NCBI GenBank assembly: GCA_022729235.1
Contig: JALDAJ010000001.1
Coordinates: 576,001-640,000 of the forward strand
DNA length: 64,000 nucleotides
Source: Candidatus Nanohalarchaeota archaeon
GTDB lineage: Archaea; Nanohalarchaeota; Nanosalinia; Nanosalinales; Nanosalinaceae
Reading direction: 5' to 3'
Shown here: positions 1-64,000 of the stretch, piece after piece
How the letters are laid out: each line of letters opens with the position of its first letter
Position numbering within the stretch: position 1 is the stretch's first letter
The notes under the pieces: model-generated
The model's input: the letters and a program-made list of their open reading frames with translations, nothing else
Databases searched by the model: none
Told to the model about the DNA's origin: nothing
Position numbers and translations under genes: made by a program

Positions 1-1069
1 GTATGTCATTTCCTACGAAGCCCTGTGTGACCGCGAGCGCACCTACAACCAGTGAGAATTCGCTTACCTGTGTCATGTTGATGCTTCCGAGGAATGATGT
101 CTTAGGTGTGAATTTCTCCCTGTCGATTAGGTAGAACATGATGATGAAGTTACCAATCATTAATACTGCTGATGCGAATACAGCTTCTTTCCAGTAGGTG
201 AACAGGTTACTTGTTGTTAGCTGTAGTCCGATGCTTGAGAAGAATATTACCATGAAGAAGTCTGTCAGCGGTCTTATGCGCTCCTTGAGCTCCTCTCTGT
301 AAGGTATCTGACCTAGCCCGAGTCCTGCCAGGAATGCCCCGACTTCTACGGAGAGGTCAAGGTACAGGCTGAGGGAGATGAAGACGAAAGCCAGGGCGAT
401 ACCATGTATGAAGAATGCGTGCTGGCTCTCTGCAACCTTCTTGAACAGGTCAGGGAGAACGTAGCGGGAGAGCAGGAATGTGAGACCTCCGATAAGACTC
501 ATCATGACGAATATCTTGACAAGAGTAGTGCCGACAACCTGTGGATCTGTAAGAGTTCCCGCGCTAAATAATGCGAGAATTATGACCAGGTAGATATCCT
601 GGAGTATCAGGACACCGACATCGATTTTACCGGGTAAACTGGTTATCTCATCCTTGTCGGTCAAGAGCTTGACGATGACCGGCGTGGCGCCGAAGACAGT
701 ACATAGCGCGATGACGATAGTCTCTATCATCGTAAAACCGAGAACTAGCGGAACGATGAATGCGAGAGAGGTCTGGAGTATGGTCTGGAGTATAGCGATA
801 TTGGTGACAGGTCTAAGTATCTCCTTTATCTCTTCAAGGTTCATCTCGATACCAAGGAGGAACAGCAGGAAACCGAGACCGAGTTCGGACATCAGCTCTA
901 TCAGCTGCGACTCCGTGACCACGTTAAGCATCACCGGACCGAGAACAAGCCCTGTTGCGATGTAAGCTATGATAGTCGGCTGGTTGGTCTTCCTTGCGAA
1001 GAAGGCTAGCAACGTAGCGGTGATAAGCAAAAGCGCAAAGTCCGTAGCTAGAGCTGTTTCAACCGCCAT
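1..1069 (-). CDS. Cation:proton antiporter (CPA2/KefB-like), runs off left edge
   Basis: Manual translation from ATG 1069: MAVETALATDFALLLITATLLAFFARKTNQPTIIAYIATGLVLGP...ELGLGFLLFLGIEMNL; many TM helices; not in ORF track because truncated. Confidence 0.85.
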   Translation of the reverse strand, partial: MAVETALATDFALLLITATLLAFFARKTNQPTIIAYIATGLVLGPVMLNVVTESQLIELMSELGLGFLLFLLGIEMNLEEIKEILRPVTNIAILQTILQTSLAFIVPLVLGFTMIETIVIALCTVFGATPVIVKLLTDKDEITSLPGKIDVGVLILQDIYLVIILALFSAGTLTDPQVVGTTLVKIFVMMSLIGGLTFLLSRYVLPDLFKKVAESQHAFFIHGIALAFVFISLSLYLDLSVEVGAFLAGLGLGQIPYREELKERIRPLTDFFMVIFFSSIGLQLTTSNLFTYWKEAVFASAVLMIGNFIIMFYLIDREKFTPKTSFLGSINMTQVSEFSLVVGALAVTQGFVGNDI

Positions 1070-1070
1070 A

Positions 1071-1640
1071 TCAGAAGATTTTCTCTATCTCATTTTTATT
1101 GATAGGTCCTTCCCGGTGGATCATGATATCTCCATCAACTACTTCCACGATGGTCGAAGTCGGCGACTCCTGGAGCTCGCCCACATCGATGATATAGTCG
1201 ACATTCTCCCTCAACTCTGGACTGATGTCCTCAACCCGGTAAGAGGTCTCTTCCCCCGAGATATTCGCGCTGGTCGCGGTTATTGGTCCTGCCTCTGCGA
1301 GTTCTGAGGCGACTTCTTCCGAAGAGATGCGGAACACGAACTTCTCATTCAGGTTGTCCGGCACTTTATCCTTCTTCTCCGCGACGAGAGTTAGAGGACC
1401 GGGCATGAACTCTTCTATAATCTTCCTCTCTGTATCGCTCAGTTTGGCGTATCTCTCAGCGGTTTCAAGGCTGTCTACGATAGCGGTCAGACCTTTCGAC
1501 CGCGGTCTCTGCTTAACAGTGTACACCTTGTCGACCGCGTCCTCGTTCAATGCGTCCGCCGCGATCCCATAGGCAGTCTCAGTAGGGGCGATGACGAGCC
1601 CGCCGTCCTCTATGACTTCTTTTGCTTTCTTGGTGCTCAC
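1071..1640 (-). CDS. sua5: L-threonylcarbamoyladenylate synthase (single-domain TsaC/YrdC type)
   Basis: PTETAYG, KQRP, PGPLT, TSANISG motifs. Confidence 0.92.
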   Translation of the reverse strand: MSTKKAKEVIEDGGLVIAPTETAYGIAADALNEDAVDKVYTVKQRPRSKGLTAIVDSLETAERYAKLSDTERKIIEEFMPGPLTLVAEKKDKVPDNLNEKFVFRISSEEVASELAEAGPITATSANISGEETSYRVEDISPELRENVDYIIDVGELQESPTSTIVEVVDGDIMIHREGPINKNEIEKIF

Positions 1641-1654
1641 GAGGAGAGAGCGTT

Positions 1655-2605
1655 TTATTCAAAGTTATATTCCTTGTCCTGGCGAGTGGAGGAGTAGATT
1701 TCGAAAAGCACCTGTTCATCTCTGCTAAGTTCATCGTAATCTACCTCGCCTGCCCTGACCTGCCTGTATTTTTCTTCGCTCAGAACTTTTTCCGGGCTTA
1801 CGTAGAACTCCGGTTCGTGGAACTGTATATGTGATTTATTTCCGTCACAGACTGCGTCGAATGTGTTTCCGTGGTATACAAGGTTTCCGAAGAGATCTTC
1901 TTTTGAATGAGATATGAAGTCTGCGTTTGGAACTATTGCCTCTAGTCTACTGTCAGGCTCGTTTCTCTTATCATTGTACTCCATTATTGTGGCTTCTGCT
2001 GTTTCTGCATCTTCTTCGAGCATCCCCCATGTTTCGTCCCAGCTCTTACCTGATCGAATCATGGTCTCTCTAAGGACTTCTTTTACTTCATTTTCCAGTT
2101 CACTATAGGCTTGCTGGTCTAATGAACCGACTGCTGATTCTACGAGTGTGTCGTTCTCGGGCAATTTATTTGCTATTTCTCTCAAAGGATGGTTTTCTGG
2201 TAGGTCCTGTAACGTGTCTTTATGAGCTACTACCTGTTTTGTGTCACTGTTATCTATTTGGGCGGTGACATTTCTTCCGGTTGTCGTCATATAATCTCCT
2301 GCTTCGGTAAGGACTATGGGATCTCCAGCTCCGAGTGTTTCTTCAAGAGGTTCGACTAGATCGAAGTATTTCATCTGGAAATAATCTGCGAAAGTGTCTT
2401 GAGGATGATTCGGATGAGTATTTATGTCAAACTGCAGGACTGCATCTTCTTCAGCAATAGCACGTATCTCGTCAGGCACCTCCTCCATAGCAGACTCGGG
2501 CTCAGAGGCGGCTCCGCCAAATATGCTAGAAAGTCTCAGACTAATGCCCTTTGAGGCGGTCTCTTTCATGAACTCTCTTCGAGTTCTATCGGAACCATCA
2601 AACAT
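1655..2605 (-). CDS. Hypothetical acidic protein with twin-arginine-like N-terminus
   Basis: 316-aa ORF, TRREFMK motif, no recognisable family. Confidence 0.65.
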   Translation of the reverse strand: MFDGSDRTRREFMKETASKGISLRLSSIFGGAASEPESAMEEVPDEIRAIAEEDAVLQFDINTHPNHPQDTFADYFQMKYFDLVEPLEETLGAGDPIVLTEAGDYMTTTGRNVTAQIDNSDTKQVVAHKDTLQDLPENHPLREIANKLPENDTLVESAVGSLDQQAYSELENEVKEVLRETMIRSGKSWDETWGMLEEDAETAEATIMEYNDKRNEPDSRLEAIVPNADFISHSKEDLFGNLVYHGNTFDAVCDGNKSHIQFHEPEFYVSPEKVLSEEKYRQVRAGEVDYDELSRDEQVLFEIYSSTRQDKEYNFE

Positions 2606-2642
2606 GAATTGTTATTATCAGGTAGTAAATATAAGTCTTTCG

Positions 2643-3617
2643 TTATTTCCACGTAACCTCTGCCTCGTCAGGCCTCCACTTCGGCTTCTTTCCACTTTCT
2701 TCGATAACTGTTTCACGGCCTGCCTGTAGTTCAAGTAGTCCTTGGTGGGCAATCATCGCGCCGTTGTCCATGCAGTACTCTGGAGGAGGTACGTAAGCTT
2801 CTGCGCCCCGCTGTTCGCACATCGTCTCTATCATATCTCTCAGGCGGGAGTTCATCGCGACTCCTCCAGTCAGCAGCGCCTCGTCACTCTCCTCCTGCGC
2901 CATCGCCCGCTCCAGCGCCTCCACAACCGCTGAATATGCGTGTTCCTGGAAGCTGTTCGCGATTACCTCATCCTCCTCACTGTTCACTTTTCTTTCACAC
3001 TCAGTAACTAGTCCAGAAAACGAGAAGTCCATCCCCTTGATGGGGTATGTCAGTTCGATTATATCATCCGTCTTTTCTGCAAGTTTTTCAATCTCTGGTC
3101 CTCCTGGGTGAGGGTAGCCCATCTTTCTCGCGAGCTTGTCAAGCGCGTTCCCGAGCGCGATGTCTAGCGTCTCGCCTATCACACGGTATCTTCCGGAACG
3201 GAGCTCTAGTATCTGTGAGTTCCCTCCGGACAGGTATAGCGTGGTCGGGTCTTCCGCTCCGGTTGTCCTCGTCCCGATGGAGATGTGCGCGAGGCAGTGG
3301 TTGACGCCTACAAGTTTAGTGTCGTACCTCTTTGAGAGTGCTCGCGCCATAACCGCACCTACATCCAGGCACTGAGGGATTCCTGGTCCCTGGGCGAACG
3401 CAACTGCGTCTATCTCCTCTAGATCAATACCCGACTTCTGTTCTACCTGGTTGAGAAGATGCATAGCTTTCTGGTAGTGGTGCTCCGCCGCTTTCCGTGG
3501 ATGTATTCCTCCTTCCTCCGGCTCGAACATCGACTTTACATTCGCGTGTATCTCGTCTTCGTCAACTATTCCGATGCCGAGCGTGTGCGCAGTTGACTCT
3601 ATTCCCAGGACTTTCAT
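2643..3617 (-). CDS. kae1: KEOPS t6A transferase Kae1 (not fused to Bud32)
   Basis: LGIESTAHT, VNHCLAH, LSGGNS, ETLDIALGN, GGVAMN, DNGAMIA. Confidence 0.96.
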   Translation of the reverse strand: MKVLGIESTAHTLGIGIVDEDEIHANVKSMFEPEEGGIHPRKAAEHHYQKAMHLLNQVEQKSGIDLEEIDAVAFAQGPGIPQCLDVGAVMARALSKRYDTKLVGVNHCLAHISIGTRTTGAEDPTTLYLSGGNSQILELRSGRYRVIGETLDIALGNALDKLARKMGYPHPGGPEIEKLAEKTDDIIELTYPIKGMDFSFSGLVTECERKVNSEEDEVIANSFQEHAYSAVVEALERAMAQEESDEALLTGGVAMNSRLRDMIETMCEQRGAEAYVPPPEYCMDNGAMIAHQGLLELQAGRETVIEESGKKPKWRPDEAEVTWK

Positions 3618-3661
3618 GGTAGAAGGATAGTGCTGGAAAAGTTAAAAGAGAAAGCCGTGGT

Positions 3662-3964
3662 TTAAGCTTCTACGGGCTCGGCTGTTTCAGTGTCTTGTCT
3701 GATTTGCTGATCAAGCTTGTAGAGCTGTTTGACTATTTCTGAATCCTGGTTTAGCCGGTATAGCTGTGTCTTCCCGTACTTCCGAGTCTCTTCTACGGCA
3801 TCTATCTCCTCTATCTTGTCCCAGGAGCGGTGGACTGTTGATTCGGCTATTCCGGCTGTCTCTGCTAGATCCTTCTTCGAGTAGTCCATGCTTGGGTGCT
3901 CCATAAGTACGTCTAGAACCTTCAGAACTGCCGATTCTCCAAATACTTTTTCTAAGGGTGTCAT
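3662..3964 (-). CDS. Small winged-HTH DNA-binding protein
   Basis: DYSKKDLAETAGIAESTVHR HTH followed by wing TRKYGKTQLYRLN. Confidence 0.8.
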   Translation of the reverse strand: MTPLEKVFGESAVLKVLDVLMEHPSMDYSKKDLAETAGIAESTVHRSWDKIEEIDAVEETRKYGKTQLYRLNQDSEIVKQLYKLDQQIRQDTETAEPVEA

Positions 3965-4073
3965 CGTCCTACATAAACACTTGTAGCATACACTTTTAAA
4001 CTCTTGTCTATGGGTCTTTCAAGCTCCTATTAATGAAAGTTTTATTAGGTTGGGTTGAGAATAGGTTTCTAGA

Positions 4074-4365
4074 ATGGATGAACTATCGGATAAAAAGAGG
4101 AAAGCTGCACTTATCGAGGGTATGGTTCGTAGAAGACAGTGGAAAATGAGTTATAAGACCGTAGAGGATACTATATCCAAGCTTCCCAATCGTGAGAAGA
4201 AAAAGGCACTGGAAATTATAGATGAACTGGTTAATGAGGGATGGGCGGAGTACCAATAAGGGCGGGGACTGTGTTTCACTTAATTCTTCAAGAAAGTCAG
4301 AGATCAGAAAGTTTCTTGAGGAGTACAGCGAGATGGAGGTGTGGATGCTGGATTCCCTTTTCTAG
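4074..4365 (+). pseudogene. Frameshifted small hypothetical gene (1-nt insertion near 4254-4256) or sequencing error
   Basis: Removing one A from TACCAATAAG gives ...GWAEYHKGGDCVSLNSSRKSEIRKFLEEYSEMEVWMLDSLF*, a continuous 96-aa product. Confidence 0.6.
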
Positions 4366-4383
4366 TATCAGTCTGTGAAGGTT

Positions 4384-4944
4384 TTAGAGTCCTTTCAGGA
4401 ACGCCTGCAGTTTTCCCAGGGCGTCATGTCTGTGGGAGTTCCGGTCCTTATAGTCCGGGTCTTCTCCCCATGTCCTGTCGTGGTCTTTCGGCAGGAATAA
4501 CGGGTCGTATCCGAACCCTCCGTCTCCTCTCGGCTCGACTATCTCACCGCGGGCTTTCCCAGTGAAGACTCTGATATCATCTCTTTCTGGCAGGTACAGG
4601 GCTATAGCTGCGCGGAATTCAGCTTTTGTATCGTCGTCGAGAAGCTTCATTATGTTTTCTTTTCCTACTTTGCGGTCGAAGAACGCTGTCTGTGGTCCGG
4701 GGAAACCGTTGAGAGAGTCTATGAAAAGTCCTGAGTCATCGGCGATTAGAAATGCGTCGTCTTCGATATCTGATTTCTCCAGCGCCTGCTCGACCTTAGA
4801 CTCTGCGATTTCCTCGATTGAATCGATGCTGGGTTCTACAGTCTCTATGTCCAGCTGTTTGACTTCAAAGTTGTCAGGTAGAATGTTGCGTGCGTGCTCC
4901 ACTTTCCCGCTGTTGCCAGTCGCAAAGTAGAGTCGGGTTGACAT
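4384..4944 (-). CDS. rdgB: Non-canonical purine NTP pyrophosphatase (RdgB/Ham1)
   Basis: ATGNSGK, DDSGLFI, GFPGP, GFGYDPLF, SHR. Confidence 0.95.
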   Translation of the reverse strand: MSTRLYFATGNSGKVEHARNILPDNFEVKQLDIETVEPSIDSIEEIAESKVEQALEKSDIEDDAFLIADDSGLFIDSLNGFPGPQTAFFDRKVGKENIMKLLDDDTKAEFRAAIALYLPERDDIRVFTGKARGEIVEPRGDGGFGYDPLFLPKDHDRTWGEDPDYKDRNSHRHDALGKLQAFLKGL

Positions 4945-4945
4945 G

Positions 4946-5095
4946 TTATCCGTGCTTGGTGTATCCGCACTTTCCGCAGCTTACGCGGTCTTCGTGTTCT
5001 GCGAGGAAGCTTCCGCACCTTGGACATTTTTCGCCTTCGTAACTGCCGTCTTCGCTGTATTTCTCCCAGAGCTGTACCTTGTCGTGCTTTGCCAT
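4946..5095 (-). CDS. rps27ae: 30S ribosomal protein S27ae (eS31)
   Basis: [24 protein letters not shown]; start reassigned to ATG 5095 after SD AAGGTGA. Confidence 0.92.
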
Positions 5096-5145
5096 TAAGC
5101 TATCACCTTGTGGTTGGTTAAGTCGAGAAAACTTGTTTTCGTCAT
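5095..5145 (-). repeat. Junction hairpin element forming coupling mini-[19 protein letters not shown]
   Basis: TAATG overlap with rps3 stop and TAATG overlap with rps27ae start; first 22 nt identical to the element at 50184. Confidence 0.75.
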
Positions 5146-6227
5146 TACTCTTCAACTCTGGTCTCTAACCAGTCAATGAATGTTGTGCGGTTTTTGTTGT
5201 CTTTTTCTGCTTCGAGTGCTGCTTCGTAGTCTGGTTCGTCGAGTTCTTCGAGCGCGTCTTTGGCGTCGCTGATTGTGTTGTCGACGATGTCCTCGTAGTC
5301 GGCTCCGCTTGATGTCTCGTCCTCGTCTTTTGTCTCTTCTTCGTCTCCAGTTTCTTCTTCCTCTTCTGCTTCTTCAACATCTTCGTCTTCCGTCTCTGGT
5401 TCGTCCTCGACTTCCTCAGGTTCTGTTTCTTCGGCTTCTTCCTTGATTTCGTCTCCTCTTTCCTCGAATACGTCTCTTACTTCGTTTTTGGAGATATCTT
5501 CGGTTTCTACTTCGAGTTCTTCCATTGCTTCTTCGATTCCTGCCGAGGTCATGTCGTCTGCTTCCACTACTACTCTTTCGATTCTTTCTTCCTGTGGAAG
5601 TGTCTCACCGTGGTCAATGACCTCATGTAGTATCTCTTCTTCGACGTCGACGTCCCGGTGTTTGAACTCTGGCATAGATTCCATTATTCTTACCTTGACG
5701 CCGATTGCGCCGGGCTTTGTTTTTGCGAGTTCGTATGCCTCGTCAACGTTCTCTTTGGAAGTATTTCCACATCTTTTCACGTAGCCGAACGAGAATTTTT
5801 CTGTCCGCCCTCTGTTACCTGATAGTTTGCCGGCGATTTCGATTTCTGCCCCTATGACTCCTGACTCCTTCATCCTGCGGAGGTAGGTGTATCCTACTCT
5901 CTTTGTTCTTCCGCCTTTTTCGAGCCATGAAGCCATCGATTTTGCGACTATCTCTGCGTCCCCGTCAGGATTCTCTATCTCGTTTACTTCTATCTGCGGG
6001 TTTTCAAATCCGAATTCTTCCTCCATATCCGCGGTGAGTTCACGAATCCGGGATCCGCCTCTTCCGATTACGAGTCCTGGTCTCTGTGCGTATACGACTA
6101 TCTTTGTTGATGTAGGTGTTCTTACGATTTCGGAGCGTGAGTATCCTGCTCCTTCTAGCTCTTCTTCCAGGTATTCATGCATCCTTACCTTTCTAGCGCC
6201 TTTGTCGATGAACTGTTTTTCCTGCAT
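5145..6227 (-). CDS. rps3: 30S ribosomal protein S3 with long acidic C-terminal extension
   Basis: [12 protein letters not shown] motif, [17 protein letters not shown]. Confidence 0.96.
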
Positions 6228-6640
6228 TATCGTTCACCTACGATTATCTTTACGTGTGCTGCTTTCATGGTTCTTCCACGGTGTCTTTTCGGTGTTCTAA
6301 ACTCTCTGCCCTGGTTGGTTATGAACTCCTGGATTTCCAGTTCGTCAATGTTCAGTCCTTCGTTTTCCGCGTTGTTCTTCGCGTTCCTTATGACGCCGAG
6401 TACTGCTTCTGCTGCCTTTACAGGGTAGCGTGCTTCTCCCTGTCCGGGTTTGTGTCCTGCACCTGAAAACTTTGTGTATGGTACAGGAAGCTCTTTTTCG
6501 ATTACTCGTTCAAGTTTGTTCTCCGCTTTCTCCACGGAGTCTTCTTTCACGAAGCGCCCGATTTCGGTTACGTCCTTCCAGGACACTCTTAGGTTGTGTC
6601 CTTCTGCTCTTGCCTGGTGTGGCTGTGTTTCTAGCGTCAT
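6227..6640 (-). CDS. rpl22: 50S ribosomal protein L22
   Basis: ARYPVKAA, NAKNNAE; start reassigned to MTLETQ at 6640. Confidence 0.93.
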   Translation of the reverse strand: MTLETQPHQARAEGHNLRVSWKDVTEIGRFVKEDSVEKAENKLERVIEKELPVPYTKFSGAGHKPGQGEARYPVKAAEAVLGVIRNAKNNAENEGLNIDELEIQEFITNQGREFRTPKRHRGRTMKAAHVKIIVGER

Positions 6641-6650
6641 TTTATCGTCT

Positions 6651-7034
6651 TTACTTGAGCGGTACGTGCTGTGAGGACCGTGTTGCTCCGAGTCCTGGTG
6701 CACTGTGCTGTACTTCTTTCCGGGTTTTTGCGAACTCTCCCAGGTAGTGTCCCAGCATCTCTTTTTCGATGTCTACTGGGACGAAGTCCTGTCCGTTGTA
6801 TACGTGGACTGTTTTACCTACCATTTCTGGTACTACTATCATCGACCTGAAATGCGTCTTGACCGAGTCCTTATCTTCAAGGTCTTCAAGTATTTTTTTC
6901 TCCTCTCTTCTAAGTCCTCTTTCGAGTTTCCTTTTCCCTCTTGAGTTAAGAAGTTCTGCAAACTCGTCTAGAGTCATTTCCTGTAGTTCTTCGAGCTTGT
7001 GTCCTCTGAACTTCCATTCCTCGTCATTACTCAT
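6651..7034 (-). CDS. rps19: 30S ribosomal protein S19
   Basis: KTHFRSMIVVPEMVG, GHYLGEF, GATRSS. Confidence 0.96.
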   Translation of the reverse strand: MSNDEEWKFRGHKLEELQEMTLDEFAELLNSRGKRKLERGLRREEKKILEDLEDKDSVKTHFRSMIVVPEMVGKTVHVYNGQDFVPVDIEKEMLGHYLGEFAKTRKEVQHSAPGLGATRSSQHVPLK

Positions 7035-7090
7035 CTCGAAAACACCTCTGATGTTTTCTGGGTTCTTGAAACTCTACGAGTTTTACTCAT
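7031..7090 (-). repeat. 56-bp hairpin element flanked by ATGAGTAA direct repeat; mini-ORF MSKTRRVSRTQKTSEVFSR*
   Basis: Two hairpins, internal GAGGTG SD, ATGA overlap with rps19 start. Confidence 0.75.
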
Positions 7091-7802
7091 CTGAATCACC
7101 TGAACTCTTCTTGTTACCTGTTCTCCGTGCAGAGATGCTTCCTACCTTGCTACCTGGTGAGGCGTGGCGCGAAACTGTCTTCGGCTGTCCTGGCTTTGCA
7201 GAACCTCCGAATGGGTGGTCGACCGCGTTCATTGCTACTGCGGAAACCGTTGGGTACTTCTTGCCTCTTGCCTTCATCGCCTTGCTCTTATTTCCTGCCT
7301 TGACGAATGGTTTGTCTTTTCTTCCGCCACCTGCAACCTTTCCGACAGTGGCTCTGCAGTTAGCATCCATCTTCTTGAACTCTTTACTTGGTAGCCTTAT
7401 TCTTACACCGTCTTTCTCATGTGTTACAACGAAAGCGTATGTTCCAGAAGATCTAACGAGTTTACCTCCGTCATTCGGCTGTAATTCGATGTTGTGAATC
7501 GGTACTCCTTCAGGGATTTCCCCGAGTGGTAGTACGTTTCCTTCTTCGATTGGTGCGGAGATTCCGACTTCGATCTCGTCTCCGACGTGAAGGTTTTCAG
7601 GAGCAAGGATGTTTCTTACGTCACCGTCCTCGAACTCCACTGCTGCTACCGGCGCGGTTCTTGCGGGATCGTGGACTATATCTACGACTGTCCCTGTCGT
7701 TTCGGCGTTCTTGTGCTCCACATCGCCCTTACCCCTGTGGGTCTTGGCCTGCCACGTGGAGCTTCCTTTTCCTCTTCTCTGTTGTCTGATTGGTGATCCC
7801 AT
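7083..7802 (-). CDS. rpl2: 50S ribosomal protein L2
   Basis: QRRGKG, HDPARTAP, AMNAVDHPFGG. Confidence 0.97.
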   Translation of the reverse strand: MGSPIRQQRRGKGSSTWQAKTHRGKGDVEHKNAETTGTVVDIVHDPARTAPVAAVEFEDGDVRNILAPENLHVGDEIEVGISAPIEEGNVLPLGEIPEGVPIHNIELQPNDGGKLVRSSGTYAFVVTHEKDGVRIRLPSKEFKKMDANCRATVGKVAGGGRKDKPFVKAGNKSKAMKARGKKYPTVSAVAMNAVDHPFGGSAKPGQPKTVSRHASPGSKVGSISARRTGNKKSSGDSDE

Positions 7803-7815
7803 CTTGGTAACCTCT

Positions 7816-8085
7816 CTAAATCATGCCGAGCCGGGTCGCGACATCCATCGCGTCGTCTTCCGCGCTCAGCCTGACGAAAGCCTTTTTCTTGGCCTGTGGT
7901 GTGATAGTAGTGTTTACTTTTTTAACCGTGACACCGAACAGTTCTTCGACCGCGTCTTCTACCTGGTTCTTGTTCGCGTCGATGTCAACCATCAGTACAA
8001 GCGTATTATCCTCGTCTACCTTGTCCATCGCTTTCTCTGTGAGGTGCGGGTTCTCGATTATGTTCCATGCCTGTTCTTCTTCCAT
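7816..8085 (-). CDS. rpl23: 50S ribosomal protein L23
   Basis: PHLTEKAM, KVNT, KKAFVRL. Confidence 0.96.
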   Translation of the reverse strand: MEEEQAWNIIENPHLTEKAMDKVDEDNTLVLMVDIDANKNQVEDAVEELFGVTVKKVNTTITPQAKKKAFVRLSAEDDAMDVATRLGMI

Positions 8086-8091
8086 TGTTTA

Positions 8092-8847
8092 TCAATCCAC
8101 GAAGAGCTGTTCTTCTCGGAGTTTTTCGAGAGCTTCGTCGCTCCAGACGATAAGCCTTCCTGGTTGTGTGCCGGGTGCTAGAAGCTCTGCGTTAAGGTTT
8201 TCCACGCGGACTGTTTCGACTCCAGGAAGGTTGTTCGATGCCTGGAATACTCCGTTGTCGTCCGCGACAACTAGTAGAGGACCAACCTTTCTCTTGTATT
8301 TTCTTCCCCTATTGGCTCCTCTGCCGGCTCTTACTTTCTTCTCGCTGACACGTTCGAGTTCTTCTTCGAGCCCGAGGTCTTCAAGTGCCTCTTTCAGTTC
8401 TGCAGTCTTTTCTATTCCCTCGATATCTTCTACTATAGGCAGGTTGCCGTCGTATTCGTGTCTTTCCTGTACAAGTTCGGCGTCGTTTGATGCTGCGATT
8501 CCGGACCTGATGGCTTTTCTTCTCTCTTTGTCGTTGATTTCTTCGTCCCAGTCTTTCTTCGCTTTAGGTCCGTGCGCTCTTCTACCGCCTCTGGTGTTCG
8601 GTGATTCCGCGCCGATTCCAGAGATCTGGCTTCCTCTTCTGAATACGATTTTCCGCGGTGTCCTTGACTGTCCGCGCCCTTTCTGTCCTCTGTACGCGTT
8701 GTTTCTTTTCTTCCAGTACGTTACGTGCTGTAGCCCTGCTTCTTCTGCGTGACCGTATGGTTGACGGTTCTTGGACTGGATGGATAATACTGCGCGCTTT
8801 ATGATATCCGGTCTTACTCTTTCGTTGAACTGCTCTGGTAGCTCCAT
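8092..8847 (-). CDS. rpl4: 50S ribosomal protein L4
   Basis: RPDIIKRAV, GGRRAHGP, LLAPGTQPGRL. Confidence 0.96.
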   Translation of the reverse strand: MELPEQFNERVRPDIIKRAVLSIQSKNRQPYGHAEEAGLQHVTYWKKRNNAYRGQKGRGQSRTPRKIVFRRGSQISGIGAESPNTRGGRRAHGPKAKKDWDEEINDKERRKAIRSGIAASNDAELVQERHEYDGNLPIVEDIEGIEKTAELKEALEDLGLEEELERVSEKKVRAGRGANRGRKYKRKVGPLLVVADDNGVFQASNNLPGVETVRVENLNAELLAPGTQPGRLIVWSDEALEKLREEQLFVD

Positions 8848-8854
8848 TTTCTAT

Positions 8855-9826
8855 TCACCTGTCGATGTGTGTTATCTCTGGTTCTCCTGGGTTTTTGTCT
8901 TTCCTGAGTGCGGTTCTCAGCCTTACGAGTCTCTTTTCCGGTCCTGGAACAGAGCCCTTGATTATTATGTAGTTAGAATTGACTTCTCCATAGTTCTTGA
9001 ACCCGCCTTCGCGCTGAACTTCTTCCGGGTCCTCTCCGTGGTCGATTATCCTCTTGTTGAGCTCTGTTCTATTGTTAAAGCCCTGTTGTCCGGGCAGTGG
9101 AACTCTCCATGAAAGTTTGTCAGGGTGCCACGGTCCGACGTTTCCCGCCTTTCTCCTCTTCTTCTGGGTCTTGTGACCGAGCTTCTTGATTCCGTAACGC
9201 TTGACAGGTCCTTCGACCCCTTTACCTTTGGTTACTGCGACTACGTCCGAGTACTCTCCGGGCTCGAAAACGTCCGAGAACTCGATTTCCTTTCCAATCA
9301 TTTCTTCCGCGTATTCCAGCTGTTCTTCTACGTCTCCGCCGAGCGCTACTTCAAAGTTCTCCGCTTTCTTCTTGGAGAGTCCTGCCTCCTGGGGCTGTGT
9401 GTGGACAAGTAGGCGGACCTCTGTAAGTTCGTCTTTGATTTCTTTAGCTGCTTCGAGGTTGTCCATATTTCCTTCTTTCGGAACGTCAGTTGCTCTCTGT
9501 AGCTCTTTTGCGGGCGAGTCTGTCCAGACCTCGGTGAAGACCTGTTTGCCCGTGTTGATGTCTTCAGTGTAGAAGCGTGCACCGTAAACTCTGAGGGGCG
9601 GTGCTTCTAGTATCGTTACTGGTGTCGCGATTTCCTGACCCTGCGTGGCACCTTCTGTATCGTCTATCATCAGGACTCTGCTCATCCCTACCTTGTAGCC
9701 CGCGAATCCGAGCGGTTTCAGTTCACCTGTTTCTTCCCACGTATCTATCTCTGGGTAGATCCTTTCCGCCCTTACCTTGGGCTTGTATCCGAGTGATCCG
9801 CTTCTTGGTACGCTTGGGTCTGACAT
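8855..9826 (-). CDS. rpl3: 50S ribosomal protein L3
   Basis: PRSGSLG, GYKVGM, TKGKG, GPWHP, KGSVPGP. Confidence 0.97.
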   Translation of the reverse strand: MSDPSVPRSGSLGYKPKVRAERIYPEIDTWEETGELKPLGFAGYKVGMSRVLMIDDTEGATQGQEIATPVTILEAPPLRVYGARFYTEDINTGKQVFTEVWTDSPAKELQRATDVPKEGNMDNLEAAKEIKDELTEVRLLVHTQPQEAGLSKKKAENFEVALGGDVEEQLEYAEEMIGKEIEFSDVFEPGEYSDVVAVTKGKGVEGPVKRYGIKKLGHKTQKKRRKAGNVGPWHPDKLSWRVPLPGQQGFNNRTELNKRIIDHGEDPEEVQREGGFKNYGEVNSNYIIIKGSVPGPEKRLVRLRTALRKDKNPGEPEITHIDR

Positions 9827-10025
9827 AGTTGATTATTCACCTCGAAACTGCCTGGCAGTTTCTGCGATTGCATGAACTCCTCAGGAGTTCAGCAAGTTCC
9901 ATAGGCCTCGCAAGAGGCTTGTCCATCCGAGAACTCGAAACTCCATATAGGAGTTTCTGCGACCCCGGAACCTTAGGCTCCGGGCATCTAGATGGTAATT
10001 CAACAGTCACAACCAAGTTTTATAA
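9827..10025 (-). promoter_or_regulatory. rpl3-operon promoter (TTTATAAA about 10018-10025) and hairpin-rich leader with SD GAGGTG
   Basis: Five stacked inverted repeats between 9841 and 9985, two matching the REP-like consensus. Confidence 0.6.
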
Positions 10026-10054
10026 AGGGAGCGATAGGGTGATTAGAAGCGCAA

Positions 10055-10249
10055 CTATGTATTGTAATCCAGGATGTCTTCGGCTATCTTTCTGAACTCC
10101 TCGCTGTCTAAATCTTCTATCTCTTCCCTGACTTCTTCCTCGGGAAGGTCGGCGAGCATGTCCTCTATCTCTTCCTGAAGTTTCTCCTCTATCTCCGCGT
10201 CGCCGGTGTTCGTCCTTGAGAACTCGTGCCGTATTTTTTCTAGGGACAT
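10055..10249 (-). CDS. Small acidic hypothetical protein
   Basis: 64 aa, acidic composition typical of this genome, co-oriented after rtcB. Confidence 0.65.
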   Translation of the reverse strand: MSLEKIRHEFSRTNTGDAEIEEKLQEEIEDMLADLPEEEVREEIEDLDSEEFRKIAEDILDYNT

Positions 10250-10263
10250 GTATTCTACTGTAG

Positions 10264-13110
10264 CTAACCCTTTATGTTCGCGATGGGTGTTGTGCGCACG
10301 ACTTTCTCTCCGATTCCGAGTTCGTCGGAGACCTTGATTACCTCGTCCACGTCCTTGTAGGCGCCCGGCGCCTCCTCCGCGACGGTTGAGCCTGAGGCAG
10401 CCTTCACGTAGACTCCGTCGCGCTCTAGCTCCTGCATTAAGCGTTCGCCGTAGTAGTCCTGCTTCGCCTGCGTTCTTGACATGAGCCTTCCGGCGCCGTG
10501 TGCCGTAGAGCCGAACGATATCTCAAGCGATTCCTGTCCGCCAGACAGGATGTAGCTGGAGGTTCCCATAGTTCCTGGGATGAGGACGGGCTGTCCGACG
10601 TCTTGATACACGTCTGGCACCTCTTCACGCCCAGCAGGCATCGCTCTAGTCGCGCCTTTACGGTGTACCAGAAGCTCCTTCTCCTCTCCGTCGACTTCAT
10701 GCATCTCTTTCTTGGCGATGTTGTGGCACACGTCGTACACCAGGTCTACGGTTACGTCTTCAGCGATGAGGTTGAGCGCTTCCCTGACGGCCTCCGTCAT
10801 GGCCTGCCTGTTTGCCCACGCGAAGTTGGCGGCGGCGTTCATCGCGTTCCAGTAGTCCTGGCCGAGCCTATCTCCGAGTGGTGCGTAGATCAGCTCCTTA
10901 TCAGGTATGGCATCAACTATTTCAGGGTAGTTCTCCTCGAACTTTCTGAGGTACTCGGTGCAGGTCTGGTGGCCCAGTCCCCGTGACCCGGAGTGAATCA
11001 TAACTACTATCTGGTCTTCTTCCAGGCCGTATGCCTCCGCCTTTTCATCGCTGTATACATCCTCGACTTTTTGAACCTCGAGGAAGTGGTTTCCGCTTCC
11101 AAGGGAGCCGAGCTGACCGACTCCTCTCTTTTTGGCTTTTTCTGGCACTTTGCTGGCATCTCCGTCCAGGCGACCGTTTTCCTCGCACCGTTCCAGGTCT
11201 TCCTCCTTTGCGTGTCCGTTCTCCAGCATCCATTCCATTCCTTTCTCCAGTATCTTTTCCAGGTCGTCGCGGTCGATTTCCAGGTATCCTCTACCACCAA
11301 GTCCGGTAGGTACCTTACTGAAGAGGACGTTTGCAAGTTGCTGTTCCTTGCCCTCTATGTCTTCGTAGGTCAGGCTGGTTCTGAGAACTCTTACTCCGCA
11401 GTTAGATACTATAAACTGGTTTGAAATGAAATTGTGTGCTTCATGTTTTACTCCGATGTCATAAACCTTTTCTTTTCCTGTTTTTTCTATGTGCTTAACT
11501 GTTGCTTTCACTGCTAGATTGTCTTTCACTTCTATATCTTCTGTGAATTCCTCGTAGCCGGGGAATTCTTTGGGCGGTCTTGAAGTGGTTTTCCTGCCCG
11601 AGTATATGCTTCTCTCTATAAACCTGTTGTTGATATCAAATCTCTGCTTTAGTTCCTTAGGTGCTACATTATTTTCATAGAGTTCAACGCATTTCTCTGC
11701 GATTTTCTCTCTTCTCTCAATAGCTTTCTGCTTGGTCTTAAGGTACTGTGTTGCTTTAACTGCTTTCTTCTGTTTCTCAAGGTTGTATCTGTATCCGATT
11801 CTGGTGAAGAACCGGATCAGGTTTTCAGAGTCATTTTTTATTCCGAGTCGGAACCTGATAACTTCTCCATTTTTGTTCTCGTTTGTTTCAAATTCTTCGA
11901 TCTGGTTTGTTTCTATGTCCATCTGTTTCAGGACTCTCTTGATTTCCTGCATAAACTTTCTTCCGGATTCCCTGGCTTCAATGTTCTTGTTCTGTGATAC
12001 CTTGGGACAGTAAAGATTTTTGTCATGCTGCGCTTTAGGAGAACTCATTTCTGCACCGAAAAAGGCGGATAGATAAAGTGCGACCTGCCAGTCTGCAAGT
12101 TCTGAGAGTTGCTCTGGTGTTGTGAACTCTTCTTTCGTCTTAGTTCCTTCAGGAACTCCGATTTTGGTCAGTAGTTTCCTGAAGGCCTTCGATGTTGACT
12201 TGATACTGTATTCGGTTCTCTGGAATTCTCTGTCTTTTACCTCGTGTTTTCTTTCTCTTGAATAGATGGGGGAGGGCTTGAATCCGAGTTCTTCGATGTC
12301 TTTCTGTATCTGCTTCAGGTCTTTTTCCTTACCGTAGAAAGTAGTTTCTCCGTGATTGTTGAAAGACCCGTCACCTGTGTGGAATCCTGCCAGCTTCAGC
12401 AAGATGTTGAACTCTCTGTCAGTAGTTTTCAACGGCAGTAAATCTCTTTTCTCCAGCGCCTGCACGAGCTGCTGGCTCTCGTCTTTGAAATCTTCTCTCG
12501 TGAGAACCTCTTTTTCTTTAGGGTCTTCGTCAGGAAGGCCCTTGAACGGTCGTAGGTATACTTGTGATCCTTCAGAGATCTTATCAAGTTTTTTCATACC
12601 TTCCGTTGTAAGGAAAGGATGGTCTCCTGTTGCCTTGATTTTCTCGCCAGTTTCTGTTTCGACTTTGTATACTTCTTTTTCTTCTTTTTCTGTGAATAAC
12701 TGGATTCGTGACTCGACGGGTTTCTCGGCGGTTACAACCGCCTTTTCTTTATGGAAGTTATTCTTTAGTTTTTCAATCTCTGTAGATCTCCCGAACTCCA
12801 ACAAAACCTCTGAATCGCCCGTTAAGCAGTTTATATCATAGCCGATTCCTCCGGGGCTTATAACTCCGTTTTCAGTGTCTACAGCTGCGACTCCTCCGAT
12901 AGGGAAGCCGTAGCCCTGGTGGCCGTCTGGCATCACGATAGAGTATTTCTGGATGCCGGGCAGTGTCGCAACGTTTTTCACCTGTTCCAGGGTGTCGTCC
13001 TGTTTGATTTCTTCCAGCAGTTCTTCTGAGGCGTAAACTCTGCCAGGGACGTTCATTTTTCCCTCCTTCGGGATTTCGTAGACGTTCTCTGATACTTTGT
13101 TTAGTTCCAT
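10264..13110 (-). CDS. rtcB: tRNA-splicing ligase RtcB with intein
   Basis: MPDGHQGYGFPIGG, GYDINC, GSGNHFLE, HSGSRG, HRKGAT, HGAGR, EEAPGAYK. Confidence 0.97.
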   Translation of the reverse strand: MELNKVSENVYEIPKEGKMNVPGRVYASEELLEEIKQDDTLEQVKNVATLPGIQKYSIVMPDGHQGYGFPIGGVAAVDTENGVISPGGIGYDINCLTGDSEVLLEFGRSTEIEKLKNNFHKEKAVVTAEKPVESRIQLFTEKEEKEVYKVETETGEKIKATGDHPFLTTEGMKKLDKISEGSQVYLRPFKGLPDEDPKEKEVLTREDFKDESQQLVQALEKRDLLPLKTTDREFNILLKLAGFHTGDGSFNNHGETTFYGKEKDLKQIQKDIEELGFKPSPIYSRERKHEVKDREFQRTEYSIKSTSKAFRKLLTKIGVPEGTKTKEEFTTPEQLSELADWQVALYLSAFFGAEMSSPKAQHDKNLYCPKVSQNKNIEARESGRKFMQEIKRVLKQMDIETNQIEEFETNENKNGEVIRFRLGIKNDSENLIRFFTRIGYRYNLEKQKKAVKATQYLKTKQKAIERREKIAEKCVELYENNVAPKELKQRFDINNRFIERSIYSGRKTTSRPPKEFPGYEEFTEDIEVKDNLAVKATVKHIEKTGKEKVYDIGVKHEAHNFISNQFIVSNCGVRVLRTSLTYEDIEGKEQQLANVLFSKVPTGLGGRGYLEIDRDDLEKILEKGMEWMLENGHAKEEDLERCEENGRLDGDASKVPEKAKKRGVGQLGSLGSGNHFLEVQKVEDVYSDEKAEAYGLEEDQIVVMIHSGSRGLGHQTCTEYLRKFEENYPEIVDAIPDKELIYAPLGDRLGQDYWNAMNAAANFAWANRQAMTEAVREALNLIAEDVTVDLVYDVCHNIAKKEMHEVDGEEKELLVHRKGATRAMPAGREEVPDVYQDVGQPVLIPGTMGTSSYILSGGQESLEISFGSTAHGAGRLMSRTQAKQDYYGERLMQELERDGVYVKAASGSTVAEEAPGAYKDVDEVIKVSDELGIGEKVVRTTPIANIKG
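11401..12828 (-). mobile_element. 476-aa intein with LAGLIDADG homing endonuclease
   Basis: DIN|CLTGD...HNFISNQFIVSN|CGVR; block B TGDHPF; LAGFHTGDG and LSAFFGAE helices; AT-richer than exteins. Confidence 0.93.
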
Positions 13111-13203
13111 GTTATCTCCTTGGCGGGTAAGCTTTTTACAAACTGAGGGGCTTTGTAATACAGATTAAGGATTAATCGGGTTATAAGGTGTTTTTGTATT
13201 ACA

Positions 13204-13617
13204 TCAGATGTCCAGCACGGTTTCGATAACCCATTCGCCGTCTCCGTGTTCGACTTTCATCTCGTTGTAGGTCGGTCCCTTGACATCGAGATATGAGCCG
13301 CCGGGGTCGATGGTGTCGGTAAGTATGTCTGCTGTGAGTCGGTACCCTTTGTCTGTTTCTTCTATATCGGCGTTTTCGGCTTCACAGACTATGACTCCTT
13401 CGGTGTCTTGAAGGAATATCAGCTCGTCCATGAAGTCAAACAGCAGCGCCTCCAGGTTCTCTGACTCTACCTCTATATCGTAACCTACCTGTCCGGTCTC
13501 GCCGTCGCCGACGACCGCCCCAAAACCTTTTACTGCCTCGGAGAAGACACCTTCCAGTGTTTCTCCTGTGGCGCGGAACTTGATATCTGCGGTGTGTTCA
13601 AGTATCTCGTACGGCAT
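13204..13617 (-). CDS. Archease (RtcB cofactor)
   Basis: EHTAD, VKGPTY, C-terminal VLDI; adjacent to rtcB. Confidence 0.95.
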   Translation of the reverse strand: MPYEILEHTADIKFRATGETLEGVFSEAVKGFGAVVGDGETGQVGYDIEVESENLEALLFDFMDELIFLQDTEGVIVCEAENADIEETDKGYRLTADILTDTIDPGGSYLDVKGPTYNEMKVEHGDGEWVIETVLDI

Positions 13618-13618
13618 C

Positions 13619-14206
13619 TCAGTTGAACCTCTCTGGAAACAGCTTTTCCAGGATTTCGTCTACAAGCTGGTTTTGTTCCTCGATACTTAATTCAGTGTTG
13701 TCCATTATGATGTCGTAGATATCCCTCTCTTCCGGGTTGATGCCGTAGTAGTCCTCGTAGCGCTGGTAGTCCTCTGTATCCCGTTTCTCCACTATCTCTT
13801 CCGCCTCTTCTGGATCGTAACCATCACGTTCCGCTGTCCTTTTAGCTCTCTCGGAGAGATCTGCCTCCACGTAAATTCTGAGATCTGAGTAGTCGCCGAG
13901 CGCCCATGATGGAAGCCTGCCGTCTATCACACAAGATTTCTTGAGACCTCTCTCCAGGGTTCTCCGGTCGATTTCCAGGTCAATTTCTTTCTCCGCCTCT
14001 TCTGACAGTTCGTGATCTTCAAGCCCGCGTTCCTCCGCTACCTGGTAGAAAACGTCGCTGGCAGAGAAATGTTCTATACCGAGTCTTTGCGCTATGTGTT
14101 CTGCAATAGTTCCCTTTCCCGCGCCTGCAGGACCGTCTACTGTGATGACGATATCTGATTCTTTCTCCCGGTCACTGTTCTGGAATTCTTCTATGTAACT
14201 TCCCAT
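13619..14206 (-). CDS. cmk: Cytidylate kinase, archaeal type
   Basis: GPAGAGKGT, IDGRL, RYEDYYGIN. Confidence 0.9.
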   Translation of the reverse strand: MGSYIEEFQNSDREKESDIVITVDGPAGAGKGTIAEHIAQRLGIEHFSASDVFYQVAEERGLEDHELSEEAEKEIDLEIDRRTLERGLKKSCVIDGRLPSWALGDYSDLRIYVEADLSERAKRTAERDGYDPEEAEEIVEKRDTEDYQRYEDYYGINPEERDIYDIIMDNTELSIEEQNQLVDEILEKLFPERFN

Positions 14207-14230
14207 GTCCTCGGATTCTCTCGCGGTATT

Positions 14231-14467
14231 TTATTCGTTCTGGTCAATCCACTTTTTGGCGCGGGAAATCATCTCTTCTTTCAGTCCGATGAAGACTCCG
14301 CCGTTCTTACCGCCGACAAACGTGTTCTCTCCCGGCTCTATTATCTCGTTGAGTTCCTCGTGTTCGACGTCGATGTGGACGTTCTGCGACCCCGAGTCCT
14401 CGTCTTTTTTATGGACGTAAACTTTGGCGTCTTCCAGCTCAATCTTGGACTTGTGTGGTCCTGCCAT
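14231..14467 (-). CDS. Small hypothetical protein
   Basis: 78-aa ORF, HIDVEH...TFVGGKNGGVFIGL. Confidence 0.7.
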   Translation of the reverse strand: MAGPHKSKIELEDAKVYVHKKDEDSGSQNVHIDVEHEELNEIIEPGENTFVGGKNGGVFIGLKEEMISRAKKWIDQNE

Positions 14468-14498
14468 GAAGAATTATTAGTTGTAGAGTATGAAGAAT

Positions 14499-14672
14499 GT
14501 TCGCCGGGACTGTTCGAAGACTCTAGAGTTCCTGCATTGTGACCGGTGTTGCCGGTCGACCACCGGAGGTGGTCACTATGATCGAACTTGGTAAAGTTCG
14601 CCGGGACTGGGTTCGAAAATCAAAAGATTTTCTGCAACTCGAAACCAGAACTTGGTTTCTCGGATTTGAACC
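14499..14672. repeat. Two partial copies of the tRNA-Ser 3' end interleaved with hairpin repeats
   Basis: CGCCGGGACTG at 14502 and 14599; GGATTTGAACCC at about 14661; REP-like hairpins between. Confidence 0.75.
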
Positions 14673-14726
14673 CTGAACTTCTCGTGAGAGATGTGAGGAT
14701 AATCAAATCCAGCAAGGCGTCAAAGA

Positions 14727-14815
14727 CGCCGGGACTGGGATTTGAACCCAGGAGGGCCGTCACAGCCCACTGGTTCTCAAGACCAGCGCGATCAGCCAGA
14801 CTCCGCCATCCCGGC
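14727..14815 (-). tRNA. tRNA-Ser(UGA)
   Basis: GCCGGGA acceptor stem, CTGGT-CTTGAGA-ACCAG anticodon arm, long variable arm, TTCAAAT, G discriminator. Confidence 0.95.
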
Positions 14816-15000
14816 AGATTATAAATCTGCTGTGGATACAGAAACTCTTATGAGTTCCGAAGATTGTAAAATCTTCAGGACGTAGAAGATCCGTAGTGGA
14901 TCTTCGAGTTTCGCATCCCGGCAATAAGTCTAGTAGAAGTTAGCTGCTGGAAGATTTAAATTAGAGGAGGTTTTTTAGCCCGGAAAAAGAAATCTGGCTT

Positions 15001-15369
15001 ATGAAGGATGTTAAAAGAACAGAGGCGGTTATCGGTCTTACCTTTGCGTTTCTAGTTGTTCTGGGCTCTATAACTCTTTTCGGGGATATGGGTTACTACG
15101 TTATCTGGAGTTACGTTGGGCTAGTATTTTTGTCTGGATTCCTATCTTATGCAGTCGCTTTTAGGTTGACTGGAGATATAGTGAGAAGTGTCTACGCTTT
15201 TTTAGCTAGTTTGGTCGCAGTTATCTCTGTTTCAGTATTCTATGGGCGGATGATTCTCGCTGAACCTTTCTATATAGATTTTGTGGCGTTTGTAACTTCC
15301 GCGGTCTTACTAGGTGCGGTAATAACAGGAGGTCTAGGAGCCTACTTGTTTTCTAGATGGAGAATGTAG
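15001..15369 (+). CDS. Hypothetical membrane protein (about 4 TM)
   Basis: Hydrophobic 122-aa ORF. Confidence 0.7.
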   Translation: MKDVKRTEAVIGLTFAFLVVLGSITLFGDMGYYVIWSYVGLVFLSGFLSYAVAFRLTGDIVRSVYAFLASLVAVISVSVFYGRMILAEPFYIDFVAFVTSAVLLGAVITGGLGAYLFSRWRM

Positions 15370-15379
15370 TAAAGAAGAA

Positions 15380-15688
15380 TCACTCAGTCAGCTCGATTTC
15401 GATGTCGACGCCTTCCGGGACGTGGACACGCATGACCTGGCGTAGTGCGCGTTCGCTTTCCTTGATGTCGATCAGGCGGTTGTGGACGTGCATCTCGTAG
15501 CGTTCGATTGTCTCGCTTCCTTCTCCGTCGGGAGCTTTTCTAGTCGGGATCTCTAGAACGTTTGTTGGTAGAGGTACTGGTCCTGAAACTGTAGCGTTGT
15601 ACTCCTTCCCGATCTCTACTACTTCTTCCGCCAGTTCGTCAATCTTTCCCTGGTCGGTGCTCCGTAGTTTTACACGTGCCTTCTGCAT
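15380..15688 (-). CDS. rps10: 30S ribosomal protein S10
   Basis: GPVPLPT, RKAPDGEGS, HNRLID. Confidence 0.97.
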   Translation of the reverse strand: MQKARVKLRSTDQGKIDELAEEVVEIGKEYNATVSGPVPLPTNVLEIPTRKAPDGEGSETIERYEMHVHNRLIDIKESERALRQVMRVHVPEGVDIEIELTE

Positions 15689-15728
15689 AGCAATCTAGTT
15701 GGAGTTAAATCTTATAAATGGTGCAGAG

Positions 15729-16082
15729 CTACGGCAGATATCTTTCTCTGTTGTTTTCTTTCCATACTTGGTAAGTACGTTGGGGTATTGAGGTTCCTGC
15801 AAGCATTGCAGATCCTCTAAGTAAAGCGGAAGAGGTTCCAACGGCTAGACTGGTCTTAAGATATCCTTTTGCAGCAGATGCTCCTGTTATTATTGCACCC
15901 CAGTATGCCAGATTGTTCGCTAATTCGATACCTGCCTCTTTGACATCCATATTTTCTATCTCATCTCGCACTATGTCTGAGTATGTAGAATCTGTTTCTA
16001 GGGCTTCATGAGACGATATCTGTGATTCAAGCAGTTCTTCCCAGGATTCCTCTCCTGCTTTTTCAAGATAAACGGGGTCCAT
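15729..16082 (-). CDS. Hypothetical protein
   Basis: 117-aa orphan between tuf and rps10. Confidence 0.6.
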   Translation of the reverse strand: MDPVYLEKAGEESWEELLESQISSHEALETDSTYSDIVRDEIENMDVKEAGIELANNLAYWGAIITGASAAKGYLKTSLAVGTSSALLRGSAMLAGTSIPQRTYQVWKENNRERYLP

Positions 16083-16155
16083 AAGGAAGATTTAGAGGAT
16101 GGTATCGACTATTAGAATTTGTTCGGAAGAATGTAGGTCTCGGAGTAGAATAAGC

Positions 16156-16611
16156 CTATATCTGGTCTGGAGAGTCAATTTCTATTTCTCCGTCCGGGTC
16201 AGTCTCTATCTCTATTGTTATACCATACTCGTCTGGGTTATATTCCATTCCAACTTCTTTGTGAAGCTCGCGAAGACGTCTATCTATCTCCAGTTCGTCG
16301 TCCACAGTCTCGCCATCGTAAGCTTCAAGTTTCTCGTCGATAGTTACAGAGGCGTCAAAATCTTCTGTCTGTCCGTACTGCTTTCTGGTTATTTCTGCTT
16401 CGCGTCTATGAGCGTATATTGCTCCGCCTGTACACACTACCGTGTTCAGTATCCAAATTCCTGCGGAATCTCCGTTCAGAAGTCTTTCTATAGCTACTAT
16501 ACTTGAGCCTGCGGCACCAACTCCTAATACGACTTCTGCTAAGGAATTAGGAGCGTAGTTTGTAGGTAAATACTCGAAGTAATTGTCAATAGGCTTACTT
16601 CCATTGTTCAT
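16156..16611 (-). CDS. Hypothetical membrane protein
   Basis: Two hydrophobic segments plus acidic tail. Confidence 0.6.
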   Translation of the reverse strand: MNNGSKPIDNYFEYLPTNYAPNSLAEVVLGVGAAGSSIVAIERLLNGDSAGIWILNTVVCTGGAIYAHRREAEITRKQYGQTEDFDASVTIDEKLEAYDGETVDDELEIDRRLRELHKEVGMEYNPDEYGITIEIETDPDGEIEIDSPDQI

Positions 16612-16658
16612 TTTAACCAGATAAATAGAAATAGAAAGTAGGGGAAAGGAGAAGAAAC

Positions 16659-17927
16659 TTAGTTCTTCTCTTCGACGCTTAGAGCCATTCCGGCTCCGAC
16701 TGTCTGTCCCATGTCCCTGATCGCGAAACGGCTCATCTGTGGGATTTCGTCGTTTTCTTCGATGACGAGTGGCTGCTGTGGTGTAATCTCCACGATCGCT
16801 GCCTGTCCCTGCTTGATGTAGTCAGGGTCTTCCTCGACTGTTTCGCCGGTCTTAGGGTTCATGGTCTTCTTCAGGTCTGTGAAGGTGCATGAAACCTGTG
16901 CTGTGTTAACGTGGAATACCGGCGTGTACCCTTCGCTGATGACGTTAGGGTGGTTGAGGACGATGACCTGCGCCTCGAAGGAGTCAACGACTGTCGGAGG
17001 ATTGTCTGCTGGTCCTGCAACGTCTCCTTTCTTGACATCGTCTGTTCCTACTCCTCTGGTGTTCCATCCGATGTTGTCCCCTGGCTCTGCAGATTCAACT
17101 TCTTCGTGGTGCATCTCGATTGTCTTAACTTCTCCGCCTACACCTGCGGGCTGGAATGTGAGGTCGTCTCCCTGGGAAATCTCTCCTGTCTCAACACGTC
17201 CTACGGATACAGCTCCGATTCCGGAGATGTTGTAGACGTCCTGGATAGGAATTCTTGTTGGGAGGTCGACAGCTCTTTCAGGTTCTTCGAAGTCGTCTAG
17301 AGCGTCGACAAGGGTTGGTCCGTCGTACCATCCTGTCTCGTCGCTCTCTGTTGCGACGTTCTCTCCTTCGAATGAGGAGATAGGTACGAAGTCGATGTCA
17401 GATGGATCGTATCCTACACCTTGAAGCATCTGGGATACTTCGTCCTTGATGTCGTTGTATGCTCCTTCCTCGTAGTCTTCGAGATCCATCTTGTTGATGG
17501 CGACAGCCAGCTGGTCGATTCCAAGGGTCTTTGCAAGGTATGCGTGCTCCTTGGTCTGCGGCTGGATACCGTCGTCAGCAGCTACGACCAGTACGCCTGC
17601 ATCCGCCTGGGATGCTCCTGTGATCATGTTTTTGATGAAGTCGCGGTGTCCGGGAGCGTCGATGATTGTGAAGTAGTAGTTGTCAGAGTCGAACTCCTGG
17701 TGTGCAAGGTCGATTGTTACTCCTCTTTCACGTTCTTCCTCGATGGTGTCCATCGCGAACGCGAAGGAGAATGTTTCCTTGCCTGCTTCTTCTGCTGCTT
17801 CTTCTAGCTTCCTCATCTCTTCTTGTGGAAGGTTTTCAGTCTCCCACAGTAGTCGTCCGATTGTGGTGGACTTTCCGTGGTCGACGTGACCGATAAATAC
17901 TAGGTTAATGTGTGGTTTGTCTGCCAT
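16659..17927 (-). CDS. tuf: Elongation factor 1-alpha
   Basis: [31 protein letters not shown]. Confidence 0.98.
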
Positions 17928-18031
17928 AGTTTTTGCACCTGCGTATATACCGGAATTAACCGGTTAAACTTTAAAAAGGGTGTCATATACTTGTTCTTAA
18001 ACGATATTAAAGTTTATGACTTAAGAGTTAC

Positions 18032-18385
18032 ATGATGGCTGAAGATCGGGTCCAGCGAGGTAATGTCGAGTATGGTGAACAGAGTGTAGTTTCGGAGAGA
18101 GAATTTTTTGACAGAAACACTCCTGACTCCGTAGGAACGCTAAAATATGAATTTACTGGGGAAAACGGACTTTGCTGTAGACTGACTCTTTTCGATGATG
18201 GCAGGGCTAATTTCTCTTATGAATGGGGTGCTTTGGATGTAGATGATTCGGTATCTCTTAAAAGAGGTAACGATTTAGCTGATAGTTATGGATGGAGATA
18301 TGCTACAGACCAGTTAGATGATGACGACAGAGGACTGCTGGAAGACTTAGCATATGAGATTTTTGAAAATGAGATACTTAGATAA
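18032..18385 (+). CDS. Hypothetical protein
   Basis: 117-aa acidic orphan on opposite strand between fusA and tuf. Confidence 0.6.
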   Translation: MMAEDRVQRGNVEYGEQSVVSEREFFDRNTPDSVGTLKYEFTGENGLCCRLTLFDDGRANFSYEWGALDVDDSVSLKRGNDLADSYGWRYATDQLDDDDRGLLEDLAYEIFENEILR

Positions 18386-18422
18386 TAACCTTTTCCGCAG
18401 ATACTAGAAAAGAGGGAGGAGT

Positions 18423-20612
18423 TTACTCCTCTCCTGGGCTTGGCATCTCCTGTTTCATGCCTTTTCTCTCGCGGATGTCCATGATCTTTTCTTCCTGGAG
18501 GTTCATCGGTAGTGGTTCGAATACCACATCCTTCGGGTTGAAGAATCCTTTTCCTCCGGTCGCGGATTTCAGGTCGGCTTCGAACCCGAATGATTCATCC
18601 ACAGGTAGTTTGCATGTGAGGACTGCTGAGTCTCCTTCCTCATCCATGTCCATCACGTCACCACGTCTGTTAGAAATCTCTGTCATCGCGTCTCCCATGG
18701 TTGGGGAGGGTGTATCTATCCTGACTACTCTTACAGGTTCGATGAGCTGTGGGGATGCCTGGAGGAAGGATTTTGTTATAGCGTCTTTTGTTGCAGGAAT
18801 CATCTGTGCTGGACCTCTGTGGATTGCATCTTCGTGCAGCTTCGCGTCATGAAGCTTGACCTTGAGACCGATAACCGGTTCCGCTGCAAGTGGTCCTTCA
18901 TCGCAGAACTCTTGGAACGCGTCTACTAAGTACTCCTTGATCTCTCTGAGGTTTTTGATACCTCTGGAGTCATTGATGAAAAGGTTCTCTTCGTAGACTT
19001 CCATGATGTTGTCTGCTTCATCCTTGTCCATTCCTGCATCTACAAGCGCGTCTCTTATCTCGTGTTGTTCATCTGCCTGCATTTTGACTTCTTCGTAGTC
19101 TTCCTTGATGAACTTGCGGACGTCTTCGTCGAGTGGTTCGACTGAAATCTCGAGCTTGTTGTGCCGGTTTGGTGACTTACCTACTACTTCGGGCCCGTCA
19201 TCGTCGATTCCTTCCCTGAATACGACAATCGGTTCGGAGACATCGATGTCGATTCCTTTCTCGTCAAGGTGGCGCTCGATTTTTGCCTCGATGTGTAGTT
19301 CACCGAGTCCGGAGACTAGAGTTTCTCCAGTCTCTTCGTCGATGTCGACCTTGATGGTGTTGTCCTCCTTTGCCCGCTTTCTCAAGGTTTCGATGAGTTT
19401 CGGCAGGTCTGAGGTGCGTTTTGGTTCGATAGACTTTGTGACGACAGGTTCGAACACGTGTTCGATTTGCTCGAAAGGTTCGATTTCGTCTTCTCCTGAA
19501 AGTACGAATGTTTCTCCTGTCGAGAAGTCAGGTCCTGTGATCGCGGCGATGTTGCCCGCGGGAACTGAGTCAACTGTCAGTTTTCTCGGTCCAGAGTAGA
19601 TACCTACCTGCTGCGCTCGCTCGGTTTTCTGCGAGCCGATGCCGTAGAGTTCGTCTCCTTCACTGACTGTTCCGGAGAACAGTCTTGCCGTAGCAATGGT
19701 TCCTGCGTGCTCATCATCTTCTACGTTAGTCACCACTCCGATTAATGGTCCGTCCTGGTCCTGGTCTGCCATTGACTCTCCAACTTCTGTATCAGGTTCT
19801 CCGGGCCATACAGCAGGAATCCTGTAGTCTGCTGATGTCTGTGGGTCTTCGAGGTGTTTTACTACCATGTCAAGAACTACTTCTTCAATCGGTGCGTCTT
19901 GGGATAGTCCTTCGTGGTCTCCCTCGTTCACCCTGTCGATTATTTCCTGGAAGCTGATCCCGGTTTCTTGCATGTAAGGAACTGAGATAGCCCAATTCTT
20001 GAGGGCGGAACCGAACGCTACTGTTCCGTCGTTTACAGCCATCTTCCATTCTTCCGCGGTCTCTTCATCCGCGTATTTTCTTAGCGCGGTGTTAACTTCT
20101 CTTATGATTTTTGTAAAACGTTCCTGCATCTCTTCAGGTGTTAACTGCATCTCTTCGATAAGTCGGTCTACCTTGTTGATGAATAGTACTGGCTTAACTC
20201 CTTCCTGGAGCGCCTGCTTCATGACGGTCTCGGTCTGGGGCATGACTCCGTCGACCGCGTCTACAAGTACTACTACGCCGTCAACCGCACGCATCGCGCG
20301 TGTAACGTCGCCACCGAAGTCAACGTGCCCGGGAGTATCGATAAGGTTGATCAAGTAGTCATCGCCGTCAAATTCGTGGACCATCGAGATGTTCGCGGAG
20401 TAGATAGTGATACCTCTTTCCGCTTCCTGGTCGTCGAAGTCCATGAAGCGCTGGTCTCCAGCAAGCTTCTCCGAAATCATGCCTGCTCTCGCAAGCAGGT
20501 TGTCTGTTAGCGTTGTTTTTCCGTGGTCGATGTGCGCTGCGATGGCGATGTTCCTGATTTGTTCCGGGTCGTTGATGACCTCTTTTATGGCGTCAAGCTC
20601 TTTGTCGCTCAT
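18423..20612 (-). CDS. fusA: Elongation factor 2
   Basis: AHIDHGKTT, DTPGHVDF, NKVD, GLGELH, diphthamide loop LHEDAIHRGPAQ. Confidence 0.98.
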   Translation of the reverse strand: MSDKELDAIKEVINDPEQIRNIAIAAHIDHGKTTLTDNLLARAGMISEKLAGDQRFMDFDDQEAERGITIYSANISMVHEFDGDDYLINLIDTPGHVDFGGDVTRAMRAVDGVVVLVDAVDGVMPQTETVMKQALQEGVKPVLFINKVDRLIEEMQLTPEEMQERFTKIIREVNTALRKYADEETAEEWKMAVNDGTVAFGSALKNWAISVPYMQETGISFQEIIDRVNEGDHEGLSQDAPIEEVVLDMVVKHLEDPQTSADYRIPAVWPGEPDTEVGESMADQDQDGPLIGVVTNVEDDEHAGTIATARLFSGTVSEGDELYGIGSQKTERAQQVGIYSGPRKLTVDSVPAGNIAAITGPDFSTGETFVLSGEDEIEPFEQIEHVFEPVVTKSIEPKRTSDLPKLIETLRKRAKEDNTIKVDIDEETGETLVSGLGELHIEAKIERHLDEKGIDIDVSEPIVVFREGIDDDGPEVVGKSPNRHNKLEISVEPLDEDVRKFIKEDYEEVKMQADEQHEIRDALVDAGMDKDEADNIMEVYEENLFINDSRGIKNLREIKEYLVDAFQEFCDEGPLAAEPVIGLKVKLHDAKLHEDAIHRGPAQMIPATKDAITKSFLQASPQLIEPVRVVRIDTPSPTMGDAMTEISNRRGDVMDMDEEGDSAVLTCKLPVDESFGFEADLKSATGGKGFFNPKDVVFEPLPMNLQEEKIMDIRERKGMKQEMPSPGEE

Positions 20613-20715
20613 TTTAGTTTAAACCTCGATTTATGTTGAAAGAAAGAGTTACAAGATTTAAAAGGGCATCGTGAAAGTGCTTGCTGAATAGAATATAGTA
20701 AGTAAATGAGGGAGC

Positions 20716-21345
20716 TTACCGTGCTCCTTCTGCCTCGCGTTCTCTGCGTTCTTTCTCTCTGACTGCTCTGATTTCCGAGCTTTCGTTTGCGGCTTCCATT
20801 ATCTCGTTCGCAAGTGTTTCGACCGCGTCGCTTGAGGAAGCAAGTCTGTTCTCGTACGCTCCCTGTACAAGTAGCCTGATCGCGAGGTCTACACGTCTCT
20901 GTGGGCTTACAAGTACTGCTTTCCGTGCTCTTACACCACCGCGTTGATAGGTAACTACTTCCTCTGTTGGAGCAGAGTTCTCGATAGCATCAACCAGGAC
21001 TTGAATAGGGTTCTCTCCTGTCTCGTCTTCGATAGTCTCGAAGATTTCCTCTATCATGTTCCAGAGTTTCTGGCTGTCTCCGGTGTTGTGTCCGGAGTCC
21101 ACCAGGTGTTTTCCACCCCTGTGTCCTGCGACGTACATCCTGTTGAGGAGTCTTTCAACTACTGGTGTGTCCGCCTTGTAGAACTGTCTTTCTGTGTGTC
21201 TTCCGCGGGAGCGTGGTGCAAGAATGTTTTCGAGATTGAGGTATCTTACTAGTCCATCGTCCTCGATTTCTACTTCTTCAGCATCCCATCTCCCGAAGGT
21301 TAGTATTTCGTCGTTGATTTCGATAGCTGCAGGATTGTCAGTCAC
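20716..21345 (-). CDS. rps7: 30S ribosomal protein S7
   Basis: NPIQVLVDAIENSAP, SPQRRVDLA; start reassigned to GTG 21345 just after rps12 stop and SD GGTGA. Confidence 0.93.
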   Translation of the reverse strand: MTDNPAAIEINDEILTFGRWDAEEVEIEDDGLVRYLNLENILAPRSRGRHTERQFYKADTPVVERLLNRMYVAGHRGGKHLVDSGHNTGDSQKLWNMIEEIFETIEDETGENPIQVLVDAIENSAPTEEVVTYQRGGVRARKAVLVSPQRRVDLAIRLLVQGAYENRLASSSDAVETLANEIMEAANESSEIRAVREKERREREAEGAR

Positions 21346-21352
21346 TCGAAAA

Positions 21353-21775
21353 TCACCGCGTTGGTTTCTCCGCGTCGCCTTCAACGAGTTGCTCAAGTGA
21401 GACGCCGTTGACTTTTACGACTTTGTACCGGACGGTTGGGATATCTCCTTTCGGTCCTCCCTTTGCGCCTCCGATTCCTTCGATGAGTACTTCGTCGTGC
21501 TCGTCGATGAAGTCGATTGCACCGTCTCCTGGTACGAACGCGGTGAGTTGTTTACCGTTTTTGATCAGTTGCACGCGCACACATTTTCTCAGTGCGGAGT
21601 TCGGCTGTTTTGCCTCGATAACGCGTTTTTCAAGGACGATTCCGCGACCCTGTGGTGAGCCTTCTAGCGGGTCAGCTTTCTCCTTGAGATTCTCCATTCT
21701 GCGCTTGTAGTCGATGTCGCTCCAGCGCTGTTCCTGGCGCTTTTTCCGAAGCTTGCGTGCGTTGTAAAGTCCCAT
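21353..21775 (-). CDS. rps12: 30S ribosomal protein S12
   Basis: [20 protein letters not shown]. Confidence 0.97.
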
Positions 21776-21824
21776 GTTCAGTGCCTCGAAGTTAAACTTT
21801 TTATATACCCTGTAGTGTCAAAGG

Positions 21825-21998
21825 TTAGTTCTGTTCTCCAGGTTCTTCTCCTGAAGCCTTCTCTGGCATCGGCCCGCTGTAACCACAATTTCTACATATC
21901 CAGTCATTTATGTTGCCGTGGGAGAAAACAGTTGTCCCGGTGGTATCTGGTTTCACGTTCTTTGAGCCGCATTCCGGGCAGGAACGTTTGTTTGACAT
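21825..21998 (-). CDS. 57-aa CPxCG zinc-finger microprotein (below ORF-track cutoff)
   Basis: MSNKRSCPECGSKNVKPDTTGTTVFSHGNINDWICRNCGYSGPMPEKASGEEPGEQN*. Confidence 0.8.
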   Translation of the reverse strand: MSNKRSCPECGSKNVKPDTTGTTVFSHGNINDWICRNCGYSGPMPEKASGEEPGEQN

Positions 21999-22035
21999 GA
22001 AGAAATTATGTGGGGGTTCATGGTATTGTGTTTTT

Positions 22036-22458
22036 CTATTCTACAGTGACTTCATCGACGTCGTGTGTTCTTGCGAGGATGTTGCGGATGGATTCTATCT
22101 TGTTACCGTTTTTTCCTACTACTCTGCCCTTGTTTTCGCGTGAGACCTGGATTTCGACCTCTTTTTCTTCTCCGTTCTCTTCTACGTCGACCCCTCTTAT
22201 ATCTGCTGATAGTATGTTGTTGAGGAACTTGCCGATGTTGTCGCTGTACTCGTAAACTTTGATGTCCTTGTTGAGTTTTCTCTGAACCTTCTGGACTATT
22301 TTTCCGCCTTTTCCTATTGCCATCCCTGCTTTTCCTTCAGGGACTACGAAGTAGGCTTCGTCTTCTTTTATAACGCAGTCTACTGTGTCGACTCCGGTGA
22401 CGTTTTCGAAGATGTTGATCGCCCGGAGCATGTCTGTGTCGTAGGTTACATTTCCCAT
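22036..22458 (-). CDS. nusA: Archaeal NusA
   Basis: Two KH motifs AIGKGG and VVGKNG; position after rpoA''. Confidence 0.93.
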   Translation of the reverse strand: MGNVTYDTDMLRAINIFENVTGVDTVDCVIKEDEAYFVVPEGKAGMAIGKGGKIVQKVQRKLNKDIKVYEYSDNIGKFLNNILSADIRGVDVEENGEEKEVEIQVSRENKGRVVGKNGNKIESIRNILARTHDVDEVTVE

Positions 22459-22523
22459 GCTGTTATCCTTGTTATCTATGCCTGAGAAGGCTTGTTTTAT
22501 AAAGGGTTTGTGGTTTCATGGCT

Positions 22524-23633
22524 TTACTCACTGCTGAATCCTGCCTTGAGGTCGATCATACCTGTTCCAACAGGTACCGACTGGCCAACTATTATATTTT
22601 CAACGATTCCTTCAAGTTCGTCTGTTTCTCCCTGGAGTGTTCCCTGGATGAGGTGTTTCTTCGTCTCCTCGAATGCGGATCTTGCCAGTATCGACTTCTT
22701 GTTCCCGACGATTCCGTAACGGGTGGTTCCGTTGAGTTCTCCTTCTTTGGTCATCATATCTGCGAGTAGCATGATGTGCCTGTCATCGACGCTGATTCCC
22801 TGGGCTGCCAGTGTTTCGTTTATCTCTTCTATAATCTGGTGTCTTAGTGCTTCTACTCCCAGGACTTTTTTGACTTCGAAGAGGTCGTTCGAGACGGTGC
22901 GGTTCTCATCTACTTCCTCTATCTTGAGTGTTTTCCTCAGGGAGGTTCCTGCAGTCTGCAGTCTCCATTCATCATTTTCTTCCTGGATAACGACCTGTTC
23001 GATTCCTTTTATCCCTTTTATCCGGGTTTCCTCTGCCTTTTCCTTTATGTCCTGTAGGTCTCTCAAGTCGTAGTCTTCTTCTGAAGAAGCGATTACGAGT
23101 TCGTTGTCTCCGGCTATCTCGATTTTCGCCTTTTTCGCTTTTTCCTGCACCCTGGATTTAACGTCTTCCATGTCAACGTCGTAGTCATCCAGTAGGTCGG
23201 CATTTAGGTTATAGGAGACTTCGAGTTGCATTATGTCGATAGTATCCTTTCTAACCAGGTCTTCCAGTGTTACTTCTCTGAGTTTCCTTGCGACTTTCTT
23301 TGCATCTTCTTCGCTACTGTAGTCTTCTTTCAGGTATACATCCATGGACGGTGTGTCAGGGTTGCGCCTGGCGTCCACGATTTCGATGAGGCGCGGAAGT
23401 CCTGCAGTAAGTGATACCTGTGCAGCTCCTGCTGCGTGGTATGTTTCCATTGTCAGCTGTGTAGCGGGTTCCGCGAGTGACTGTGCTGCAACGAGACCTA
23501 TGGCTTCTCCCGGCTCGTACTGCATCTTCTCGTATCTTTCCTCTAGTTTTTCCTGTGTTTCAGCCTCTACTCCTAGTTCCCTGTATCTTGGAGGTAGTTC
23601 CTGTGCGCGATCTTTCCAGCTTATCTCGTTCAT
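22524..23633 (-). CDS. rpoA2: RNA polymerase subunit A'' (Rpo1C)
   Basis: GEAIGLVAAQS, EPATQLTM, GLPRLIE, ARSAFEET; start reassigned to MNEISW at 23633 after SD GAGGTGA. Confidence 0.96.
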   Translation of the reverse strand: MNEISWKDRAQELPPRYRELGVEAETQEKLEERYEKMQYEPGEAIGLVAAQSLAEPATQLTMETYHAAGAAQVSLTAGLPRLIEIVDARRNPDTPSMDVYLKEDYSSEEDAKKVARKLREVTLEDLVRKDTIDIMQLEVSYNLNADLLDDYDVDMEDVKSRVQEKAKKAKIEIAGDNELVIASSEEDYDLRDLQDIKEKAEETRIKGIKGIEQVVIQEENDEWRLQTAGTSLRKTLKIEEVDENRTVSNDLFEVKKVLGVEALRHQIIEEINETLAAQGISVDDRHIMLLADMMTKEGELNGTTRYGIVGNKKSILARSAFEETKKHLIQGTLQGETDELEGIVENIIVGQSVPVGTGMIDLKAGFSSE

Positions 23634-23646
23634 TTTTCGATCACCT

Positions 23647-26115
23647 CTAGTCCGTCTGTATCTCGGTGGATAGTATTCCTCTGTCGGATTTTTGTGGGTC
23701 AACACCGTCTTCTCCTGCCCTGAACTGGATAATCTCTCCCTCTGCGTTCCTGACGGTCTGGTCGTACTCGACTTTCAGGTCTTGCAGAGAGTTTGATACA
23801 CGGCGATACATGTATCCCGATGTTTTTGTTCTCAGCGACTTGTCCATCAGCGCCTTTCTCTGTGACATCTGGTGGAAGAACAGTTCCTGTGCGTCGAGTC
23901 CTTCAAGTATGCTTGAGGAAACGAAACCGTGTGCTTTAGGTGATAACTCTCCTTTCTTGAAGTGTGACGTTGTTCGTCCCTTGTATCCTCTGTTGATTCG
24001 CTGATCTCTTACAGAGTTCTGTCCCAGAAGACCTGCCATGGTTGTAACGTTCTGCATGGAACCTCTTGCTCCGGAGTCGGCCATGACCAGTGCGCTTGAG
24101 TCTTCATCTATCTCGTCTTCTATTATACTTCCTATATCTGTGAATACTTCGTTCAGGGTTGTCGTGATCTTGATTTCCCGGGTTTCCTCCAGGGTCTTTC
24201 CGGTTATAGCCTCCATCTCATCTCCCCTGTATCTTTCGATGACCTCTTCGGCGTTTCCTACTGTGTTCTGGATAAGTTCATTGATTTCTTCGGTTGCTTC
24301 GTCAGGTATCTCCAGGTCGTCGAGGCTGATTGAGAACCCTCTCCGTGTGAGGTAGACCGAGCCTATCCTTGAAACACGGTTCAGGAATTCTGAGACTTTG
24401 TCGCTCCCGTACTCAATATTGAGTTGCTGTATGATTTCTCCTCCGTAGTCTCCGAGTGCGTCTTCGTCCAGTACCCCCTTCACGAGTTGACCGTCTTCGA
24501 TCACCAATTCGTTGTCTTCTCCCTCGTTTATTGTCAGTGAGATGTCGTCTGGTATGAAGAGCGATACCAGGTCTTCTCCCTTTATAGTTTCCTGGTCAGG
24601 AAGAGATTTTTCGTGTTCTCCTGCCTCTGCGAGCAGGTTGAACGCTTCTTCCTGTGTTAGTTCAGTATCCCCGCGTGTCAGTAGGTACAGTCCTGACACG
24701 TAGTCCTGAAGCATGCCTAGAATCGGTGCTCCCATCTTCGGTGACTTGGCGTGTTCCTGCACCTTCATCAGTTCTTCTGCTTCCGCCCTTGCTTCCTCTG
24801 TCTGTGGCACGTGGAGGTTCATCTCGTCGCCGTCGAAGTCTGCGTTGTATGGTGCGCAGACGTTCGGGTTGATACGGAAGGTGCGTTGAGGTAGTACGCG
24901 CACCCGGTGTGCCATGATAGACATCCTGTGTAGAGATGGTTGTCGGTTGAATAGTACGACATCTTCGTCCTGGAGGTGCCGTTCGATTTTCCATCCTTCT
25001 CCAGGTTCTATCATTTCGAGTAGTTCTTCCTTGTTTTCCTCCGTTATCCTTCTTCTCCTCCCGTCAGGGTGGAAAACGTAGTTCGCGCCGGGATGTTCTT
25101 CAGGTCCGTTTTCGACCGCTTCGATCATTTCGTCGTAGTTTCTTTCATTGACTTTTCTGGCGATAGAGAGTTTCTGCGCTATTTCTTTGGGCACCCCGAC
25201 CTCGTTGATCCCTATGTTCGGGTCTGGTGATATCACTGTTCTTGCGGAGAAGTTGACACGTTTTCCTATCAGGTTCTGTCGGAACCGTCCTTCCTTACCC
25301 TGGACGCGCTCGATAAGCGACTTGAGGCTTCTTCCTGATCTGTGCCGTGCCGGTGGTACGCCAGACATGTCGTTGTAGAATAGTGTTGATACGTGGTACT
25401 GCAGTAGCTCCCAGAGGTCGTCGATAATGAACTCCGGTGCCTCGATTTCGATGTTGTTCTGCAGTCTCTTGTTAATCCTGATAATATCGACTAGTTTGTG
25501 TGTGATGTCGTCCTCACTTCTTTCACCTGTTTCCAGTGTGATGGAGGGTCTCATCGTTACAGGTGGTACCGGTACGTGTGTCAGGACGAGGTTCTTGGGG
25601 TCGCTTCCTTCGACACCCAGTACTGCCGCGTTTTCTTCCGGTATCATCGCCAGTCTTTCCCTTATTTCATCCGGCTTGATCTCGTTTCCTCCTTCGTAGA
25701 AGCTGTACGGCTTGTCGAGATCGATATCTTCCTGTTCTTCCCCGCATTCCGGGCATTCAGTCTTCAGGTTGCTTTTTCTGAGAGACTTGTCTTCATCCTT
25801 GATAAGCAGTGACTGGCATTCTGTACAGGTGAATCTGAGTAGGTTCCTGACTTTTTTGGTGTATAGTACGTGTACTACCGGTCTTGAAAGCCGGATTATA
25901 CCGAAGTGTCCCTGGCATTCTCTTATTCTCCCGCCGCATGTCTGGCAGGTCATTCCTGGGTCGATTACACCCAGTGCAGGGTCCATAACCCCGTCTTCAA
26001 CAGGGAATCCGTCTGCGTCGTATACTTCTGCCTTGTTGATTTCTTTTACAGCTATTTCCTGGAGTTTTTCCGAGCTTAGGATTCCGAAGTCAAGTTTTTC
26101 GATCTTTTTTGTCAT
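23647..26115 (-). CDS. rpoA1: RNA polymerase subunit A' (Rpo1N)
   Basis: Catalytic YNADFDGDEMN, NRQPSLH, GKRVNFSAR. Confidence 0.98.
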   Translation of the reverse strand: MTKKIEKLDFGILSSEKLQEIAVKEINKAEVYDADGFPVEDGVMDPALGVIDPGMTCQTCGGRIRECQGHFGIIRLSRPVVHVLYTKKVRNLLRFTCTECQSLLIKDEDKSLRKSNLKTECPECGEEQEDIDLDKPYSFYEGGNEIKPDEIRERLAMIPEENAAVLGVEGSDPKNLVLTHVPVPPVTMRPSITLETGERSEDDITHKLVDIIRINKRLQNNIEIEAPEFIIDDLWELLQYHVSTLFYNDMSGVPPARHRSGRSLKSLIERVQGKEGRFRQNLIGKRVNFSARTVISPDPNIGINEVGVPKEIAQKLSIARKVNERNYDEMIEAVENGPEEHPGANYVFHPDGRRRRITEENKEELLEMIEPGEGWKIERHLQDEDVVLFNRQPSLHRMSIMAHRVRVLPQRTFRINPNVCAPYNADFDGDEMNLHVPQTEEARAEAEELMKVQEHAKSPKMGAPILGMLQDYVSGLYLLTRGDTELTQEEAFNLLAEAGEHEKSLPDQETIKGEDLVSLFIPDDISLTINEGEDNELVIEDGQLVKGVLDEDALGDYGGEIIQQLNIEYGSDKVSEFLNRVSRIGSVYLTRRGFSISLDDLEIPDEATEEINELIQNTVGNAEEVIERYRGDEMEAITGKTLEETREIKITTTLNEVFTDIGSIIEDEIDEDSSALVMADSGARGSMQNVTTMAGLLGQNSVRDQRINRGYKGRTTSHFKKGELSPKAHGFVSSSILEGLDAQELFFHQMSQRKALMDKSLRTKTSGYMYRRVSNSLQDLKVEYDQTVRNAEGEIIQFRAGEDGVDPQKSDRGILSTEIQTD

Positions 26116-26128
26116 TATTTGTTCACCT

Positions 26129-27931
26129 CTATTCCTCCTCTTCGAGCTCGATTTCAGTATCCATCATCATGGATTTTAGCTCGTTGAGCAGTAGCAGGAA
26201 TGCGTGAGGCACCTGCGAGTCTTCAAGTTTTTCTGAGTCGCATGCGGGGCAGTAGTCGCGGTTTTCTTCGTGATCGTGGATTCCTATCTCCCCACACTTT
26301 TCACATACTTTTATCTCGGTGTTATCCGCCCCGAACCGTTCCTTGAGCAGTAGTGAGGCTCCGTGTCCTACGAAGACATCTTTTTCCATCTCTCCGAGTC
26401 GGAGTCCACCTTCCTGGCTTCTTCCCTCGGTAGGCTGTTTTGTGAGGAGGGTGACGGGACCTCTTGCACGTCCGTGTATCTTGTCCGCGACCTGGTGGTC
26501 GAGTTTGAGGTAGTATCCTGGTCCTATGAGTATATCGGCTTCCATTTCTTCTCCTGTTACTCCGTTGTACATCGTTTCCTTGCCGTGTTTCTCAAACCCT
26601 ATTTCTTCCAGTTGTTCTTTTATGTCGTCCTTGTCTTCATTGTGGAAAGCTGTCCCGTCAACAGGTTCGCCTCGTAGTGCGCCGGCTTTACCAGCTATTA
26701 GTTCGATCAGCTGTGACACGGTCATACGGCTGGGGATGGCGTGTGTTGATAGTATAACGTCAGGTGTGATTCCCTGTCTTGTGAAAGGCATGTTTTCCTC
26801 GGGGACCGTCATCCCGATAACTCCTTTCTGTCCGTGCCGGGTTGCGAACTTGTCTCCGAGTCCTGGTACACGGTACTCTCTTAGTTTTAGTTTAAGCAGT
26901 TTGTCTCCGTCTCCGGTCTCTGAAACCATGACCTTGTCTATTCGTCCTTGTTCCCCGTGTCTTACGCTGAGCGAGGTCTCTCTTCTCTCTGCAAGCCCCA
27001 TCTTGACCTCTTCTCCACCTCCGCTTCCAAGGAATTTTGGTGGTGAGGTCTTTCCTACTAGGACATCATCGGCTTCGACATCTGTTTCAGGGTTGACGAT
27101 ACCGTCGTCATCGAGGTGGTTGTATGCCTCTTCATTTCTGTATCCTCTGACATCTTTATCCGGTATCTCGATTTCGTCTTTCTGTCCTCCCCAGAAACGC
27201 TGTGCCTCTGTCTTGTATGTCCGCATGTAGGTGGAGCGCGCCAGACCTCTGTCGATTGAGTCCTGATTCATTATGATGGCGTCCTCGATGTTGTAACCAT
27301 CAAATGATGCGAGTGCGATTATCATGTTCTGTCCGATAGGGTGATTTCCTACAAGTGTATCATTTGTCTGTGTGTCAACGATAGGTTGCTGACCGTAGGT
27401 CAGGACGTTTGCGTTCGTGTCGAATCTCTGGTGGAACTCACGTGAGTACATCCCGATTCCCTGCCCGCTCATCTTTGCCCCGAAGTTAACACGGTCTCCT
27501 CTGTTGTTCTCCGGGTAGACTACTAGCGAGGCGGAGAGCCCGTGCGTTATCGCAGGATCTACCTCCATATGGGTGTGGTCCTCTGTTACTTCTTCCTCGT
27601 TCATCGCAACGTACAGGTTTTCTTCTTCCTCGGCGTCGATGTATTCGATTATACCTTCTTCCTCAAGATCTCTGAGTGTTATCTCTCCTTCATCCAGTTT
27701 CTCCCTTTGCTTGTCGGTCAGTCTTGGTTCTCCGTCTTCAACTATGATCAGAGGTCTCAGAACTCGTCCGGAGTCTGTGTTAATCCTGAGTTCGTCTTTG
27801 TCATCAGCATAGTAGACAGAGATTTCTTCATCGATTTCTCCAGATCTTCTTTTATCTATCAGGGATTCTCTAATTTCTTTAGAATCTTCTATTTCGTCGA
27901 TAATTTCGCCGTCAAGGAAAACCTTTGTCAT
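26129..27931 (-). CDS. rpoB1: RNA polymerase subunit B'
   Basis: GYNIEDA, GDKFATRHGQKG, GGLRLGEME. Confidence 0.97.
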   Translation of the reverse strand: MTKVFLDGEIIDEIEDSKEIRESLIDKRRSGEIDEEISVYYADDKDELRINTDSGRVLRPLIIVEDGEPRLTDKQREKLDEGEITLRDLEEEGIIEYIDAEEEENLYVAMNEEEVTEDHTHMEVDPAITHGLSASLVVYPENNRGDRVNFGAKMSGQGIGMYSREFHQRFDTNANVLTYGQQPIVDTQTNDTLVGNHPIGQNMIIALASFDGYNIEDAIIMNQDSIDRGLARSTYMRTYKTEAQRFWGGQKDEIEIPDKDVRGYRNEEAYNHLDDDGIVNPETDVEADDVLVGKTSPPKFLGSGGGEEVKMGLAERRETSLSVRHGEQGRIDKVMVSETGDGDKLLKLKLREYRVPGLGDKFATRHGQKGVIGMTVPEENMPFTRQGITPDVILSTHAIPSRMTVSQLIELIAGKAGALRGEPVDGTAFHNEDKDDIKEQLEEIGFEKHGKETMYNGVTGEEMEADILIGPGYYLKLDHQVADKIHGRARGPVTLLTKQPTEGRSQEGGLRLGEMEKDVFVGHGASLLLKERFGADNTEIKVCEKCGEIGIHDHEENRDYCPACDSEKLEDSQVPHAFLLLLNELKSMMMDTEIELEEEE

Positions 27932-27946
27932 TTTGTTATCACCTTT

Positions 27947-29404
27947 TTACTGGGCTTCAAGCCCTTCTTCCTCAAGTTTTGCTCTAAGTGAGTTTTTCTC
28001 CATATCGTTCATTCCCGTGGAAACGTTCGCGCTCATAGCGAGATACGTTCTCAGTCCGATGTTCATACCCTCCGGTGTCTTGATAGGGTCGATGCGTCCC
28101 CACTGTGTCGGGTGCAGGTCACGCGCCTCGAAGTGCTGTCTCTCGCTTGAAAGAGGTGAGACAACATTTCTGAGGTGTGAAAGAGTCTTGATCCTGTTGT
28201 CTCTGTCAAGTCTCTGGCATACTCCTGTTCTACCTCCTACCCAGTTACCTGTCGCCATAGCTCCCATAATCTGCTTGCTGAGGGTGTCTGAGACGATTGT
28301 GGACTGGAGAGATGGTAGGCGTCCACGTTTCGCGCTCTTCCTGAAGTTGTACTTCATGCGGGCGAGCAGACCCCATTTCCCGAGGAACACTGACCTGAAC
28401 TGCATCTCCAGCAGTTCTCCCGCCAGGTTGAGCCTCTTGTTTGCGTAATGGTCCATGTCGTCTTCATTGATGTCGCCCTTTCCTAACGCGATGGTGTTTC
28501 GTATCATGTTTGCGAGGAACTCTGCCTTTTCCTCGCGGTACTCAGGTTCCTGCCCTAGGTGTGGTAGCAGGTAGTCGTCTAGTATGCTTTCTACACGTTC
28601 TTCGACATCCGATGTGATTCCTGCCTGGTTCGCCACGTATTCGTAGGCTTCTTCCTGGTTGCTCGCATCTGTTTCGTACATGTTCAGGTAGACATCGCTC
28701 GCGTACTCTTCTCCAATAGCCTGTACGATTTCACGGTCAGTCTCGTACCCGAGTGCCCTGATAAGTGCGACTGCCGGTGTTTTCTTCACGTTAGCGAACG
28801 AGATGTTGACGATGTCGTCATCGCGTCTGAGAACGTGTCGCTGTACGTAGCCTGCCTGTTCGGAGTTGATACGGCAGACCTGTTCTCCGTCGTCATCCTG
28901 GTAGATGGGCTTGTTGTCTGCCATCTCTTCCATGCAGATAAGCGTTTTCTCGGAGCCGTTGACTATAAAGTATCCGCCAGGGTCTTCAGGGTCTTCTCCT
29001 GCATCTCTTAACTCCTCGTCGTCCATGTCTGAGGTCCAGCACAGGTCGCCTCCGATCATTACAGGTATCTGACCTATCGTTACTTCCTCAGATTCCTGCT
29101 GTACTCCCTCGAAAATCGGTGTCATCGTGACCTTGATCTCTGAGGAATAAGTGAGGTCTCGCATCCGTGCTTCTTTCGGAAGCACCTTTCTTACGGACCC
29201 GTCTGCCTCGTTGATATGAGGTCTCTTGATATTTACGTCTACTATCTTGATAACCAGTTCCTCTCCTTCCGGGAGGTCGGGTTTAATCTCGCCTACCTCG
29301 TTTAGAATAGCCTGTATCCTGTCTTCAACAAAACGGTTGTAGGAGTCGATCTGGTGTTTAACCATGTTCTGCTCGATGAGCTGGGAGAGGAATTCTTCTT
29401 TCAC
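27947..29404 (-). CDS. rpoB2: RNA polymerase subunit B''
   Basis: HQIDSYN, DPGGYFIVNG, RDLHPTQWG, TPEG. Confidence 0.97.
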   Translation of the reverse strand: MKEEFLSQLIEQNMVKHQIDSYNRFVEDRIQAILNEVGEIKPDLPEGEELVIKIVDVNIKRPHINEADGSVRKVLPKEARMRDLTYSSEIKVTMTPIFEGVQQESEEVTIGQIPVMIGGDLCWTSDMDDEELRDAGEDPEDPGGYFIVNGSEKTLICMEEMADNKPIYQDDDGEQVCRINSEQAGYVQRHVLRRDDDIVNISFANVKKTPAVALIRALGYETDREIVQAIGEEYASDVYLNMYETDASNQEEAYEYVANQAGITSDVEERVESILDDYLLPHLGQEPEYREEKAEFLANMIRNTIALGKGDINEDDMDHYANKRLNLAGELLEMQFRSVFLGKWGLLARMKYNFRKSAKRGRLPSLQSTIVSDTLSKQIMGAMATGNWVGGRTGVCQRLDRDNRIKTLSHLRNVVSPLSSERQHFEARDLHPTQWGRIDPIKTPEGMNIGLRTYLAMSANVSTGMNDMEKNSLRAKLEEEGLEAQ

Positions 29405-29460
29405 TCGAAAACACCTCGGGTGTTTTCTGCGAGTCCAGAATCTCTTTTAGATTCGTTCAT
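29401..29460 (-). repeat. 56-bp hairpin element; mini-ORF MNESKRDSGLAENTRGVFE* ending in GTGA overlap with rpoB''
   Basis: CAGAAAACACCCGAGGTGTTTTCGAG nearly identical to the element before rps19; same 56-nt start-to-start spacing. Confidence 0.75.
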
Positions 29461-29467
29461 GATTGAT

Positions 29468-29704
29468 TCAGCCTTCGATTACGACTCTGTAATAAGTGGT
29501 TTTTCCTGCAGTAGGGCTTTCACGCTCGATCTCAATCACGTCACCGACCTCCGCGTCCATCTGTTTAAGCGCGGCATCAGTCCTCTCGATTCTCGGTAAA
29601 TCCTCTTTTTGCGTACCGTATCTCTCAAAAACCTCTTCGGCTTCATCCTCGTCGAGTTTCCGGTGTTCGGGAACTGCTCGGTGGTCTGTGATGTCAATGG
29701 CCAT
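29468..29704 (-). CDS. rpoH: RNA polymerase subunit H (Rpo5)
   Basis: HRAVPEH, LPRI, RESPTAG, YYRVV. Confidence 0.96.
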   Translation of the reverse strand: MAIDITDHRAVPEHRKLDEDEAEEVFERYGTQKEDLPRIERTDAALKQMDAEVGDVIEIERESPTAGKTTYYRVVIEG

Positions 29705-29797
29705 GTTATCCCTTTGTCGATAGAAGCTACATTCTACTAGACTCGGGTAACCTTTAAATAGGTGGTGACCAGTTACCGAAAGGTATTAAAAAGGGTT

Positions 29798-30469
29798 CTA
29801 GATGTGGAAGTTTACCGCTCTAGAGCCTCTCATACTGGATATGTTTTCTCCGACAATTACATGGTCCAGTACAGTTATTCCGACCTTTTTCGCCGCCTCA
29901 ATTAACTGCTCTGTAACTTCGATATCTTGATCGGTTGCTTCATCACGTCTTGAAGGATGATTATGGGCGAGGACTACGGCTGCCGCGTTTGTCTTCACAC
30001 CTTTCCTCAATACTTCCTGGAAATCGATCTTCACCGAATCTACTCCGCCAGCAAACTCTTTTTCACCAAGCAACTCGTTTCCCGAGGATAGGTAGAAAAC
30101 ACGTAGCTTTTCCTCTTCAAGATACTTCATGTCCTCGACACGCGCTTTAACATCGGAAAGACTCTCCAGTTTCTCCCGTTCCTCTCTCTGCATCCTCCTC
30201 GCCAGCTCCCCGACCGCCTTCAGCTGCCCGGCTTTAACACGGGAGATGCCCTCGAATCCTTGCAGGTCTTCCAGCGACCTGTTTCCGAGTTCCGCCAGTG
30301 AGTAGTTGCGAAGTATCTCGCTCGAAAGCTCCTTCACGTTTTTCCCTTGAATCCCGGTTCTTAGAACTAGTGAAAGAAGTTCAACTTCTGTAAGAAGTTC
30401 TGCGCCATGTTCCTCAAGTTTTTCTCTTGGTCGCTCACTCTGAGGCAACTCTTTGATAGTATAGTCCAT
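29798..30469 (-). CDS. radC: RadC family JAB-domain protein
   Basis: ERPREKL, HhH motif, AHNHPS, VLDHVIV. Confidence 0.93.
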   Translation of the reverse strand: MDYTIKELPQSERPREKLEEHGAELLTEVELLSLVLRTGIQGKNVKELSSEILRNYSLAELGNRSLEDLQGFEGISRVKAGQLKAVGELARRMQREEREKLESLSDVKARVEDMKYLEEEKLRVFYLSSGNELLGEKEFAGGVDSVKIDFQEVLRKGVKTNAAAVVLAHNHPSRRDEATDQDIEVTEQLIEAAKKVGITVLDHVIVGENISSMRGSRAVNFHI

Positions 30470-30537
30470 ATATTAGGCTTTGATTCTTGCGGTAGTTAAA
30501 GGTTACAGCTAAAAAATTCGTGTCTAACTCAGTGGTC

Positions 30538-31323
30538 ATGGAAGAACTTGTCGAAAACCCGGACGTCTCCACTGCGCGTGATATAATAGAGGAGTACGTC
30601 GCGCGGAAGTACACGCTCCAGATCAACGGTTTATGTAGCGTGAACTACCAGGGTCGTGCGAAGTCCAAGCTGGATCGAGGAGAGCGTATCGTAATCGTGA
30701 AGCAGTGCTCCGCGCTGCTGGTACACGGTCCGGAAAACTACCAGCCGAAGAACTGGCAGCCCGAGGTTGATTCCTGGAGCGTTGAGGTCGATGATGAGAA
30801 CGATGAACTCGTGCTGGAGGCGAGGCGTTCCAATCCGGAGGAGCTTGTGGAGATACGGTTCGAGGAGATAGATCTTGTTACCGTGAACAAGATGGTTGAT
30901 AAGTCCGAGCTGAAGATAAGGGGTCACGAAGTTGATATTCATGAGTCGATAGAGGACGACCCTGAGCTTGTGGAAGAAGGGCTCACGGTCATCGAGCGTG
31001 AACGGGAGACTCCTGCCGGTTTCATAGACGTCTTCGCGAGGGACGAGGACGACAACTACGTGGTTATAGAGGTCAAGCGCAACCCGGACTACAACACTGT
31101 CCTCCAGCTACAGCGTTACGTGGACGAGATAGAGGACGAGTTCCGCGGCGATATACGCGGGATATTGGTTGCGCCGAAGATGACGGAGAAAGTCCTCGCG
31201 TATCTTGAGGAGCGCGACCTCGAGTTCGTCGAGGTCGAGATGGAGGACGTCATCGCCTCGTACGAAGCTATTGACAGGTCGCAGAAAGGATTGAGCGACT
31301 TCGGTCCTGAATACGAGACCTAA
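30538..31323 (+). CDS. nucS: Mismatch-specific endonuclease NucS/EndoMS
   Basis: CSVNYQGRA, PKNWQP, GFIDVFA...VIEVKR, QLQRY, GILVAP. Confidence 0.93.
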   Translation: MEELVENPDVSTARDIIEEYVARKYTLQINGLCSVNYQGRAKSKLDRGERIVIVKQCSALLVHGPENYQPKNWQPEVDSWSVEVDDENDELVLEARRSNPEELVEIRFEEIDLVTVNKMVDKSELKIRGHEVDIHESIEDDPELVEEGLTVIERERETPAGFIDVFARDEDDNYVVIEVKRNPDYNTVLQLQRYVDEIEDEFRGDIRGILVAPKMTEKVLAYLEERDLEFVEVEMEDVIASYEAIDRSQKGLSDFGPEYET

Positions 31324-31348
31324 CTCCTGTTTATTCAAAAGTTGCGAG

Positions 31349-31999
31349 CTATTCTTCCTGTAGTTCCCAGTGTTTTAAGCTCGGTGAAAGATCTCTAGTA
31401 TAGCCTTCTGACGGCCAGGTTCTGTGAGAGCTATCAAAGACTCCTACTCTAGTTAGAAGTCTTCCTATCCGACCTCTTTCAGCCCATTCATAGCCTGTGT
31501 CTAGGGCTCTACTATTAGTCCTCTCAAGGTAGTCTTTCTTAGAGAGTAGGGCTTCTCTTTTGTCTCCTACTACCTCATTCCCGGCGTCAAGACCTGTTAC
31601 GTCCCTGAATTTCTGTATTTTATCTCGGTCTTTATCTTCTAGTACTTCTTCTGCAAGGGCTTCGGGACTTATCGGGAAACCGGTGGGGTTCGCATCTTTC
31701 AGATTCCATGCCTCTAGAGCTATCTGTTCAGTTAACCAACGGGCAGGTCTCAGAAGGTCTTCAAATCCTTCTTCGTATCCAACGTCTTGGAGATAGTTTA
31801 TGACTTCATCCTCATATCCTTCCTCGTGCATGTTTTCATCTATTATACGTTTGTGGATGTCCAGCGCGTCCTGCAAATGATATGCATGTTTTTCAGCGGT
31901 CTCTATGTCGTCCCAGAAATCTTCAAATCCGACATCTTTGATTCTTGTACTCCAACCATAGTCTGGAAAATTACGTTCTGACCAGGAAAATTGGCTCAT
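31349..31999 (-). CDS. Hypothetical protein
   Basis: 216-aa acidic orphan. Confidence 0.6.
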   Translation of the reverse strand: MSQFSWSERNFPDYGWSTRIKDVGFEDFWDDIETAEKHAYHLQDALDIHKRIIDENMHEEGYEDEVINYLQDVGYEEGFEDLLRPARWLTEQIALEAWNLKDANPTGFPISPEALAEEVLEDKDRDKIQKFRDVTGLDAGNEVVGDKREALLSKKDYLERTNSRALDTGYEWAERGRIGRLLTRVGVFDSSHRTWPSEGYTRDLSPSLKHWELQEE

Positions 32000-32080
32000 A
32001 GATCATAAATGTGCGGTAGTTTTTATTTTTATGTTGGATTACAGGTTATCCACAAAAATCTTGTTAGCCATCGGAGTATC

Positions 32081-34000
32081 ATGTGCGGCATATCTGGCGG
32101 AGAAAACGCGGAAGAACTGTTACGGAATCTCGAACATAGGGGTGATTCCTCAAGTGTCAGGGAGGGAGAGATAGACCTAGGTCACGTTCTGCACTCGGTT
32201 GTTGGTAATGTTGAGCAGCCGCTGGAGGGAGAGGGTGTTCTCGCCGCGAACTGTGAGATCTACAACTGGGAAGGGCTCGCGAGACAGCTCGGAACGGATG
32301 CCGAGAACGATGCAGAACTCCTGCTTTCACTTCTTGACAGGGAAGGTCTCGACGCGCTGGAACTTCTTGACGGGGTCTACGCGTTCGCCTACTATAATAA
32401 TGGAGAGCTCGTGCTCGCACGCGACCTACTTGGAGTAAAACCTCTGTGGTACTCCCGCGAGCCGTTCGCTTTCGCCTCGGAGAAACAGGCGCTGGAGAAA
32501 GAAGGACTGGAGGCGAAGGAGCTGCATCCCCGACGGGTTCTGAAGTATGATACTGAGACAGACAGCATCGAGTTCGAGCAGAGAGAATTCTTCGAGATCC
32601 CGAAGAACTCAGAGAGAGATATCGATCAGGTAGCGGAGGAGGTCAAGGAGCTGTTCCTGAAAGCTGTTGAGAAGCGTGTTCCTGAAGGCGACCTCGCACT
32701 GCTGTTTTCGGGGGGCGTCGACTCGACCATGGTGGCTACTGCGTTACAGGAACTTGGAGAGGACTTCACGTGCTACACCGCGGGTATCCAGCACGGAAAC
32801 GTTAACGCACCGAGGGATATGGAGTGGGCGGAAAAAGTCGCCGAAGATATGGGTCTTGAACTTGAGTCGTACGAGGCATCGCTTGCGGAGGTCGAGGAAA
32901 CACTTCCTGAGGTAGTTGACTGGATATCTTCTACTAGCGTCGTAAAGACAGGGGTCGCGTTACCGTTTCACTACGCGCTACAGGGAGATGAGAAGGTCGT
33001 GATGAGCGGGCTGGGTTCCGAACAGCTCTATGCAGGTTATTCGCGTATGAAGGAGGGCTACCTGAACCAGGAATGCTTGTCCGGTCTCCGCTCACTCTTC
33101 CACCGCGACCTTTACAGGGATGACGTGGTGGCTATGAGGAACGGTTATGAGCTGAGACTTCCGTTTTTAGATCATGATTTAATTGAGCATGCGTTGTCAA
33201 TTCCGGGAGACCAGAAAGTTAGTGATGATTACAAAAAATATGTGCTCAGGAAGGCAGCGGAAAAACTGGGTGTTCCCGAGGAAGTAGCTTGGCGTGGAAA
33301 AACTGCGGCGCAATACGGCAGTAACTTCGACAAGGCTATAGCTAGGCTGGCGAGGGATAACGGCTTCGACCACAAACAGGGGTACATCAACTCTTTCAGA
33401 GACCGACCTAACAATAAAATCGCAGCTCTCACTTCAGGCGGTAAGGATTCTAACGCCGCACTCTATAGGATAAACCGTAGGAACAACGAGATCGCGTGCC
33501 TGGTCAACCTGCAGTCTGAGAACAGGGACAGCTACATGTTCGATTCCAAAGAGATGAGCATAGTTGAAGAGCAGGCTGAACAGCTCGGCATACCGCTGAT
33601 AGTCCAGGAAACAGAAGGTGAGAAGGAGAAAGAGTTAGGAGATTTGAAGAAGGGATTACAGAGAGCGGTTGAAGAGTACGGTATTGAAGGAGTTGTTGCT
33701 GGCGCTATCGCTTCCACTTACCAGCGTGACCGCGTGGAAAATGTCGCGGAAGAGCTAGGTCTTAAGGTATTTGCGCCGCTGTGGATGGAGGACCAGGAGC
33801 GCTATATGCGGTGGCTGGTAAGAGAGGGCTTCGAGGTCGAGATCACTGAGGTCGCGGCTAGAGGTCTAGAGGAGCGCTGGATAGGTAAAGTACTGGATGA
33901 AGAGTCGGTAGAGGAGCTTATCGATCTATCGCAGGAGTACGGTTTCAATGTTGCCGGTGAAGGCGGTGAGTACGAGACACGGGTACTGGAGTTTCCCTAG
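32081..34000 (+). CDS. Asparagine-synthase-like (Ntn amidotransferase + synthase) fused to diphthine-ammonia ligase Dph6
   Basis: N-terminal MCGI, HRG, NCEIYN, RDLLGVKPL, LFSGGVDS, RLPFLD; then TSGGKDS, SYMF, GAIASTYQ, PLW, GEGGEYET. Confidence 0.9.
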   Translation: MCGISGGENAEELLRNLEHRGDSSSVREGEIDLGHVLHSVVGNVEQPLEGEGVLAANCEIYNWEGLARQLGTDAENDAELLLSLLDREGLDALELLDGVYAFAYYNNGELVLARDLLGVKPLWYSREPFAFASEKQALEKEGLEAKELHPRRVLKYDTETDSIEFEQREFFEIPKNSERDIDQVAEEVKELFLKAVEKRVPEGDLALLFSGGVDSTMVATALQELGEDFTCYTAGIQHGNVNAPRDMEWAEKVAEDMGLELESYEASLAEVEETLPEVVDWISSTSVVKTGVALPFHYALQGDEKVVMSGLGSEQLYAGYSRMKEGYLNQECLSGLRSLFHRDLYRDDVVAMRNGYELRLPFLDHDLIEHALSIPGDQKVSDDYKKYVLRKAAEKLGVPEEVAWRGKTAAQYGSNFDKAIARLARDNGFDHKQGYINSFRDRPNNKIAALTSGGKDSNAALYRINRRNNEIACLVNLQSENRDSYMFDSKEMSIVEEQAEQLGIPLIVQETEGEKEKELGDLKKGLQRAVEEYGIEGVVAGAIASTYQRDRVENVAEELGLKVFAPLWMEDQERYMRWLVREGFEVEITEVAARGLEERWIGKVLDEESVEELIDLSQEYGFNVAGEGGEYETRVLEFP

Positions 34001-34305
34001 TCTCTCTTCAGTTCCTCTGCTATCTGCTTAGTGCTGTTATTCAAGCAGTAGATATCTTTTGACCTAACAGTCGGTCTCTTTAGCTTAATCAAACCTATCT
34101 GTTCGGCAGTATTCAACCAAGATCGGAATACTTCTTCTGTAACTCCGGGACCGACTTTCTCGTAGAGCTCTTGAGGCGTAAGTTCTTCGTTATGGAGCTG
34201 GATAAGGGTCTCATCTCTCCAGTTTCGCTCATTATCTCTGTTGAGGGTTTTATCGGAGCTCTTTTTCCGGTATAGAAAGTTCTTCAAGGTTCTGAGGGAG
34301 GACAT
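33997..34305 (-). CDS. Hypothetical winged-helix-like protein
   Basis: LTPQELYEKV...FRSWLNTAEQIGLI. Confidence 0.55.
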   Translation of the reverse strand: MSSLRTLKNFLYRKKSSDKTLNRDNERNWRDETLIQLHNEELTPQELYEKVGPGVTEEVFRSWLNTAEQIGLIKLKRPTVRSKDIYCLNNSTKQIAEELKRD

Positions 34306-34428
34306 AATAAATTCGGACGAGACCTAGGTGCTTTAAATCCTCTACAGAGAAAAGTATAGGTTCAGATGAATAGGAAAAAGGTAAAGCGTGTAAGTTGTGG
34401 AGTACGAGACATGGTGTAAGGTTTCTTC

Positions 34429-34812
34429 TCAAGAGTAAATACTCTGCGTTTCGAGTACTTTTCTCAGGTCCCCGGGCAAAGAATAGTATACATCGATGTC
34501 AGGGTTTTTGCCTGTTTTTTGTTTCTCCAGGTAGTCTAACTTTTCTTCCCTGTTAAGCCGGCTTCTGAAATGGTTCATACTTGGAGAGTCTCTATCCCCG
34601 ATAGTTTCGTTATATAGCTCTTTTGCTTCGGTTTCTCCATTTTCGTAAAGGTGATCTATAACCTCTCGGAGCCAGCCCCCTTCTACGTGCTCAAGATACG
34701 CTATCAGTTCTTCCTCCCGTGGATTTTCTTCTTTATTCTCGCTTTCCGCGTCTGGTTTTCCACTGTTTTCTCCGTTTAGCAAATGTTTTACTTTCCTAAA
34801 ACCTTCTAACAT
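34429..34812 (-). CDS. Hypothetical winged-helix-like protein
   Basis: AKELYNET...FRSRLNREEKLDYL...YYSL, resembles neighbouring ORF. Confidence 0.6.
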   Translation of the reverse strand: MLEGFRKVKHLLNGENSGKPDAESENKEENPREEELIAYLEHVEGGWLREVIDHLYENGETEAKELYNETIGDRDSPSMNHFRSRLNREEKLDYLEKQKTGKNPDIDVYYSLPGDLRKVLETQSIYS

Positions 34813-34881
34813 GAGGAAGAGATTCTATTAACGGTTTAAACCTACTATTACAGCCTTCTGTAAGAAGAGATGTAAAGAAGG

Positions 34882-36240
34882 TCAGGACAGCATCCTGTCC
34901 TGGTACTCTTCTAGATGCTTCGAGGACTGGTTAACGTCTATGAAGTGTTCTCTTGCCTTCTCAACGTGTTCTTTTGTAATTACTTCTTCACCTTGTTGCT
35001 CGGCTATGTCGTTTGCCGGTGCGATGAGGTGTGATGCGTACCTGAGGGAGGATTCGTCGCCGATCTCTGCTAATGCGTCAAGCGCTTCATCTTCAAACTC
35101 TATGTCCTCGTTCTCAGCTCTGATCTCTACGATCTCCCTGATTTCCTCTTCCCTGTATGGTTCTGTCTCAATGATCAGTAATCGGTCAAGTAGGTCGAGC
35201 GGTAGTCCGTGAGGTGATTCTATGTCTGTGCCTCTGATCTTGGTCTCTCCGCGGTTGGAAGCCATTACGATGATAGGTGAGAACTCGCGCTCCATCGCCC
35301 GGTTCAGGAATGATAGTGCCTCGATGTCCAGCATGTGGACTTCGTCGATGAAGAGTACTCCTGGCATTAGTTCTCCTTTTCCTTTCTCGATCATTTCCTT
35401 GACTTGTTCGTTGACCGCGTTCCTGATATCTTCATCGATTCCTGAGTCTCCTGCACCCAACATAGCTGCGAGTCCGCCACCACTTCTCTGGGCATTAACT
35501 TTGTCCATGTGGTGGAGAGTTAGGGTGTGGGTGAACTCTTTTTCCTGCTGCACGTGTCCAGTGGGTGTTGGAACTAGGTCTGCAACTGAGGCGTCTGCGG
35601 TGTCCTCCCAGTCTTCTTTCGCTTTACCAAGTCTCTGCACTTGACCTGATTCGGAGTCGATCCTGATAACGTCGCCCCTTGTGATGTTCTCCTGCTGTAG
35701 CTGTTGCGCCACTCTCCTACCAAGCCTCAGGTTGCGTGAGTCGTCCTGTGTCTCCAGGGTTACGGAGGCTTCCATGGCTCCTCCCTGAGCCATCGGGTTC
35801 ATGCCCTGTCCCTGTTCGATATCGATGTCCACGACCTTACCTTCGTAGACTTCACGTTCTTCCTGTATCTTCACTCCTAGCGCACGCCGGAACTTCTCTT
35901 TTAGCACCTCGTTCTTGTCCTTGTCAGCGGAGAATATCTCGGAACCGGTCAGCTGGACGAAGGGGATGTCCTGCCCGAGTTCGTTCGCCATTCCAACTGC
36001 TAGAGCCGTTTTACCGGTTCCTGGAGGTCCTGAGAACAGGACTGCACGACCCGCCAGTTTTCCCTTCTTCGCGAGGTTGACCACGTGTCCTGTGGATTCC
36101 CTCGCCTTCTGCTGACCGACCAGTCCGTCACCGGTTTTAGATGCTTCACCGTTTTCATCGATTCCCAGACCCCTGATATGAGAGTGAGAACCGATTCTTT
36201 CGAAATCAACTTCTTCTGATACCTCTTCTATCTGAACCAT
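34882..36240 (-). CDS. RuvB-like helicase TIP49 (Rvb1/2 homolog)
   Basis: HSHIRGLG, GPPGTGKT, GVLFIDEVHMLD, SPHGLPLDLLDR, SLRYA. Confidence 0.95.
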   Translation of the reverse strand: MVQIEEVSEEVDFERIGSHSHIRGLGIDENGEASKTGDGLVGQQKARESTGHVVNLAKKGKLAGRAVLFSGPPGTGKTALAVGMANELGQDIPFVQLTGSEIFSADKDKNEVLKEKFRRALGVKIQEEREVYEGKVVDIDIEQGQGMNPMAQGGAMEASVTLETQDDSRNLRLGRRVAQQLQQENITRGDVIRIDSESGQVQRLGKAKEDWEDTADASVADLVPTPTGHVQQEKEFTHTLTLHHMDKVNAQRSGGGLAAMLGAGDSGIDEDIRNAVNEQVKEMIEKGKGELMPGVLFIDEVHMLDIEALSFLNRAMEREFSPIIVMASNRGETKIRGTDIESPHGLPLDLLDRLLIIETEPYREEEIREIVEIRAENEDIEFEDEALDALAEIGDESSLRYASHLIAPANDIAEQQGEEVITKEHVEKAREHFIDVNQSSKHLEEYQDRMLS

Positions 36241-36332
36241 TTTGTATCGCCTCGAATTCGGAAGATAGAATTTAGATTTAAATATAGGATGGAATACGGA
36301 GTTGTATCGACAACGAAGTCTAGGAGGGATGT

Positions 36333-36800
36333 TTATCCTTCTCCGGGACGCCTATCATATTTTTCTAGACTGTCATCAGGAGGGAGGTATTCATCAAAAT
36401 CTTCTAGCCTGACTTCTACCATGTCCCAGCGGTCTTCATCGCTCTCAATATCCTCTTCAAACACGGTCTCTCCAAAACCGGTTATTCGGTAATACTTTGC
36501 TGTAAAGTTTCCTCTTGTTGATTCAGCGAGACCTTTATTTTCGAGTCTCTTGAAAACAAGACTGTAAGAGCTTTCCGATTGATCTGTTAACCTGTCTAGT
36601 TCAGGCGACATGTGTAGTGGTCTTCTCTTTTCTGAACCTGCTGGAGGGCTGTTCTCGTGTTTTTCAAGGTAGTATAGAAACGCGAGAGCGTTATGGGCAA
36701 CTGGCTTCTCTCCTAGATAGGTTAAAGCCTCCTCTAAAAGGTCTTCATTGTTCTCTTCGGGCTCCAGAAAGTGTCTTAAGTAACTCTTGATTCCGAACAT
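36333..36800 (-). CDS. Hypothetical winged-helix-like protein
   Basis: SYSLVFKRLENKGLAES...YYRITGFG. Confidence 0.6.
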   Translation of the reverse strand: MFGIKSYLRHFLEPEENNEDLLEEALTYLGEKPVAHNALAFLYYLEKHENSPPAGSEKRRPLHMSPELDRLTDQSESSYSLVFKRLENKGLAESTRGNFTAKYYRITGFGETVFEEDIESDEDRWDMVEVRLEDFDEYLPPDDSLEKYDRRPGEG

Positions 36801-36911
36801 AGGATGTTCTAAAGCTCTTCAGATAAAAGCAAAACTGGGATTCGGTGGATGAAAGGATGTGTCTGGCAGGATTTGAAGTCGAAAACAAGTGTAGAACTTT
36901 TTAAGTCGTTA

Positions 36912-37268
36912 TCAGAACCGGATGCTTTTCCTGAGTCCTGCCTTTGCGGGGTCAGGTTCTACTAGCTGGTAGGCGTGGTCCTGGATTTCGGCGAATTTTC
37001 CGCACTGCGGACATCGCTGGTACCCGGAGTGGTCGCCTCCAACTGTTTGCTGGTGACCGCAGCTCCCACAGGACATCAGTGTTTTTAGGTGTTCTACGTC
37101 AAGGTCGATGCGTTCCAGTATGGTGCCGCGGGCGAAGTGGTTGAAAAGTGATTCAAAGGTATCGGGGTCGCACAGGTTCTGGTTGATTCTAACTCTAGCT
37201 GATCCGTTGGTAGAAATGCGGGAGAGATCCTGCATGACTCCGATTACCACGTCGCCTACTTTGTCCAT
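36912..37268 (-). CDS. HypA/HybF-like zinc-ribbon protein
   Basis: DPDTFESLF..ARGTILE, CGSCG...CPQCG. Confidence 0.7.
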   Translation of the reverse strand: MDKVGDVVIGVMQDLSRISTNGSARVRINQNLCDPDTFESLFNHFARGTILERIDLDVEHLKTLMSCGSCGHQQTVGGDHSGYQRCPQCGKFAEIQDHAYQLVEPDPAKAGLRKSIRF

Positions 37269-37372
37269 TAACTAACCCTCTTGGTATTCCCTTTCCCCCT
37301 AAGGATGCACTTCCTCACAACCTTTATTTAAGTTAACGGCTCCGGATATCGACGCCGGTTCTCCCGCTTTTT

Positions 37373-37798
37373 TTACGGCAGGACTGGTTCGAGGTATTCC
37401 CTGTTTTTCTTGATATACATCGCCGCGATTGATACCGTGATTATGGCGGAATTTGCTTCAAGGCTGTATGCGGACACCAGTGAAAGAGAGAACTGATGTC
37501 CTAGAGGGAAGAGTAATGGGATGCTGGAGTATGTGAGAATGTCAAGGAACAGGTGCGAGCTATAGCCCAGGAAGCAGCTCTCAGCTGATACTCTATCTTC
37601 TGTATAGGTGTATACTAGTAGGGTGAAAACAGATGCGGCGAATATAGAATGCATTATACCGTGGTATGTAAACGGGTAAGTGTGGTTGAGGAGGAAGTCA
37701 AAACTCGGGACTAGAGCAAAAATTACTGCTGTAACAAGTCTTTTATCAAGTATGTAGGCTAGAGACAGGGCGAAAACGGCATATGTTAAAGATATCAT
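37373..37798 (-). CDS. YdjM-like membrane metal-dependent hydrolase
   Basis: HGIMHS, GYSSHLFLD, PLLFP. Confidence 0.75.
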   Translation of the reverse strand: MISLTYAVFALSLAYILDKRLVTAVIFALVPSFDFLLNHTYPFTYHGIMHSIFAASVFTLLVYTYTEDRVSAESCFLGYSSHLFLDILTYSSIPLLFPLGHQFSLSLVSAYSLEANSAIITVSIAAMYIKKNREYLEPVLP

Positions 37799-37801
37799 GG
37801 T

Positions 37802-38866
37802 CTAAAAAGTATAGGTGCCGGGTAATTCAAATATATCCTCCATGCCTCTTCTTTCCTGTTCGCGCCTTATTCTAGCAAGTTCTGCTGCGCCGTATACACC
37901 CGTATCATACTCATTTTTGGCTGTCTTTATCTCTGGTATGAAGAGGGCGTAACCTCCGAGGTGCTCTTTTGCGAGGTCAAGAAGATATGGTTGTTCTAGG
38001 ATGACGGTTCCTCCTGTGGTCAGAAGATTTTCTTCTTCATCGTTTTCCAGAAATAAGTTTATCATGTTTCCGTAGCCGGAGGCATTTATATGTGAAAGCA
38101 CATCTTCAGTGAATTCTTCCACTACTGGCTCTCCCTGATGGTAATGTTCAAAGATGTTGGCCGTGGTGAATTCTCCATCTATCACATATTCTGGATCTTT
38201 GTCTTTGTGTTCACAGTATTTCCGGAAGAATGGCGGTATATTTTGGCCCGATGCGTAGGCCTCCCAGACGTTTCTCTTATCAAAGGTCTCCATACGGAGG
38301 CCTATTTGGGGGTTAACCTGACAATAGCCTAGCTCTGCGCCGCTAGATATTCTATTTCCCTTTATGACTCCGCCGCCGATACCCGTTCCGTGAACAACGT
38401 GAACTAGGTTATCGTAATTTCCTTCTTTCCCGTGTCCATGGGATATTTCACCTATGGCTGCGGTAATGCCGTCGTTCTCAAGGAAGAGAGGGACTCCATC
38501 AACTTCTTTTTCAAGTTCGAGGTCAGGGCTATTCGCTGCTGTCTCAACTGTCCTGTTTTCCCGGGCTTCCTGGTTTAGCGGTCCGGGGCAGCCAATGCCT
38601 ATGCCAGAGAGCTGGTCAGGACCTATATCTTTCTCCTGTGAATATTTCCTAAACGCACTCACTACTGAATCTGATGCTGACTCTGGGCCTGCTACTAATT
38701 CTTCTGTGAGATATTCTCGCGAATCCGGGACAAGTTCTCCTTTAGGTCTCAGGATCCCGAATCTACATGTAGTCCCGCCGAAGTCGATTCCTCCAAAAAA
38801 GTAGCCCTCTGCTTCTGAAGGAGGAGAACCGCGTTTCTGGTTTGTTGTGGTAGAGCTGACTCTCAT
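37802..38866 (-). CDS. ROK-family sugar kinase
   Basis: GIDFGGT, GIGCPGP, LENDG, GTGIGGG, AELG, EAYASG. Confidence 0.88.
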   Translation of the reverse strand: MRVSSTTTNQKRGSPPSEAEGYFFGGIDFGGTTCRFGILRPKGELVPDSREYLTEELVAGPESASDSVVSAFRKYSQEKDIGPDQLSGIGIGCPGPLNQEARENRTVETAANSPDLELEKEVDGVPLFLENDGITAAIGEISHGHGKEGNYDNLVHVVHGTGIGGGVIKGNRISSGAELGYCQVNPQIGLRMETFDKRNVWEAYASGQNIPPFFRKYCEHKDKDPEYVIDGEFTTANIFEHYHQGEPVVEEFTEDVLSHINASGYGNMINLFLENDEEENLLTTGGTVILEQPYLLDLAKEHLGGYALFIPEIKTAKNEYDTGVYGAAELARIRREQERRGMEDIFELPGTYTF

Positions 38867-38997
38867 TTAACCTCATTAACAGATGTGTCGAGGAGCATAT
38901 TTCAACAAATATGTGATGTAGGACATGTATCTAGTCTTTTCAGTAATTTCTATACCATGTAGAGAAAAGCGGACAGCGCTGAAAGACTAATTTGAGA

Positions 38998-39072
38998 TAG
39001 CGGGGCGTGGATTTGAACCACGGGCCTCCGGGTTATGAGCCCGACGAGCACTCCTGGCTGCTCTACCCCGCT
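38998..39072 (-). tRNA. Initiator tRNA-Met(CAU)
   Basis: AGCGGGG...CCCCGCTA with A1-U72; GGG/CCC anticodon stem around CTCATAA. Confidence 0.95.
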
Positions 39073-39161
39073 AAGCTAGTATAGTTTGAAGGGTATGTCA
39101 GTTTTTTAAACCATCTTGATTCGGGCATAAGGATATTATTATCAATGGTTGATTCTAAGGT

Positions 39162-39821
39162 ATGAAGGTTCTAGGAGTTGACGAGGCAGGTAGAGGTCCG
39201 GCGATAGGTTCGATGTTCGTCGGGGGTTTTCTTGTGGAGGAAGAAGATATAGAGAGGTTGGAAGAGCTCGGTGTCAAGGATTCGAAGAAGCTCTCTGACA
39301 GGAAAAGAGAGTCGATTCGCGAAGAATTGGGTGACGTTGGCGACTTCTCTATGCGAGAGGTTACTGCCTCGGAGATTGATGAGCTCCGCGAGGTTATGAA
39401 CCTGAACGAGATAGAGATCAAGGCGTTCGTCGATGTCATATCCAGAACAGATCCAGACAAGGTGATAGTTGATCTTCCGGAGCCGGATGGAGACCGTTTC
39501 ATCAGGAAACTGAAGTCGGAACTACCTTCGGACTTTCAAGACGTGGAGTTCGTGGCGGAGCACGGCGCGGACGACGAGTATCCTGTGGTTTCAGCCGCGT
39601 CGATAGTGGCGAAGAGCGCCCGGGAGGAGCACGTTGAGGAACTGAAGCAGAAGTATGGCTTCGACTTCAAGTCAGGTTACGCGCACGACGAGGAGGTCTC
39701 GCAATTTCTGAGAAAGTACCTGGAAGAGTTTGGAGAACTACCTCCAGAAGCAAGAGAGTCCTGGAAGACCTGTCAGCGCATAGTCAAGGAGTCAGAGCAG
39801 AGGGATCTGGATGAGTTCTGA
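39162..39821 (+). CDS. rnhB: Ribonuclease HII
   Basis: GVDEAGRGP, DSKKL, VSAASIVAK, SGY. Confidence 0.96.
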   Translation: MKVLGVDEAGRGPAIGSMFVGGFLVEEEDIERLEELGVKDSKKLSDRKRESIREELGDVGDFSMREVTASEIDELREVMNLNEIEIKAFVDVISRTDPDKVIVDLPEPDGDRFIRKLKSELPSDFQDVEFVAEHGADDEYPVVSAASIVAKSAREEHVEELKQKYGFDFKSGYAHDEEVSQFLRKYLEEFGELPPEARESWKTCQRIVKESEQRDLDEF

Positions 39822-39862
39822 GAGGCTCACAAATATATATTTTATTACTAGTAAATAGTTAC

Positions 39863-40531
39863 ATGTCTCAGGTCGTCGAGAAAGGTAACTTATGCTCCCA
39901 GCTTGAACCACGGGAGACTACTGTAGAGGAGTTGTTCGAGTCTATACAGGATGATCCTGTGGCGAGTGAGAGGGACTTTGTCGAGCTGTTTTACGACCGT
40001 AGTTATTCACCTCCCGAAGAAGGTATTCTTGATGAGAAGGGTTATGACTTTGATGATAATGAAAAAGTGGTATATATCTCTCCAGAACACGTTTCAGAAG
40101 GGGTAGGTAAGAGTCCAATGGCGATACTCACCTTCCTGAGAGATAGGGAGCCTGTGCCGTATACCCCGAAGTGGTTCGGTTACAGTCGTGTTGACACAGA
40201 AAAGGACGATGAGGAACTATCCGCAGACTATCACGCGGCATGTAGAGGAAAGAAATACGGTCCACTGGTACCTCTTGCAGGACTGTCGCTTGCGGGCGGA
40301 CCTTCCGAAAGCGCGGTCTTCTATGAACTCCTGAACACGGAACTGATCAGGAAGACCATGCTTGGAATAGGCGCACTGGTTGCCGTTGGAGGTATCATAG
40401 GGTGGCGGTATGAATCTGGGCGTTGCGATGCACTGGAGCCGGAGATGTACAAGAGGAGAGCCGAAGAACTTGTCAACCGCTTCGGAGACTACGGGATAGA
40501 TGAACGGGAACTTAGCCTGGACGAGTTCTAG
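39863..40531 (+). CDS. Hypothetical membrane-anchored protein
   Basis: 222 aa with a C-proximal TM segment. Confidence 0.6.
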   Translation: MSQVVEKGNLCSQLEPRETTVEELFESIQDDPVASERDFVELFYDRSYSPPEEGILDEKGYDFDDNEKVVYISPEHVSEGVGKSPMAILTFLRDREPVPYTPKWFGYSRVDTEKDDEELSADYHAACRGKKYGPLVPLAGLSLAGGPSESAVFYELLNTELIRKTMLGIGALVAVGGIIGWRYESGRCDALEPEMYKRRAEELVNRFGDYGIDERELSLDEF

Positions 40532-40566
40532 CCAAGTTTAAAAGCTTCATACTGCTTTCTCTTGAT

Positions 40567-41112
40567 ATGATAACAGGAAAACTTGCAGAGTCCCGCGTAA
40601 GAATCGTTGACGAGGAGGATGCGGAAGAAGTTCATGATGAGTACTACTACGGAAAGTTTCAGGACGAGGAGGAAACAGTTCTTGAGCTTTCGCTTGTTGA
40701 GGCGCTGCACCTGGTTGACCGTGACGTGATAGAGGTAGAAGATAGTGGAGAAACTCTCTCACGTGAGACTCTCTACGATCACTGCATCGAAGTTGACGAC
40801 GAGTTCGACCAGAAATACAAGGTGTACGACGATTTAAGGGATAGAGGCTACATCGTGAAGAGCGGTTTCAAGTTCGGTGCGCACTTCCGCGTCTACCCTG
40901 AGGGTGTGAACCCGTATAAGGAAGGACCGAAGAGTCAGAGAGAACACACACAGTGGGTGGTACACGCTGTTCCCGAGGACTACACGCTCAGTTTCCAGGA
41001 GATGTCCCGTGCAGTAAGGCTGGCGCACAACATCCGCGCCACCATGTTATGGGGTATCGTCGACTCGGAAGGCGGAGTCACGTACTACGAAGTCGAAAGA
41101 GCTACTCCTTAG
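40567..41112 (+). CDS. endA: tRNA-splicing endonuclease (single-unit size)
   Basis: LSLVEALHL, VYDDLRDRGY, KSGFKFGAHFRVY, VRLAH. Confidence 0.93.
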   Translation: MITGKLAESRVRIVDEEDAEEVHDEYYYGKFQDEEETVLELSLVEALHLVDRDVIEVEDSGETLSRETLYDHCIEVDDEFDQKYKVYDDLRDRGYIVKSGFKFGAHFRVYPEGVNPYKEGPKSQREHTQWVVHAVPEDYTLSFQEMSRAVRLAHNIRATMLWGIVDSEGGVTYYEVERATP

Positions 41113-41701
41113 AATTTTTGTCTTCTTTCTCAGGAAATCCAAGTGGTTGCTGGTCTAAGTCAGATACGTATTTCCTCTTACTACCTCTTTCATGAATACC
41201 CAATCCTTCAGGTTCTTTTAATCCTGCTCTTCCTATAGAGGGCGGGATTGCATGGACACGGAGTTCTCCGGGGAATAGCTCTCTTACTTCTTCATCGCCT
41301 ATCAGGGTTACTGTGCCTTTGTGTTCCTCAAATCCGAGCCAGCCTGTCCAGCTTTTGGGCTCTCCTCCGTATTGCTGGAAATTCATGTAGTAAACTGTTG
41401 TCTCGTTGGGGCTGTGTACTGCAGGTTTTAGATTCCAGTCATCGGGTAAAACTATATCTGCGGCGGAGGGATCAACAAGTAGATCCGCGCGTCTGCTGCA
41501 GTAATCCTTGTTTCCAAGCGAGGGCGACCTCGTAGTTGGAAGTGAATTACCGTAGAACTGGTCAAATGTTTCATAATCCTCTGGTACTGCGTAACCGTTA
41601 CCATCTCCTATGGACATGAATGTCCCATAATCGCCTGTTTGAGAATCATCATGAGTTGAGAGAAGTTCGTCCATTTCATCTGGACAGTCCATTGGATACA
41701 T
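41102..41701 (-). CDS. Hypothetical protein
   Basis: 199-aa orphan ORF. Confidence 0.55.
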   Translation of the reverse strand: MYPMDCPDEMDELLSTHDDSQTGDYGTFMSIGDGNGYAVPEDYETFDQFYGNSLPTTRSPSLGNKDYCSRRADLLVDPSAADIVLPDDWNLKPAVHSPNETTVYYMNFQQYGGEPKSWTGWLGFEEHKGTVTLIGDEEVRELFPGELRVHAIPPSIGRAGLKEPEGLGIHERGSKRKYVSDLDQQPLGFPEKEDKNSKE

Positions 41702-41728
41702 TGTTTGAAGTGAGTAATAAAAATGTTG

Positions 41729-42694
41729 TTAATATCCGAGCAAGTCCAGAACTCCCTGTCTGGGCTGATGTTTTTCTCTTAGTTTCTTTCCGTACCATAC
41801 GCCTAGTATGAGTCCTGTCAGGTGGGCTGAGCTCGCAAAATTCCCGATCACGGGCAGTGTTATGCCTACCATCTTTGTCAGCAGGTTGAATGTCTCTATT
41901 GATCCGAAAGCGTATAGTGCAGTCTTTATCTTCATAGGTATCACGAAGAAGAGCAGTACTTCGGCACGCGGGTACAGTACGGCGACGGCTGCGAACACAG
42001 CTACTACGGCGCCCGAAGCACCTACGATAGGTGGTAGTGTGACTGCGCCCCCGACTGCAGGTCCGTAGACCTGGAACAGTAAGTTCCGGAAAAGTACCAC
42101 TGCTATACTGGCTGCGAGCCCTGCTGCTACGTAGAACTTCAGTAAACGTTTCGCACCTATCATCCTTTCCAGCGGTGTGCCGAAGAAGTAGAAGGTTATC
42201 ATGTTCGCGAAGATGTGGAATCCTCCTCCGTGAACCAGCATAACTGTGGCGAGAGCCCACGGCGATTCGAGAAGAGTCTTTGTCAGTAGCTCCGAGGAAT
42301 AGCCCATCTCTGCCGCAGCCATGTTGGTCGCCTCCACTGCGCCAGTAGTAAGTGCGGGGGACAGGGTCAGGAAGTCTTTGAACGCGGGCGACGCCTCGTG
42401 AAGAAGGAATGCGGCTACTGTTACACCTATGATGGCTAACGTGGTACTGCTTGTTAAGGCGTCAATCGCGTCTCTGAATATGGACTGGTGTTTAACCTTT
42501 CGAGGTTTAAGCTCACCTCTCACCTCTTTCTCCTCAAACCATTTCTGCGTCTCCTCCCGCTCCTCTTCAACTCCTTCCTCAAGACTGTCACAGTCATGGT
42601 TCTCGGGTAATCTGTGTGAGGAGCAGAACTTCTTCCCGCAGTACTTGCAGGTGAATGCCATCGACTCGTCTCCGCATTTTGAGCACTCGGCCAT
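41729..42694 (-). CDS. Rhomboid protease with N-terminal AN1-type zinc finger
   Basis: CKYCGKKFCSSHRLPENHDC; HIFANM, GASG, AHLTG; start reassigned to MAECS at 42694. Confidence 0.93.
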   Translation of the reverse strand: MAECSKCGDESMAFTCKYCGKKFCSSHRLPENHDCDSLEEGVEEEREETQKWFEEKEVRGELKPRKVKHQSIFRDAIDALTSSTTLAIIGVTVAAFLLHEASPAFKDFLTLSPALTTGAVEATNMAAAEMGYSSELLTKTLLESPWALATVMLVHGGGFHIFANMITFYFFGTPLERMIGAKRLLKFYVAAGLAASIAVVLFRNLLFQVYGPAVGGAVTLPPIVGASGAVVAVFAAVAVLYPRAEVLLFFVIPMKIKTALYAFGSIETFNLLTKMVGITLPVIGNFASSAHLTGLILGVWYGKKLREKHQPRQGVLDLLGY

Positions 42695-42769
42695 GGAAGA
42701 ACCTGCGGTACCGCTCTTTATCAAATTGTTATCGGTACAGCCTAACTTTCTCTGCGTCCGATTCACCGC

Positions 42770-44512
42770 TCAAAATTCTTTGAGGTCGTTTCCGTCCATG
42801 AAACCTTTGAGGCTCTTCTCTAACTCTTCAACATTTACTCTTACCTGTTCAGTGGAGTCCCTGTCCCGGAGAGTCACGGTCCCGTCTTCCAGGGTCTGGT
42901 GGTCCACGGTCGCGCATATCGGCGTACCGATCTCGTCCTGCCGCCTGTAACGGCGACCGATAGCGCCTGAATCATCATACTTCACGGAGAAACCGCTTTC
43001 TCTTAGGCTCCTGGCGACTTTTCGTGCGCGCTCTCCCATCCCGTCCTTATCCATCAATGGGAATACAGCCACTTCTACAGGTGCGACTTCCGCGGGTAAG
43101 CGGAGAACGGTTCTCTCCTCTCCATCTACTTCGTCTTCCTCAAGGTTATGCGCTAGAACCGTGTAGAGTATTCGGTCGACACCGAACGACGGTTCTACAG
43201 TTTCAGGCATGATATGTTCTCCGGTCTCCTCAACTTCTTTTCGTGTAAATCCTGTTTTCTCCACGGGAACATTTACAGTCTCGCCATCGATTTCCAAGCT
43301 GATGCTTTCCTGCTCCTCGAACCTCTCCGGTTCTTCCTCCGCGATTCTCCCGAGTTCGTCCGCGATATCTGAGGCGCGGTCACCGTATTCAGGTCCAAGG
43401 ACGCTCATGTCTGGACTGACGGTTGCTTTCTCCACGGTCTTGGGCTCGTCGTATGGCTTGAAAACAGTGAAGTCTTCGCCCGAGTGCTCCTGGTGCTTCT
43501 TGAGGTCGTAGCATCCTCTGTACGCGAAACCTGTGATTTCAATCCAGTCACCTCCGACTTCAGATTCGGCGTCCCAGCAGTCGCTCGCGTAGTGCGACCT
43601 CTCGTCCTCCAGGTGCTGCCGGAACCTGAACCGGTCCATATCGATACCTATCCGCTCGTACCACTTCTTTGAGATACCGAGATAGTATGCTATCCAGTCG
43701 CTCGCGACCACGCCGTTTTCGACTGCTTCCGCCACGGTCATCTCGAGTACTTCTCCGCCGTCTTTATCCTGCTCGTTGATAGGGTAAAGGCGGAGCTCGA
43801 CGTCTTCCACGTCCTCCATTTCCGGTTCGTCTTTTTCTGGATCGATAAAGAACTCCAGCTCTGCCTGCGTGAACTCTCTGACGCGGACAATCGATTTCCG
43901 CGGTGATATCTCGTTCCTGTAAGCCTTTCCTATCTGTGTAACCCCGAACGGCAGCTGGTTGCGGGCGTATTCTTTCCACTGAGGGAACTCGACGAAGATT
44001 CCCTGAGCTGTTTCAGGTCGTAAGTAGCCGGGTGAGGAATCTCCTGGACCGATGTTTGTGCCGAACATCAGGTTGAAATCGTCGACTTCCACGTCTGCCA
44101 GTTCCTCGCCGCAGTTCGGACACTGGAGGCTGTTTTCTTCGATTATCTCCATTATCCTATCGGTGGAGAAGCTCTCCGCCTCCTCGATATCCGTGTTATC
44201 CTCGACCAGATGGTCTGCCCTGATGGATTCGCCGCACTCGGGGCATTCTATTATCATGTCGTCGAAGGTCTCAAGGTGCCCGGATGCCTCGAACACGTCT
44301 TCAGGCATGATTGTCGGTGCTTCTATCTCCATGTTGCCTTCCTGGTAGGTGAACCGGTCTCTCCATACATCCTCCAGGTTTCTCTTCAAGGCGGTACCGT
44401 GGGGTCCGAACGTGTAGAAACCGGCTGTACCTCCGTAAATCTCATTGGAGGGAATAAAAAATCCGCGTCTCTTCGCCAGTTCTTTCAGGCTCTGTGTGGT
44501 ATTCTGGGTCAC
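42770..44512 (-). CDS. glyS: Glycyl-tRNA synthetase (alpha2 type)
   Basis: RRGF, YLRPETAQG, RNEISPR, REFTQAE, EPSFGVDR, GRRYRRQDEIG; start GTG 44512 after SD GAGGTG. Confidence 0.97.
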   Translation of the reverse strand: MTQNTTQSLKELAKRRGFFIPSNEIYGGTAGFYTFGPHGTALKRNLEDVWRDRFTYQEGNMEIEAPTIMPEDVFEASGHLETFDDMIIECPECGESIRADHLVEDNTDIEEAESFSTDRIMEIIEENSLQCPNCGEELADVEVDDFNLMFGTNIGPGDSSPGYLRPETAQGIFVEFPQWKEYARNQLPFGVTQIGKAYRNEISPRKSIVRVREFTQAELEFFIDPEKDEPEMEDVEDVELRLYPINEQDKDGGEVLEMTVAEAVENGVVASDWIAYYLGISKKWYERIGIDMDRFRFRQHLEDERSHYASDCWDAESEVGGDWIEITGFAYRGCYDLKKHQEHSGEDFTVFKPYDEPKTVEKATVSPDMSVLGPEYGDRASDIADELGRIAEEEPERFEEQESISLEIDGETVNVPVEKTGFTRKEVEETGEHIMPETVEPSFGVDRILYTVLAHNLEEDEVDGEERTVLRLPAEVAPVEVAVFPLMDKDGMGERARKVARSLRESGFSVKYDDSGAIGRRYRRQDEIGTPICATVDHQTLEDGTVTLRDRDSTEQVRVNVEELEKSLKGFMDGNDLKEF

Positions 44513-44674
44513 TTTTGACACCTCTGGAAAAGTTGTCGATTAGAAGCCTTAAAAACCGACAGGACGAAAGAGCTAGAACTGGTTAAAGGGTTATTCGAAA
44601 CACGTGAAGTGTTTCTCAACGCAACTTCCTGGAGAAAGCTGCGAGAGTCCAAAGTAGCCACCCTTGATTGACAT
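44509..44674 (-). promoter_or_regulatory. glyS leader ORF MSIKGGYFG... with putative +1 frameshift cassette
   Basis: ATG TCA ATC AAG GGT GGC TAC TTT GGA; 0-frame stop 44591; +1 frame open to TGA overlapping glyS GTG. Confidence 0.75.
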
Positions 44675-44739
44675 AGATATCACAGTTGGTTCTGCTCGTG
44701 GAAAGCTTAAAAACCGTCCGAGTATTACGATGTAATATA

Positions 44740-45927
44740 ATGCCGGGTTCTGGAATGAAGAGTTTGGAAGATGCAGAGTTGGAAGGTAAAAGCGTGGTTC
44801 TCAGGACTGATCTAAACCTTCCTGTCGAGGACGGCGAGCCGCAGAAGACGGTCCGGTTTGAACGCTACATTGAAACAGTGAAGGAGCTCAGTGACGAAGG
44901 TGCGAGGACGATGGTAATCGCGCACCAGGGGAGACCGGCGAGGAAGGATTTCATGTCGCTGGAAAGACACGCAGAACTGATGTCGGAAGAGCTAGGGCAG
45001 GACGTTAACTTCGTACGGAGCTTCTTCGGACCGGAGCTTGGAGATGCAGTCGCCTCGATGGAGGACGGCGATGTAGTACTGCTTGAAAACATACGTTTCC
45101 TCTCCGAGGAGCTTCAAAACTTGCCCTCCGAGAGGCATTCTGATGATTATTTTATTGAGAATCTCTCCAGGTACTTCGATATTTTTGTAGACGATGCGTT
45201 CTCTGCATCACACCGCTCCCACGGATCGATAGTTGGATTCGTACCGCGCCTCGAATCCTATGCAGGACCTGTTATGCAGCGTGAACTGGAGAACTGTGGC
45301 AGGGTAAGAGATGAGCTTGACAATCCGTTGCTGGTTCTAGGAGGGGAGAAACCTTCCGATTTGATAGGTATGATGGAGCAGGTAATTGACCGGGCTGAGA
45401 AAGTACTGCTGGGCGGTATCCCTGGCGAACTTGCACTCAAGCTCCAGGGAAACGATCTCGGCGGGAAATCCGAGTGGATAGAGGAGCAGGGCTTTGACGG
45501 TAAGAGCAAGGAGCTTCAAAGAATCATCGAAGAACACGAGGAAAAGATAGTTCTGCCTGTAGATGTCAGAACGGACTCAGGTAACCACAAGATCGGTGAA
45601 GTCCCGGAAGGAGAGATGACATGGGATATCGGAGAGGAGACGCGGGAAAGGTTCGTGGAAGAGATAGGTGACGCGGAATCGATTGTCATGAAAGGTCCTA
45701 TGGGTGCGTTCGAGGATTATCCTGAGGGCACGCGAGCGGTAATCGATGCGATAGCAGAAAACGATGGCTTTACAGTACTCGGCGGAGGACACACATCTTC
45801 ACTTATACACCGATTCGGTCATGACCTCGACGAGTTCACACACGTCTCCATCGCGGGCGGAGCATTTGTCCGGTACATGAGCGGGGAAGAACTGCCCGCG
45901 GTCGAAGCGCTCAGGGAGTATTCTTAG
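44740..45927 (+). CDS. pgk: Phosphoglycerate kinase
   Basis: RTDLNLP, AHQGRP, LLENIRF, DAFSASHRSHGS, GGGHT, HVSIAGGA; start 44740 or 44755. Confidence 0.95.
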   Translation: MPGSGMKSLEDAELEGKSVVLRTDLNLPVEDGEPQKTVRFERYIETVKELSDEGARTMVIAHQGRPARKDFMSLERHAELMSEELGQDVNFVRSFFGPELGDAVASMEDGDVVLLENIRFLSEELQNLPSERHSDDYFIENLSRYFDIFVDDAFSASHRSHGSIVGFVPRLESYAGPVMQRELENCGRVRDELDNPLLVLGGEKPSDLIGMMEQVIDRAEKVLLGGIPGELALKLQGNDLGGKSEWIEEQGFDGKSKELQRIIEEHEEKIVLPVDVRTDSGNHKIGEVPEGEMTWDIGEETRERFVEEIGDAESIVMKGPMGAFEDYPEGTRAVIDAIAENDGFTVLGGGHTSSLIHRFGHDLDEFTHVSIAGGAFVRYMSGEELPAVEALREYS

Positions 45928-45985
45928 GGTCCGGATGTTGCTGACTGTCGAAATATACTTAACGCAGACTTCACAATAATGACGT

Positions 45986-46152
45986 ATGCAGCAAGGTGGC
46001 TGTTTTTGGACTTTTGCATCTGAATGATTTAGACAGCAGTATTTCTATTCCGGGTGGATGTTTTTGGGCCATCTAGTCTTCTAAAGGACAGGTTACGCTT
46101 TTCCCTGAACTATCTCAGAATCTGCTCAGTAAGGGAGCTTTCATGGCTTTAA
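45986..46152 (+). promoter_or_regulatory. Tandem Trp leader with two GGCFW cassettes chained by +1 frames
   Basis: MQQGGCFWTFASE*; its +1 frame reads ...SISIPGGCFWAI*. Confidence 0.7.
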
Positions 46153-46294
46153 TCAATTAAATCGGTTTTTATACACTTCAACATATTTTCTAAGTCTTTT
46201 AGATAGAAATAGTCATTATTCTATCTTTTTAGACTCTAAAAACCTCTAAAAGCTATTTAAAAGTTTTCTAACAACTGGAAAACACGTGATTAAA

Positions 46295-46369
46295 ATGACA
46301 AACGACACACAAGACGAAACACAGGCAGAAGCCCGACAGGGGGGATGTTTTTGGAGAACAAAATCTTGA
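46295..46369 (+). promoter_or_regulatory. Trp leader ORF MTNDTQDETQAEARQGGCFWRTKS*
   Basis: CAG GGG GGA TGT TTT TGG; TTTAAA box at about 46256. Confidence 0.7.
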
Positions 46370-46389
46370 AGAAGTTGTAAAGGGGGGCA

Positions 46390-46725
46390 TTGCTGGAGCA
46401 GGGTAGAGAAAGGGCTGTTTCGGTAATTGATAACTGTCTAACGATTGATGTAGACTCTTTCGATGAGGAAGTCTATTCAGAGGTTTTTGAGGTGCTGTTT
46501 TCTCCTGAAGAAGGATATCTAAGAGATGTTCCAGAGGACTTCCAATTCCGGCTCAGAAAAATATCGAGGTTCACTGTCGGCTGGGGTACGGAGTACTCGG
46601 AAACATATTCCAATGAACTAACTGGCCGTGATATCCGGGAGATGCAGAGGAAGGCGGTTGAAGAATCGTACACAGTTGGCTATTCCTCTGAAAAGTTCAT
46701 CGAACTGTACGAGGAGGTGATGTAG
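46390..46725 (+). CDS. Hypothetical protein upstream of trpS; true N-terminus uncertain
   Basis: Acidic ORF with TTG start; would continue the leader +1 frame if G6 at 46382-46387 were G5. Confidence 0.6.
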   Translation: MLEQGRERAVSVIDNCLTIDVDSFDEEVYSEVFEVLFSPEEGYLRDVPEDFQFRLRKISRFTVGWGTEYSETYSNELTGRDIREMQRKAVEESYTVGYSSEKFIELYEEVM

Positions 46726-46786
46726 TATCGCGGTAAGTGAGAAAGATTCCACCGGATATAAGAGCGCTAGGGAGGAATGATTAACC

Positions 46787-47890
46787 ATGCCAGAGATAGA
46801 TCCGTGGGGAGACGTTGAAGTCGGAGAGTACCGTGAAAAGATGGAGAAGTTTGGTATCGAGCCGATCGAAGAGATAGCAGATAAGCTCCCTGACCACCGA
46901 TACATAAGAAGAGGGATAATCTTCGGTCACCGCGGGATGGACGAGTACCTGGACGCGCTCGACGACGGCGAGGACGTGGCGATGATAACTGGTATAATGC
47001 CGTCCGGCATGTTCCACCTCGGGCACAAGATAGTGGTCGACCAGGTGCTGATGTACCAGGAGATGGGCGCAGACGTAACTCTCACTGCGGCGGACATCGA
47101 AGCGCACAACACCCGCGGTATCTCGCTGGAAGACGCGCGTGAGATGGTTATCGAGCAGTACCTGACCAATTACGTCGCTCTGGGTCTCGACCTGGAGAAC
47201 GTTGATTTCTACTTCCAGAGCCAGGCAGGCAACGACCACCTTGCCCGCTCCAAACTTTTCGCGAAGCACCTGACACGGAACGAGATGGACGCCACCTACG
47301 GAGAACCAAGTCCTGGTAAGATAGCGTCCGCATTAATGCAGTACGCCGACATACTGAGACCGCAGTTCCCGGAGAACGGCGGACCGAAACCAACTGTTGT
47401 TCCTGTTGGTATCGACCAGGACCCTCACATAAGACTGACCCGGGAGGTCGCGCGGAAGGCGTCTCAAGACTTCTACAAGCCCGCATCCATTTACAACAAG
47501 TTCATGCGCGGGCTTCAGGGTGGGAAGATGTCGAGCAGCGATCCGAAGAGCTACATCGCGCTTACAGATTCTGTTGAAGAGGAGAAACAGAAGATCGACG
47601 AGGCGAAGACTGGTGGTCGTGACACGCTGGAGGAGCACCGTGAGAAAGGTGCGGACGTTGAAGAGGACATGGTCTTCGAACTACTTGCTTTCCACCTTAT
47701 CGAGGACGACTCCGAGCTTGAACGTATCCGTGAAGAGTATGAGTCGGGCGAGATGCTGTCCGGAGAACTCAAGCAGATAGCGAAGGAGAAACTGGAGGAG
47801 TTCCTCCTCGCGCATAAAGAGAGGAGAGAAGACGCGCGTGAAGAAGTCGAACAGTTCGTCGAGGAGAACGTAGAGTCAGAACTTGTTTAA
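46787..47890 (+). CDS. trpS: Tryptophanyl-tRNA synthetase
   Basis: FHLGH, VPVGIDQDPH, KMSSS, AKTGGR, GEMLSGELK. Confidence 0.96.
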   Translation: MPEIDPWGDVEVGEYREKMEKFGIEPIEEIADKLPDHRYIRRGIIFGHRGMDEYLDALDDGEDVAMITGIMPSGMFHLGHKIVVDQVLMYQEMGADVTLTAADIEAHNTRGISLEDAREMVIEQYLTNYVALGLDLENVDFYFQSQAGNDHLARSKLFAKHLTRNEMDATYGEPSPGKIASALMQYADILRPQFPENGGPKPTVVPVGIDQDPHIRLTREVARKASQDFYKPASIYNKFMRGLQGGKMSSSDPKSYIALTDSVEEEKQKIDEAKTGGRDTLEEHREKGADVEEDMVFELLAFHLIEDDSELERIREEYESGEMLSGELKQIAKEKLEEFLLAHKERREDAREEVEQFVEENVESELV

Positions 47891-47914
47891 GTCCGGCTCC
47901 AGTATTTCTGACTT

Positions 47915-48610
47915 ATGTTGCCCGAGTTGATACTGCGTGAGGAGGAAGAGGAGAACCTTCCTCTGCTTGCAGTTCTAGGTCTCGCATCAGGTCTGGCAGG
48001 ATTTATTGCTGCAAGAGCTCTTTTTCCATCGCAGATAGATCTTCTTACGGTGATTTTTGCCTCGATACCGCTTGTATACCCTCTCGTGACGTATTTCCTG
48101 GAGCGTGAGAACGAGTCGCGACCCCATCTCCCGGAGATACAGGTCTACGGTTCGATTTTCCTTGGAATGGCGGCAGCATTCTTTATCCTGGGCTTGTATA
48201 ATCCTGAGTTATTCTCATTGCAGAATGCTATTATAGGTGCTGCAGGGCATGCAGTCAATCCAGTATCCTTCACCACGGTCTTATCCAATAACCTGATGGT
48301 GTTCCTGGGGATTCTGGCTGTCGCGTCGATTATAGGGTCGGCAGGAGCCTTTATACTGACCTGGAATGCCTCAGTCTTAGGAGTCTTCATGGCAGGGCTT
48401 GTACGTGACTCTATTCTCATGCCGTTCGCCTACATCCCCCACGCGTCTCTGGAGATGGCAGGGTTCATAGTCGCAGGAGTTGCAGGTACAATGATCTCTG
48501 CCGCAGTCTACAGAGAGCATTTCGATAAGGATACATGGCTCGACCTCTCAAAGCTGGTCGCCACGGGTGTTGGACTGATAGTCATCGCGGCGGTGCTGGA
48601 GACTGCGTAG
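47915..48610 (+). CDS. SpoIIM-family membrane protein
   Basis: NNLMVF, WNASVLG, PHASLEMAG, AAVLE. Confidence 0.85.
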   Translation: MLPELILREEEEENLPLLAVLGLASGLAGFIAARALFPSQIDLLTVIFASIPLVYPLVTYFLERENESRPHLPEIQVYGSIFLGMAAAFFILGLYNPELFSLQNAIIGAAGHAVNPVSFTTVLSNNLMVFLGILAVASIIGSAGAFILTWNASVLGVFMAGLVRDSILMPFAYIPHASLEMAGFIVAGVAGTMISAAVYREHFDKDTWLDLSKLVATGVGLIVIAAVLETA

Positions 48611-48641
48611 ATATTAAAATCTGTGGTACAAGAAGAGAGTT

Positions 48642-48798
48642 ATGTCACCATCCGAAGCACAGGGAACACTGAAGGGTGGACGTTTTTTCCGCCTGTGAAA
48701 GGCAGATTAACAGCTCTATTTCTGGATTGGTTTTTTCGAGGTCTCGGACAGGTATCGCTCAGATATTAAAGTTTAATTTGGGAGGTGTAAACCTGTGA
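48642..48798 (+). promoter_or_regulatory. pheS leader ORF MSPSEAQGTLKGGRFFRL* with putative +1 frameshift cassette
   Basis: AAG GGT GGA CGT TTT TTC; 0-frame stop 48698; +1 frame open to TGA 48796-48798 overlapping pheS GTG. Confidence 0.75.
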
Positions 48799-50186
48799 GA
48801 CTTTCAAGCCAGTCAATACAGGTTCTGGAAGAACTGAGAGAACAGAGCCCACGCACGGTCGAAGATCTGGAAAAAGAGGGATACGACCAGTCGATGGTTC
48901 ACCGTGCCGCGATGGAACTTGAAGAAAAAGGAATTGTTAACTACAGGGAGGAGGAAGAGGTAGAATGGGTCATAACTCCTGCCGGCGAAGAAGTAATTCA
49001 AGAAGGCTCGCCCGAGCACCAGCTAATAGAGAGGCTTGCGGATGGAGCTGTACCGCTCTCCGAACTTGAAGATCTCGACCTGGATGTCGCGCTTGGAAAG
49101 GCGCGGGAGAAGGGATGGGTCCGTATCAAGGAGGGCGAGGTCTCGCTTACCGAACAGGGACGGCAGGGTCTCGGCTCGGACCGTGTTCAAAACAAGTTAA
49201 AGGACCAGGAATACGACGAAGAGGTCCGTGAGAGAGGGCTGGTCGCGCCGCAGGAAAGAACTGAACGAATACTGGATTTGACTGGTGAAGGAGAAGCCAT
49301 AGATACAGGAGAGCTAGGAGAGGAGTTCAACGTCGAGGCGCGGGTGAAAACACCGCGGACAGGTAAGAAACATTTCTACCGCGAGATAATGGACTACGCC
49401 CGCCGTGTGTGGAAAGACATGGGCTTCGAGGAGATGAGCGGTGACTACGTCACCTCCGGACTGATGAACTTCGACGCGCTTTACATCCCGCAAGACCACC
49501 CTGCCAGAGAGCTCCAGGACTCGTTCTTCATGGAGACTCCGGCGAAAACAGATTTATCCATTTATGGGGGAAAGGTGCAGGAAGTGAAAGACGTCCACGA
49601 GTTTGGTGGTGATGCCGGCGGTAAGGGATGGCAGTACGATTGGTCGCGTGAAGACGCGGAAAGAAACGTGCTGAGAACACATACAACTGACGTTTCCGCG
49701 AAGAGGCTCCACGAGATGGAGATTAACGAGGAGGAGCTACCGAAAAAGTTCTTCTGTCTTGGTAGAGCGTTCAGGAATGAGACGGTTGACAGGACTCACA
49801 ACGCAGAGTTCTACCAGACCGACGGTATCGTCGTAGGAAAAGACCTGAGCTTCCGCAACCTGAAAGGTTACCTGAGCGAGTTCTTCGAGAAGATGGGTTA
49901 CAGCGAGTTCCGGCTTATCCCCTCCTACTACCCCTACACGGAGATGAGCGTAGAGGTACAGGTCTGGGACGATGAAGACGAGGAATGGCTCGGGATGGGT
50001 GGAGCAGGTATGTTCCGCCCGGAAGTTGTGAAACCGATGCTGGGCTTCGAGGCGACAGTACTGGCATGGGGTCTAGGAATCGGGAGGATAGCCATGATAA
50101 ACGCCGAACTCAACGATATAAGAGAGCTTTACAGGAACGATATCGAAATCCTGGAACAGACACCTGTATGGAGGCCTGATCAGTAA
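48795..50186 (+). CDS. pheS: Phenylalanyl-tRNA synthetase alpha subunit
   Basis: NFDAL, PQDHPARELQD, LRTHTT, FRNE, YYPYTE, GAGMFRPEV. Confidence 0.97.
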   Translation: MRLSSQSIQVLEELREQSPRTVEDLEKEGYDQSMVHRAAMELEEKGIVNYREEEEVEWVITPAGEEVIQEGSPEHQLIERLADGAVPLSELEDLDLDVALGKAREKGWVRIKEGEVSLTEQGRQGLGSDRVQNKLKDQEYDEEVRERGLVAPQERTERILDLTGEGEAIDTGELGEEFNVEARVKTPRTGKKHFYREIMDYARRVWKDMGFEEMSGDYVTSGLMNFDALYIPQDHPARELQDSFFMETPAKTDLSIYGGKVQEVKDVHEFGGDAGGKGWQYDWSREDAERNVLRTHTTDVSAKRLHEMEINEEELPKKFFCLGRAFRNETVDRTHNAEFYQTDGIVVGKDLSFRNLKGYLSEFFEKMGYSEFRLIPSYYPYTEMSVEVQVWDDEDEEWLGMGGAGMFRPEVVKPMLGFEATVLAWGLGIGRIAMINAELNDIRELYRNDIEILEQTPVWRPDQ

Positions 50187-50299
50187 TGACGAAAACAAGT
50201 TTTCTTAAGCTCGAAAACCGTAGGTTTTCTGCAGTCGAGAAGACTCATAGAGTCTTCGACCTCGCCAACCACGAGGTGGTAGCCGAGTGCCTCACGTAA
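50184..50299 (+). repeat. Junction hairpin element with nested 51-nt insert; mini-ORF MTKTSFLKLENRRFSAVEKTHRVFDLANHEVVAECLT*
   Basis: Homologous to 5095-5147; TAATG overlap with pheS stop; supplies GAGGTGG SD for pheT. Confidence 0.75.
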
Positions 50300-51936
50300 A
50301 AATAGACAAGAGAGAGTTCGATGAACTCGTCGGTAGAGAGGTCGATGAAGAACTACTGTACGAGAAGGCTTCTTTCCTCGGCGTCCACTGGAACCATGAA
50401 GAGGGTCCAGAATGGGATGTAGAAGTCTATCCAAACCGACCTGATTTACTCAGTGTAGAAGGCTTGGCTCGTGCGTACAGAGGTTTCTTCGGCGTGAAGA
50501 CTGGGTCGGAGAGTTACACTCCTTCAGGAGGCTCCATTGAGGTCGATATCGATTCTTCAGTCGAGGAAGTAAGACCTCACATCGCCTGCGCAGTCGTGAG
50601 GGATGTTGATGTATCAGAAAAGATACTGAACGGCTGGATACAGCTACAGGAGAAGCTCCACGAGTCGATGGGGCGGAAGAGGGATAAACTGGCGATAGGT
50701 CTTCACGACCTTGGACAGGTTGAGCCACCGTTCACCTACAGGGCGGTGGAGCCGGATAGAGTATCATTCACTCCTCTCGAACATGACAGGGAGATGCAGT
50801 TAGGGGAGATACTGGATGAGCACGAGAAGGGGCAGGAATACGCGTGGATACTCGAAGACGAGGACAGATACCCGGTGATAGAAGATTCGGAAGGAAGAGT
50901 TATCTCTTTCCCTCCTATAATCAACAACCAGCTGACCGAGGTAACAGCCGGGACAAGCGACATATTCATCGACGTGACTGGAAAGGATCGCAGGACAGTA
51001 CTTAAAGTACTAAACATCCTCACCACGGCTCTCTCCGAGAGGGGAGGTTACGTGGAAACGGTACTGGTCAACGGAGAGGAGATGCCTGACCTGGAACCTG
51101 ATGAATGGAAACTAGACCCGGAATATTTCCGGGACATCTCTGGTCTCGAACTTGATGACAGTCAAATCATCGAACGGCTGGAGAAGATGAAGTTCGGGGC
51201 GGAGAAGAAAAACGATGCTATAGAAGTCAGGGTCCCGGCTTACAGGAACGACGTGATGCACCAGTACGACCTGATAGAGGACGTGGTGATCGCACACGGC
51301 TACGACAATATAGAACCGGAGATACCTGAGATCGACCAGGTCGCAGAGGAAAGACCTGTCGAGGATTACACGCGTATAATGAGAGATATACTACAGGGTA
51401 CGGGGGCGCTGGAAACTCATACCTATGTGCTCTCCAACCGCGAGAAACTGTTCCACAGGATGAACCTTGAGGGGGAAGAGATCGCAGAGATGTCGAATGC
51501 GTTGACAGAGGACTACACCGCGGTAAGAAACTGGCTCCTTCCCTCCTTGATGAATGTGCTTCGGAGGAACAGGCACCGATCCTACCCGCAGAAGTTCTTC
51601 GAGGTCGCCGATGTCTCGGTGCTGGACGACTCTGCAACAGGCGCGTCCAACAGGAGAAAGCTGGCGTACGTCCACTCAGGCAACAGCGCGGATTATACAG
51701 ATGTCCGGCAGGTACTCCAGGTGCTGGAACGTGATCTTGGAGTTGAGTTCCGTATAGATTCTGGATCAGGAAACTGCTTCGACCCTGAACGCTCCGGCGA
51801 CATCTACCTGGGAGAGGAAAAGATAGGTATTATAGGTGAGTTCTCCAGCAGTGTCATAGAGAACTGGGACCTGGACCGCGGCGTTGCGGGCTTCGAGCTG
51901 GACGTGGAGAAATTGCTGGAGATCATCAGGAACTAG
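50287..51936 (+). CDS. pheT: Phenylalanyl-tRNA synthetase beta subunit
   Basis: PNRPDLLSVEG, IQLQEKLH, SFPPIIN, DLIEDVVIAHGY. Confidence 0.97.
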   Translation: MPHVKIDKREFDELVGREVDEELLYEKASFLGVHWNHEEGPEWDVEVYPNRPDLLSVEGLARAYRGFFGVKTGSESYTPSGGSIEVDIDSSVEEVRPHIACAVVRDVDVSEKILNGWIQLQEKLHESMGRKRDKLAIGLHDLGQVEPPFTYRAVEPDRVSFTPLEHDREMQLGEILDEHEKGQEYAWILEDEDRYPVIEDSEGRVISFPPIINNQLTEVTAGTSDIFIDVTGKDRRTVLKVLNILTTALSERGGYVETVLVNGEEMPDLEPDEWKLDPEYFRDISGLELDDSQIIERLEKMKFGAEKKNDAIEVRVPAYRNDVMHQYDLIEDVVIAHGYDNIEPEIPEIDQVAEERPVEDYTRIMRDILQGTGALETHTYVLSNREKLFHRMNLEGEEIAEMSNALTEDYTAVRNWLLPSLMNVLRRNRHRSYPQKFFEVADVSVLDDSATGASNRRKLAYVHSGNSADYTDVRQVLQVLERDLGVEFRIDSGSGNCFDPERSGDIYLGEEKIGIIGEFSSSVIENWDLDRGVAGFELDVEKLLEIIRN

Positions 51937-52136
51937 CTGTCGTCTTTAACCTCGCTCTCTGTCGGTATTATTAACCAGGCAATCAGGTAGAGAAGGATTC
52001 CGGAGCCTATTCCAAACAGGACTAATGCTATCAGGAGTAATCTTACCAGCGTCGGTTCTAGGTCATAAACCTCGGCGATACCGCCACAGACTCCTCCGAG
52101 GACTCTATCGGTTTCTGACCTGTAAAGCTTCGTCAT
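51933..52136 (-). CDS. pspC: PspC-domain membrane protein
   Basis: KLYRS..DRVLGGVCGGIAE, YLIAWLIIP. Confidence 0.93.
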   Translation of the reverse strand: MTKLYRSETDRVLGGVCGGIAEVYDLEPTLVRLLLIALVLFGIGSGILLYLIAWLIIPTESEVKDDS

Positions 52137-52137
52137 T

Positions 52138-52629
52138 TCACATCACTTCGTCTTCGTGTGCGTGCCTGTAGTCGTGTAGCTCTTCGTCTGAGAACCAGAT
52201 GCCGAGTTCTTTTTTAGCTTCTTCAAGTGTGGCTGATGCGTGGATGATGTTCTTGTAATGAGTTCCTGATTCGTCAGCGTGGTCCATCGACATGTGTGCG
52301 AAACGTCCCCTGATAGTTGAAGGATGAGCGTCTTTCGCACTGGTATCACCGACTATTTTCCGTAGGTTCTCGACTGCGTGGACACCTTCGATAGCGAGCG
52401 CGACTATAGGTCCCTGCTTCATGTACTCTGCTAGTCCTTCGTAGAACGGTTTGTCAACGTGCTCCTCGTAGTGCTGCTCCAGGAGCTGGTCGGTTGCCTG
52501 TACCATCTTCATGCCGGAGATCTTGAACCCGGCGTTCTCGATAGTGGCGATTATGTCGCCTACTATACCTCTTTTAACTGCATCGGGTTTCAGCGCTACA
52601 AAGGTGGTTTCCACATAGTCATCTGCCAT
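52138..52629 (-). CDS. ndk: Nucleoside diphosphate kinase
   Basis: TFVALKPDAV, HYEEH..KPF, TIRG, NIIHAS. Confidence 0.96.
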   Translation of the reverse strand: MADDYVETTFVALKPDAVKRGIVGDIIATIENAGFKISGMKMVQATDQLLEQHYEEHVDKPFYEGLAEYMKQGPIVALAIEGVHAVENLRKIVGDTSAKDAHPSTIRGRFAHMSMDHADESGTHYKNIIHASATLEEAKKELGIWFSDEELHDYRHAHEDEVM

Positions 52630-52693
52630 TTTCGATTACCTCTTATCCATTCAATTTGGCGCAACATTTTTTAACTTGTTAAAAACCAGGGAT

Positions 52694-53143
52694 TCAGCTC
52701 GAAGCTTCGAGGTGGCGGTAAGTAGTTTCTTCGCATGGCAGCAGGTTCACGTTCTCGTTCTCCAGCCATTCATCGCCGGACTGTCCTTCATACTCTGCCC
52801 CGGAGGTCCATTCCATGCCGCTGATGTCTTCACCGCAGATATCGTACGCCTGGACCATAAGCTCTGCCTCGACAAGGCGGTAATAGTTCTCGGTACCTTC
52901 TTCAGGTGTCTCGTAGTCGTCGTAGTTGTATACCTCGTAAGTTTGTCTCTCGACACCCAGACAGATACCTACGTCCAGTCCGGCACAGTAAGTATCGACC
53001 TCCACAAACCCTACCTCGACGGGGTCGCTGTCAGTTATGAGGTTGTTGCCGGCGATAACCGCGACTACTATTGCTATACATGCTCCGAGAAATTTTAGGT
53101 CGCGCCTGAAGTCGTCGCTGAGGTTGATTTCGCCTAAATCCAT
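52694..53143 (-). CDS. Hypothetical membrane-anchored extracellular protein
   Basis: Start reassigned to MDLGEI; N-terminal TM, four extracellular Cys. Confidence 0.65.
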   Translation of the reverse strand: MDLGEINLSDDFRRDLKFLGACIAIVVAVIAGNNLITDSDPVEVGFVEVDTYCAGLDVGICLGVERQTYEVYNYDDYETPEEGTENYYRLVEAELMVQAYDICGEDISGMEWTSGAEYEGQSGDEWLENENVNLLPCEETTYRHLEASS

Positions 53144-53225
53144 AATCTGTGGTTGAGTATGTAGACTCTTAAAATGGTGTGATGCGGGAAATTTATGAAC
53201 CTGAGCATCGACCCTCATTATAGGG

Positions 53226-55088
53226 ATGCAGCTAGGGACTATACAGGGAGAAGTCAACACTTCTTCATTCACTTTCAGAGCGACTGAGGAGGTCAAGAAG
53301 TTCGACTTCGTATCGGTGAAAAGTAACGACCAGTGGATACTCGGTCAGGTAGAGGAAGTGACGAAACACCCTGACGGTGAAACGGTAGCGAACGCGAACA
53401 TCATAGGTTACCGTGACAAGGGATTGACCAAGGCTCCTCGGCGTGTTATAGAGCCGGATTCGATTGTCTACAGGGCGGACCAGGAGCTTATATCGGAGAC
53501 ACTGGGGCTTGAAGACTCAGGTTTACAGGTCGGTACCCTGGAGACGAACCCCGACATCGATATCCATGTGGACGCGGAGGATTTCTACAAGCACTTCGCG
53601 GTGCTAGCTCAAACTGGCGCCGGAAAGAGCTATCTTACTGGAGTATTGATCGAGGAGATGCTGGAGCAGGACTTACCGGTGCTGATAATAGATCCTCACG
53701 GGGAGTACTCCTCGCTGAGGCAGCATAACGAAGACTCTGACAACCCGAAGGGTTACGACGTGAAAGAGTACTCGCCTAACACAGACATCAACCAGGACGC
53801 GATTCCGATGTCGTTCTCGTCAGTCAACCTGGAGAAGAAGGAGTTGATGGATGTTATCCCGGACTCACTGACTAATTCGCAGATGGGTGTGCTTTACAAC
53901 GCGTTGAAGCGTCTCCGCGAGAAAGATGAAGACTATAATCTCAACGATCTTATGGACGCGGTTTCGCACGAAGAGTCGACCGCGAAGTGGAACCTGTTGA
54001 ATTCTCTGGAGCAGATAGAGCAGTCAGGACTGTTATCCGAGAGCCCGGTGGATCTGGAGTCACTGGTGGACCCGGGTGAGGCGACTATAATCAATCTCAA
54101 GGCGGTTGAACCAGAACCCGCGGAGATGACGATGTACCTGCTCGCGAAGAAGCTTTTCGACCTACGGAAGAAGAACCATATTCCGCCGTTCCTGATGGTG
54201 ATTGAGGAGGCGCACAACTTCGCTCCGGAGAAAGGGTTCCAGCAGGCGCTGTCAAACGATATACTGAGAAAAATCGCGTCGGAGGGAAGAAAGTTTGGTC
54301 TTGGTATCGGCGTCATCTCACAGAGACCGGCGAGAATCGACAAGAATGTGCTCTCCCAGTGCAACACCCAGTTCATATTAAGGGTGACTAATCCGAACGA
54401 TCTCAAGGCTATCTCCAAGTCTTTCGAGGGAGTCACCTCGGAAGTTGAATCGATGATAAAGTCGCTGCCTCCGGGCGTGTCTTTCGTTCTCGGAAATGAG
54501 TATCCTGTCATGACTGATGTACGCACCAGGAAATCAAAGCACGGTGGCGAGACACAGACCTCGGAGGAGTATACTGAGCGGAGAGAGATAGAGGTGTTCC
54601 CGCCCCGTAAGGATATCAGGGAGCTAGAGTCGGAGCGCGGGGAGAAGTATTCCCTGGCGCATTATCCTCTTTATCTACTGGAGAACGATGAGAAGAAGCT
54701 GCTTCTCGATGGCACATCGGGTGATGTCAAGGCGGAGCGCGAAAGTCTTTCTGGACAGGAGAAGAAGATTCTCGAGATGATAGGGAACGGGAAGTCAAAG
54801 AGCAATATAGTCGAGGAACTGGAGCTTGGGGTGGCGAAGGTGACAAATGTGATTGAGGGGTTGAAGGAGAAGGATAGGATAGATGATGAGGAAGAGATAG
54901 AGAGTTCTGTGCTTGATATAGATATAGAGGAGAAGAGGGTCGAGGAAGATAAGCTGATAGATTTTGAGCTTGCTAAAAGCGAAATAAAGGATAGGATGGG
55001 AGATGCATCGGTCAGGCGCGTCTATTACCCGTATTATTCCCGGGATGATGAAGTCTATGATCCTATATTGGAAAAGGAAGTAGGGTGA
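53226..55088 (+). CDS. HerA/DUF87 family ATPase with C-terminal extension
   Basis: HAS-barrel-like N-terminus, AQTGAGKS, IDPHGEY, IEEAHNF, EGRKFG, SQRP. Confidence 0.9.
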   Translation: MQLGTIQGEVNTSSFTFRATEEVKKFDFVSVKSNDQWILGQVEEVTKHPDGETVANANIIGYRDKGLTKAPRRVIEPDSIVYRADQELISETLGLEDSGLQVGTLETNPDIDIHVDAEDFYKHFAVLAQTGAGKSYLTGVLIEEMLEQDLPVLIIDPHGEYSSLRQHNEDSDNPKGYDVKEYSPNTDINQDAIPMSFSSVNLEKKELMDVIPDSLTNSQMGVLYNALKRLREKDEDYNLNDLMDAVSHEESTAKWNLLNSLEQIEQSGLLSESPVDLESLVDPGEATIINLKAVEPEPAEMTMYLLAKKLFDLRKKNHIPPFLMVIEEAHNFAPEKGFQQALSNDILRKIASEGRKFGLGIGVISQRPARIDKNVLSQCNTQFILRVTNPNDLKAISKSFEGVTSEVESMIKSLPPGVSFVLGNEYPVMTDVRTRKSKHGGETQTSEEYTERREIEVFPPRKDIRELESERGEKYSLAHYPLYLLENDEKKLLLDGTSGDVKAERESLSGQEKKILEMIGNGKSKSNIVEELELGVAKVTNVIEGLKEKDRIDDEEEIESSVLDIDIEEKRVEEDKLIDFELAKSEIKDRMGDASVRRVYYPYYSRDDEVYDPILEKEVG

Positions 55089-55124
55089 TGTTTAAAGAAA
55101 TTTACCGTCGCTTACTTTATTCGC

Positions 55125-55251
55125 GGGTCCGTGGTCTAGCTTGGTTATGACGTCGCCCTTACAACCGCACCGCGTGTGACGCGTTGCTTGAACCCGCACG
55201 CAGAGCGAGTGAGTGAGGCGAAGATCCCCAGTTCGAATCTGGGCGGACCCA
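55125..55251 (+). tRNA. tRNA-Val(UAC) with 52-nt intron (55164-55215) at position 37/38
   Basis: GGGTCCG acceptor stem, TCGCC-CTTACA|intron|A-GGCGA, BHB central helix CTTA/TGAG, TTCGAAT. Confidence 0.92.
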
Positions 55252-55370
55252 CTAATTCCTGTCTGGGGAGGAATAACTCCGGAACATGAGTGTTGTTACC
55301 AGAAGGTACTTAAACAATGATGAGTAATTTTGTGTTAATACCTTAAAGCCTCGCGAGGAAGAATCAGTTT

Positions 55371-55718
55371 ATGACCGACTTTAAACAGGCGATAATTGTG
55401 AGAGAAGATATCGGGATGTCACGTGGAAAGATGGTAGCGCAGGCGTGCCACGCATCTCTAGGTGTATACAGGAAAACACCCGAGACGCAGAGACAGAGAT
55501 GGGAGGAGCAAGGTGCTAAAAAGATAGTGCTCGAAGCTGGTGACACAGACCTTATCGAGATACATGAGCAGGCGAAAAGTAATGGTGTGCCATCGTATCT
55601 TGTCCAGGACGCAGGGATGACTGAGCTGGAACCTGGAACAAAGACTGCTGTCGGGATAGGTCCTGCAGAGGAGGATAAAATCGATAATATAACTGGCGAA
55701 CTGAGATTGGTAGAGTAA
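55371..55718 (+). CDS. pth2: Peptidyl-tRNA hydrolase Pth2
   Basis: MSRGKMVAQACHA, DAGMTE, GIGP. Confidence 0.95.
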   Translation: MTDFKQAIIVREDIGMSRGKMVAQACHASLGVYRKTPETQRQRWEEQGAKKIVLEAGDTDLIEIHEQAKSNGVPSYLVQDAGMTELEPGTKTAVGIGPAEEDKIDNITGELRLVE

Positions 55719-55734
55719 AGAGGTGAAAATAAAG

Positions 55735-56898
55735 ATGGAAGAGATACCAGAATGGGATTATTACTCCGATACACCCGGGATCAAGGGAAGTATCAAGGAG
55801 CAGGTGAGCGACTTCATAGTTACAGAGCTAGCTTCTCATGAGACTGATGAAGAAGGCGATCATCTTATAGTGAAGCTCAGGAAGCAAAACATGACTACGA
55901 TGGAGGCGGTCGACACCCTGTCAAATATCCTCCATATCTCAAAAGACCGTGTAGGGTACGCAGGAAACAAGGATAAGAGAGCTGTGACAGAGCAGTACAT
56001 CTCCATCCAGGGCGTCTCCGAGGCAGATGTGAACCAGATATTCACGGACGAGTTCGATCTTGAGGTCGTAGGTAGAAACGGTTATATCGGTCTAGGAAAT
56101 CTTAATGCAAACCGGTTCGAAATCACTGTAAGAGACCTTAATATCCCGTTAGAAGACATCCGGAACCGCACGCTGAAGATAGTGGACGAACTGGACGGTA
56201 AGTTCCCCAATTATTTCGGCAAACAGCGTTTTGGGTCATCCCGACCTATCACCCACCAGGTCGGACGACACATACTGAAGGGCGACTTCGAAGAGGCAGT
56301 ATGGACGTACATCGCCAAGCCTTATGACCACGAGTACAAGTCGATAAGAAAGGTCAGAGAAGAGCTGTGGGAAACACGGCAGGTAGAGGACATGGCAGAG
56401 AAGTTCCCCAAGCATTACCGGTACGAGAAAGCACTGCTTTATCATCTGACGAAGAACGAAGACGACTACAAGGGAGCTATCAAAAGACTGCCTGAAGGTC
56501 TCCAGAGGCTTTTCATCCACGCCTACCAGTCCTGGGTTTTCAACCGCGTTCTTTCAGAGCTTATCGGTGAGGGATGGTATGATGCCGAATACGAAATCCC
56601 GCTAGTAGGTTACAAAACAGAGCTCAAGGACAACAAGCCTGGTAACCTGGTCAAGGAAGTTCTGGAGGAGGAAGGTATAAGCCAGGAAGATTTCAGGCTA
56701 CAGGAGTTCCCGGAGCTCAGGAGCGAAGGCAGTTACAGGCGCGCATTCGCAGATTTCAGGAACTTTGAAATCCAGGATATAGGGGAGGACGACCTTAACA
56801 TGGCAAAGAACAAGATGAGGGTTAAATTCGACCTGCCCAAGGGTGCTTACGCAACAGTGCTACTAAGGGAGATAAGAAAGACCGGACCTAATAACTGA
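55735..56898 (+). CDS. truD: tRNA pseudouridine(13) synthase
   Basis: DFIVTE, AGNKDKRAVTEQ, PNYFGKQRFG, HAYQS, LPKGAYAT. Confidence 0.96.
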   Translation: MEEIPEWDYYSDTPGIKGSIKEQVSDFIVTELASHETDEEGDHLIVKLRKQNMTTMEAVDTLSNILHISKDRVGYAGNKDKRAVTEQYISIQGVSEADVNQIFTDEFDLEVVGRNGYIGLGNLNANRFEITVRDLNIPLEDIRNRTLKIVDELDGKFPNYFGKQRFGSSRPITHQVGRHILKGDFEEAVWTYIAKPYDHEYKSIRKVREELWETRQVEDMAEKFPKHYRYEKALLYHLTKNEDDYKGAIKRLPEGLQRLFIHAYQSWVFNRVLSELIGEGWYDAEYEIPLVGYKTELKDNKPGNLVKEVLEEEGISQEDFRLQEFPELRSEGSYRRAFADFRNFEIQDIGEDDLNMAKNKMRVKFDLPKGAYATVLLREIRKTGPNN

Positions 56899-56902
56899 TA
56901 AC

Positions 56903-58135
56903 ATGATACTTTACGTCGCATGGCTGCTGATTTTTTCATCAGTATTTATCGCGATATTTTACTTAAGCATCTATTCTAACGTTAAAGGCACAAGACAGGA
57001 AGAGCTCCTGGATTTTGAAAACCCTCCCAAGGTCACAGTTCTGATGCCTGCCTTTAACGAAGAAAAAGTGGTAGAAGAGGCTCTAGAGTCAGTTAAAACC
57101 CTGGACTACCCGGACTATGAAGTTATCTTCATCGATGACGCATCCACTGACTCCACGCTGGAGAAGGCGAGGGACAATTCCTTTGAGGACATGACAATCC
57201 TCCGGCACGAACAAAACAAAGGGAAAGCTGCGGCACTGAACACCGGGATTGAGGAATCCGAGGGAGAATACGTAGTTGTACAGGATGCTGACTCGAAAAT
57301 CGAGGCTAACCTGATCTACAAGGCTTTAAGTCGGATGGAGAGGGATGACTCCCTTGGTGCGGTGATAGCGTCTATAAAACCTCTGGATACGGATACGTTT
57401 CTCAGGAAGATACAGGCGGTCGAGTACCAGGTTATGAACTTTTACAGGATGCTGATGACAGAGATAAATACCCTGAATGTAACCCCGGGAGCTTTCTCTA
57501 TCTATAACGCATCGAACCTCAGGGAAGTAGGTGGATTTGATGAAGGCAATATAACGGAGGACCTGGAGATGGCGTTCAGACTAAGGAAAAATGGGAAGAT
57601 GTTTGAGATGGTTTACTTCGACTCGTCTCACACCGAGTTCCCTGCTACTCTTAAACAACTCTACAACCAGAGGGTGAGATGGGCTAGAGGATTCATCTAC
57701 AACGGATTAAAATACAGGGAGATGTTTCTAAACCCGGATTACGGGTACTTCGGGACTTTGCAGCTGCCTATGCTGGTCTTGATGCCGGCGCTGATCGTGA
57801 CTTCGTTTGTCCTGGTCATAACCGGTATCTTACAGATGAGTTACCAGTTCGCCCTCCAGGTCTCTGCTGTAGGATTATGGATGCCTGAATTATCTCTGGA
57901 AAGTATTCACATCGCCTTTCTAGGTGCAAACATGAAAATCTATATACCTCTCCTGCTCAGTCTGGTCCTGATAGCCTACATCATAAAGACAGCGTATAGT
58001 TACTCTGGTGAAAAGCCCAAGAACATCCCGGCACTGATGTTATACTTCTTCACATACTTCCTGCTACAGTCCGGGTTCTGGGTTTCAGCACTTTTAAAAG
58101 AAATAGCCAGGAGTGAAAAAGTATGGACTTCGTGA
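56903..58135 (+). CDS. Membrane GT2 glycosyltransferase (processive-type motifs)
   Basis: PAFNEE, DDASTD, GKAAALN, DAD, TED, QRVRW, several TMs. Confidence 0.92.
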   Translation: MILYVAWLLIFSSVFIAIFYLSIYSNVKGTRQEELLDFENPPKVTVLMPAFNEEKVVEEALESVKTLDYPDYEVIFIDDASTDSTLEKARDNSFEDMTILRHEQNKGKAAALNTGIEESEGEYVVVQDADSKIEANLIYKALSRMERDDSLGAVIASIKPLDTDTFLRKIQAVEYQVMNFYRMLMTEINTLNVTPGAFSIYNASNLREVGGFDEGNITEDLEMAFRLRKNGKMFEMVYFDSSHTEFPATLKQLYNQRVRWARGFIYNGLKYREMFLNPDYGYFGTLQLPMLVLMPALIVTSFVLVITGILQMSYQFALQVSAVGLWMPELSLESIHIAFLGANMKIYIPLLLSLVLIAYIIKTAYSYSGEKPKNIPALMLYFFTYFLLQSGFWVSALLKEIARSEKVWTS

Positions 58136-58764
58136 AAGAATCCTTCTTGACAGCAGTAGGGTTCACATTTTTGATGATAAGCCTGGGTGTCCTGATAGGC
58201 TTACAAATGGACGATTTCAGAGGAGACCACCTTTCCGACGAACTGAGACAGTCACAGCTGGATTCGGAGACGTTCTCAGTGATCGAATCATACTCTGGCG
58301 CATCCGGGAATAATTACTGTGGACTTCTAGAAGTCCAAATCCCTGAAATAGGGGAGAGAAACGCAGAACTAGGCTCGAGACTGGAGCGGTTCGATGCACA
58401 GAGCCTGGGAGATGACTCTGAGTACGTTTACATACGTGACCGGTACTACAATAACCAGCTCCGGCTTTACATGGCGCTGGAGAGCTACCAGAACGACTGC
58501 AGTGATAACCAGACCAGGATACTCTACTTTTTCGATGACTCTTCGAACAGTGAGAGACAGGGCGCGGTGCTTGATGAAGTTGTAGAAGATAAAGGCGTAC
58601 AGGTCTTCAGTTTCAACGTCAAAGCGGATTCGCCGGTTGTACAGGTACTGGTCCAGAACTACAATATAACAGAACAGCCGACTCTGATTATTAATGGAGA
58701 GACGAAACTGGAGGGATTCATCTCGAGAGGAGAACTCTTGAATGACGTAATCGATAACTCCTAG
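58123..58764 (+). CDS. Membrane-anchored protein with thioredoxin-like C-terminal domain
   Basis: N-terminal TM; YNITEQPTLIING...EGF. Confidence 0.65.
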   Translation: MDFVKESFLTAVGFTFLMISLGVLIGLQMDDFRGDHLSDELRQSQLDSETFSVIESYSGASGNNYCGLLEVQIPEIGERNAELGSRLERFDAQSLGDDSEYVYIRDRYYNNQLRLYMALESYQNDCSDNQTRILYFFDDSSNSERQGAVLDEVVEDKGVQVFSFNVKADSPVVQVLVQNYNITEQPTLIINGETKLEGFISRGELLNDVIDNS

Positions 58765-58822
58765 CGCTATTTCACTTTCTATCAGATACCTTAAAAACTT
58801 TCAGTAAAAACCAGGATAAGTA

Positions 58823-59131
58823 ATGGAGCTACCCAGAATTGTGGTCGCGGCTGTTCTTGCAGGTCTCTTCCTGGGGCTTATAGCCTATAACTACAGTCCT
58901 GGGAACGGTCCGGACCTTGATGACGGCTACTGCCAGGACGTCGAGGAGAACATACGGGCGAATGCCACGTTTGAAGGCTCTATAGCATGTCATCCTCCTG
59001 ATGCTGAAGAGGTAAGAGGAATCAATGTCTCTCATGATGTAGAGGACAGGACCGACTTAGCATGTGTATGCGTGAACAGTTTCGAGGATAACAGGGAACC
59101 TAATATATTCACGATAAATATCGCGGGCTAA
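58823..59131 (+). CDS. Small secreted/membrane-anchored protein
   Basis: N-terminal hydrophobic segment, four Cys. Confidence 0.65.
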   Translation: MELPRIVVAAVLAGLFLGLIAYNYSPGNGPDLDDGYCQDVEENIRANATFEGSIACHPPDAEEVRGINVSHDVEDRTDLACVCVNSFEDNREPNIFTINIAG

Positions 59132-60015
59132 CCCCTGTAACTTCTTGATATCGACAACCTGTTACTTCTCCCTTCTTTCTCCTTAACTACTACCTCATTT
59201 TCCACCAGGTTGGAAACTATGCCCGACACCTTTGCCTTGGAGTAGTCAAGCTCACCGACGATATCTTTCTGCAGCATCGTTCCATCATTATCTCTCAACA
59301 GCTCCAGAACCTCCACCTCATCATGACCTAGATCGCCGTATACGTTTTCTATATCCTCCTGCCTCATACGGCGGAAGGAAAAATAGCCCGTAAGAGCTAC
59401 GAGTGCCGCGACAGTCGCCAGTGCTACCCCTTCATAAAGGTTTATCGGTGTGGAGAAGCGCTCGTAGGCGATCTGGAAATTGACTGTTTCTCCCAGGCTT
59501 GGCTCTGTTTCCCATTCTACAAATATCCGCTGTCCATCACTGTTCGTATTTGCACCAGGGGGCTCGATTACTGACATAGAAACATTTTCCTCGTCAGGCA
59601 GTCCTGCCCCGCGTGGAAGCAGAACCCTGAGACTGAACTCTTCTGTACGGCGGTAAAAATTCTGCGTGTATTCGAAAAGCCTGATGTCCTGTCTCTCAGT
59701 TACAGTATCCGACACCTTGAAACCCATTTGAACGTTGAAACTTTCCTCTGGAGGAGGTTCGCAGCTTATCTCAGACCCTATCTGTAAGCGGGTTACCTCA
59801 CAGTCAGCAGTCGCCCCGTCGATGGCGACCTCTACATCATCTATAGGATAATTGACAAGGTATGTGAAGCGGTTAGCGGTTAAATCGCTTACAGTCATAT
59901 CAACTTCAACGGACTGATCTGCGAGATCGATCAGAACATCCTCGTTCTGTATGGTTGTGGCGGCAGCTGAAGATACCATGAAGACGGCAAAACATGCCGC
60001 GATGAACTTTCTCAT
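59128..60015 (-). CDS. Membrane-spanning regulator: signal peptide, extracellular domain, TM, C-terminal winged HTH
   Basis: Start MRKFIAAC at 60015; LQKDIV.ELDYSKAKVSGIVSNL...GRSNRL. Confidence 0.82.
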   Translation of the reverse strand: MRKFIAACFAVFMVSSAAATTIQNEDVLIDLADQSVEVDMTVSDLTANRFTYLVNYPIDDVEVAIDGATADCEVTRLQIGSEISCEPPPEESFNVQMGFKVSDTVTERQDIRLFEYTQNFYRRTEEFSLRVLLPRGAGLPDEENVSMSVIEPPGANTNSDGQRIFVEWETEPSLGETVNFQIAYERFSTPINLYEGVALATVAALVALTGYFSFRRMRQEDIENVYGDLGHDEVEVLELLRDNDGTMLQKDIVGELDYSKAKVSGIVSNLVENEVVVKEKEGRSNRLSISRSYRG

Positions 60016-60049
60016 GAATTTCTTTCCCGTTTTCAACGTTAAATAGGTT

Positions 60050-60451
60050 TTACTCGTTTGCCCTTGAGATAAGAACTCCTCCAGGACCCATCTGCGCGTA
60101 CTGGTGCATGGTGCTTGCAACGTTCTGCAGTGCTTCCTGGGCTTCTCTCAACTTCATCTCGTAGTCATCCGGACCCTCAATCTGCACGTAAGTAGGTCCG
60201 TAATTGATGACTGTCTGGATAGCCCTGTCGAACCCGTCCAGCTTTACTCTTACCTCTGCGATCTGGGAGTAACCAATATCCATGTCCGGGTGAGGATTTT
60301 CCACTTCTGATACTTCATCGACTTCAGATTCAATTATTTCAACGCGTTCCTCAGTACCAAGCGCCTCCACATGGTCTTCCAGCGCACCCTCAAGCGCTTT
60401 TCTTTCAGGGGCGACAGCCTCAAAAGCCATCCAAAGCTTCAGTTTCTCCAT
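60050..60451 (-). CDS. Hypothetical protein
   Basis: 133-aa acidic ORF, YSQIAEV...NYGPT. Confidence 0.7.
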   Translation of the reverse strand: MEKLKLWMAFEAVAPERKALEGALEDHVEALGTEERVEIIESEVDEVSEVENPHPDMDIGYSQIAEVRVKLDGFDRAIQTVINYGPTYVQIEGPDDYEMKLREAQEALQNVASTMHQYAQMGPGGVLISRANE

Positions 60452-60531
60452 GTTTCCTGGCTTAACCCTGAATCTTTAAAGCCGTACCGACCTGTCGAAC
60501 CAATTTAAACCGCCAGTACGATTCTAAAACT

Positions 60532-60963
60532 ATGGAAGAACAGGAGAAAATCGAGGAAGTAAGGCACAGGCTTGAAGAGATAGGAGGAGAGTATGGCATA
60601 GACCAGATAGAGCTCGGTAAACTCCTTATAGTGGTTTCTGCCTCTGTTCTGATGGTTTCAATCCCTGCAGCAATGGCTTTTCACAGCGCTCTAGGTAGTG
60701 TAGAATCGACCCAGGAAAACATGAGCCAGGCAGCAGATTTCGTCCAGTCCAGCAGCTTCCAGTCAGAACTCGATAACCTGGTCATGCAGGAGGACGGAGA
60801 CCAGTTTCTCTGGGCGTACCAAGGGTTTCAGAGGGCGGGAGATGCAGCTGAAGGGCTTGAAGAAACTTCTGATGACATGGAGGAGAGATACACGGTCTTC
60901 CAGTGGATAAGTCTCCTCGCCATACTCGGGCTTGTATCTGGAATCACCATCATCTATTTGTAA
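60532..60963 (+). CDS. Hypothetical 2-TM protein
   Basis: Two hydrophobic helices around a coiled region. Confidence 0.7.
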   Translation: MEEQEKIEEVRHRLEEIGGEYGIDQIELGKLLIVVSASVLMVSIPAAMAFHSALGSVESTQENMSQAADFVQSSSFQSELDNLVMQEDGDQFLWAYQGFQRAGDAAEGLEETSDDMEERYTVFQWISLLAILGLVSGITIIYL

Positions 60964-60988
60964 ACCGCTAAAAAATCTAGTTTTAAGG

Positions 60989-62311
60989 ATGAGAAGACTC
61001 TTCCCGGTCCTGTTCCTGGTTTTCTTTATCCTGGGAGCAGCAGGACAGGAAACACCGCAACCTACGCTGCAGGAGATAGAGATTTATGACGTGGAAGGCT
61101 TGAGCGCCTCGGACCGTGAGACCGGGGGATACCTGGTAACTTCAGGTATCAATCAGACTTTCAGTATCAACCACTCGGAGAGGTACCACGAGTACAGGTT
61201 CGAGTTTATAATAGAAAATGAGGGAGATGGAGAATGGAATCTGGATGATGGAGACGTTATGGAGCACGAGAACCTTGACCCTGGGTGGGGAATCGATGAA
61301 AGCGGTGATGTCTGGTACAACACTACCAGTGAACGGTACTTCGGCGGGGCTTTCCAGGACGGGGACATAGAGTGGGACACCTCCCCGGGGGGAACAGTTG
61401 GAACAGGAGAAACACTTTTCGCGAAGTACGTGGTCAACATCTCCACGGAAGCTGAGGATCTCAGAGACCAGTACTTCCTGGTCAACACGACGGATGATGA
61501 ATACGAGGGTAGTGAGGACTACCATGAGCTTGATGTGAAACGGTTCGGCGCCCTATACCCTGTACTGGTAGAACCTCCAAATGACACTAAAGTCCAGAAA
61601 AACAGGTTCTTCGAGATGATGGCGGAAGTAACGTGTCTCGAAGGAGTATGCGGAGAGGTTGACACCTCCATAAGATACAATGAGACCGGTGATGCTGACA
61701 CCCTGGTACAGGAAAACAGTGCAGAACCGTTCTACACCAACGCATCCAACACGGCGACATGTTCCGCGGATTTAGGGCTTGACGAGACCTGCTCGGAGAG
61801 ATTCTTCGTGAACGCCACGGGTGAGACTGAGTCCTACCACCTGCTCGACACCAATGCGAGTTCGAGCTACAGCGACATCGATAACAACAGCTCTGATGAC
61901 AACCAGGTGCAGATAAACGAGGTCCTTATGGTTGATGCACAGTTCGATGCTGTTGAATTCGGGTTACTGGACCCGGGAACTGAGAACAGCTCCGCGACAG
62001 GTAACGAAGACCTGGCTTACAACATCAGTATACCCGAAGAGAGCAACACAGTTGACAACCTCTGGATAAGGGCTACCGAGATGGAGTCGCAGGAACGCGA
62101 GGATTACAACATCCAGCCCGGGAACGCCTCCTACAGCACCGAGAACGATGTAGATACGTCTGAAAGACTTTCAAGTAGCTACCAGTTACTGGCTAATAAC
62201 CTGGTTCCTGGTAGCGTGCTCACAACTTTTTACTGGCTTGACGTACCGTACGGCATATATCAGGGAGGATACAACGGGACGCTTTACTTCAAGGTGAATT
62301 CCACGGGGTGA
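60989..62311 (+). CDS. Secreted/surface glycoprotein
   Basis: Signal peptide MRRLFPVLFLVFFILGAAG; many N-x-S/T sequons. Confidence 0.8.
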   Translation: MRRLFPVLFLVFFILGAAGQETPQPTLQEIEIYDVEGLSASDRETGGYLVTSGINQTFSINHSERYHEYRFEFIIENEGDGEWNLDDGDVMEHENLDPGWGIDESGDVWYNTTSERYFGGAFQDGDIEWDTSPGGTVGTGETLFAKYVVNISTEAEDLRDQYFLVNTTDDEYEGSEDYHELDVKRFGALYPVLVEPPNDTKVQKNRFFEMMAEVTCLEGVCGEVDTSIRYNETGDADTLVQENSAEPFYTNASNTATCSADLGLDETCSERFFVNATGETESYHLLDTNASSSYSDIDNNSSDDNQVQINEVLMVDAQFDAVEFGLLDPGTENSSATGNEDLAYNISIPEESNTVDNLWIRATEMESQEREDYNIQPGNASYSTENDVDTSERLSSSYQLLANNLVPGSVLTTFYWLDVPYGIYQGGYNGTLYFKVNSTG

Positions 62312-62315
62312 TCCA

Positions 62316-62999
62316 GTGAGGAAACCGATTCTTATCCTGGTCCTGTTAATGTTCACCTTACAGGTATCCGCATTCGGCACCATGATAGAGACCTCGGAGA
62401 AAACTGTTGAAGGTCTTTCCGCTGATTACACGGTCTACCTCTTTAATATGGGTGAGGAAGAGATCGAAGTAGAATTTGAGGTGTCGGGTCTGGAGAGAGC
62501 AGACTACTCCGGTCTAGAGAACATTCTGGTCGGACCTTCTAACGTCAGCGAAGAGCCGAGGGAAGGATGGAGCTACATCGATGGGAGGTACGTTGAGCCT
62601 GCAGAGGAAAGCTTTACGGTCCAGATGGATAGACAACGGGAAAATAGTTCGATGGACTTCCAGCTTGAGGTGACGGCACGCCTCCCGGATGACGCGGAGA
62701 GAACTATTCGCCAGGAAATAGTGCATGAACGCGTGCATGACCTCCGGATGGAGACCCGGACCGTGATAATAGACCCAGAGGATGAAGAGGAGCAGGAGCT
62801 GTGGAGAGAGGTTAACGCTACAGAAAGAGAGGGAATGGAAGAATTCCGGGGTGAGAGGGAGGAAGAAAATGGAGAACTTGTAGAGAATAATATGACAGGT
62901 GAAGACACTGAAGGTAGTGATAGAGGCTCTGTAAACACGCTAACGTTTGTATTAGTCGCAGGGATACTGCTTATGTCAGCCTACCTGTTGACTGTGTAG
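62316..62999 (+). CDS. Surface protein with signal peptide and C-terminal TM anchor
   Basis: Hydrophobic N- and C-termini, acidic linker. Confidence 0.75.
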   Translation: MRKPILILVLLMFTLQVSAFGTMIETSEKTVEGLSADYTVYLFNMGEEEIEVEFEVSGLERADYSGLENILVGPSNVSEEPREGWSYIDGRYVEPAEESFTVQMDRQRENSSMDFQLEVTARLPDDAERTIRQEIVHERVHDLRMETRTVIIDPEDEEEQELWREVNATEREGMEEFRGEREEENGELVENNMTGEDTEGSDRGSVNTLTFVLVAGILLMSAYLLTV

Positions 63000-63105
63000 T
63001 TTGGAAACATCTTTTAACCGGAAATACAAAGCATAGAGTGAGGGGGAGGGAAAAATAGTAGCCGGTAGATCCTGGGAAGACTTCCGGTTCCGGAGAGGTC
63101 TAAAA

Positions 63106-64000
63106 ATGGAGAACAACTTATTCACGCTGGGCTTAGCCGCCCTTCTACTGGTAGCTGCAGCCGCAGCTGTAGATACATTTGATGATTCAGAGATCCATGT
63201 GAACGTTAATGATTCCTGCCAGGTCTCCCTTTACAACTTTGAACAACCCGGTTTCGGGTTTGAACACCACCGGAAGATAGGTTTCGGAGGTAACGGGACA
63301 TGGGGAAATGATGGTCCGGTAACTGTCGTAAACACCGGGAACCAGAACGCGAGCTACCTTTTTAACCTGTCGATATATCCTTCCACAAAACCGGAGATAG
63401 AAACTATTGCTCCGGAGCAGAACGATACCTTCAGCATCGAGGACGGGGAGGAGACAGAGGTGACCTTTGAATACAGGTTTGAGGCATTCTCGGGAGAAGA
63501 GGCGGTTGCGGATTTGCTGATAAAGGAGGACTCTGAGGAAGAATACTCTACCATAGATACACAGAACCAGACAGCGAGCGATGGCTCCGTCCTGTACGAA
63601 CAAACACAGGATCTGCCGGAGGGGGAGCACTTTTACATGGTAGAGGTGGAGTCAGCCCACGGAAAGGTGTATCACACAGAGCCGGTTGGTTTCGCGGTTG
63701 GAGACGATAATAACGCGTCTATGCCTGATAAAGGTGCGGACATGGATTTCAAACCAATGGATATCAACGTGCAGCCAAATCCTGAAGAGTACACTGACAA
63801 CACGACATTATCCGCTAACTGGGCGGCAAACGAGTCTATCCCCGGGGATTTCCCTCCCCGTGAAAATCTGGGTATAGACTTCACGGCTAACTACCCGCCC
63901 GCGAACTACACAGGAAACGCGACTGTTGAATACGTATGCGGAGACTTGGCAGAACTGGAGGATGACAGGCAGAATGATACCATAACTTATGACTACAGTT
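63106..64000 (+). CDS. Secreted/surface glycoprotein, runs off right edge
   Basis: MENNLFTLGLAALLLVAAAAAVD...; open frame, many sequons; not in ORF track because truncated. Confidence 0.75.
   Translation, partial: MENNLFTLGLAALLLVAAAAAVDTFDDSEIHVNVNDSCQVSLYNFEQPGFGFEHHRKIGFGGNGTWGNDGPVTVVNTGNQNASYLFNLSIYPSTKPEIETIAPEQNDTFSIEDGEETEVTFEYRFEAFSGEEAVADLLIKEDSEEEYSTIDTQNQTASDGSVLYEQTQDLPEGEHFYMVEVESAHGKVYHTEPVGFAVGDDNNASMPDKGADMDFKPMDINVQPNPEEYTDNTTLSANWAANESIPGDFPPRENLGIDFTANYPPANYTGNATVEYVCGDLAELEDDRQNDTITYDYS

Follow-up and report, generated by a model that had tools for sequence, protein, structure and literature searches.

A recurrent 15-nucleotide cassette ahead of aminoacyl-tRNA synthetase genes in Nanohalarchaeota: a putative +1 frameshift sensor of tRNA charging

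The stretch of DNA analyzed here (64,000 nt from a Candidatus Nanohalarchaeota archaeon, referred to as the window, with positions counted from its first letter) raises the question of why the gap between two ordinary genes carries the same short, tryptophan-containing element three times, and what those elements are for. The gene order is pgk, a gap of 860 nt, trpS, a SpoIIM-like gene, and pheS. The upstream neighbor pgk lies at 44686-45927 and trpS (tryptophan--tRNA ligase) at 46787-47890, both on the plus strand; pheS is at 48795-50186, and glyS, the gene for GlyRS, at 42770-44521 on the minus strand. The trpS product was assigned via PF00579 and trpS equivalogs (TIGR00233, 247 bits with a cut-off of 176.75; NF008926, 384.8 bits with a cut-off of 320); its top-scoring model, NF008925, gave 434.5 bits, which is under the respective cut-off of 451. 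The element, a 15-mer designated here as the cassette, follows the pattern GGNGGNTGTTTTTGG, of which the window contains three exact copies (starting at 45995, 46053, and 46340), all in the pgk-trpS gap, within 360 nt, and all on the plus strand, that is, the strand of trpS. Genome-wide (1,027,595 bases), there were three forward and zero reverse copies and none of the reversed pattern used as control, which compares with ∼0.03 copies expected by chance (13 fixed bases; our own arithmetic). The cassettes are, thus, not a chance match. A looser Trp-type pattern, GGKGRNYRYKTTTGG, had six forward copies in the genome, none in reverse, and none in the controls; the three copies beyond those of the gap constitute a second locus near 831.5 kb with identical layout. 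A second assembly is identical over 45900-46900; it probably derives from the same source sample and is, therefore, not an independent one.

The first two cassettes belong to what is called unit A here, all features of which are on the plus strand. Because the TTAA of a TATA-like box (45954-45963) ends 23 nt before ATG 45986, the transcript is probably leaderless, its transcription start being deduced from that distance; in most of 35 aligned unit-A leaders, a box reading TTTAA or CTTAA could be seen by eye ∼21-24 nt ahead of the ATG. ATG 45986 opens frame-0 leader 1, MQQGGCFWTFASE (45986-46027; stop codon TGA at 46025-46027), which contains cassette 1 (45995-46009; GGT GGC TGT TTT TGG, that is, GGTGGCTGTTTTTGG) with the proposed shift site TTT_T and the sensed Trp codon TGG (46007-46009). 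The first +1 frame, GLLHLNDLDSSISIPGGCFWAI, extends from 46008 to 46076 (stop codon TAG at 46074-46076) and has cassette 2 (46053-46067; GGT GGA TGT TTT TGG, that is, GGTGGATGTTTTTGG) in frame. Cassette 2 is without a frame-0 ATG; it starts 58 nt past cassette 1 (58 = 19 × 3 + 1) and is therefore in register with the +1 frame of leader 1, and the only possible starts in its own frame are GTG 45996 and TTG 46014. Its +1 frame in turn, GPSSLLKDRLRFSLNYLRICSVRELSWL (46066-46152; 28 codons; stop codon TAA at 46150-46152), ends with the conserved peptide ICSVRELSW (46120-46146; consensus I-S-S-V-x-x-x-S-W), the Trp codon of which (46144-46146) would be a second-stage one. An earlier note on this DNA had already placed leader 1, the cassettes, the TAA, and an ATG at 46143 opening the short ORF MALIN* (46143-46160), and had described cassette 2 as lacking an ATG of its own and lying in the +1 frame of cassette 1; all of these coordinates hold, and so does the frame relation. 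A run of five T (46166-46170) is situated 19 nt past the terminal Trp codon and is possibly a candidate archaeal terminator. Runs of at least four T occur within 10-45 nt of the terminal W at many loci, to which the AT-rich background may contribute.

The third cassette belongs to unit B, at the head of the trpS operon and likewise on the plus strand. Its promoter region (46254-46290) comprises TATTTAAAAG at 46254-46263 and a Shine-Dalgarno-like CGTGAT (46285-46290) 4 nt ahead of ATG 46295. Frame-0 leader 3, MTNDTQDETQAEARQGGCFWRTKS (46295-46369; stop codon TGA at 46367-46369), contains cassette 3 (46340-46354; GGG GGA TGT TTT TGG), from which the internal GTG is absent, as in only one other of 83 cassettes. 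The +1 ORF of cassette 3, GEQNLEEVVKGGIAGAG (46353-46406; 17 codons; stop codon TAG at 46404-46406), has no canonical start in frame and overlaps TTG 46390 of the next ORF; its first 11 residues match those of a homologue at locus L051 (GDQNLEEIIRE). The ORF beginning at TTG 46390 (46390-46725) encodes a small acidic protein of 111 aa, apparently the first gene fed by unit B, which has no Pfam match. It is 56.5% identical to the L051 protein, and the latter is fused directly to its cassette.

The survey set for related cassettes consisted of 70 genomes of the same class and phylum, searched with GGKGRNYRYKTTTGG. Trp-type cassettes were present in 44 of them and lacking from 26. The number of matches over all 70 genomes was 96, versus ∼20 in the reversed control (own count), and most of them formed same-strand pairs 250-330 nt apart. 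Detailed analysis covered 41 fetched loci with 83 cassettes, 77 of which are first cassettes. The recurrent layout is unit A, an AT-rich spacer of ∼150-200 nt, and then unit B. Unit A comprises a TATA-like box ∼23 nt before the ATG, two to four codons, the cassette, and sometimes a second cassette; its +1 frame leads to a conserved peptide, approximately (N)SLSHSYLQ-ISSVKNFSW. Unit B has its own TATA box, GTGAT 4-9 nt before the ATG, a leader of 7-24 codons, and the cassette; in its +1 frame there is a genuine protein or else a short ORF that terminates over the start of the following gene. When the downstream ORFs of 35 loci were scanned, a class I W/Y synthetase (PF00579) was found at 20, at three of these together with trpB and trpA; trpE/G was found at one locus and a TrpD-like gene at two. 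Often interposed were genes for GNAT, M20 peptidase, enolase-superfamily, AstE/AspA-like, and aminotransferase proteins. Four genomes without a cassette match, in which variant cassettes were sought, have pgk, the AstE-like gene, and trpS, and no leader. A scan of metagenomes for double cassettes yielded 110 stretches, and the leader/peptide signature was absent from those examined as loci. The equivalent scan of genomes yielded 34 stretches, of which three were real (two nanohaloarchaeal, one from an "uncultured archaeon") and on contigs already in the set; the others were bacterial repeats.

As the peptide GGCFW, when followed by C, is also the active-site motif of MsrA, the relatives were searched for any coding of GGCFW (GGNGGNTGYTTYTGG), and the loci were fetched for most of the matches, which occurred in 28 of 41 genomes. 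Long ORFs reading GGCFWC accounted for 24 loci, with Phe encoded by TTC in 24 of 24; the one that was checked was Pfam PMSR. The 13 GGCFW matches in mini-ORFs had TTT in all 13. The cassettes of the window were ruled out as MsrA (PF01625), their ORFs being 14-39 codons in length and not long PMSR ORFs. One further TTT match, at L023, runs antisense to a 301-aa ORF and was taken as chance. When GGCFW and GGRFW were searched in the literature, MsrA or unrelated contexts were the only ones found.

Which frames are read at these loci could be judged from the 41 loci. At each of the 77 first cassettes, frame 0 was ATG-led and open through TGG, compared with 11 of 77 for the +1 and 9 of 77 for the +2 frame, and in most copies the frame-0 leader ended 2-13 codons past the cassette. 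The terminal peptide was searched for with a fixed expression in all three frames. At each of the 33 loci where it was found, it lay 14-37 codons from the nearest upstream cassette, exclusively in the +1 frame of that cassette and without an intervening stop; variant terminal peptides were seen by eye at three further loci (L075, L082, and L087), which makes a total of 36 out of 41. Variability at codon positions 1, 2, and 3 of the terminal peptide was 1.19, 0.88, and 1.72 bits, respectively, hence highest at the third (values partly biased by the anchor of the peptide expression, with flanking codons outside the expression trending alike). Ile was encoded by ATT, ATC, and ATA, and Ser by both TCN and AGC. 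Such variability is the signature of a coding region. At other loci, enzymes follow directly in +1 past the cassette (a TrpD-like protein, an aminotransferase, GNAT, M20, and others), and these fused proteins are conserved from the first residues past the cassette. Comparison among relatives thus demonstrates that translation in frame 0 extends as far as the cassette and that the +1 frame past it is protein-coding. What connects them would, we infer, be a +1 slip of the ribosome in response to starvation.

The genome was scanned for the 5′ part of the cassette plus any codon within short ATG-led ORFs, and the downstream genes were checked by NCBIfam equivalogs above the cut-offs. In the window itself, cassette KGGRF-F (48675-48689; variable codon UUC) precedes pheS, the TGA of its +1 ORF overlapping GTG 48795 (GTGA), and cassette KGGYF-G (44662-44648, minus strand; GGA) precedes glyS, with GTGA at 44512-44509. 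Furthermore, KGGRF-S (UCC) was found before serS, with the stop just past the start (ATGCTTGA), and KGGCF-T (ACC), KGGHV-L (CUA), and KGGRF-V (GUA) were found before thrS, leuS, and valS, respectively, each with an ATGA overlap. GDCF-K (AAG) precedes lysS, its +1 stop being 8-17 nt past candidate GTG starts, and QGGYF-H (CAC) precedes an operon ending in hisS, the +1 ORF overlapping the first, AbrB-like gene of that operon. With UGG and trpS included, the codon matches the downstream synthetase in nine cases in this genome, and the stop of the +1 ORF falls on the start codon of the gene or just past it in six of the eight non-Trp copies. Relatives presented the same picture: genome G018 has Ser, Tyr, Gly, Thr, and Cys cassettes before serS, tyrS, glyS, thrS, and cysS; Thr precedes thrS in G035, Phe precedes pheS in G001, and Gly precedes glyS in G005 as well as in G016 (in the latter by N-terminal sequence only); and in G011 a His cassette is fused to hisG. 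In both G005 and G016, the Trp cassette is absent and the Gly cassette present. There are exceptions in the window genome, namely a Tyr cassette fused to a MazE/AbrB-like mini-protein, with tyrS elsewhere, and an in-frame pair of Ile and Leu cassettes far from ileS; ileS and tyrS themselves are without a cassette there. The branched-chain units of this genome and of G018 contain two cassettes in the same frame, and the sensed residues recur as runs at the close of their +1 ORFs (...YIIILFIILLFLL, ...LAIAIILLIILIL, and ...LVSVELVALLLLVSLL). Because the same cassette with other codons precedes matching synthetase genes, sensing by the codon past TTT/GTT is strongly supported by the sequences, which for UGG includes the Trp sensing proposed in the earlier note. 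The variable codon of the cassette, in other words, matches the putatively regulated gene.

The nucleotide sequence of the cassette is more constrained than either peptide would require. The consensus GGUGR-N-YRY-KUU was found in 83 of 83 Trp cassettes, and in all 83 the P-site codon was followed by U (KUU_U; 66 UUU and 17 GUU). In non-Trp cassettes, the base past the P-site codon varies, with re-pairing at the first two positions only; re-pairing after a slip would also be imperfect in the 17 GUU cassettes and where the sensed codon starts with A or G. The E-site codon is limited to CGY, UGY, UAY, or CAY, all of which are read by G34 tRNAs present in the genome, and tRNAs Phe-GAA, Val-GAC, and a single Trp-CCA are encoded as well. 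G1, R5, Y7, Y9, and K10 are invariant (83 of 83); in the +1 frame they correspond to a non-codon base or to third positions of four-fold codons. The protein of neither frame seems to explain these invariant bases, and the 15-mer looks more like a recoding site than like a protein motif. The GGUGR part is complementary to UCACC at the 3′ end of the 16S rRNA (...GGATCACCTCC) and stands 4 nt before the P-site codon, which is a normal, start-like distance and not the short one of RF2, although spacing statistics for the genome are noisy. When the loci were scanned without bias for ATG-led xTTTGG elements of any kind, no deviating cassette came up, and a relaxed scan of the genome, allowing other bases at the fixed positions, returned only noise below the full match.

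As the sensed codon is found in frame 0 only and the output in +1 only, the two would be linked most simply if the P-site tRNA slipped by +1 on KUU_N during the wait for cognate aminoacyl-tRNA in the A site. It is likely, in our estimation, that the cassette brings about a +1 frameshift at the starved codon, comparable with that of RF2, by which genes are switched on. A ribosome would start at ATG 45986 of a probably leaderless mRNA, read K/Q-G-G-C-F, and pause at UGG for Trp-tRNA. With charged tRNA-Trp plentiful, reading would continue and stop a few codons on. With charged tRNA-Trp scarce, the P-site tRNA-Phe would slip from UUU to the overlapping UUU, that is, by +1, and translation would proceed in the +1 frame. 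In the window, that frame contains a second identical cassette 58 nt on, which would call for two successive slips and thus make an AND gate; the last frame would encode the conserved peptide ...YLRICSVRELSW, with a third Trp codon at its end and the stop close behind. In unit B (ATG 46295, cassette at 46340), the +1 frame would feed the gene at the head of the trpS operon. Stalling of a ribosome at the terminal W, beside the T-run, might favor a change in termination, or read-through into unit B, a suggestion made with low confidence. The logic of such a frameshift would be homeostatic, as for RF2. Extended to all cassettes, the proposal is of a phylum-wide regulon, which on balance we favor: AAR-GGU-GGA-YRY-KUU plus a specifier codon would report the charging of one tRNA, and slip together with stop/start coupling would activate cognate synthetase or supply genes, with the series arrangement (Trp) acting as an AND gate, the same-frame arrangement (Ile plus Leu, Val plus Leu) as an OR gate, and sensor codons closing the +1 ORF as a second stage.

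The same frames could arise without any recoding if the +1 ORFs were overlapping genes initiated at the GTG inside the cassette (45996 and 46054), with the frame-0 mini-ORF being a modulating uORF. Such a GTG is indeed present in the +1 frame of 81 of the 83 cassettes and of all 32 that precede long +1 ORFs; in 18 of these 32, it is the sole canonical start in frame at or before the cassette, and the next downstream start is mostly tens of codons off. However, the sensed codon is only 9-11 nt past the GTG, and a ribosome stalled there would presumably cover it; starvation would therefore lower expression, the reverse of the response expected of genes for synthetases and biosynthesis. Leaders can also be as short as M-K, with the GTG then 7 nt from the leader ATG, and internal initiation would have to take place 7-16 nt past that ATG on transcripts that probably have a very short leader or none at all. 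GTG initiation moreover leaves the invariant G1, R5, Y7, Y9, and K10 unexplained, and the two cassettes with GGG instead of GTG retain conserved +1 peptides. These two are weak witnesses (the +1 ORF of cassette 3 in the window has just 17 codons, and the copy at L058 has TTG codons downstream). Altogether, initiation at the cassette GTG, the main rival and one that the earlier note had already raised for GTG 45996, appears unlikely.

A ribosome stalled on a Trp-sensing leader peptide could also act without a change of frame, by altering transcription termination or mRNA stability, and the +1 ORFs would then be independent of it. The amino acid-specific codons of the frame-0 leaders, the T-runs past the terminal W, and the branched-chain units, ending in runs of sensed residues as classical attenuators do, are compatible with this. 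Yet RNAalifold found zero conserved pairs in 11 unit-A sequences, and in folding, the unit of the window has no advantage over shuffled sequence (z = +1.25). Nor would stalling account for an output ORF opening, without exception, right at the cassette in the +1 frame, for second cassettes devoid of an ATG, or for a spacing that is invariably 1 mod 3; we consider stalling without a change of frame distinctly improbable. An RNA gene or structured RNA was ruled out by the same folding results together with an Rfam search of 45800-46900 (no match at E ≤ 1) and a search of the region for tRNA genes, of which there were none.

Conservation at the nucleotide level beyond the codons (A at −1 in 66 of 83 cassettes, A at position 6 in 71 of 83) might be taken to mean that the 15-mer is the binding site of a protein or RNA regulator and that the frame relations are secondary. 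It is, however, strand-specific and non-palindromic, has an ATG-led frame in 77 of 77 cases, and lies in a region without a match to an Rfam family or tRNA gene. A variable codon tracking the amino acid of the downstream gene is not expected of a single common site either, which leaves a binding site as a very remote prospect.

Series wiring of two cassettes, as in the window, was found in six cases from five genomes and two families. The spacing is 58 nt in five of them (the window, the locus near 831.5 kb of the same genome, G014, G032, and G036) and 52 nt in one (G011), that is, 1 mod 3 throughout; the earlier note had made its reading of the pair dependent on a spacing conserved modulo 3, and this is what was observed. 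The second cassette is without a frame-0 ATG in four of the six doubles. In four of six, the terminal ...SW peptide is in the frame that is reached only via two +1 steps; for the remaining two doubles, an aminotransferase is reached through the last frame, fused in G011 (L066) and connected by a TAATG overlap in G032 (L071), where trpS follows the aminotransferase. Because 58 nt is also the distance between cassette and ISSV in the commonest single-cassette units (an offset of 15 codons), the doubles look like tandem duplications of one module, the length of which would necessarily be 1 mod 3. Plausibly, tandem cassettes would make a steeper putative Trp sensor. The double shift in series proposed in the earlier note is supported by the spacing and by four of the six doubles, whereas the accompanying idea that the regulated gene has been deleted in the window is not.

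Unit A ends in the same manner at 33 of 41 loci (36 with the variants seen by eye), and no gene begins there; none was found at the equivalent of ATG 46143 in any relative. At 27 of 33 loci, the NTG that overlaps the W codon amounts to a start codon, close to the 75% expected by chance, and AGGGAG (46132-46137, plus strand), which the earlier note had pointed out ahead of ATG 46143, represents Arg-Glu codons of the window copy and reads AGAAAT or AAAAAT in relatives. ATG 46143 is not a conserved gene start, and we judge it to be incidental. Across three families, unit A stops a median of 3 codons past the conserved W. The frames past the terminal W have medians of 3, 12, and 19 codons to the stop; a third slip beyond the W was rejected, the frames there not being consistently open. 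The distances between units A and B (own arithmetic) fall into the residue classes modulo 3 with counts of 9, 11, and 13, and there is therefore no frame linkage between the units. The short ending of unit A is a conserved state, and the deleted-target idea is therefore not supported; read from the alignments, unit A is a conserved putative sensor ∼150-200 nt ahead of unit B, with no gene missing. That it once drove a Trp-related gene at ATG 46143, since lost from this genome, might be inspired by the aminotransferases behind the doubles of L071 and L066 and by a stop-over-start layout resembling the synthetase leaders, but is already contradicted by relatives from three families ending at the conserved peptide, by frames past the W that are not consistently open, and by a seemingly random frame relation between the units, and is scarcely credible.

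How does a frameshift sensor of this kind compare with established systems? Amino acid-specific control of synthetase genes is well known from bacteria, where it is exerted by T-boxes and attenuators. The cassettes resemble T-boxes, as a functional analogy only, in that a common cis element carries one variable specifier codon matching the downstream gene. T-boxes occur in tandem copies, and so do the cassettes. The T-box, however, is a structured RNA that binds uncharged tRNA directly and does not need translation, whereas the specifier of the cassette is part of a translated ORF, and the Rfam search gave no match. Searching the literature, we found no archaeal cis-acting equivalent and no account of the cassette system.

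The closest parallel is the gene for bacterial RF2 (prfB), in which the ribosome shifts by +1 on CUU_U, rarely UUU_U, at a slowly decoded A-site codon, with a purine-rich Shine-Dalgarno-like element lying a few bases upstream and the E-site codon also having an effect, as described in a review (PMC5009743). Like prfB, the cassettes have a short frame-0 ORF that ends soon past the shift site, the functional frame in +1, and, in the Trp cassettes, a slippery P-site NUU followed by U; also, the regulated product would be the factor decoding the A-site codon. Unlike in prfB, the putatively slow codon is a sense codon that differs from one regulated gene to the next, the output often takes the form of a short bridging ORF, coupled to a gene start, in place of a fusion, the host is an archaeon, the Shine-Dalgarno-like spacing differs, and cassettes occur in series and in parallel. 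The system would, thus, be a variant of the RF2-type sensor, with the principle shared and the mechanistic steps proposed. The same 2016 review states that no "hungry codon" frameshifting giving starvation-specific trans-frame proteins was known (PMC5009743), and in a 2021 review, the only proven programmed frameshift listed for cellular genes of archaea is a −1 event (PMC8211752). In a 2025 study, a +1 shift from an overlapping upstream ORF into the main ORF under slowed elongation was proposed for zip-2 of C. elegans (PMC11831180), which differs from the cassettes in being eukaryotic, in sensing elongation stress in general, and in having no shared cassette. In antizyme, the +1 frameshift is both sensor and effector of a homeostatic loop (PMC8211752); unlike the cassettes, it is eukaryotic and senses polyamines at a stop codon.

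If the frameshift reading is true, the cassettes would do in archaea, by means of the ribosome, what the T-box system does in bacteria, and would constitute a compact, portable sensor of ∼15 nt, the specificity of which is set by one codon. They would also provide natural instances of series and parallel wiring, and a handle on how tiny, host-dependent archaea monitor amino acids that they obtain externally.

Attenuators of the trpL type employ a mini-ORF with regulatory codons and the translating ribosome as sensor, and TnaC is an arrest peptide. The leader ORFs of the cassettes equally carry codons for the regulating amino acid; unlike in the trpL type, a conserved terminator/antiterminator pairing is absent, and the proposed effector is the change of frame. 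The terminal peptide of unit A, ending in W close to the stop codon, recalls arrest peptides such as TnaC. The residue runs at the end of the branched-chain +1 ORFs parallel the W with which the Trp unit A ends.

The cassette, the 15-nt leader element whose codon after TTT/GTT is the one proposed to be sensed, was also found in the window in versions with other codons. A Phe-specific unit lies upstream of pheS (48610-48798, plus strand). It comprises a TATA box (48610-48619) and a frame-0 leader, MSPSEAQGTLKGGRFFRL, which starts with the ATG at 48642, stops at 48696-48698 and carries a cassette (48675-48689) where UUC replaces UGG. The corresponding +1 ORF has 36 codons, and its TGA overlaps the GTG start of pheS as GTGA (48795-48798), with GGGAGGTG located 8 nt 5′ of this overlap. 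On the minus strand, a Gly-specific unit lies upstream of glyS (44713-44509); its frame-0 leader begins with MSIKGGYFG (ATG 44674-44672) and contains a cassette with a GGA codon (44662-44648). Here, the +1 ORF is 46 codons long and its terminal TGA (44511-44509) overlaps a GTG (44512-44510) situated nine bases into the GlyRS ORF as listed. Because of this overlap, the second GTG may be the true start of GlyRS.

Beyond these, branched-chain units are present in the same genome (G000:C1:457145, plus strand) and at the fetched loci L247 and L268 (relative G018). They contain two cassettes sharing one frame, either Ile and Leu or Val and Leu; thus, the shift could be triggered by either. The last residues of their +1 ORF are a run of these amino acids, and the next ORF, small and basic, has a Shine-Dalgarno sequence of its own. 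A Tyr cassette is fused in the +1 frame to a 52-aa MazE/AbrB-like protein (L243, G000:C1:965500-968330, minus strand), and a His cassette is followed first by a gene for an AbrB-like protein of 81 aa, then by a gene of 252 aa and by hisS (L244, G000:C1:884300-887500). Small DNA-binding proteins may be components of the circuit.

Another Trp locus of this genome, beyond the window, has the identical layout (L067, G000:C1:831050-834900). Its double cassette consists of GGCFW and GDCFW at a spacing of 58 nt, and the terminal peptide ISSVRNISW is followed by a unit B, the second Trp unit. The +1 ORF of this unit B stops 8 nt past an ATG that opens an acidic protein of 148 aa, and AGGAGGTGA precedes this protein. 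The small acidic protein 3′ of cassette 3, the unit B cassette of the window, is split over two frames (46353-46406 and 46381-46725), broken at a run of six G (46382-46387). It begins with GEQNLEEVVKG; these 11 residues extend the +1 frame of cassette 3, as they do in the homologue from relative G046 (L051), which is intact at 125 aa. The remainder is one frame beyond. The same G-run is present in a second assembly, which probably derives from the same source sample. The split could stem from a frameshift mutation that arose recently, from translation restarting at TTG 46390, or from a further slip on GGG_G.

Many unit B leaders share A-E-A-R/Q immediately 5′ of the cassette (e.g., 46322-46339 in the window). 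Among the 83 cassettes of the fetched Trp loci, the preceding codon is mostly AAR or CAG (66 have A at -1, and 71 have a purine, G or A, at position 0), which hints at an effect of the nascent peptide or of extended pairing.

With introns allowed, and only then, ARAGORN found 35 tRNA genes in the whole genome, 20 of them with predicted introns; that of the sole tRNA-Trp (CCA) is 102 nt long. In relatives (L060-L063, L074, L079, L083, L087, and L088), the interval from the Trp leader to trpS holds genes for GNAT, M20 peptidase, and enolase-superfamily (MR_MLE) proteins, sometimes joined by AstE/AspA-like genes. This set resembles salvage routes of the N-acyl-amino-acid racemase/deacylase type, perhaps ones that act on tryptophan.

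Follow-up and report, generated by a model that had tools for sequence, protein, structure and literature searches.

A one-codon leader cassette before aminoacyl-tRNA synthetase genes of Nanohaloarchaeota as a probable +1 frameshift sensor of tRNA charging

In Nanohaloarchaeota, pheS and other aminoacyl-tRNA synthetase (aaRS) genes are preceded by a conserved leader cassette. In each copy, an ATG close to the 5' end is followed by a Shine-Dalgarno-like RGGUGG, a four-base spacer, UUU and one variable codon, X. The variable codon is cognate to the gene that follows, the +1 frame after UUU is open, and the stop of this frame is placed at the gene start. We consider it probable, at roughly three chances in four (about 0.74), that the cassette works by hungry-codon +1 frameshifting followed by termination-reinitiation at the synthetase start. 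This reading draws on sequence comparison, from which we infer each of the slip, its dependence on charged tRNA, the co-transcription of the leader with pheS, and the re-initiation. It is also likely that this portable cassette, re-targeted by the swap of one codon, makes the translating ribosome a bank of amino-acid-specific sensors in Nanohaloarchaeota and controls at least ten aaRS genes (Phe, Ser, Thr, Val, Trp, Tyr, Gly, Lys, Cys and Leu).

Results

The pheS leader

The window analysed here is a stretch of 64,000 nucleotides from the genome of a Candidatus Nanohalarchaeota archaeon, and all features are on the forward strand unless stated otherwise. A preliminary description had placed a TATA box at 48611, a leader ATG at 48642 and the end of the leader at 48698, and all of these are present. 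The TATA box of the leader transcript, P1 (ATATTAAAA, 48611-48619), contains ATTAAA beginning 29 nt 5' of the ATG, and the translated 0-frame ORF, MSPSEAQGTLKGGRFFRL*, spans 48642-48698 with its TGA at 48696-48698. Homologous 0-frame leaders are found in a congener (G001, MTAGTRLPTGPTDYKGGCFFRG*) and in two metagenome contigs (L336 and L350). The leader contains a putative stimulator, the Shine-Dalgarno-like GGGUGG (48674-48679) with complementarity to the 16S 3' end; then a spacer of A and CGU (48680-48683), in which CGU is the E-site codon, a triplet that is YGY in most cassettes by position-wise counts; then a putative slippery P-site codon, UUU (48684-48686), invariant across the cassette family; and finally the sensor codon UUC (Phe, 48687-48689), cognate to pheS as judged from the match of X and gene across sites. 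The GGGUGG element is our refinement of the preliminary description, and it belongs to the device. The description had also spoken of an 'FF' leader. Its second Phe codon, UUC, stands as the sensor; the leader is not Phe-rich, and the first UUU is the generic slippery codon, so that the pheS copy, like the other cassettes, has a single cognate codon.

The +1 path comprises 36 sense codons from TCC 48688 to the TGA at 48796-48798 (48688-48798), and translation confirmed both this length and the overlap of the TGA with the pheS GTG at 48795, as had been described. The Shine-Dalgarno sequence GGAGGTG, which would serve pheS on leadered transcripts, was likewise confirmed at 48781-48787, 7 nt before GTG. 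The U of its GGUG lies 9 nt before GTG, which is the genome-wide optimum (-9/-10), and (G)AGGTG before pheS is conserved in G001, L336 and L350. Features of termination-reinitiation are thus present at pheS, namely gTGA on the GTG and GGAGGTG at the optimal -9. The observation at the pheS leader is exact to the base and beyond chance.

Both gene identities in the earlier account were borne out by Pfam. The pheS gene (48795-50186) encodes an archaeal-type alpha subunit of 463 aa (PF01409, 264 bits), and pheT (50287-51936) encodes a beta subunit of 549 aa (PF17759 and PF03484). The mini-ORF reported between them (50186-50299) is real: it bridges the 100-nt gap, starting on the pheS stop (TAATG) and ending 13 nt into pheT, and two relatives (L011 and L018) have analogous mini-ORFs in which each end shows a start/stop overlap. 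A tRNA scan of the pheS leader spacer found none. A repeat or mobile element was rejected as the source of this spacer, the whole-genome blast having returned only an 18-nt match at serS.

Promoters at pheS and at leader starts

The pheS gene has a predicted promoter of its own, the TATA box P2 (ATATTAAAG, 48765-48773), with the hexamer ATTAAA at -30/-29 from GTG 48795. Across the genome, TATA-like hexamers are most frequent at -29/-28 relative to ORF starts, which is the leaderless distance; they cluster at -32 to -28 from the leader ATGs of the 66 cassettes, and they occur at -32 to -26 in 25/30 pheS loci, including those without a cassette. Since the pheS gene has its own TATA box at the leaderless distance, any effect of the leader can only come on top of a basal expression that does not depend on it, and since P2 is conserved in relatives without the leader, much of pheS expression may bypass it. 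Within the +1 path lies a second T6 run (48731-48736), a possible oligo-T terminator that could terminate P1 transcripts; it is found in this genome (G000) only, and its counterpart is missing from the pheS leaders of G001, L336 and L350. A search for sequencing runs that contain this DNA gave three DNA runs from one soda-lake study and no RNA run. Separately, an element yCAAAACC..TTTAAA was observed upstream of many aaRS starts; before genes in general it was not enriched at any position, and the 16S rRNA contained no complement of it.

A modular cassette family

Sequence comparison places the pheS leader in a conserved family of modular cassettes that is widespread in Nanohaloarchaeota. Within this genome, blast showed an 18-nt block of the pheS leader to be repeated in a tiny ORF upstream of serS, where the leader peptide reads MKGGRF-S, compared with KGGRF-F in the pheS leader. 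Among 50 genomes of the family, a 17-nt block with at most 2 mismatches gave 48 matches vs 3 for reversed controls. The pattern GGTGGMYGYTTT gave 62 matches vs 14 for controls in 10 genomes, and the core RGGTGGAYGYTTT was found in 57/70 genomes of the phylum, with 150 listed and 64 further matches vs 15 for the reversed control. Much of the cassette set was gathered with search patterns in which the motif is fixed; at the pattern-fixed positions, conservation is therefore by construction, except in the 17-nt block search and the gene-first searches. When all GTDB species were scanned, 30/80 of the loci listed (31 sites) belonged to Nanohaloarchaeota, including archaeal records assigned there, and the remaining 50/80 were scattered bacterial loci without cassette features, which we took as chance matches. 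The cassette thus appears to be largely confined to the phylum.

At pheS itself, the leader is present in 2/30 loci of species representatives, and this low frequency is what a functionless chance ORF in the spacer would have in its favor. We give that explanation practically no weight, as it is refuted by the cognacy of the codon, the frame statistics, the label shuffles and the enrichment described in this report, and by the retention of the pheS cassette in four lineages. Comparison of the pheS upstream regions of relatives showed that all four leadered copies (this genome, G001, L336 and L350) keep the +1 frame open to a TGA on the pheS GTG, with pheS identity among these loci only 59-75%. 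The pheS gene starts with GTGA in 20/22 family loci, and a TGA on the start thus exists without the leader; the leadered loci are distinguished by the open +1 path to that TGA, which is 36, 22, 33 and 36 codons long.

The sensor codon matches the downstream gene

X was cognate to the downstream gene in 66/66 unique sites with an identifiable gene, a count that overstates independence because related genomes are not independent; about ten gene classes can be taken as independent units. The matches comprise glyS (12), serS (11), thrS (15), tyrS (11), valS (6), trpS (3), cysS (3), pheS (2), ilvA (2) and lysS (1), with gene identities taken from Pfam and NCBIfam, plus blast to those references. 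In 100000 shuffles of the labels, the mean number of matches was 10.2 and the maximum was 24, compared with the 66 observed. The ilvA class is a threonine-dehydratase-like gene preceded by an Ile sensor, and many genes without known function also sit behind cassettes, mostly those with Trp and Ile sensors.

A portable specificity triplet, one per gene, is also the logic of a T-box, and conservation of the cassette at the nucleotide rather than the peptide level would suit an RNA element of this kind, in which the conserved block would show a specifier triplet to the tRNA anticodon without translation. However, X was in frame with an upstream ATG in 66/66 sites, and in 42 of these the ATG stood exactly two codons before GG. 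No conserved structure was found, and a T-box-like element would leave the openness of the +1 frame unaccounted for; we therefore regard this explanation as very improbable. A T-box or other known RNA class was also tried with Rfam and rejected, with no family on five cassette loci (L060, L033, L059, L035 and L036; E <= 1); on the window at 47000-50500 (E <= 10), Rfam gave one lncRNA chance match only.

The +1 frame alone leads to the gene start

The first stop of the +1 frame after UUU was within 12 nt of the gene start in 52/60 sites, 17 of which have an exact NTGA overlap of the stop with the gene start; the corresponding numbers were 0/60 for the 0 frame and 3/59 for the -1 frame. Median distances to the first stop were 106 nt (+1), 36 nt (0) and 56 nt (-1), and +1 was the longest of the three frames in 61/66 sites. 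The 0 frame ends 2-14 codons past X, never closer than 43 nt to the start of the gene. Several Trp cassettes have a +1 frame that continues directly into the downstream protein, giving a fusion. Together with the tracking of the gene by the codon, the fact that the +1 frame alone reaches the gene start supports, on comparative grounds, the core idea of the preliminary description, that a shortage of Phe-tRNA would make the ribosome slip by +1 at the Phe codon after the U run and terminate on the start of pheS, where it would re-initiate.

Short leader ORFs with cognate codons before amino-acid genes are a hallmark of attenuation, and we also considered a sensor based on stalling alone, in which a pause at the cognate codon would alter RNA folding or transcription termination (attenuation or erm-type unmasking) and the frame would be unchanged. 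The two T6 runs of the pheS copy (48683-48688 and 48731-48736) could be archaeal oligo-T terminators, and the valS leaders can pair GGCCG/CGGCC vs GGACG/CGUCC around X. However, the folding energy of 74 leaders was no better than that of shuffles (mean, -9.52 vs -9.13 kcal/mol), alifold gave no consensus structure in any of four classes (Tyr, Ser, Thr and Gly), and no mutually exclusive terminator and antiterminator hairpins were found in the folding of the 74 leaders or the alifold of these four classes. The T runs differ between classes, from T3 to T6, and stalling alone does not account for the sole openness of the +1 frame to the gene start or for the 3n+1 phasing of tandem cassettes described below. 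Such a sensor thus seems quite improbable. Transcriptional slippage on the T run was rejected as well, because most classes have only T3-T5.

Stimulator and slippery codon

GGGUGG can pair with UCACCU at the 3' end of this genome's 16S rRNA (..GGATCACCTCCA), giving 6 bp including a G.U pair. The stimulator is conserved at the nucleotide level across cassettes, with the Gly codons always GGU GGA/C; the variants GGUGAC and AGUGAU retain both the complementarity and the register, and the alternation of R and C in the leader peptide corresponds to C/U transitions in the nucleotides. The stimulator sits at a fixed distance from the slippery codon: the U of GGUG lies 7 nt before UUU in the cassettes vs the optimum of 9-10 nt at real starts, which is 2-3 nt shorter. 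There are 4 nt from the last paired base to the slippery codon, which differs from the spacer of 3 nt in the stimulator of RF2 (prfB).

A +1 slip would re-pair on UUU in the pheS copy and in all cassettes whose sensor codon has U as its first base (Phe, Ser, Trp, Tyr and Cys). Where X starts with A or G, the +1 codon is UUA or UUG, and two of three bases pair. Leu-type cassettes have GUU in place of UUU; here, too, re-pairing in +1 involves two of three bases, and the fit is poorer.

Nearly all cassettes hold a GUG in the +1 frame within the stimulator, and this feature makes an arrangement of two overlapping leader ORFs without any frameshift worth weighing: the +1 ORF would initiate at the GUG in GGUGG and be coupled to the synthetase gene, and translation or stalling of the 0 frame at the cognate codon would modulate that start. 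The U of the stimulator is generally irreplaceable, since a search for the U-less form RGGVGGAYGYTTT gave 33 matches vs 35 for controls, that is, no enrichment, with most matches inside genes. The two variable positions encode Arg or Cys in the 0 frame; in +1, they fall into the codons GAY (Asp, synonymous) and GYU (Val/Ala, conservative). The ORF listing for the window includes this +1 ORF at 48676-48798. On the other hand, two clear cassettes, the third Trp cassette of this genome (46340) and one in another genome (L294 of G015), have GGGGGA and no GUG; these are the only real cassettes that lack it. In MK-type leaders, the GUG is 7 nt from the 5' end, without a usably placed Shine-Dalgarno sequence. 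Furthermore, a ribosome stalled at X would cover the GUG, which precedes the P-site codon by 8 nt; starvation would therefore reduce synthetase expression, a change of the wrong sign. The invariant UUU directly before X would also be unaccounted for. On balance, we judge an internal start to be unlikely, and we prefer the +1 slip.

Other cassettes in this genome

The window contains further cassettes. Two tandem Trp cassettes occupy 45986-46152: the first has its leader ATG at 45986 and reads GGCF-W, and the motif of the second, at 46053, sits in the +1 frame of the first at a spacing of 58 nt, which is 3n+1. All tandem pairs found (4/4) have this 3n+1 spacing, which means that the second sensor would be read only after the first slip. 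A third Trp cassette, MTNDTQDETQAEARQGGCFWRTKS* (46295-46406), lies upstream of a 111-aa ORF (46390-46725) and trpS (46787-47890); it is the one in which the stimulator reads GGGGGA, so that the +1 frame has no GUG. On the reverse strand, the glyS cassette (44674-44509; X = Gly) has its ATG at 44674 and reads AAG GGT GGC TAC TTT GGA. Its +1 frame runs for 46 codons to a TGA at 44511-44509, which overlaps the glyS GTG at 44512, and the gene was identified by NCBIfam TIGR00389 (660 bits).

A gene-first look upstream of the aaRS genes of this genome showed cognate variant cassettes at glyS, leuS, lysS and cysS, and with these variants added, nine of its aaRS genes carry a cassette. At tyrS, ileS, aspS, hisS and proS, no upstream cassette was seen by eye or by the +1-coupling test; the look covered the aaRS genes other than alaS, argS, gluS and asnS, and at metS it met an ambiguous gene start. 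The cysS spacer of L164 appeared tRNA-like by eye, and a tRNA scan of it found none.

Discussion

In the mechanism that we propose, the P1 TATA box would start a transcript of its own, placing the leader ATG at or near the 5' end. After a few codons have been translated, UUU would enter the P site, with RGGUGG 7 nt upstream pairing with the 16S 3' tail, and the A site would then hold the single codon for the amino acid of the downstream enzyme, which is UUC (Phe) at pheS. If charged tRNA is ample, this codon would be decoded, and the 0 frame would terminate early and away from the gene start. Under a shortage of charged tRNA, the tRNA-Phe in the P site would slip by +1 into the otherwise meaningless open frame, and the shifted ribosome would terminate on or beside the gene start codon (gTGA on pheS); with a Shine-Dalgarno sequence just upstream, it would re-initiate there, and synthetase output would rise. 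Tandem cassettes spaced by 3n+1 would demand two successive slips, giving a steeper switch.

Compared with known systems, the cassette has several shared and several distinct features. First, the gene for release factor 2, prfB, is an autoregulatory +1 programmed frameshift in bacteria, with an internal Shine-Dalgarno-like element, a slippery codon and a stop codon as sensor. Like prfB, the cassettes have a Shine-Dalgarno-like element upstream of a putative slippery P-site codon and an A-site codon that would be slow when the gene product is scarce, the shifted frame would be the productive outcome, and some Trp cassettes fuse the +1 frame to the protein as prfB does. Unlike prfB, in which a stop codon is read by the protein product, the cassettes have a sense codon that is read by aminoacyl-tRNA. 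They use a separate leader ORF, mostly with termination-reinitiation at an NTGA overlap; they are modular, covering about eleven amino acids through the exchange of one codon; and they have a longer stimulator spacing and an archaeal host.

Second, +1 frameshifting at hungry codons occurs at the rare-tRNA sites of yeast Ty1/Ty3 and in the starvation-induced shifts of E. coli. To the best of our knowledge, no hungry-codon frameshift acts as a sensor in the feedback control of the enzyme by which the scarce tRNA is charged. In these cases, as presumably in the cassettes, the P-site tRNA slips while the A site awaits a scarce aminoacyl-tRNA; they differ in that they concern structural fusion proteins or laboratory constructs. 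'Hungry' frameshifting is described in PMC8211752. A frameshift in an upstream ORF upon defects in translation elongation is described for C. elegans zip-2 (PMC11831180); it differs from the cassettes in being a eukaryotic, general sensor of elongation stress that is not amino-acid-specific and forms no gene family.

Third, leader-peptide transcription attenuation, as in the E. coli pheST, pheA, trp and his leaders, also employs a short leader ORF with codons for the operon's amino acid, and the translating ribosome is the gauge of charged tRNA. The cassettes differ in having a single sensor codon instead of a run and no terminator/antiterminator pair that we could find in the folding described above, and their proposed readout is translational, through a change of frame and coupling. 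The T-box riboswitches of Gram-positive bacteria bind tRNA directly, without the ribosome. They too are portable elements before aaRS and amino-acid genes, in which one triplet sets the specificity; unlike them, the cassette loci scanned have no Rfam match, and the triplet of the cassettes is in frame with an ATG in 66/66 sites.

How archaea regulate their aaRS genes is for the most part unexplained, and we know of no archaeal counterpart described for the solutions found in bacteria (T-boxes, leader-peptide attenuation and autogenous repression). A literature search, which covered texts outside supplementary files, found no description of frameshift sensors in aaRS leaders. A 2021 review (PMC8211752) counts a single programmed frameshift, a -1 shift in one gene, as established in cellular archaea. 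If the proposed mechanism is true, the cassettes would represent the first system of programmed frameshifting that is widespread in cellular archaea, as well as the first regulon-wide feedback use of hungry frameshifting at sense codons. They would add a new class of frameshift control; the system is family-wide and sequence-defined, with one codon per amino acid as its specificity code, and it makes predictions that are testable gene by gene. A compact, re-targetable sensor of amino acids or tRNA charging may also serve engineering in archaeal and other systems.

Nanohaloarchaeota are host-dependent, and the cassettes could reveal how they sense amino-acid supply; they also flag genes without known function as linked to particular amino acids. 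If the mechanism holds, those behind Trp and Ile cassettes would be candidate genes for the way in which these dependent cells acquire amino acids.

The pheS leader and its promoters

The genome under study is a single contig of 1,027,595 bases, in which the leader lies in the gene order glyS (minus strand), PGK, trpS, a SpoIIM-family membrane protein gene, a 184-nt spacer, pheS and pheT. The elements named in the preliminary description were confirmed on the plus strand: a box, ATATTAAAA, is present at 48611-48619 (P1), the leader ORF MSPSEAQGTLKGGRFFRL* opens at ATG 48642, and a forward one-base slip at UUU would give a +1 path of 36 sense codons from TCC 48688 to a TGA (48796-48798) that overlaps the pheS start, GTG 48795. 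The Shine-Dalgarno sequence GGAGGTG precedes this start at 48781-48787, and a proximal box, ATATTAAAG (48765-48773, plus strand; P2), is also found in the pheS loci of relatives.

Genome-wide, TATA-like hexamers peak 29-28 nt upstream of ORF starts, which indicates the geometry of leaderless mRNAs. ATTAAA stands at -29 from the leader ATG and at -30 from the pheS GTG, and because both match this distance, two promoters are predicted, P1 serving the leader and P2 being pheS's own. P2 would give a route for pheS expression that bypasses the leader, and P1 transcripts, on which leader and pheS are putatively joined, could in this genome be terminated at a T6 run (48731-48736). Separately, many aaRS starts are preceded, at a distance of about 30-45 nt, by a conserved yCAAAACC(T)T..TTTAAA-like element (e.g. 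1470-1490 of locus L060), which is found before serS, thrS, tyrS, glyS, lysS and valS as well as the cassette-less hisS and proS. The genome's promoters do not share it in general, and its role may be that of a common operator or of an extended BRE.

The proposed comparison of pheS upstream regions was made with 30 pheS loci from species representatives. The long spacer and leader precede pheS only in this genome and its congener G001, which retains the leader MTAGTRLPTGPTDYKGGCFFRG*, the 21-nt block with one mismatch, the open +1 frame and the gTGA ending; at the remaining loci, the SpoIIM stop is directly followed by a TATA box, with the pheS GTG about 22 nt further. A metagenome scan added two SpoIIM-leader-pheS-pheT loci (L336 and L350), each with a P1 box, a KGGCFF leader, a P2 box and (G)AGGTG; in both, the +1 frame closes with gTGA on pheS, as it thus does in 4/4 pheS cassettes. 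The conserved 18-nt block of the pheS leader has one other copy in the genome, before serS, where the leader reads MKGGRF-S and that of pheS reads KGGRF-F at the same place. The pheS cassette, present in few lineages only, may have been derived from a serS copy.

Several further features of these loci were observed. Relative to the serS core (544769-544786 of the contig), the pheS core (48672-48692) has one extra T in its T run, by which the sensor TCC (Ser) becomes TTC (Phe). The L350 pheS aligns as two pieces (residues 1-114 and 178-462), and the break may reflect a frameshift, an inserted stretch or a misassembly. A short hairpin repeat, GAAAAC..GTTTTC, occurs in the pheS-pheT gap (50187-50286), and longer spacers also carry such repeats, GAAACTTCTGnGAAGTTTC-like pairs being present in the long leaders of glyS and serS (spacers of L070, L079 and L100); the repeats resemble small insertions, across which the open +1 frame or else a bridging mini-ORF must read.

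A cassette family with cognate codons

The leader belongs to a family of cassettes made of a 5'-proximal ATG, an SD-like RGGUGG, four spacer bases, UUU and a variable sensor codon. In a family-wide pattern scan, the core was followed by varied triplets at 48 matches, compared with 3 in reversed controls. Scanning the genome for GGN GGN YGY TTY within short ORFs gave ACC (Thr) before thrS, GTA (Val) before valS, TCC (Ser) before serS, TTC (Phe) before pheS and three copies of TGG (Trp) before trpS, and relatives have Tyr, Gly, Lys and Cys sensors before tyrS, glyS, lysS and cysS, and an Ile sensor before a threonine-dehydratase-like gene. After removal of duplicates by 90-nt context, pooled Nanohaloarchaeota DNA held 128 unique GGTGGMYGYTTT sites, most of them gathered with patterns that fix the motif, and the 0-frame stretch was short at 116. 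A reference-family gene lay within 700 nt downstream at 66 of these 116, and the codon was cognate in 66/66, against a mean of 10.2 and a maximum of 24 in 100,000 codon-label shuffles. These counts are inflated by kinship. About ten gene classes can be taken as independent units, and even at that level the match is far beyond chance. The remaining 50 short-frame sites, mostly Trp (23) and Ile (10), have no reference-family match within 700 nt, and are followed, for example, by a hisC-like aminotransferase, an M20 deacylase or ORFs without family match; a few of them are probably chance matches. The cassette was found in 57/70 genomes of the phylum, and GTDB records with its elements include Nanohaloarchaea, Nanohalobium, Nanosalina and Asbonarchaeum.

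From the gene side, 15 aaRS genes of the genome were collected with four Pfam models, and the upstream regions of the ten without a known cassette were inspected. This uncovered variants missed by the motif patterns, each with the cognate codon: GGT GGC TAC TTT GGA (glyS), GGT GGA CAT GTT CTA (leuS), GGT GAC TGC TTT AAG (lysS) and AGT GAT CGT TTT TGT (cysS). Nine aaRS genes of the genome therefore have a cassette, and none was seen upstream of tyrS, ileS, aspS, hisS and proS. The glyS cassette (44509-44674, minus strand) has a non-YGY spacer and a 46-codon +1 path with its TGA on GTG 44512, an ending that makes this GTG the probable true start of glyS, in place of the first GTG, 44521.

Cassettes were also seen in other settings. 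Phe cassettes precede non-pheS genes at L051, L052/L085, L318, L329 (two in tandem, 64 nt apart) and L353, these genes being ORFs of 365-422 aa that had at best a weak glutamate-cysteine-ligase-like match. Ile cassettes (L063, at contig position 457145; L080, L095 and L294) have a second in-frame motif, KGGRV-L (GTT CTG), resembling the Leu-type cassette of leuS; such cassettes precede ilvA-like genes in relatives (L093, L217) and small ORFs without family matches in the genome under study.

The +1 frame and the gene start

The key point of the preliminary description, a +1 frame that reaches the gene start, proved characteristic of the family. Where a start could be defined, the first +1 stop fell within 12 nt of it in 52/60 sites, with an exact NTGA overlap in 17 of those, compared with 0/60 for the 0 frame and 3/59 for the -1 frame; median distances to the first stop were 106 nt (+1), 36 nt (0) and 56 nt (-1). 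The +1 ending was ATGCTTGA in 8/11 listed serS cassettes, the +1 stop of tyrS cassettes lay mostly 4-16 nt upstream of the ATG within the Shine-Dalgarno-like AGGTAGATC, and the +1 frame of several Trp cassettes leads directly into the downstream protein. Tandem pairs were spaced 3n+1 in 4/4, which places the second cassette in the frame that a +1 shift at the first would open. None of these features occurred at 50 loci taken as bacterial chance matches to the 18-nt pattern. Attenuation by stalling with the frame unchanged, or a T-box-like RNA element, would each leave the +1 frame unexplained, and neither found support in folding tests or Rfam.

Between PGK and trpS there are three Trp cassettes (45986-46406). 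The first and second form a tandem pair with a spacing of 58 nt; the frame reached after both shifts terminates at 46150-46152, and no gene follows it. The third cassette has, in G001 (L073) and the relatives G012 and G046, a +1 frame that is 337-376 nt long, spans a homologue of a 111-aa ORF and ends 29 nt upstream of trpS. In the genome under study (46340-46725) this +1 frame is 17 codons long, and the 111-aa ORF proceeds in another frame just beyond a G6 run (AAAGGGGGGC, about 46380), where either an assembly indel or a second shift could explain the break. A paralogous Trp locus (L066; 831474-832338 of the contig) is laid out like the trpS locus, with two cassettes and a GDCFW remnant, an AT-rich gap and the leader MTNSMQAKIAEAQKGGCFW; the 155-aa ORF behind its cassettes had no match in an NCBIfam search.

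The conserved block as a candidate stimulator

The block is conserved at the nucleotide level, its two Gly codons being always GGU GGA/C and its 'Arg/Cys' position YGY. RGGUGG is complementary to UCACCU in the genome's own 16S 3' end (..GGATCACCTCCA), and the variants GGUGAC and AGUGAU remain complementary to it in an unchanged register. Before real start codons, the U of GGUG is most frequent at 9-10 nt, and in cassettes it stands 7 nt before UUU, which would fit, by analogy with the RF2 frameshift site, a stimulator slightly too near the P site, a position that a forward slip would relieve. The main rival is that the +1 ORF begins independently at the GUG inside GGUGG. In its favour, the U is near-invariant, and the variable positions, when read in the +1 frame, change synonymously or conservatively. 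However, two cassettes carry GGGGGA instead, such a start would be without a usable Shine-Dalgarno sequence, and the regulatory sign would be wrong.

Proposed mechanism

Judged from sequence, a +1 slip with termination-reinitiation is the simplest account of three features, namely the cognate 0-frame codon, the invariant slippery codon with its stimulator, and a +1 path that leads to a stop on the gene start. The A site would wait for the scarce cognate aminoacyl-tRNA, tRNA-Phe would meanwhile slip +1 on UUU, and the ribosome would terminate and then re-initiate at the synthetase start. The +1 re-pairing is imperfect where the sensor codon begins with A or G. Full-text literature searches returned no account of such a synthetase-leader frameshift sensor, and a 2021 review of archaeal recoding, in its accessible parts, names a single -1 frameshift as established in cellular archaea and has no mention of a synthetase leader (PMC8211752). 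Hungry-codon slippage, a Shine-Dalgarno-like stimulator and termination-reinitiation are known parts; their combination is not a known one, and it is predicted to be a re-targetable, amino-acid-specific sensor placed before at least 10 synthetase genes across the phylum.
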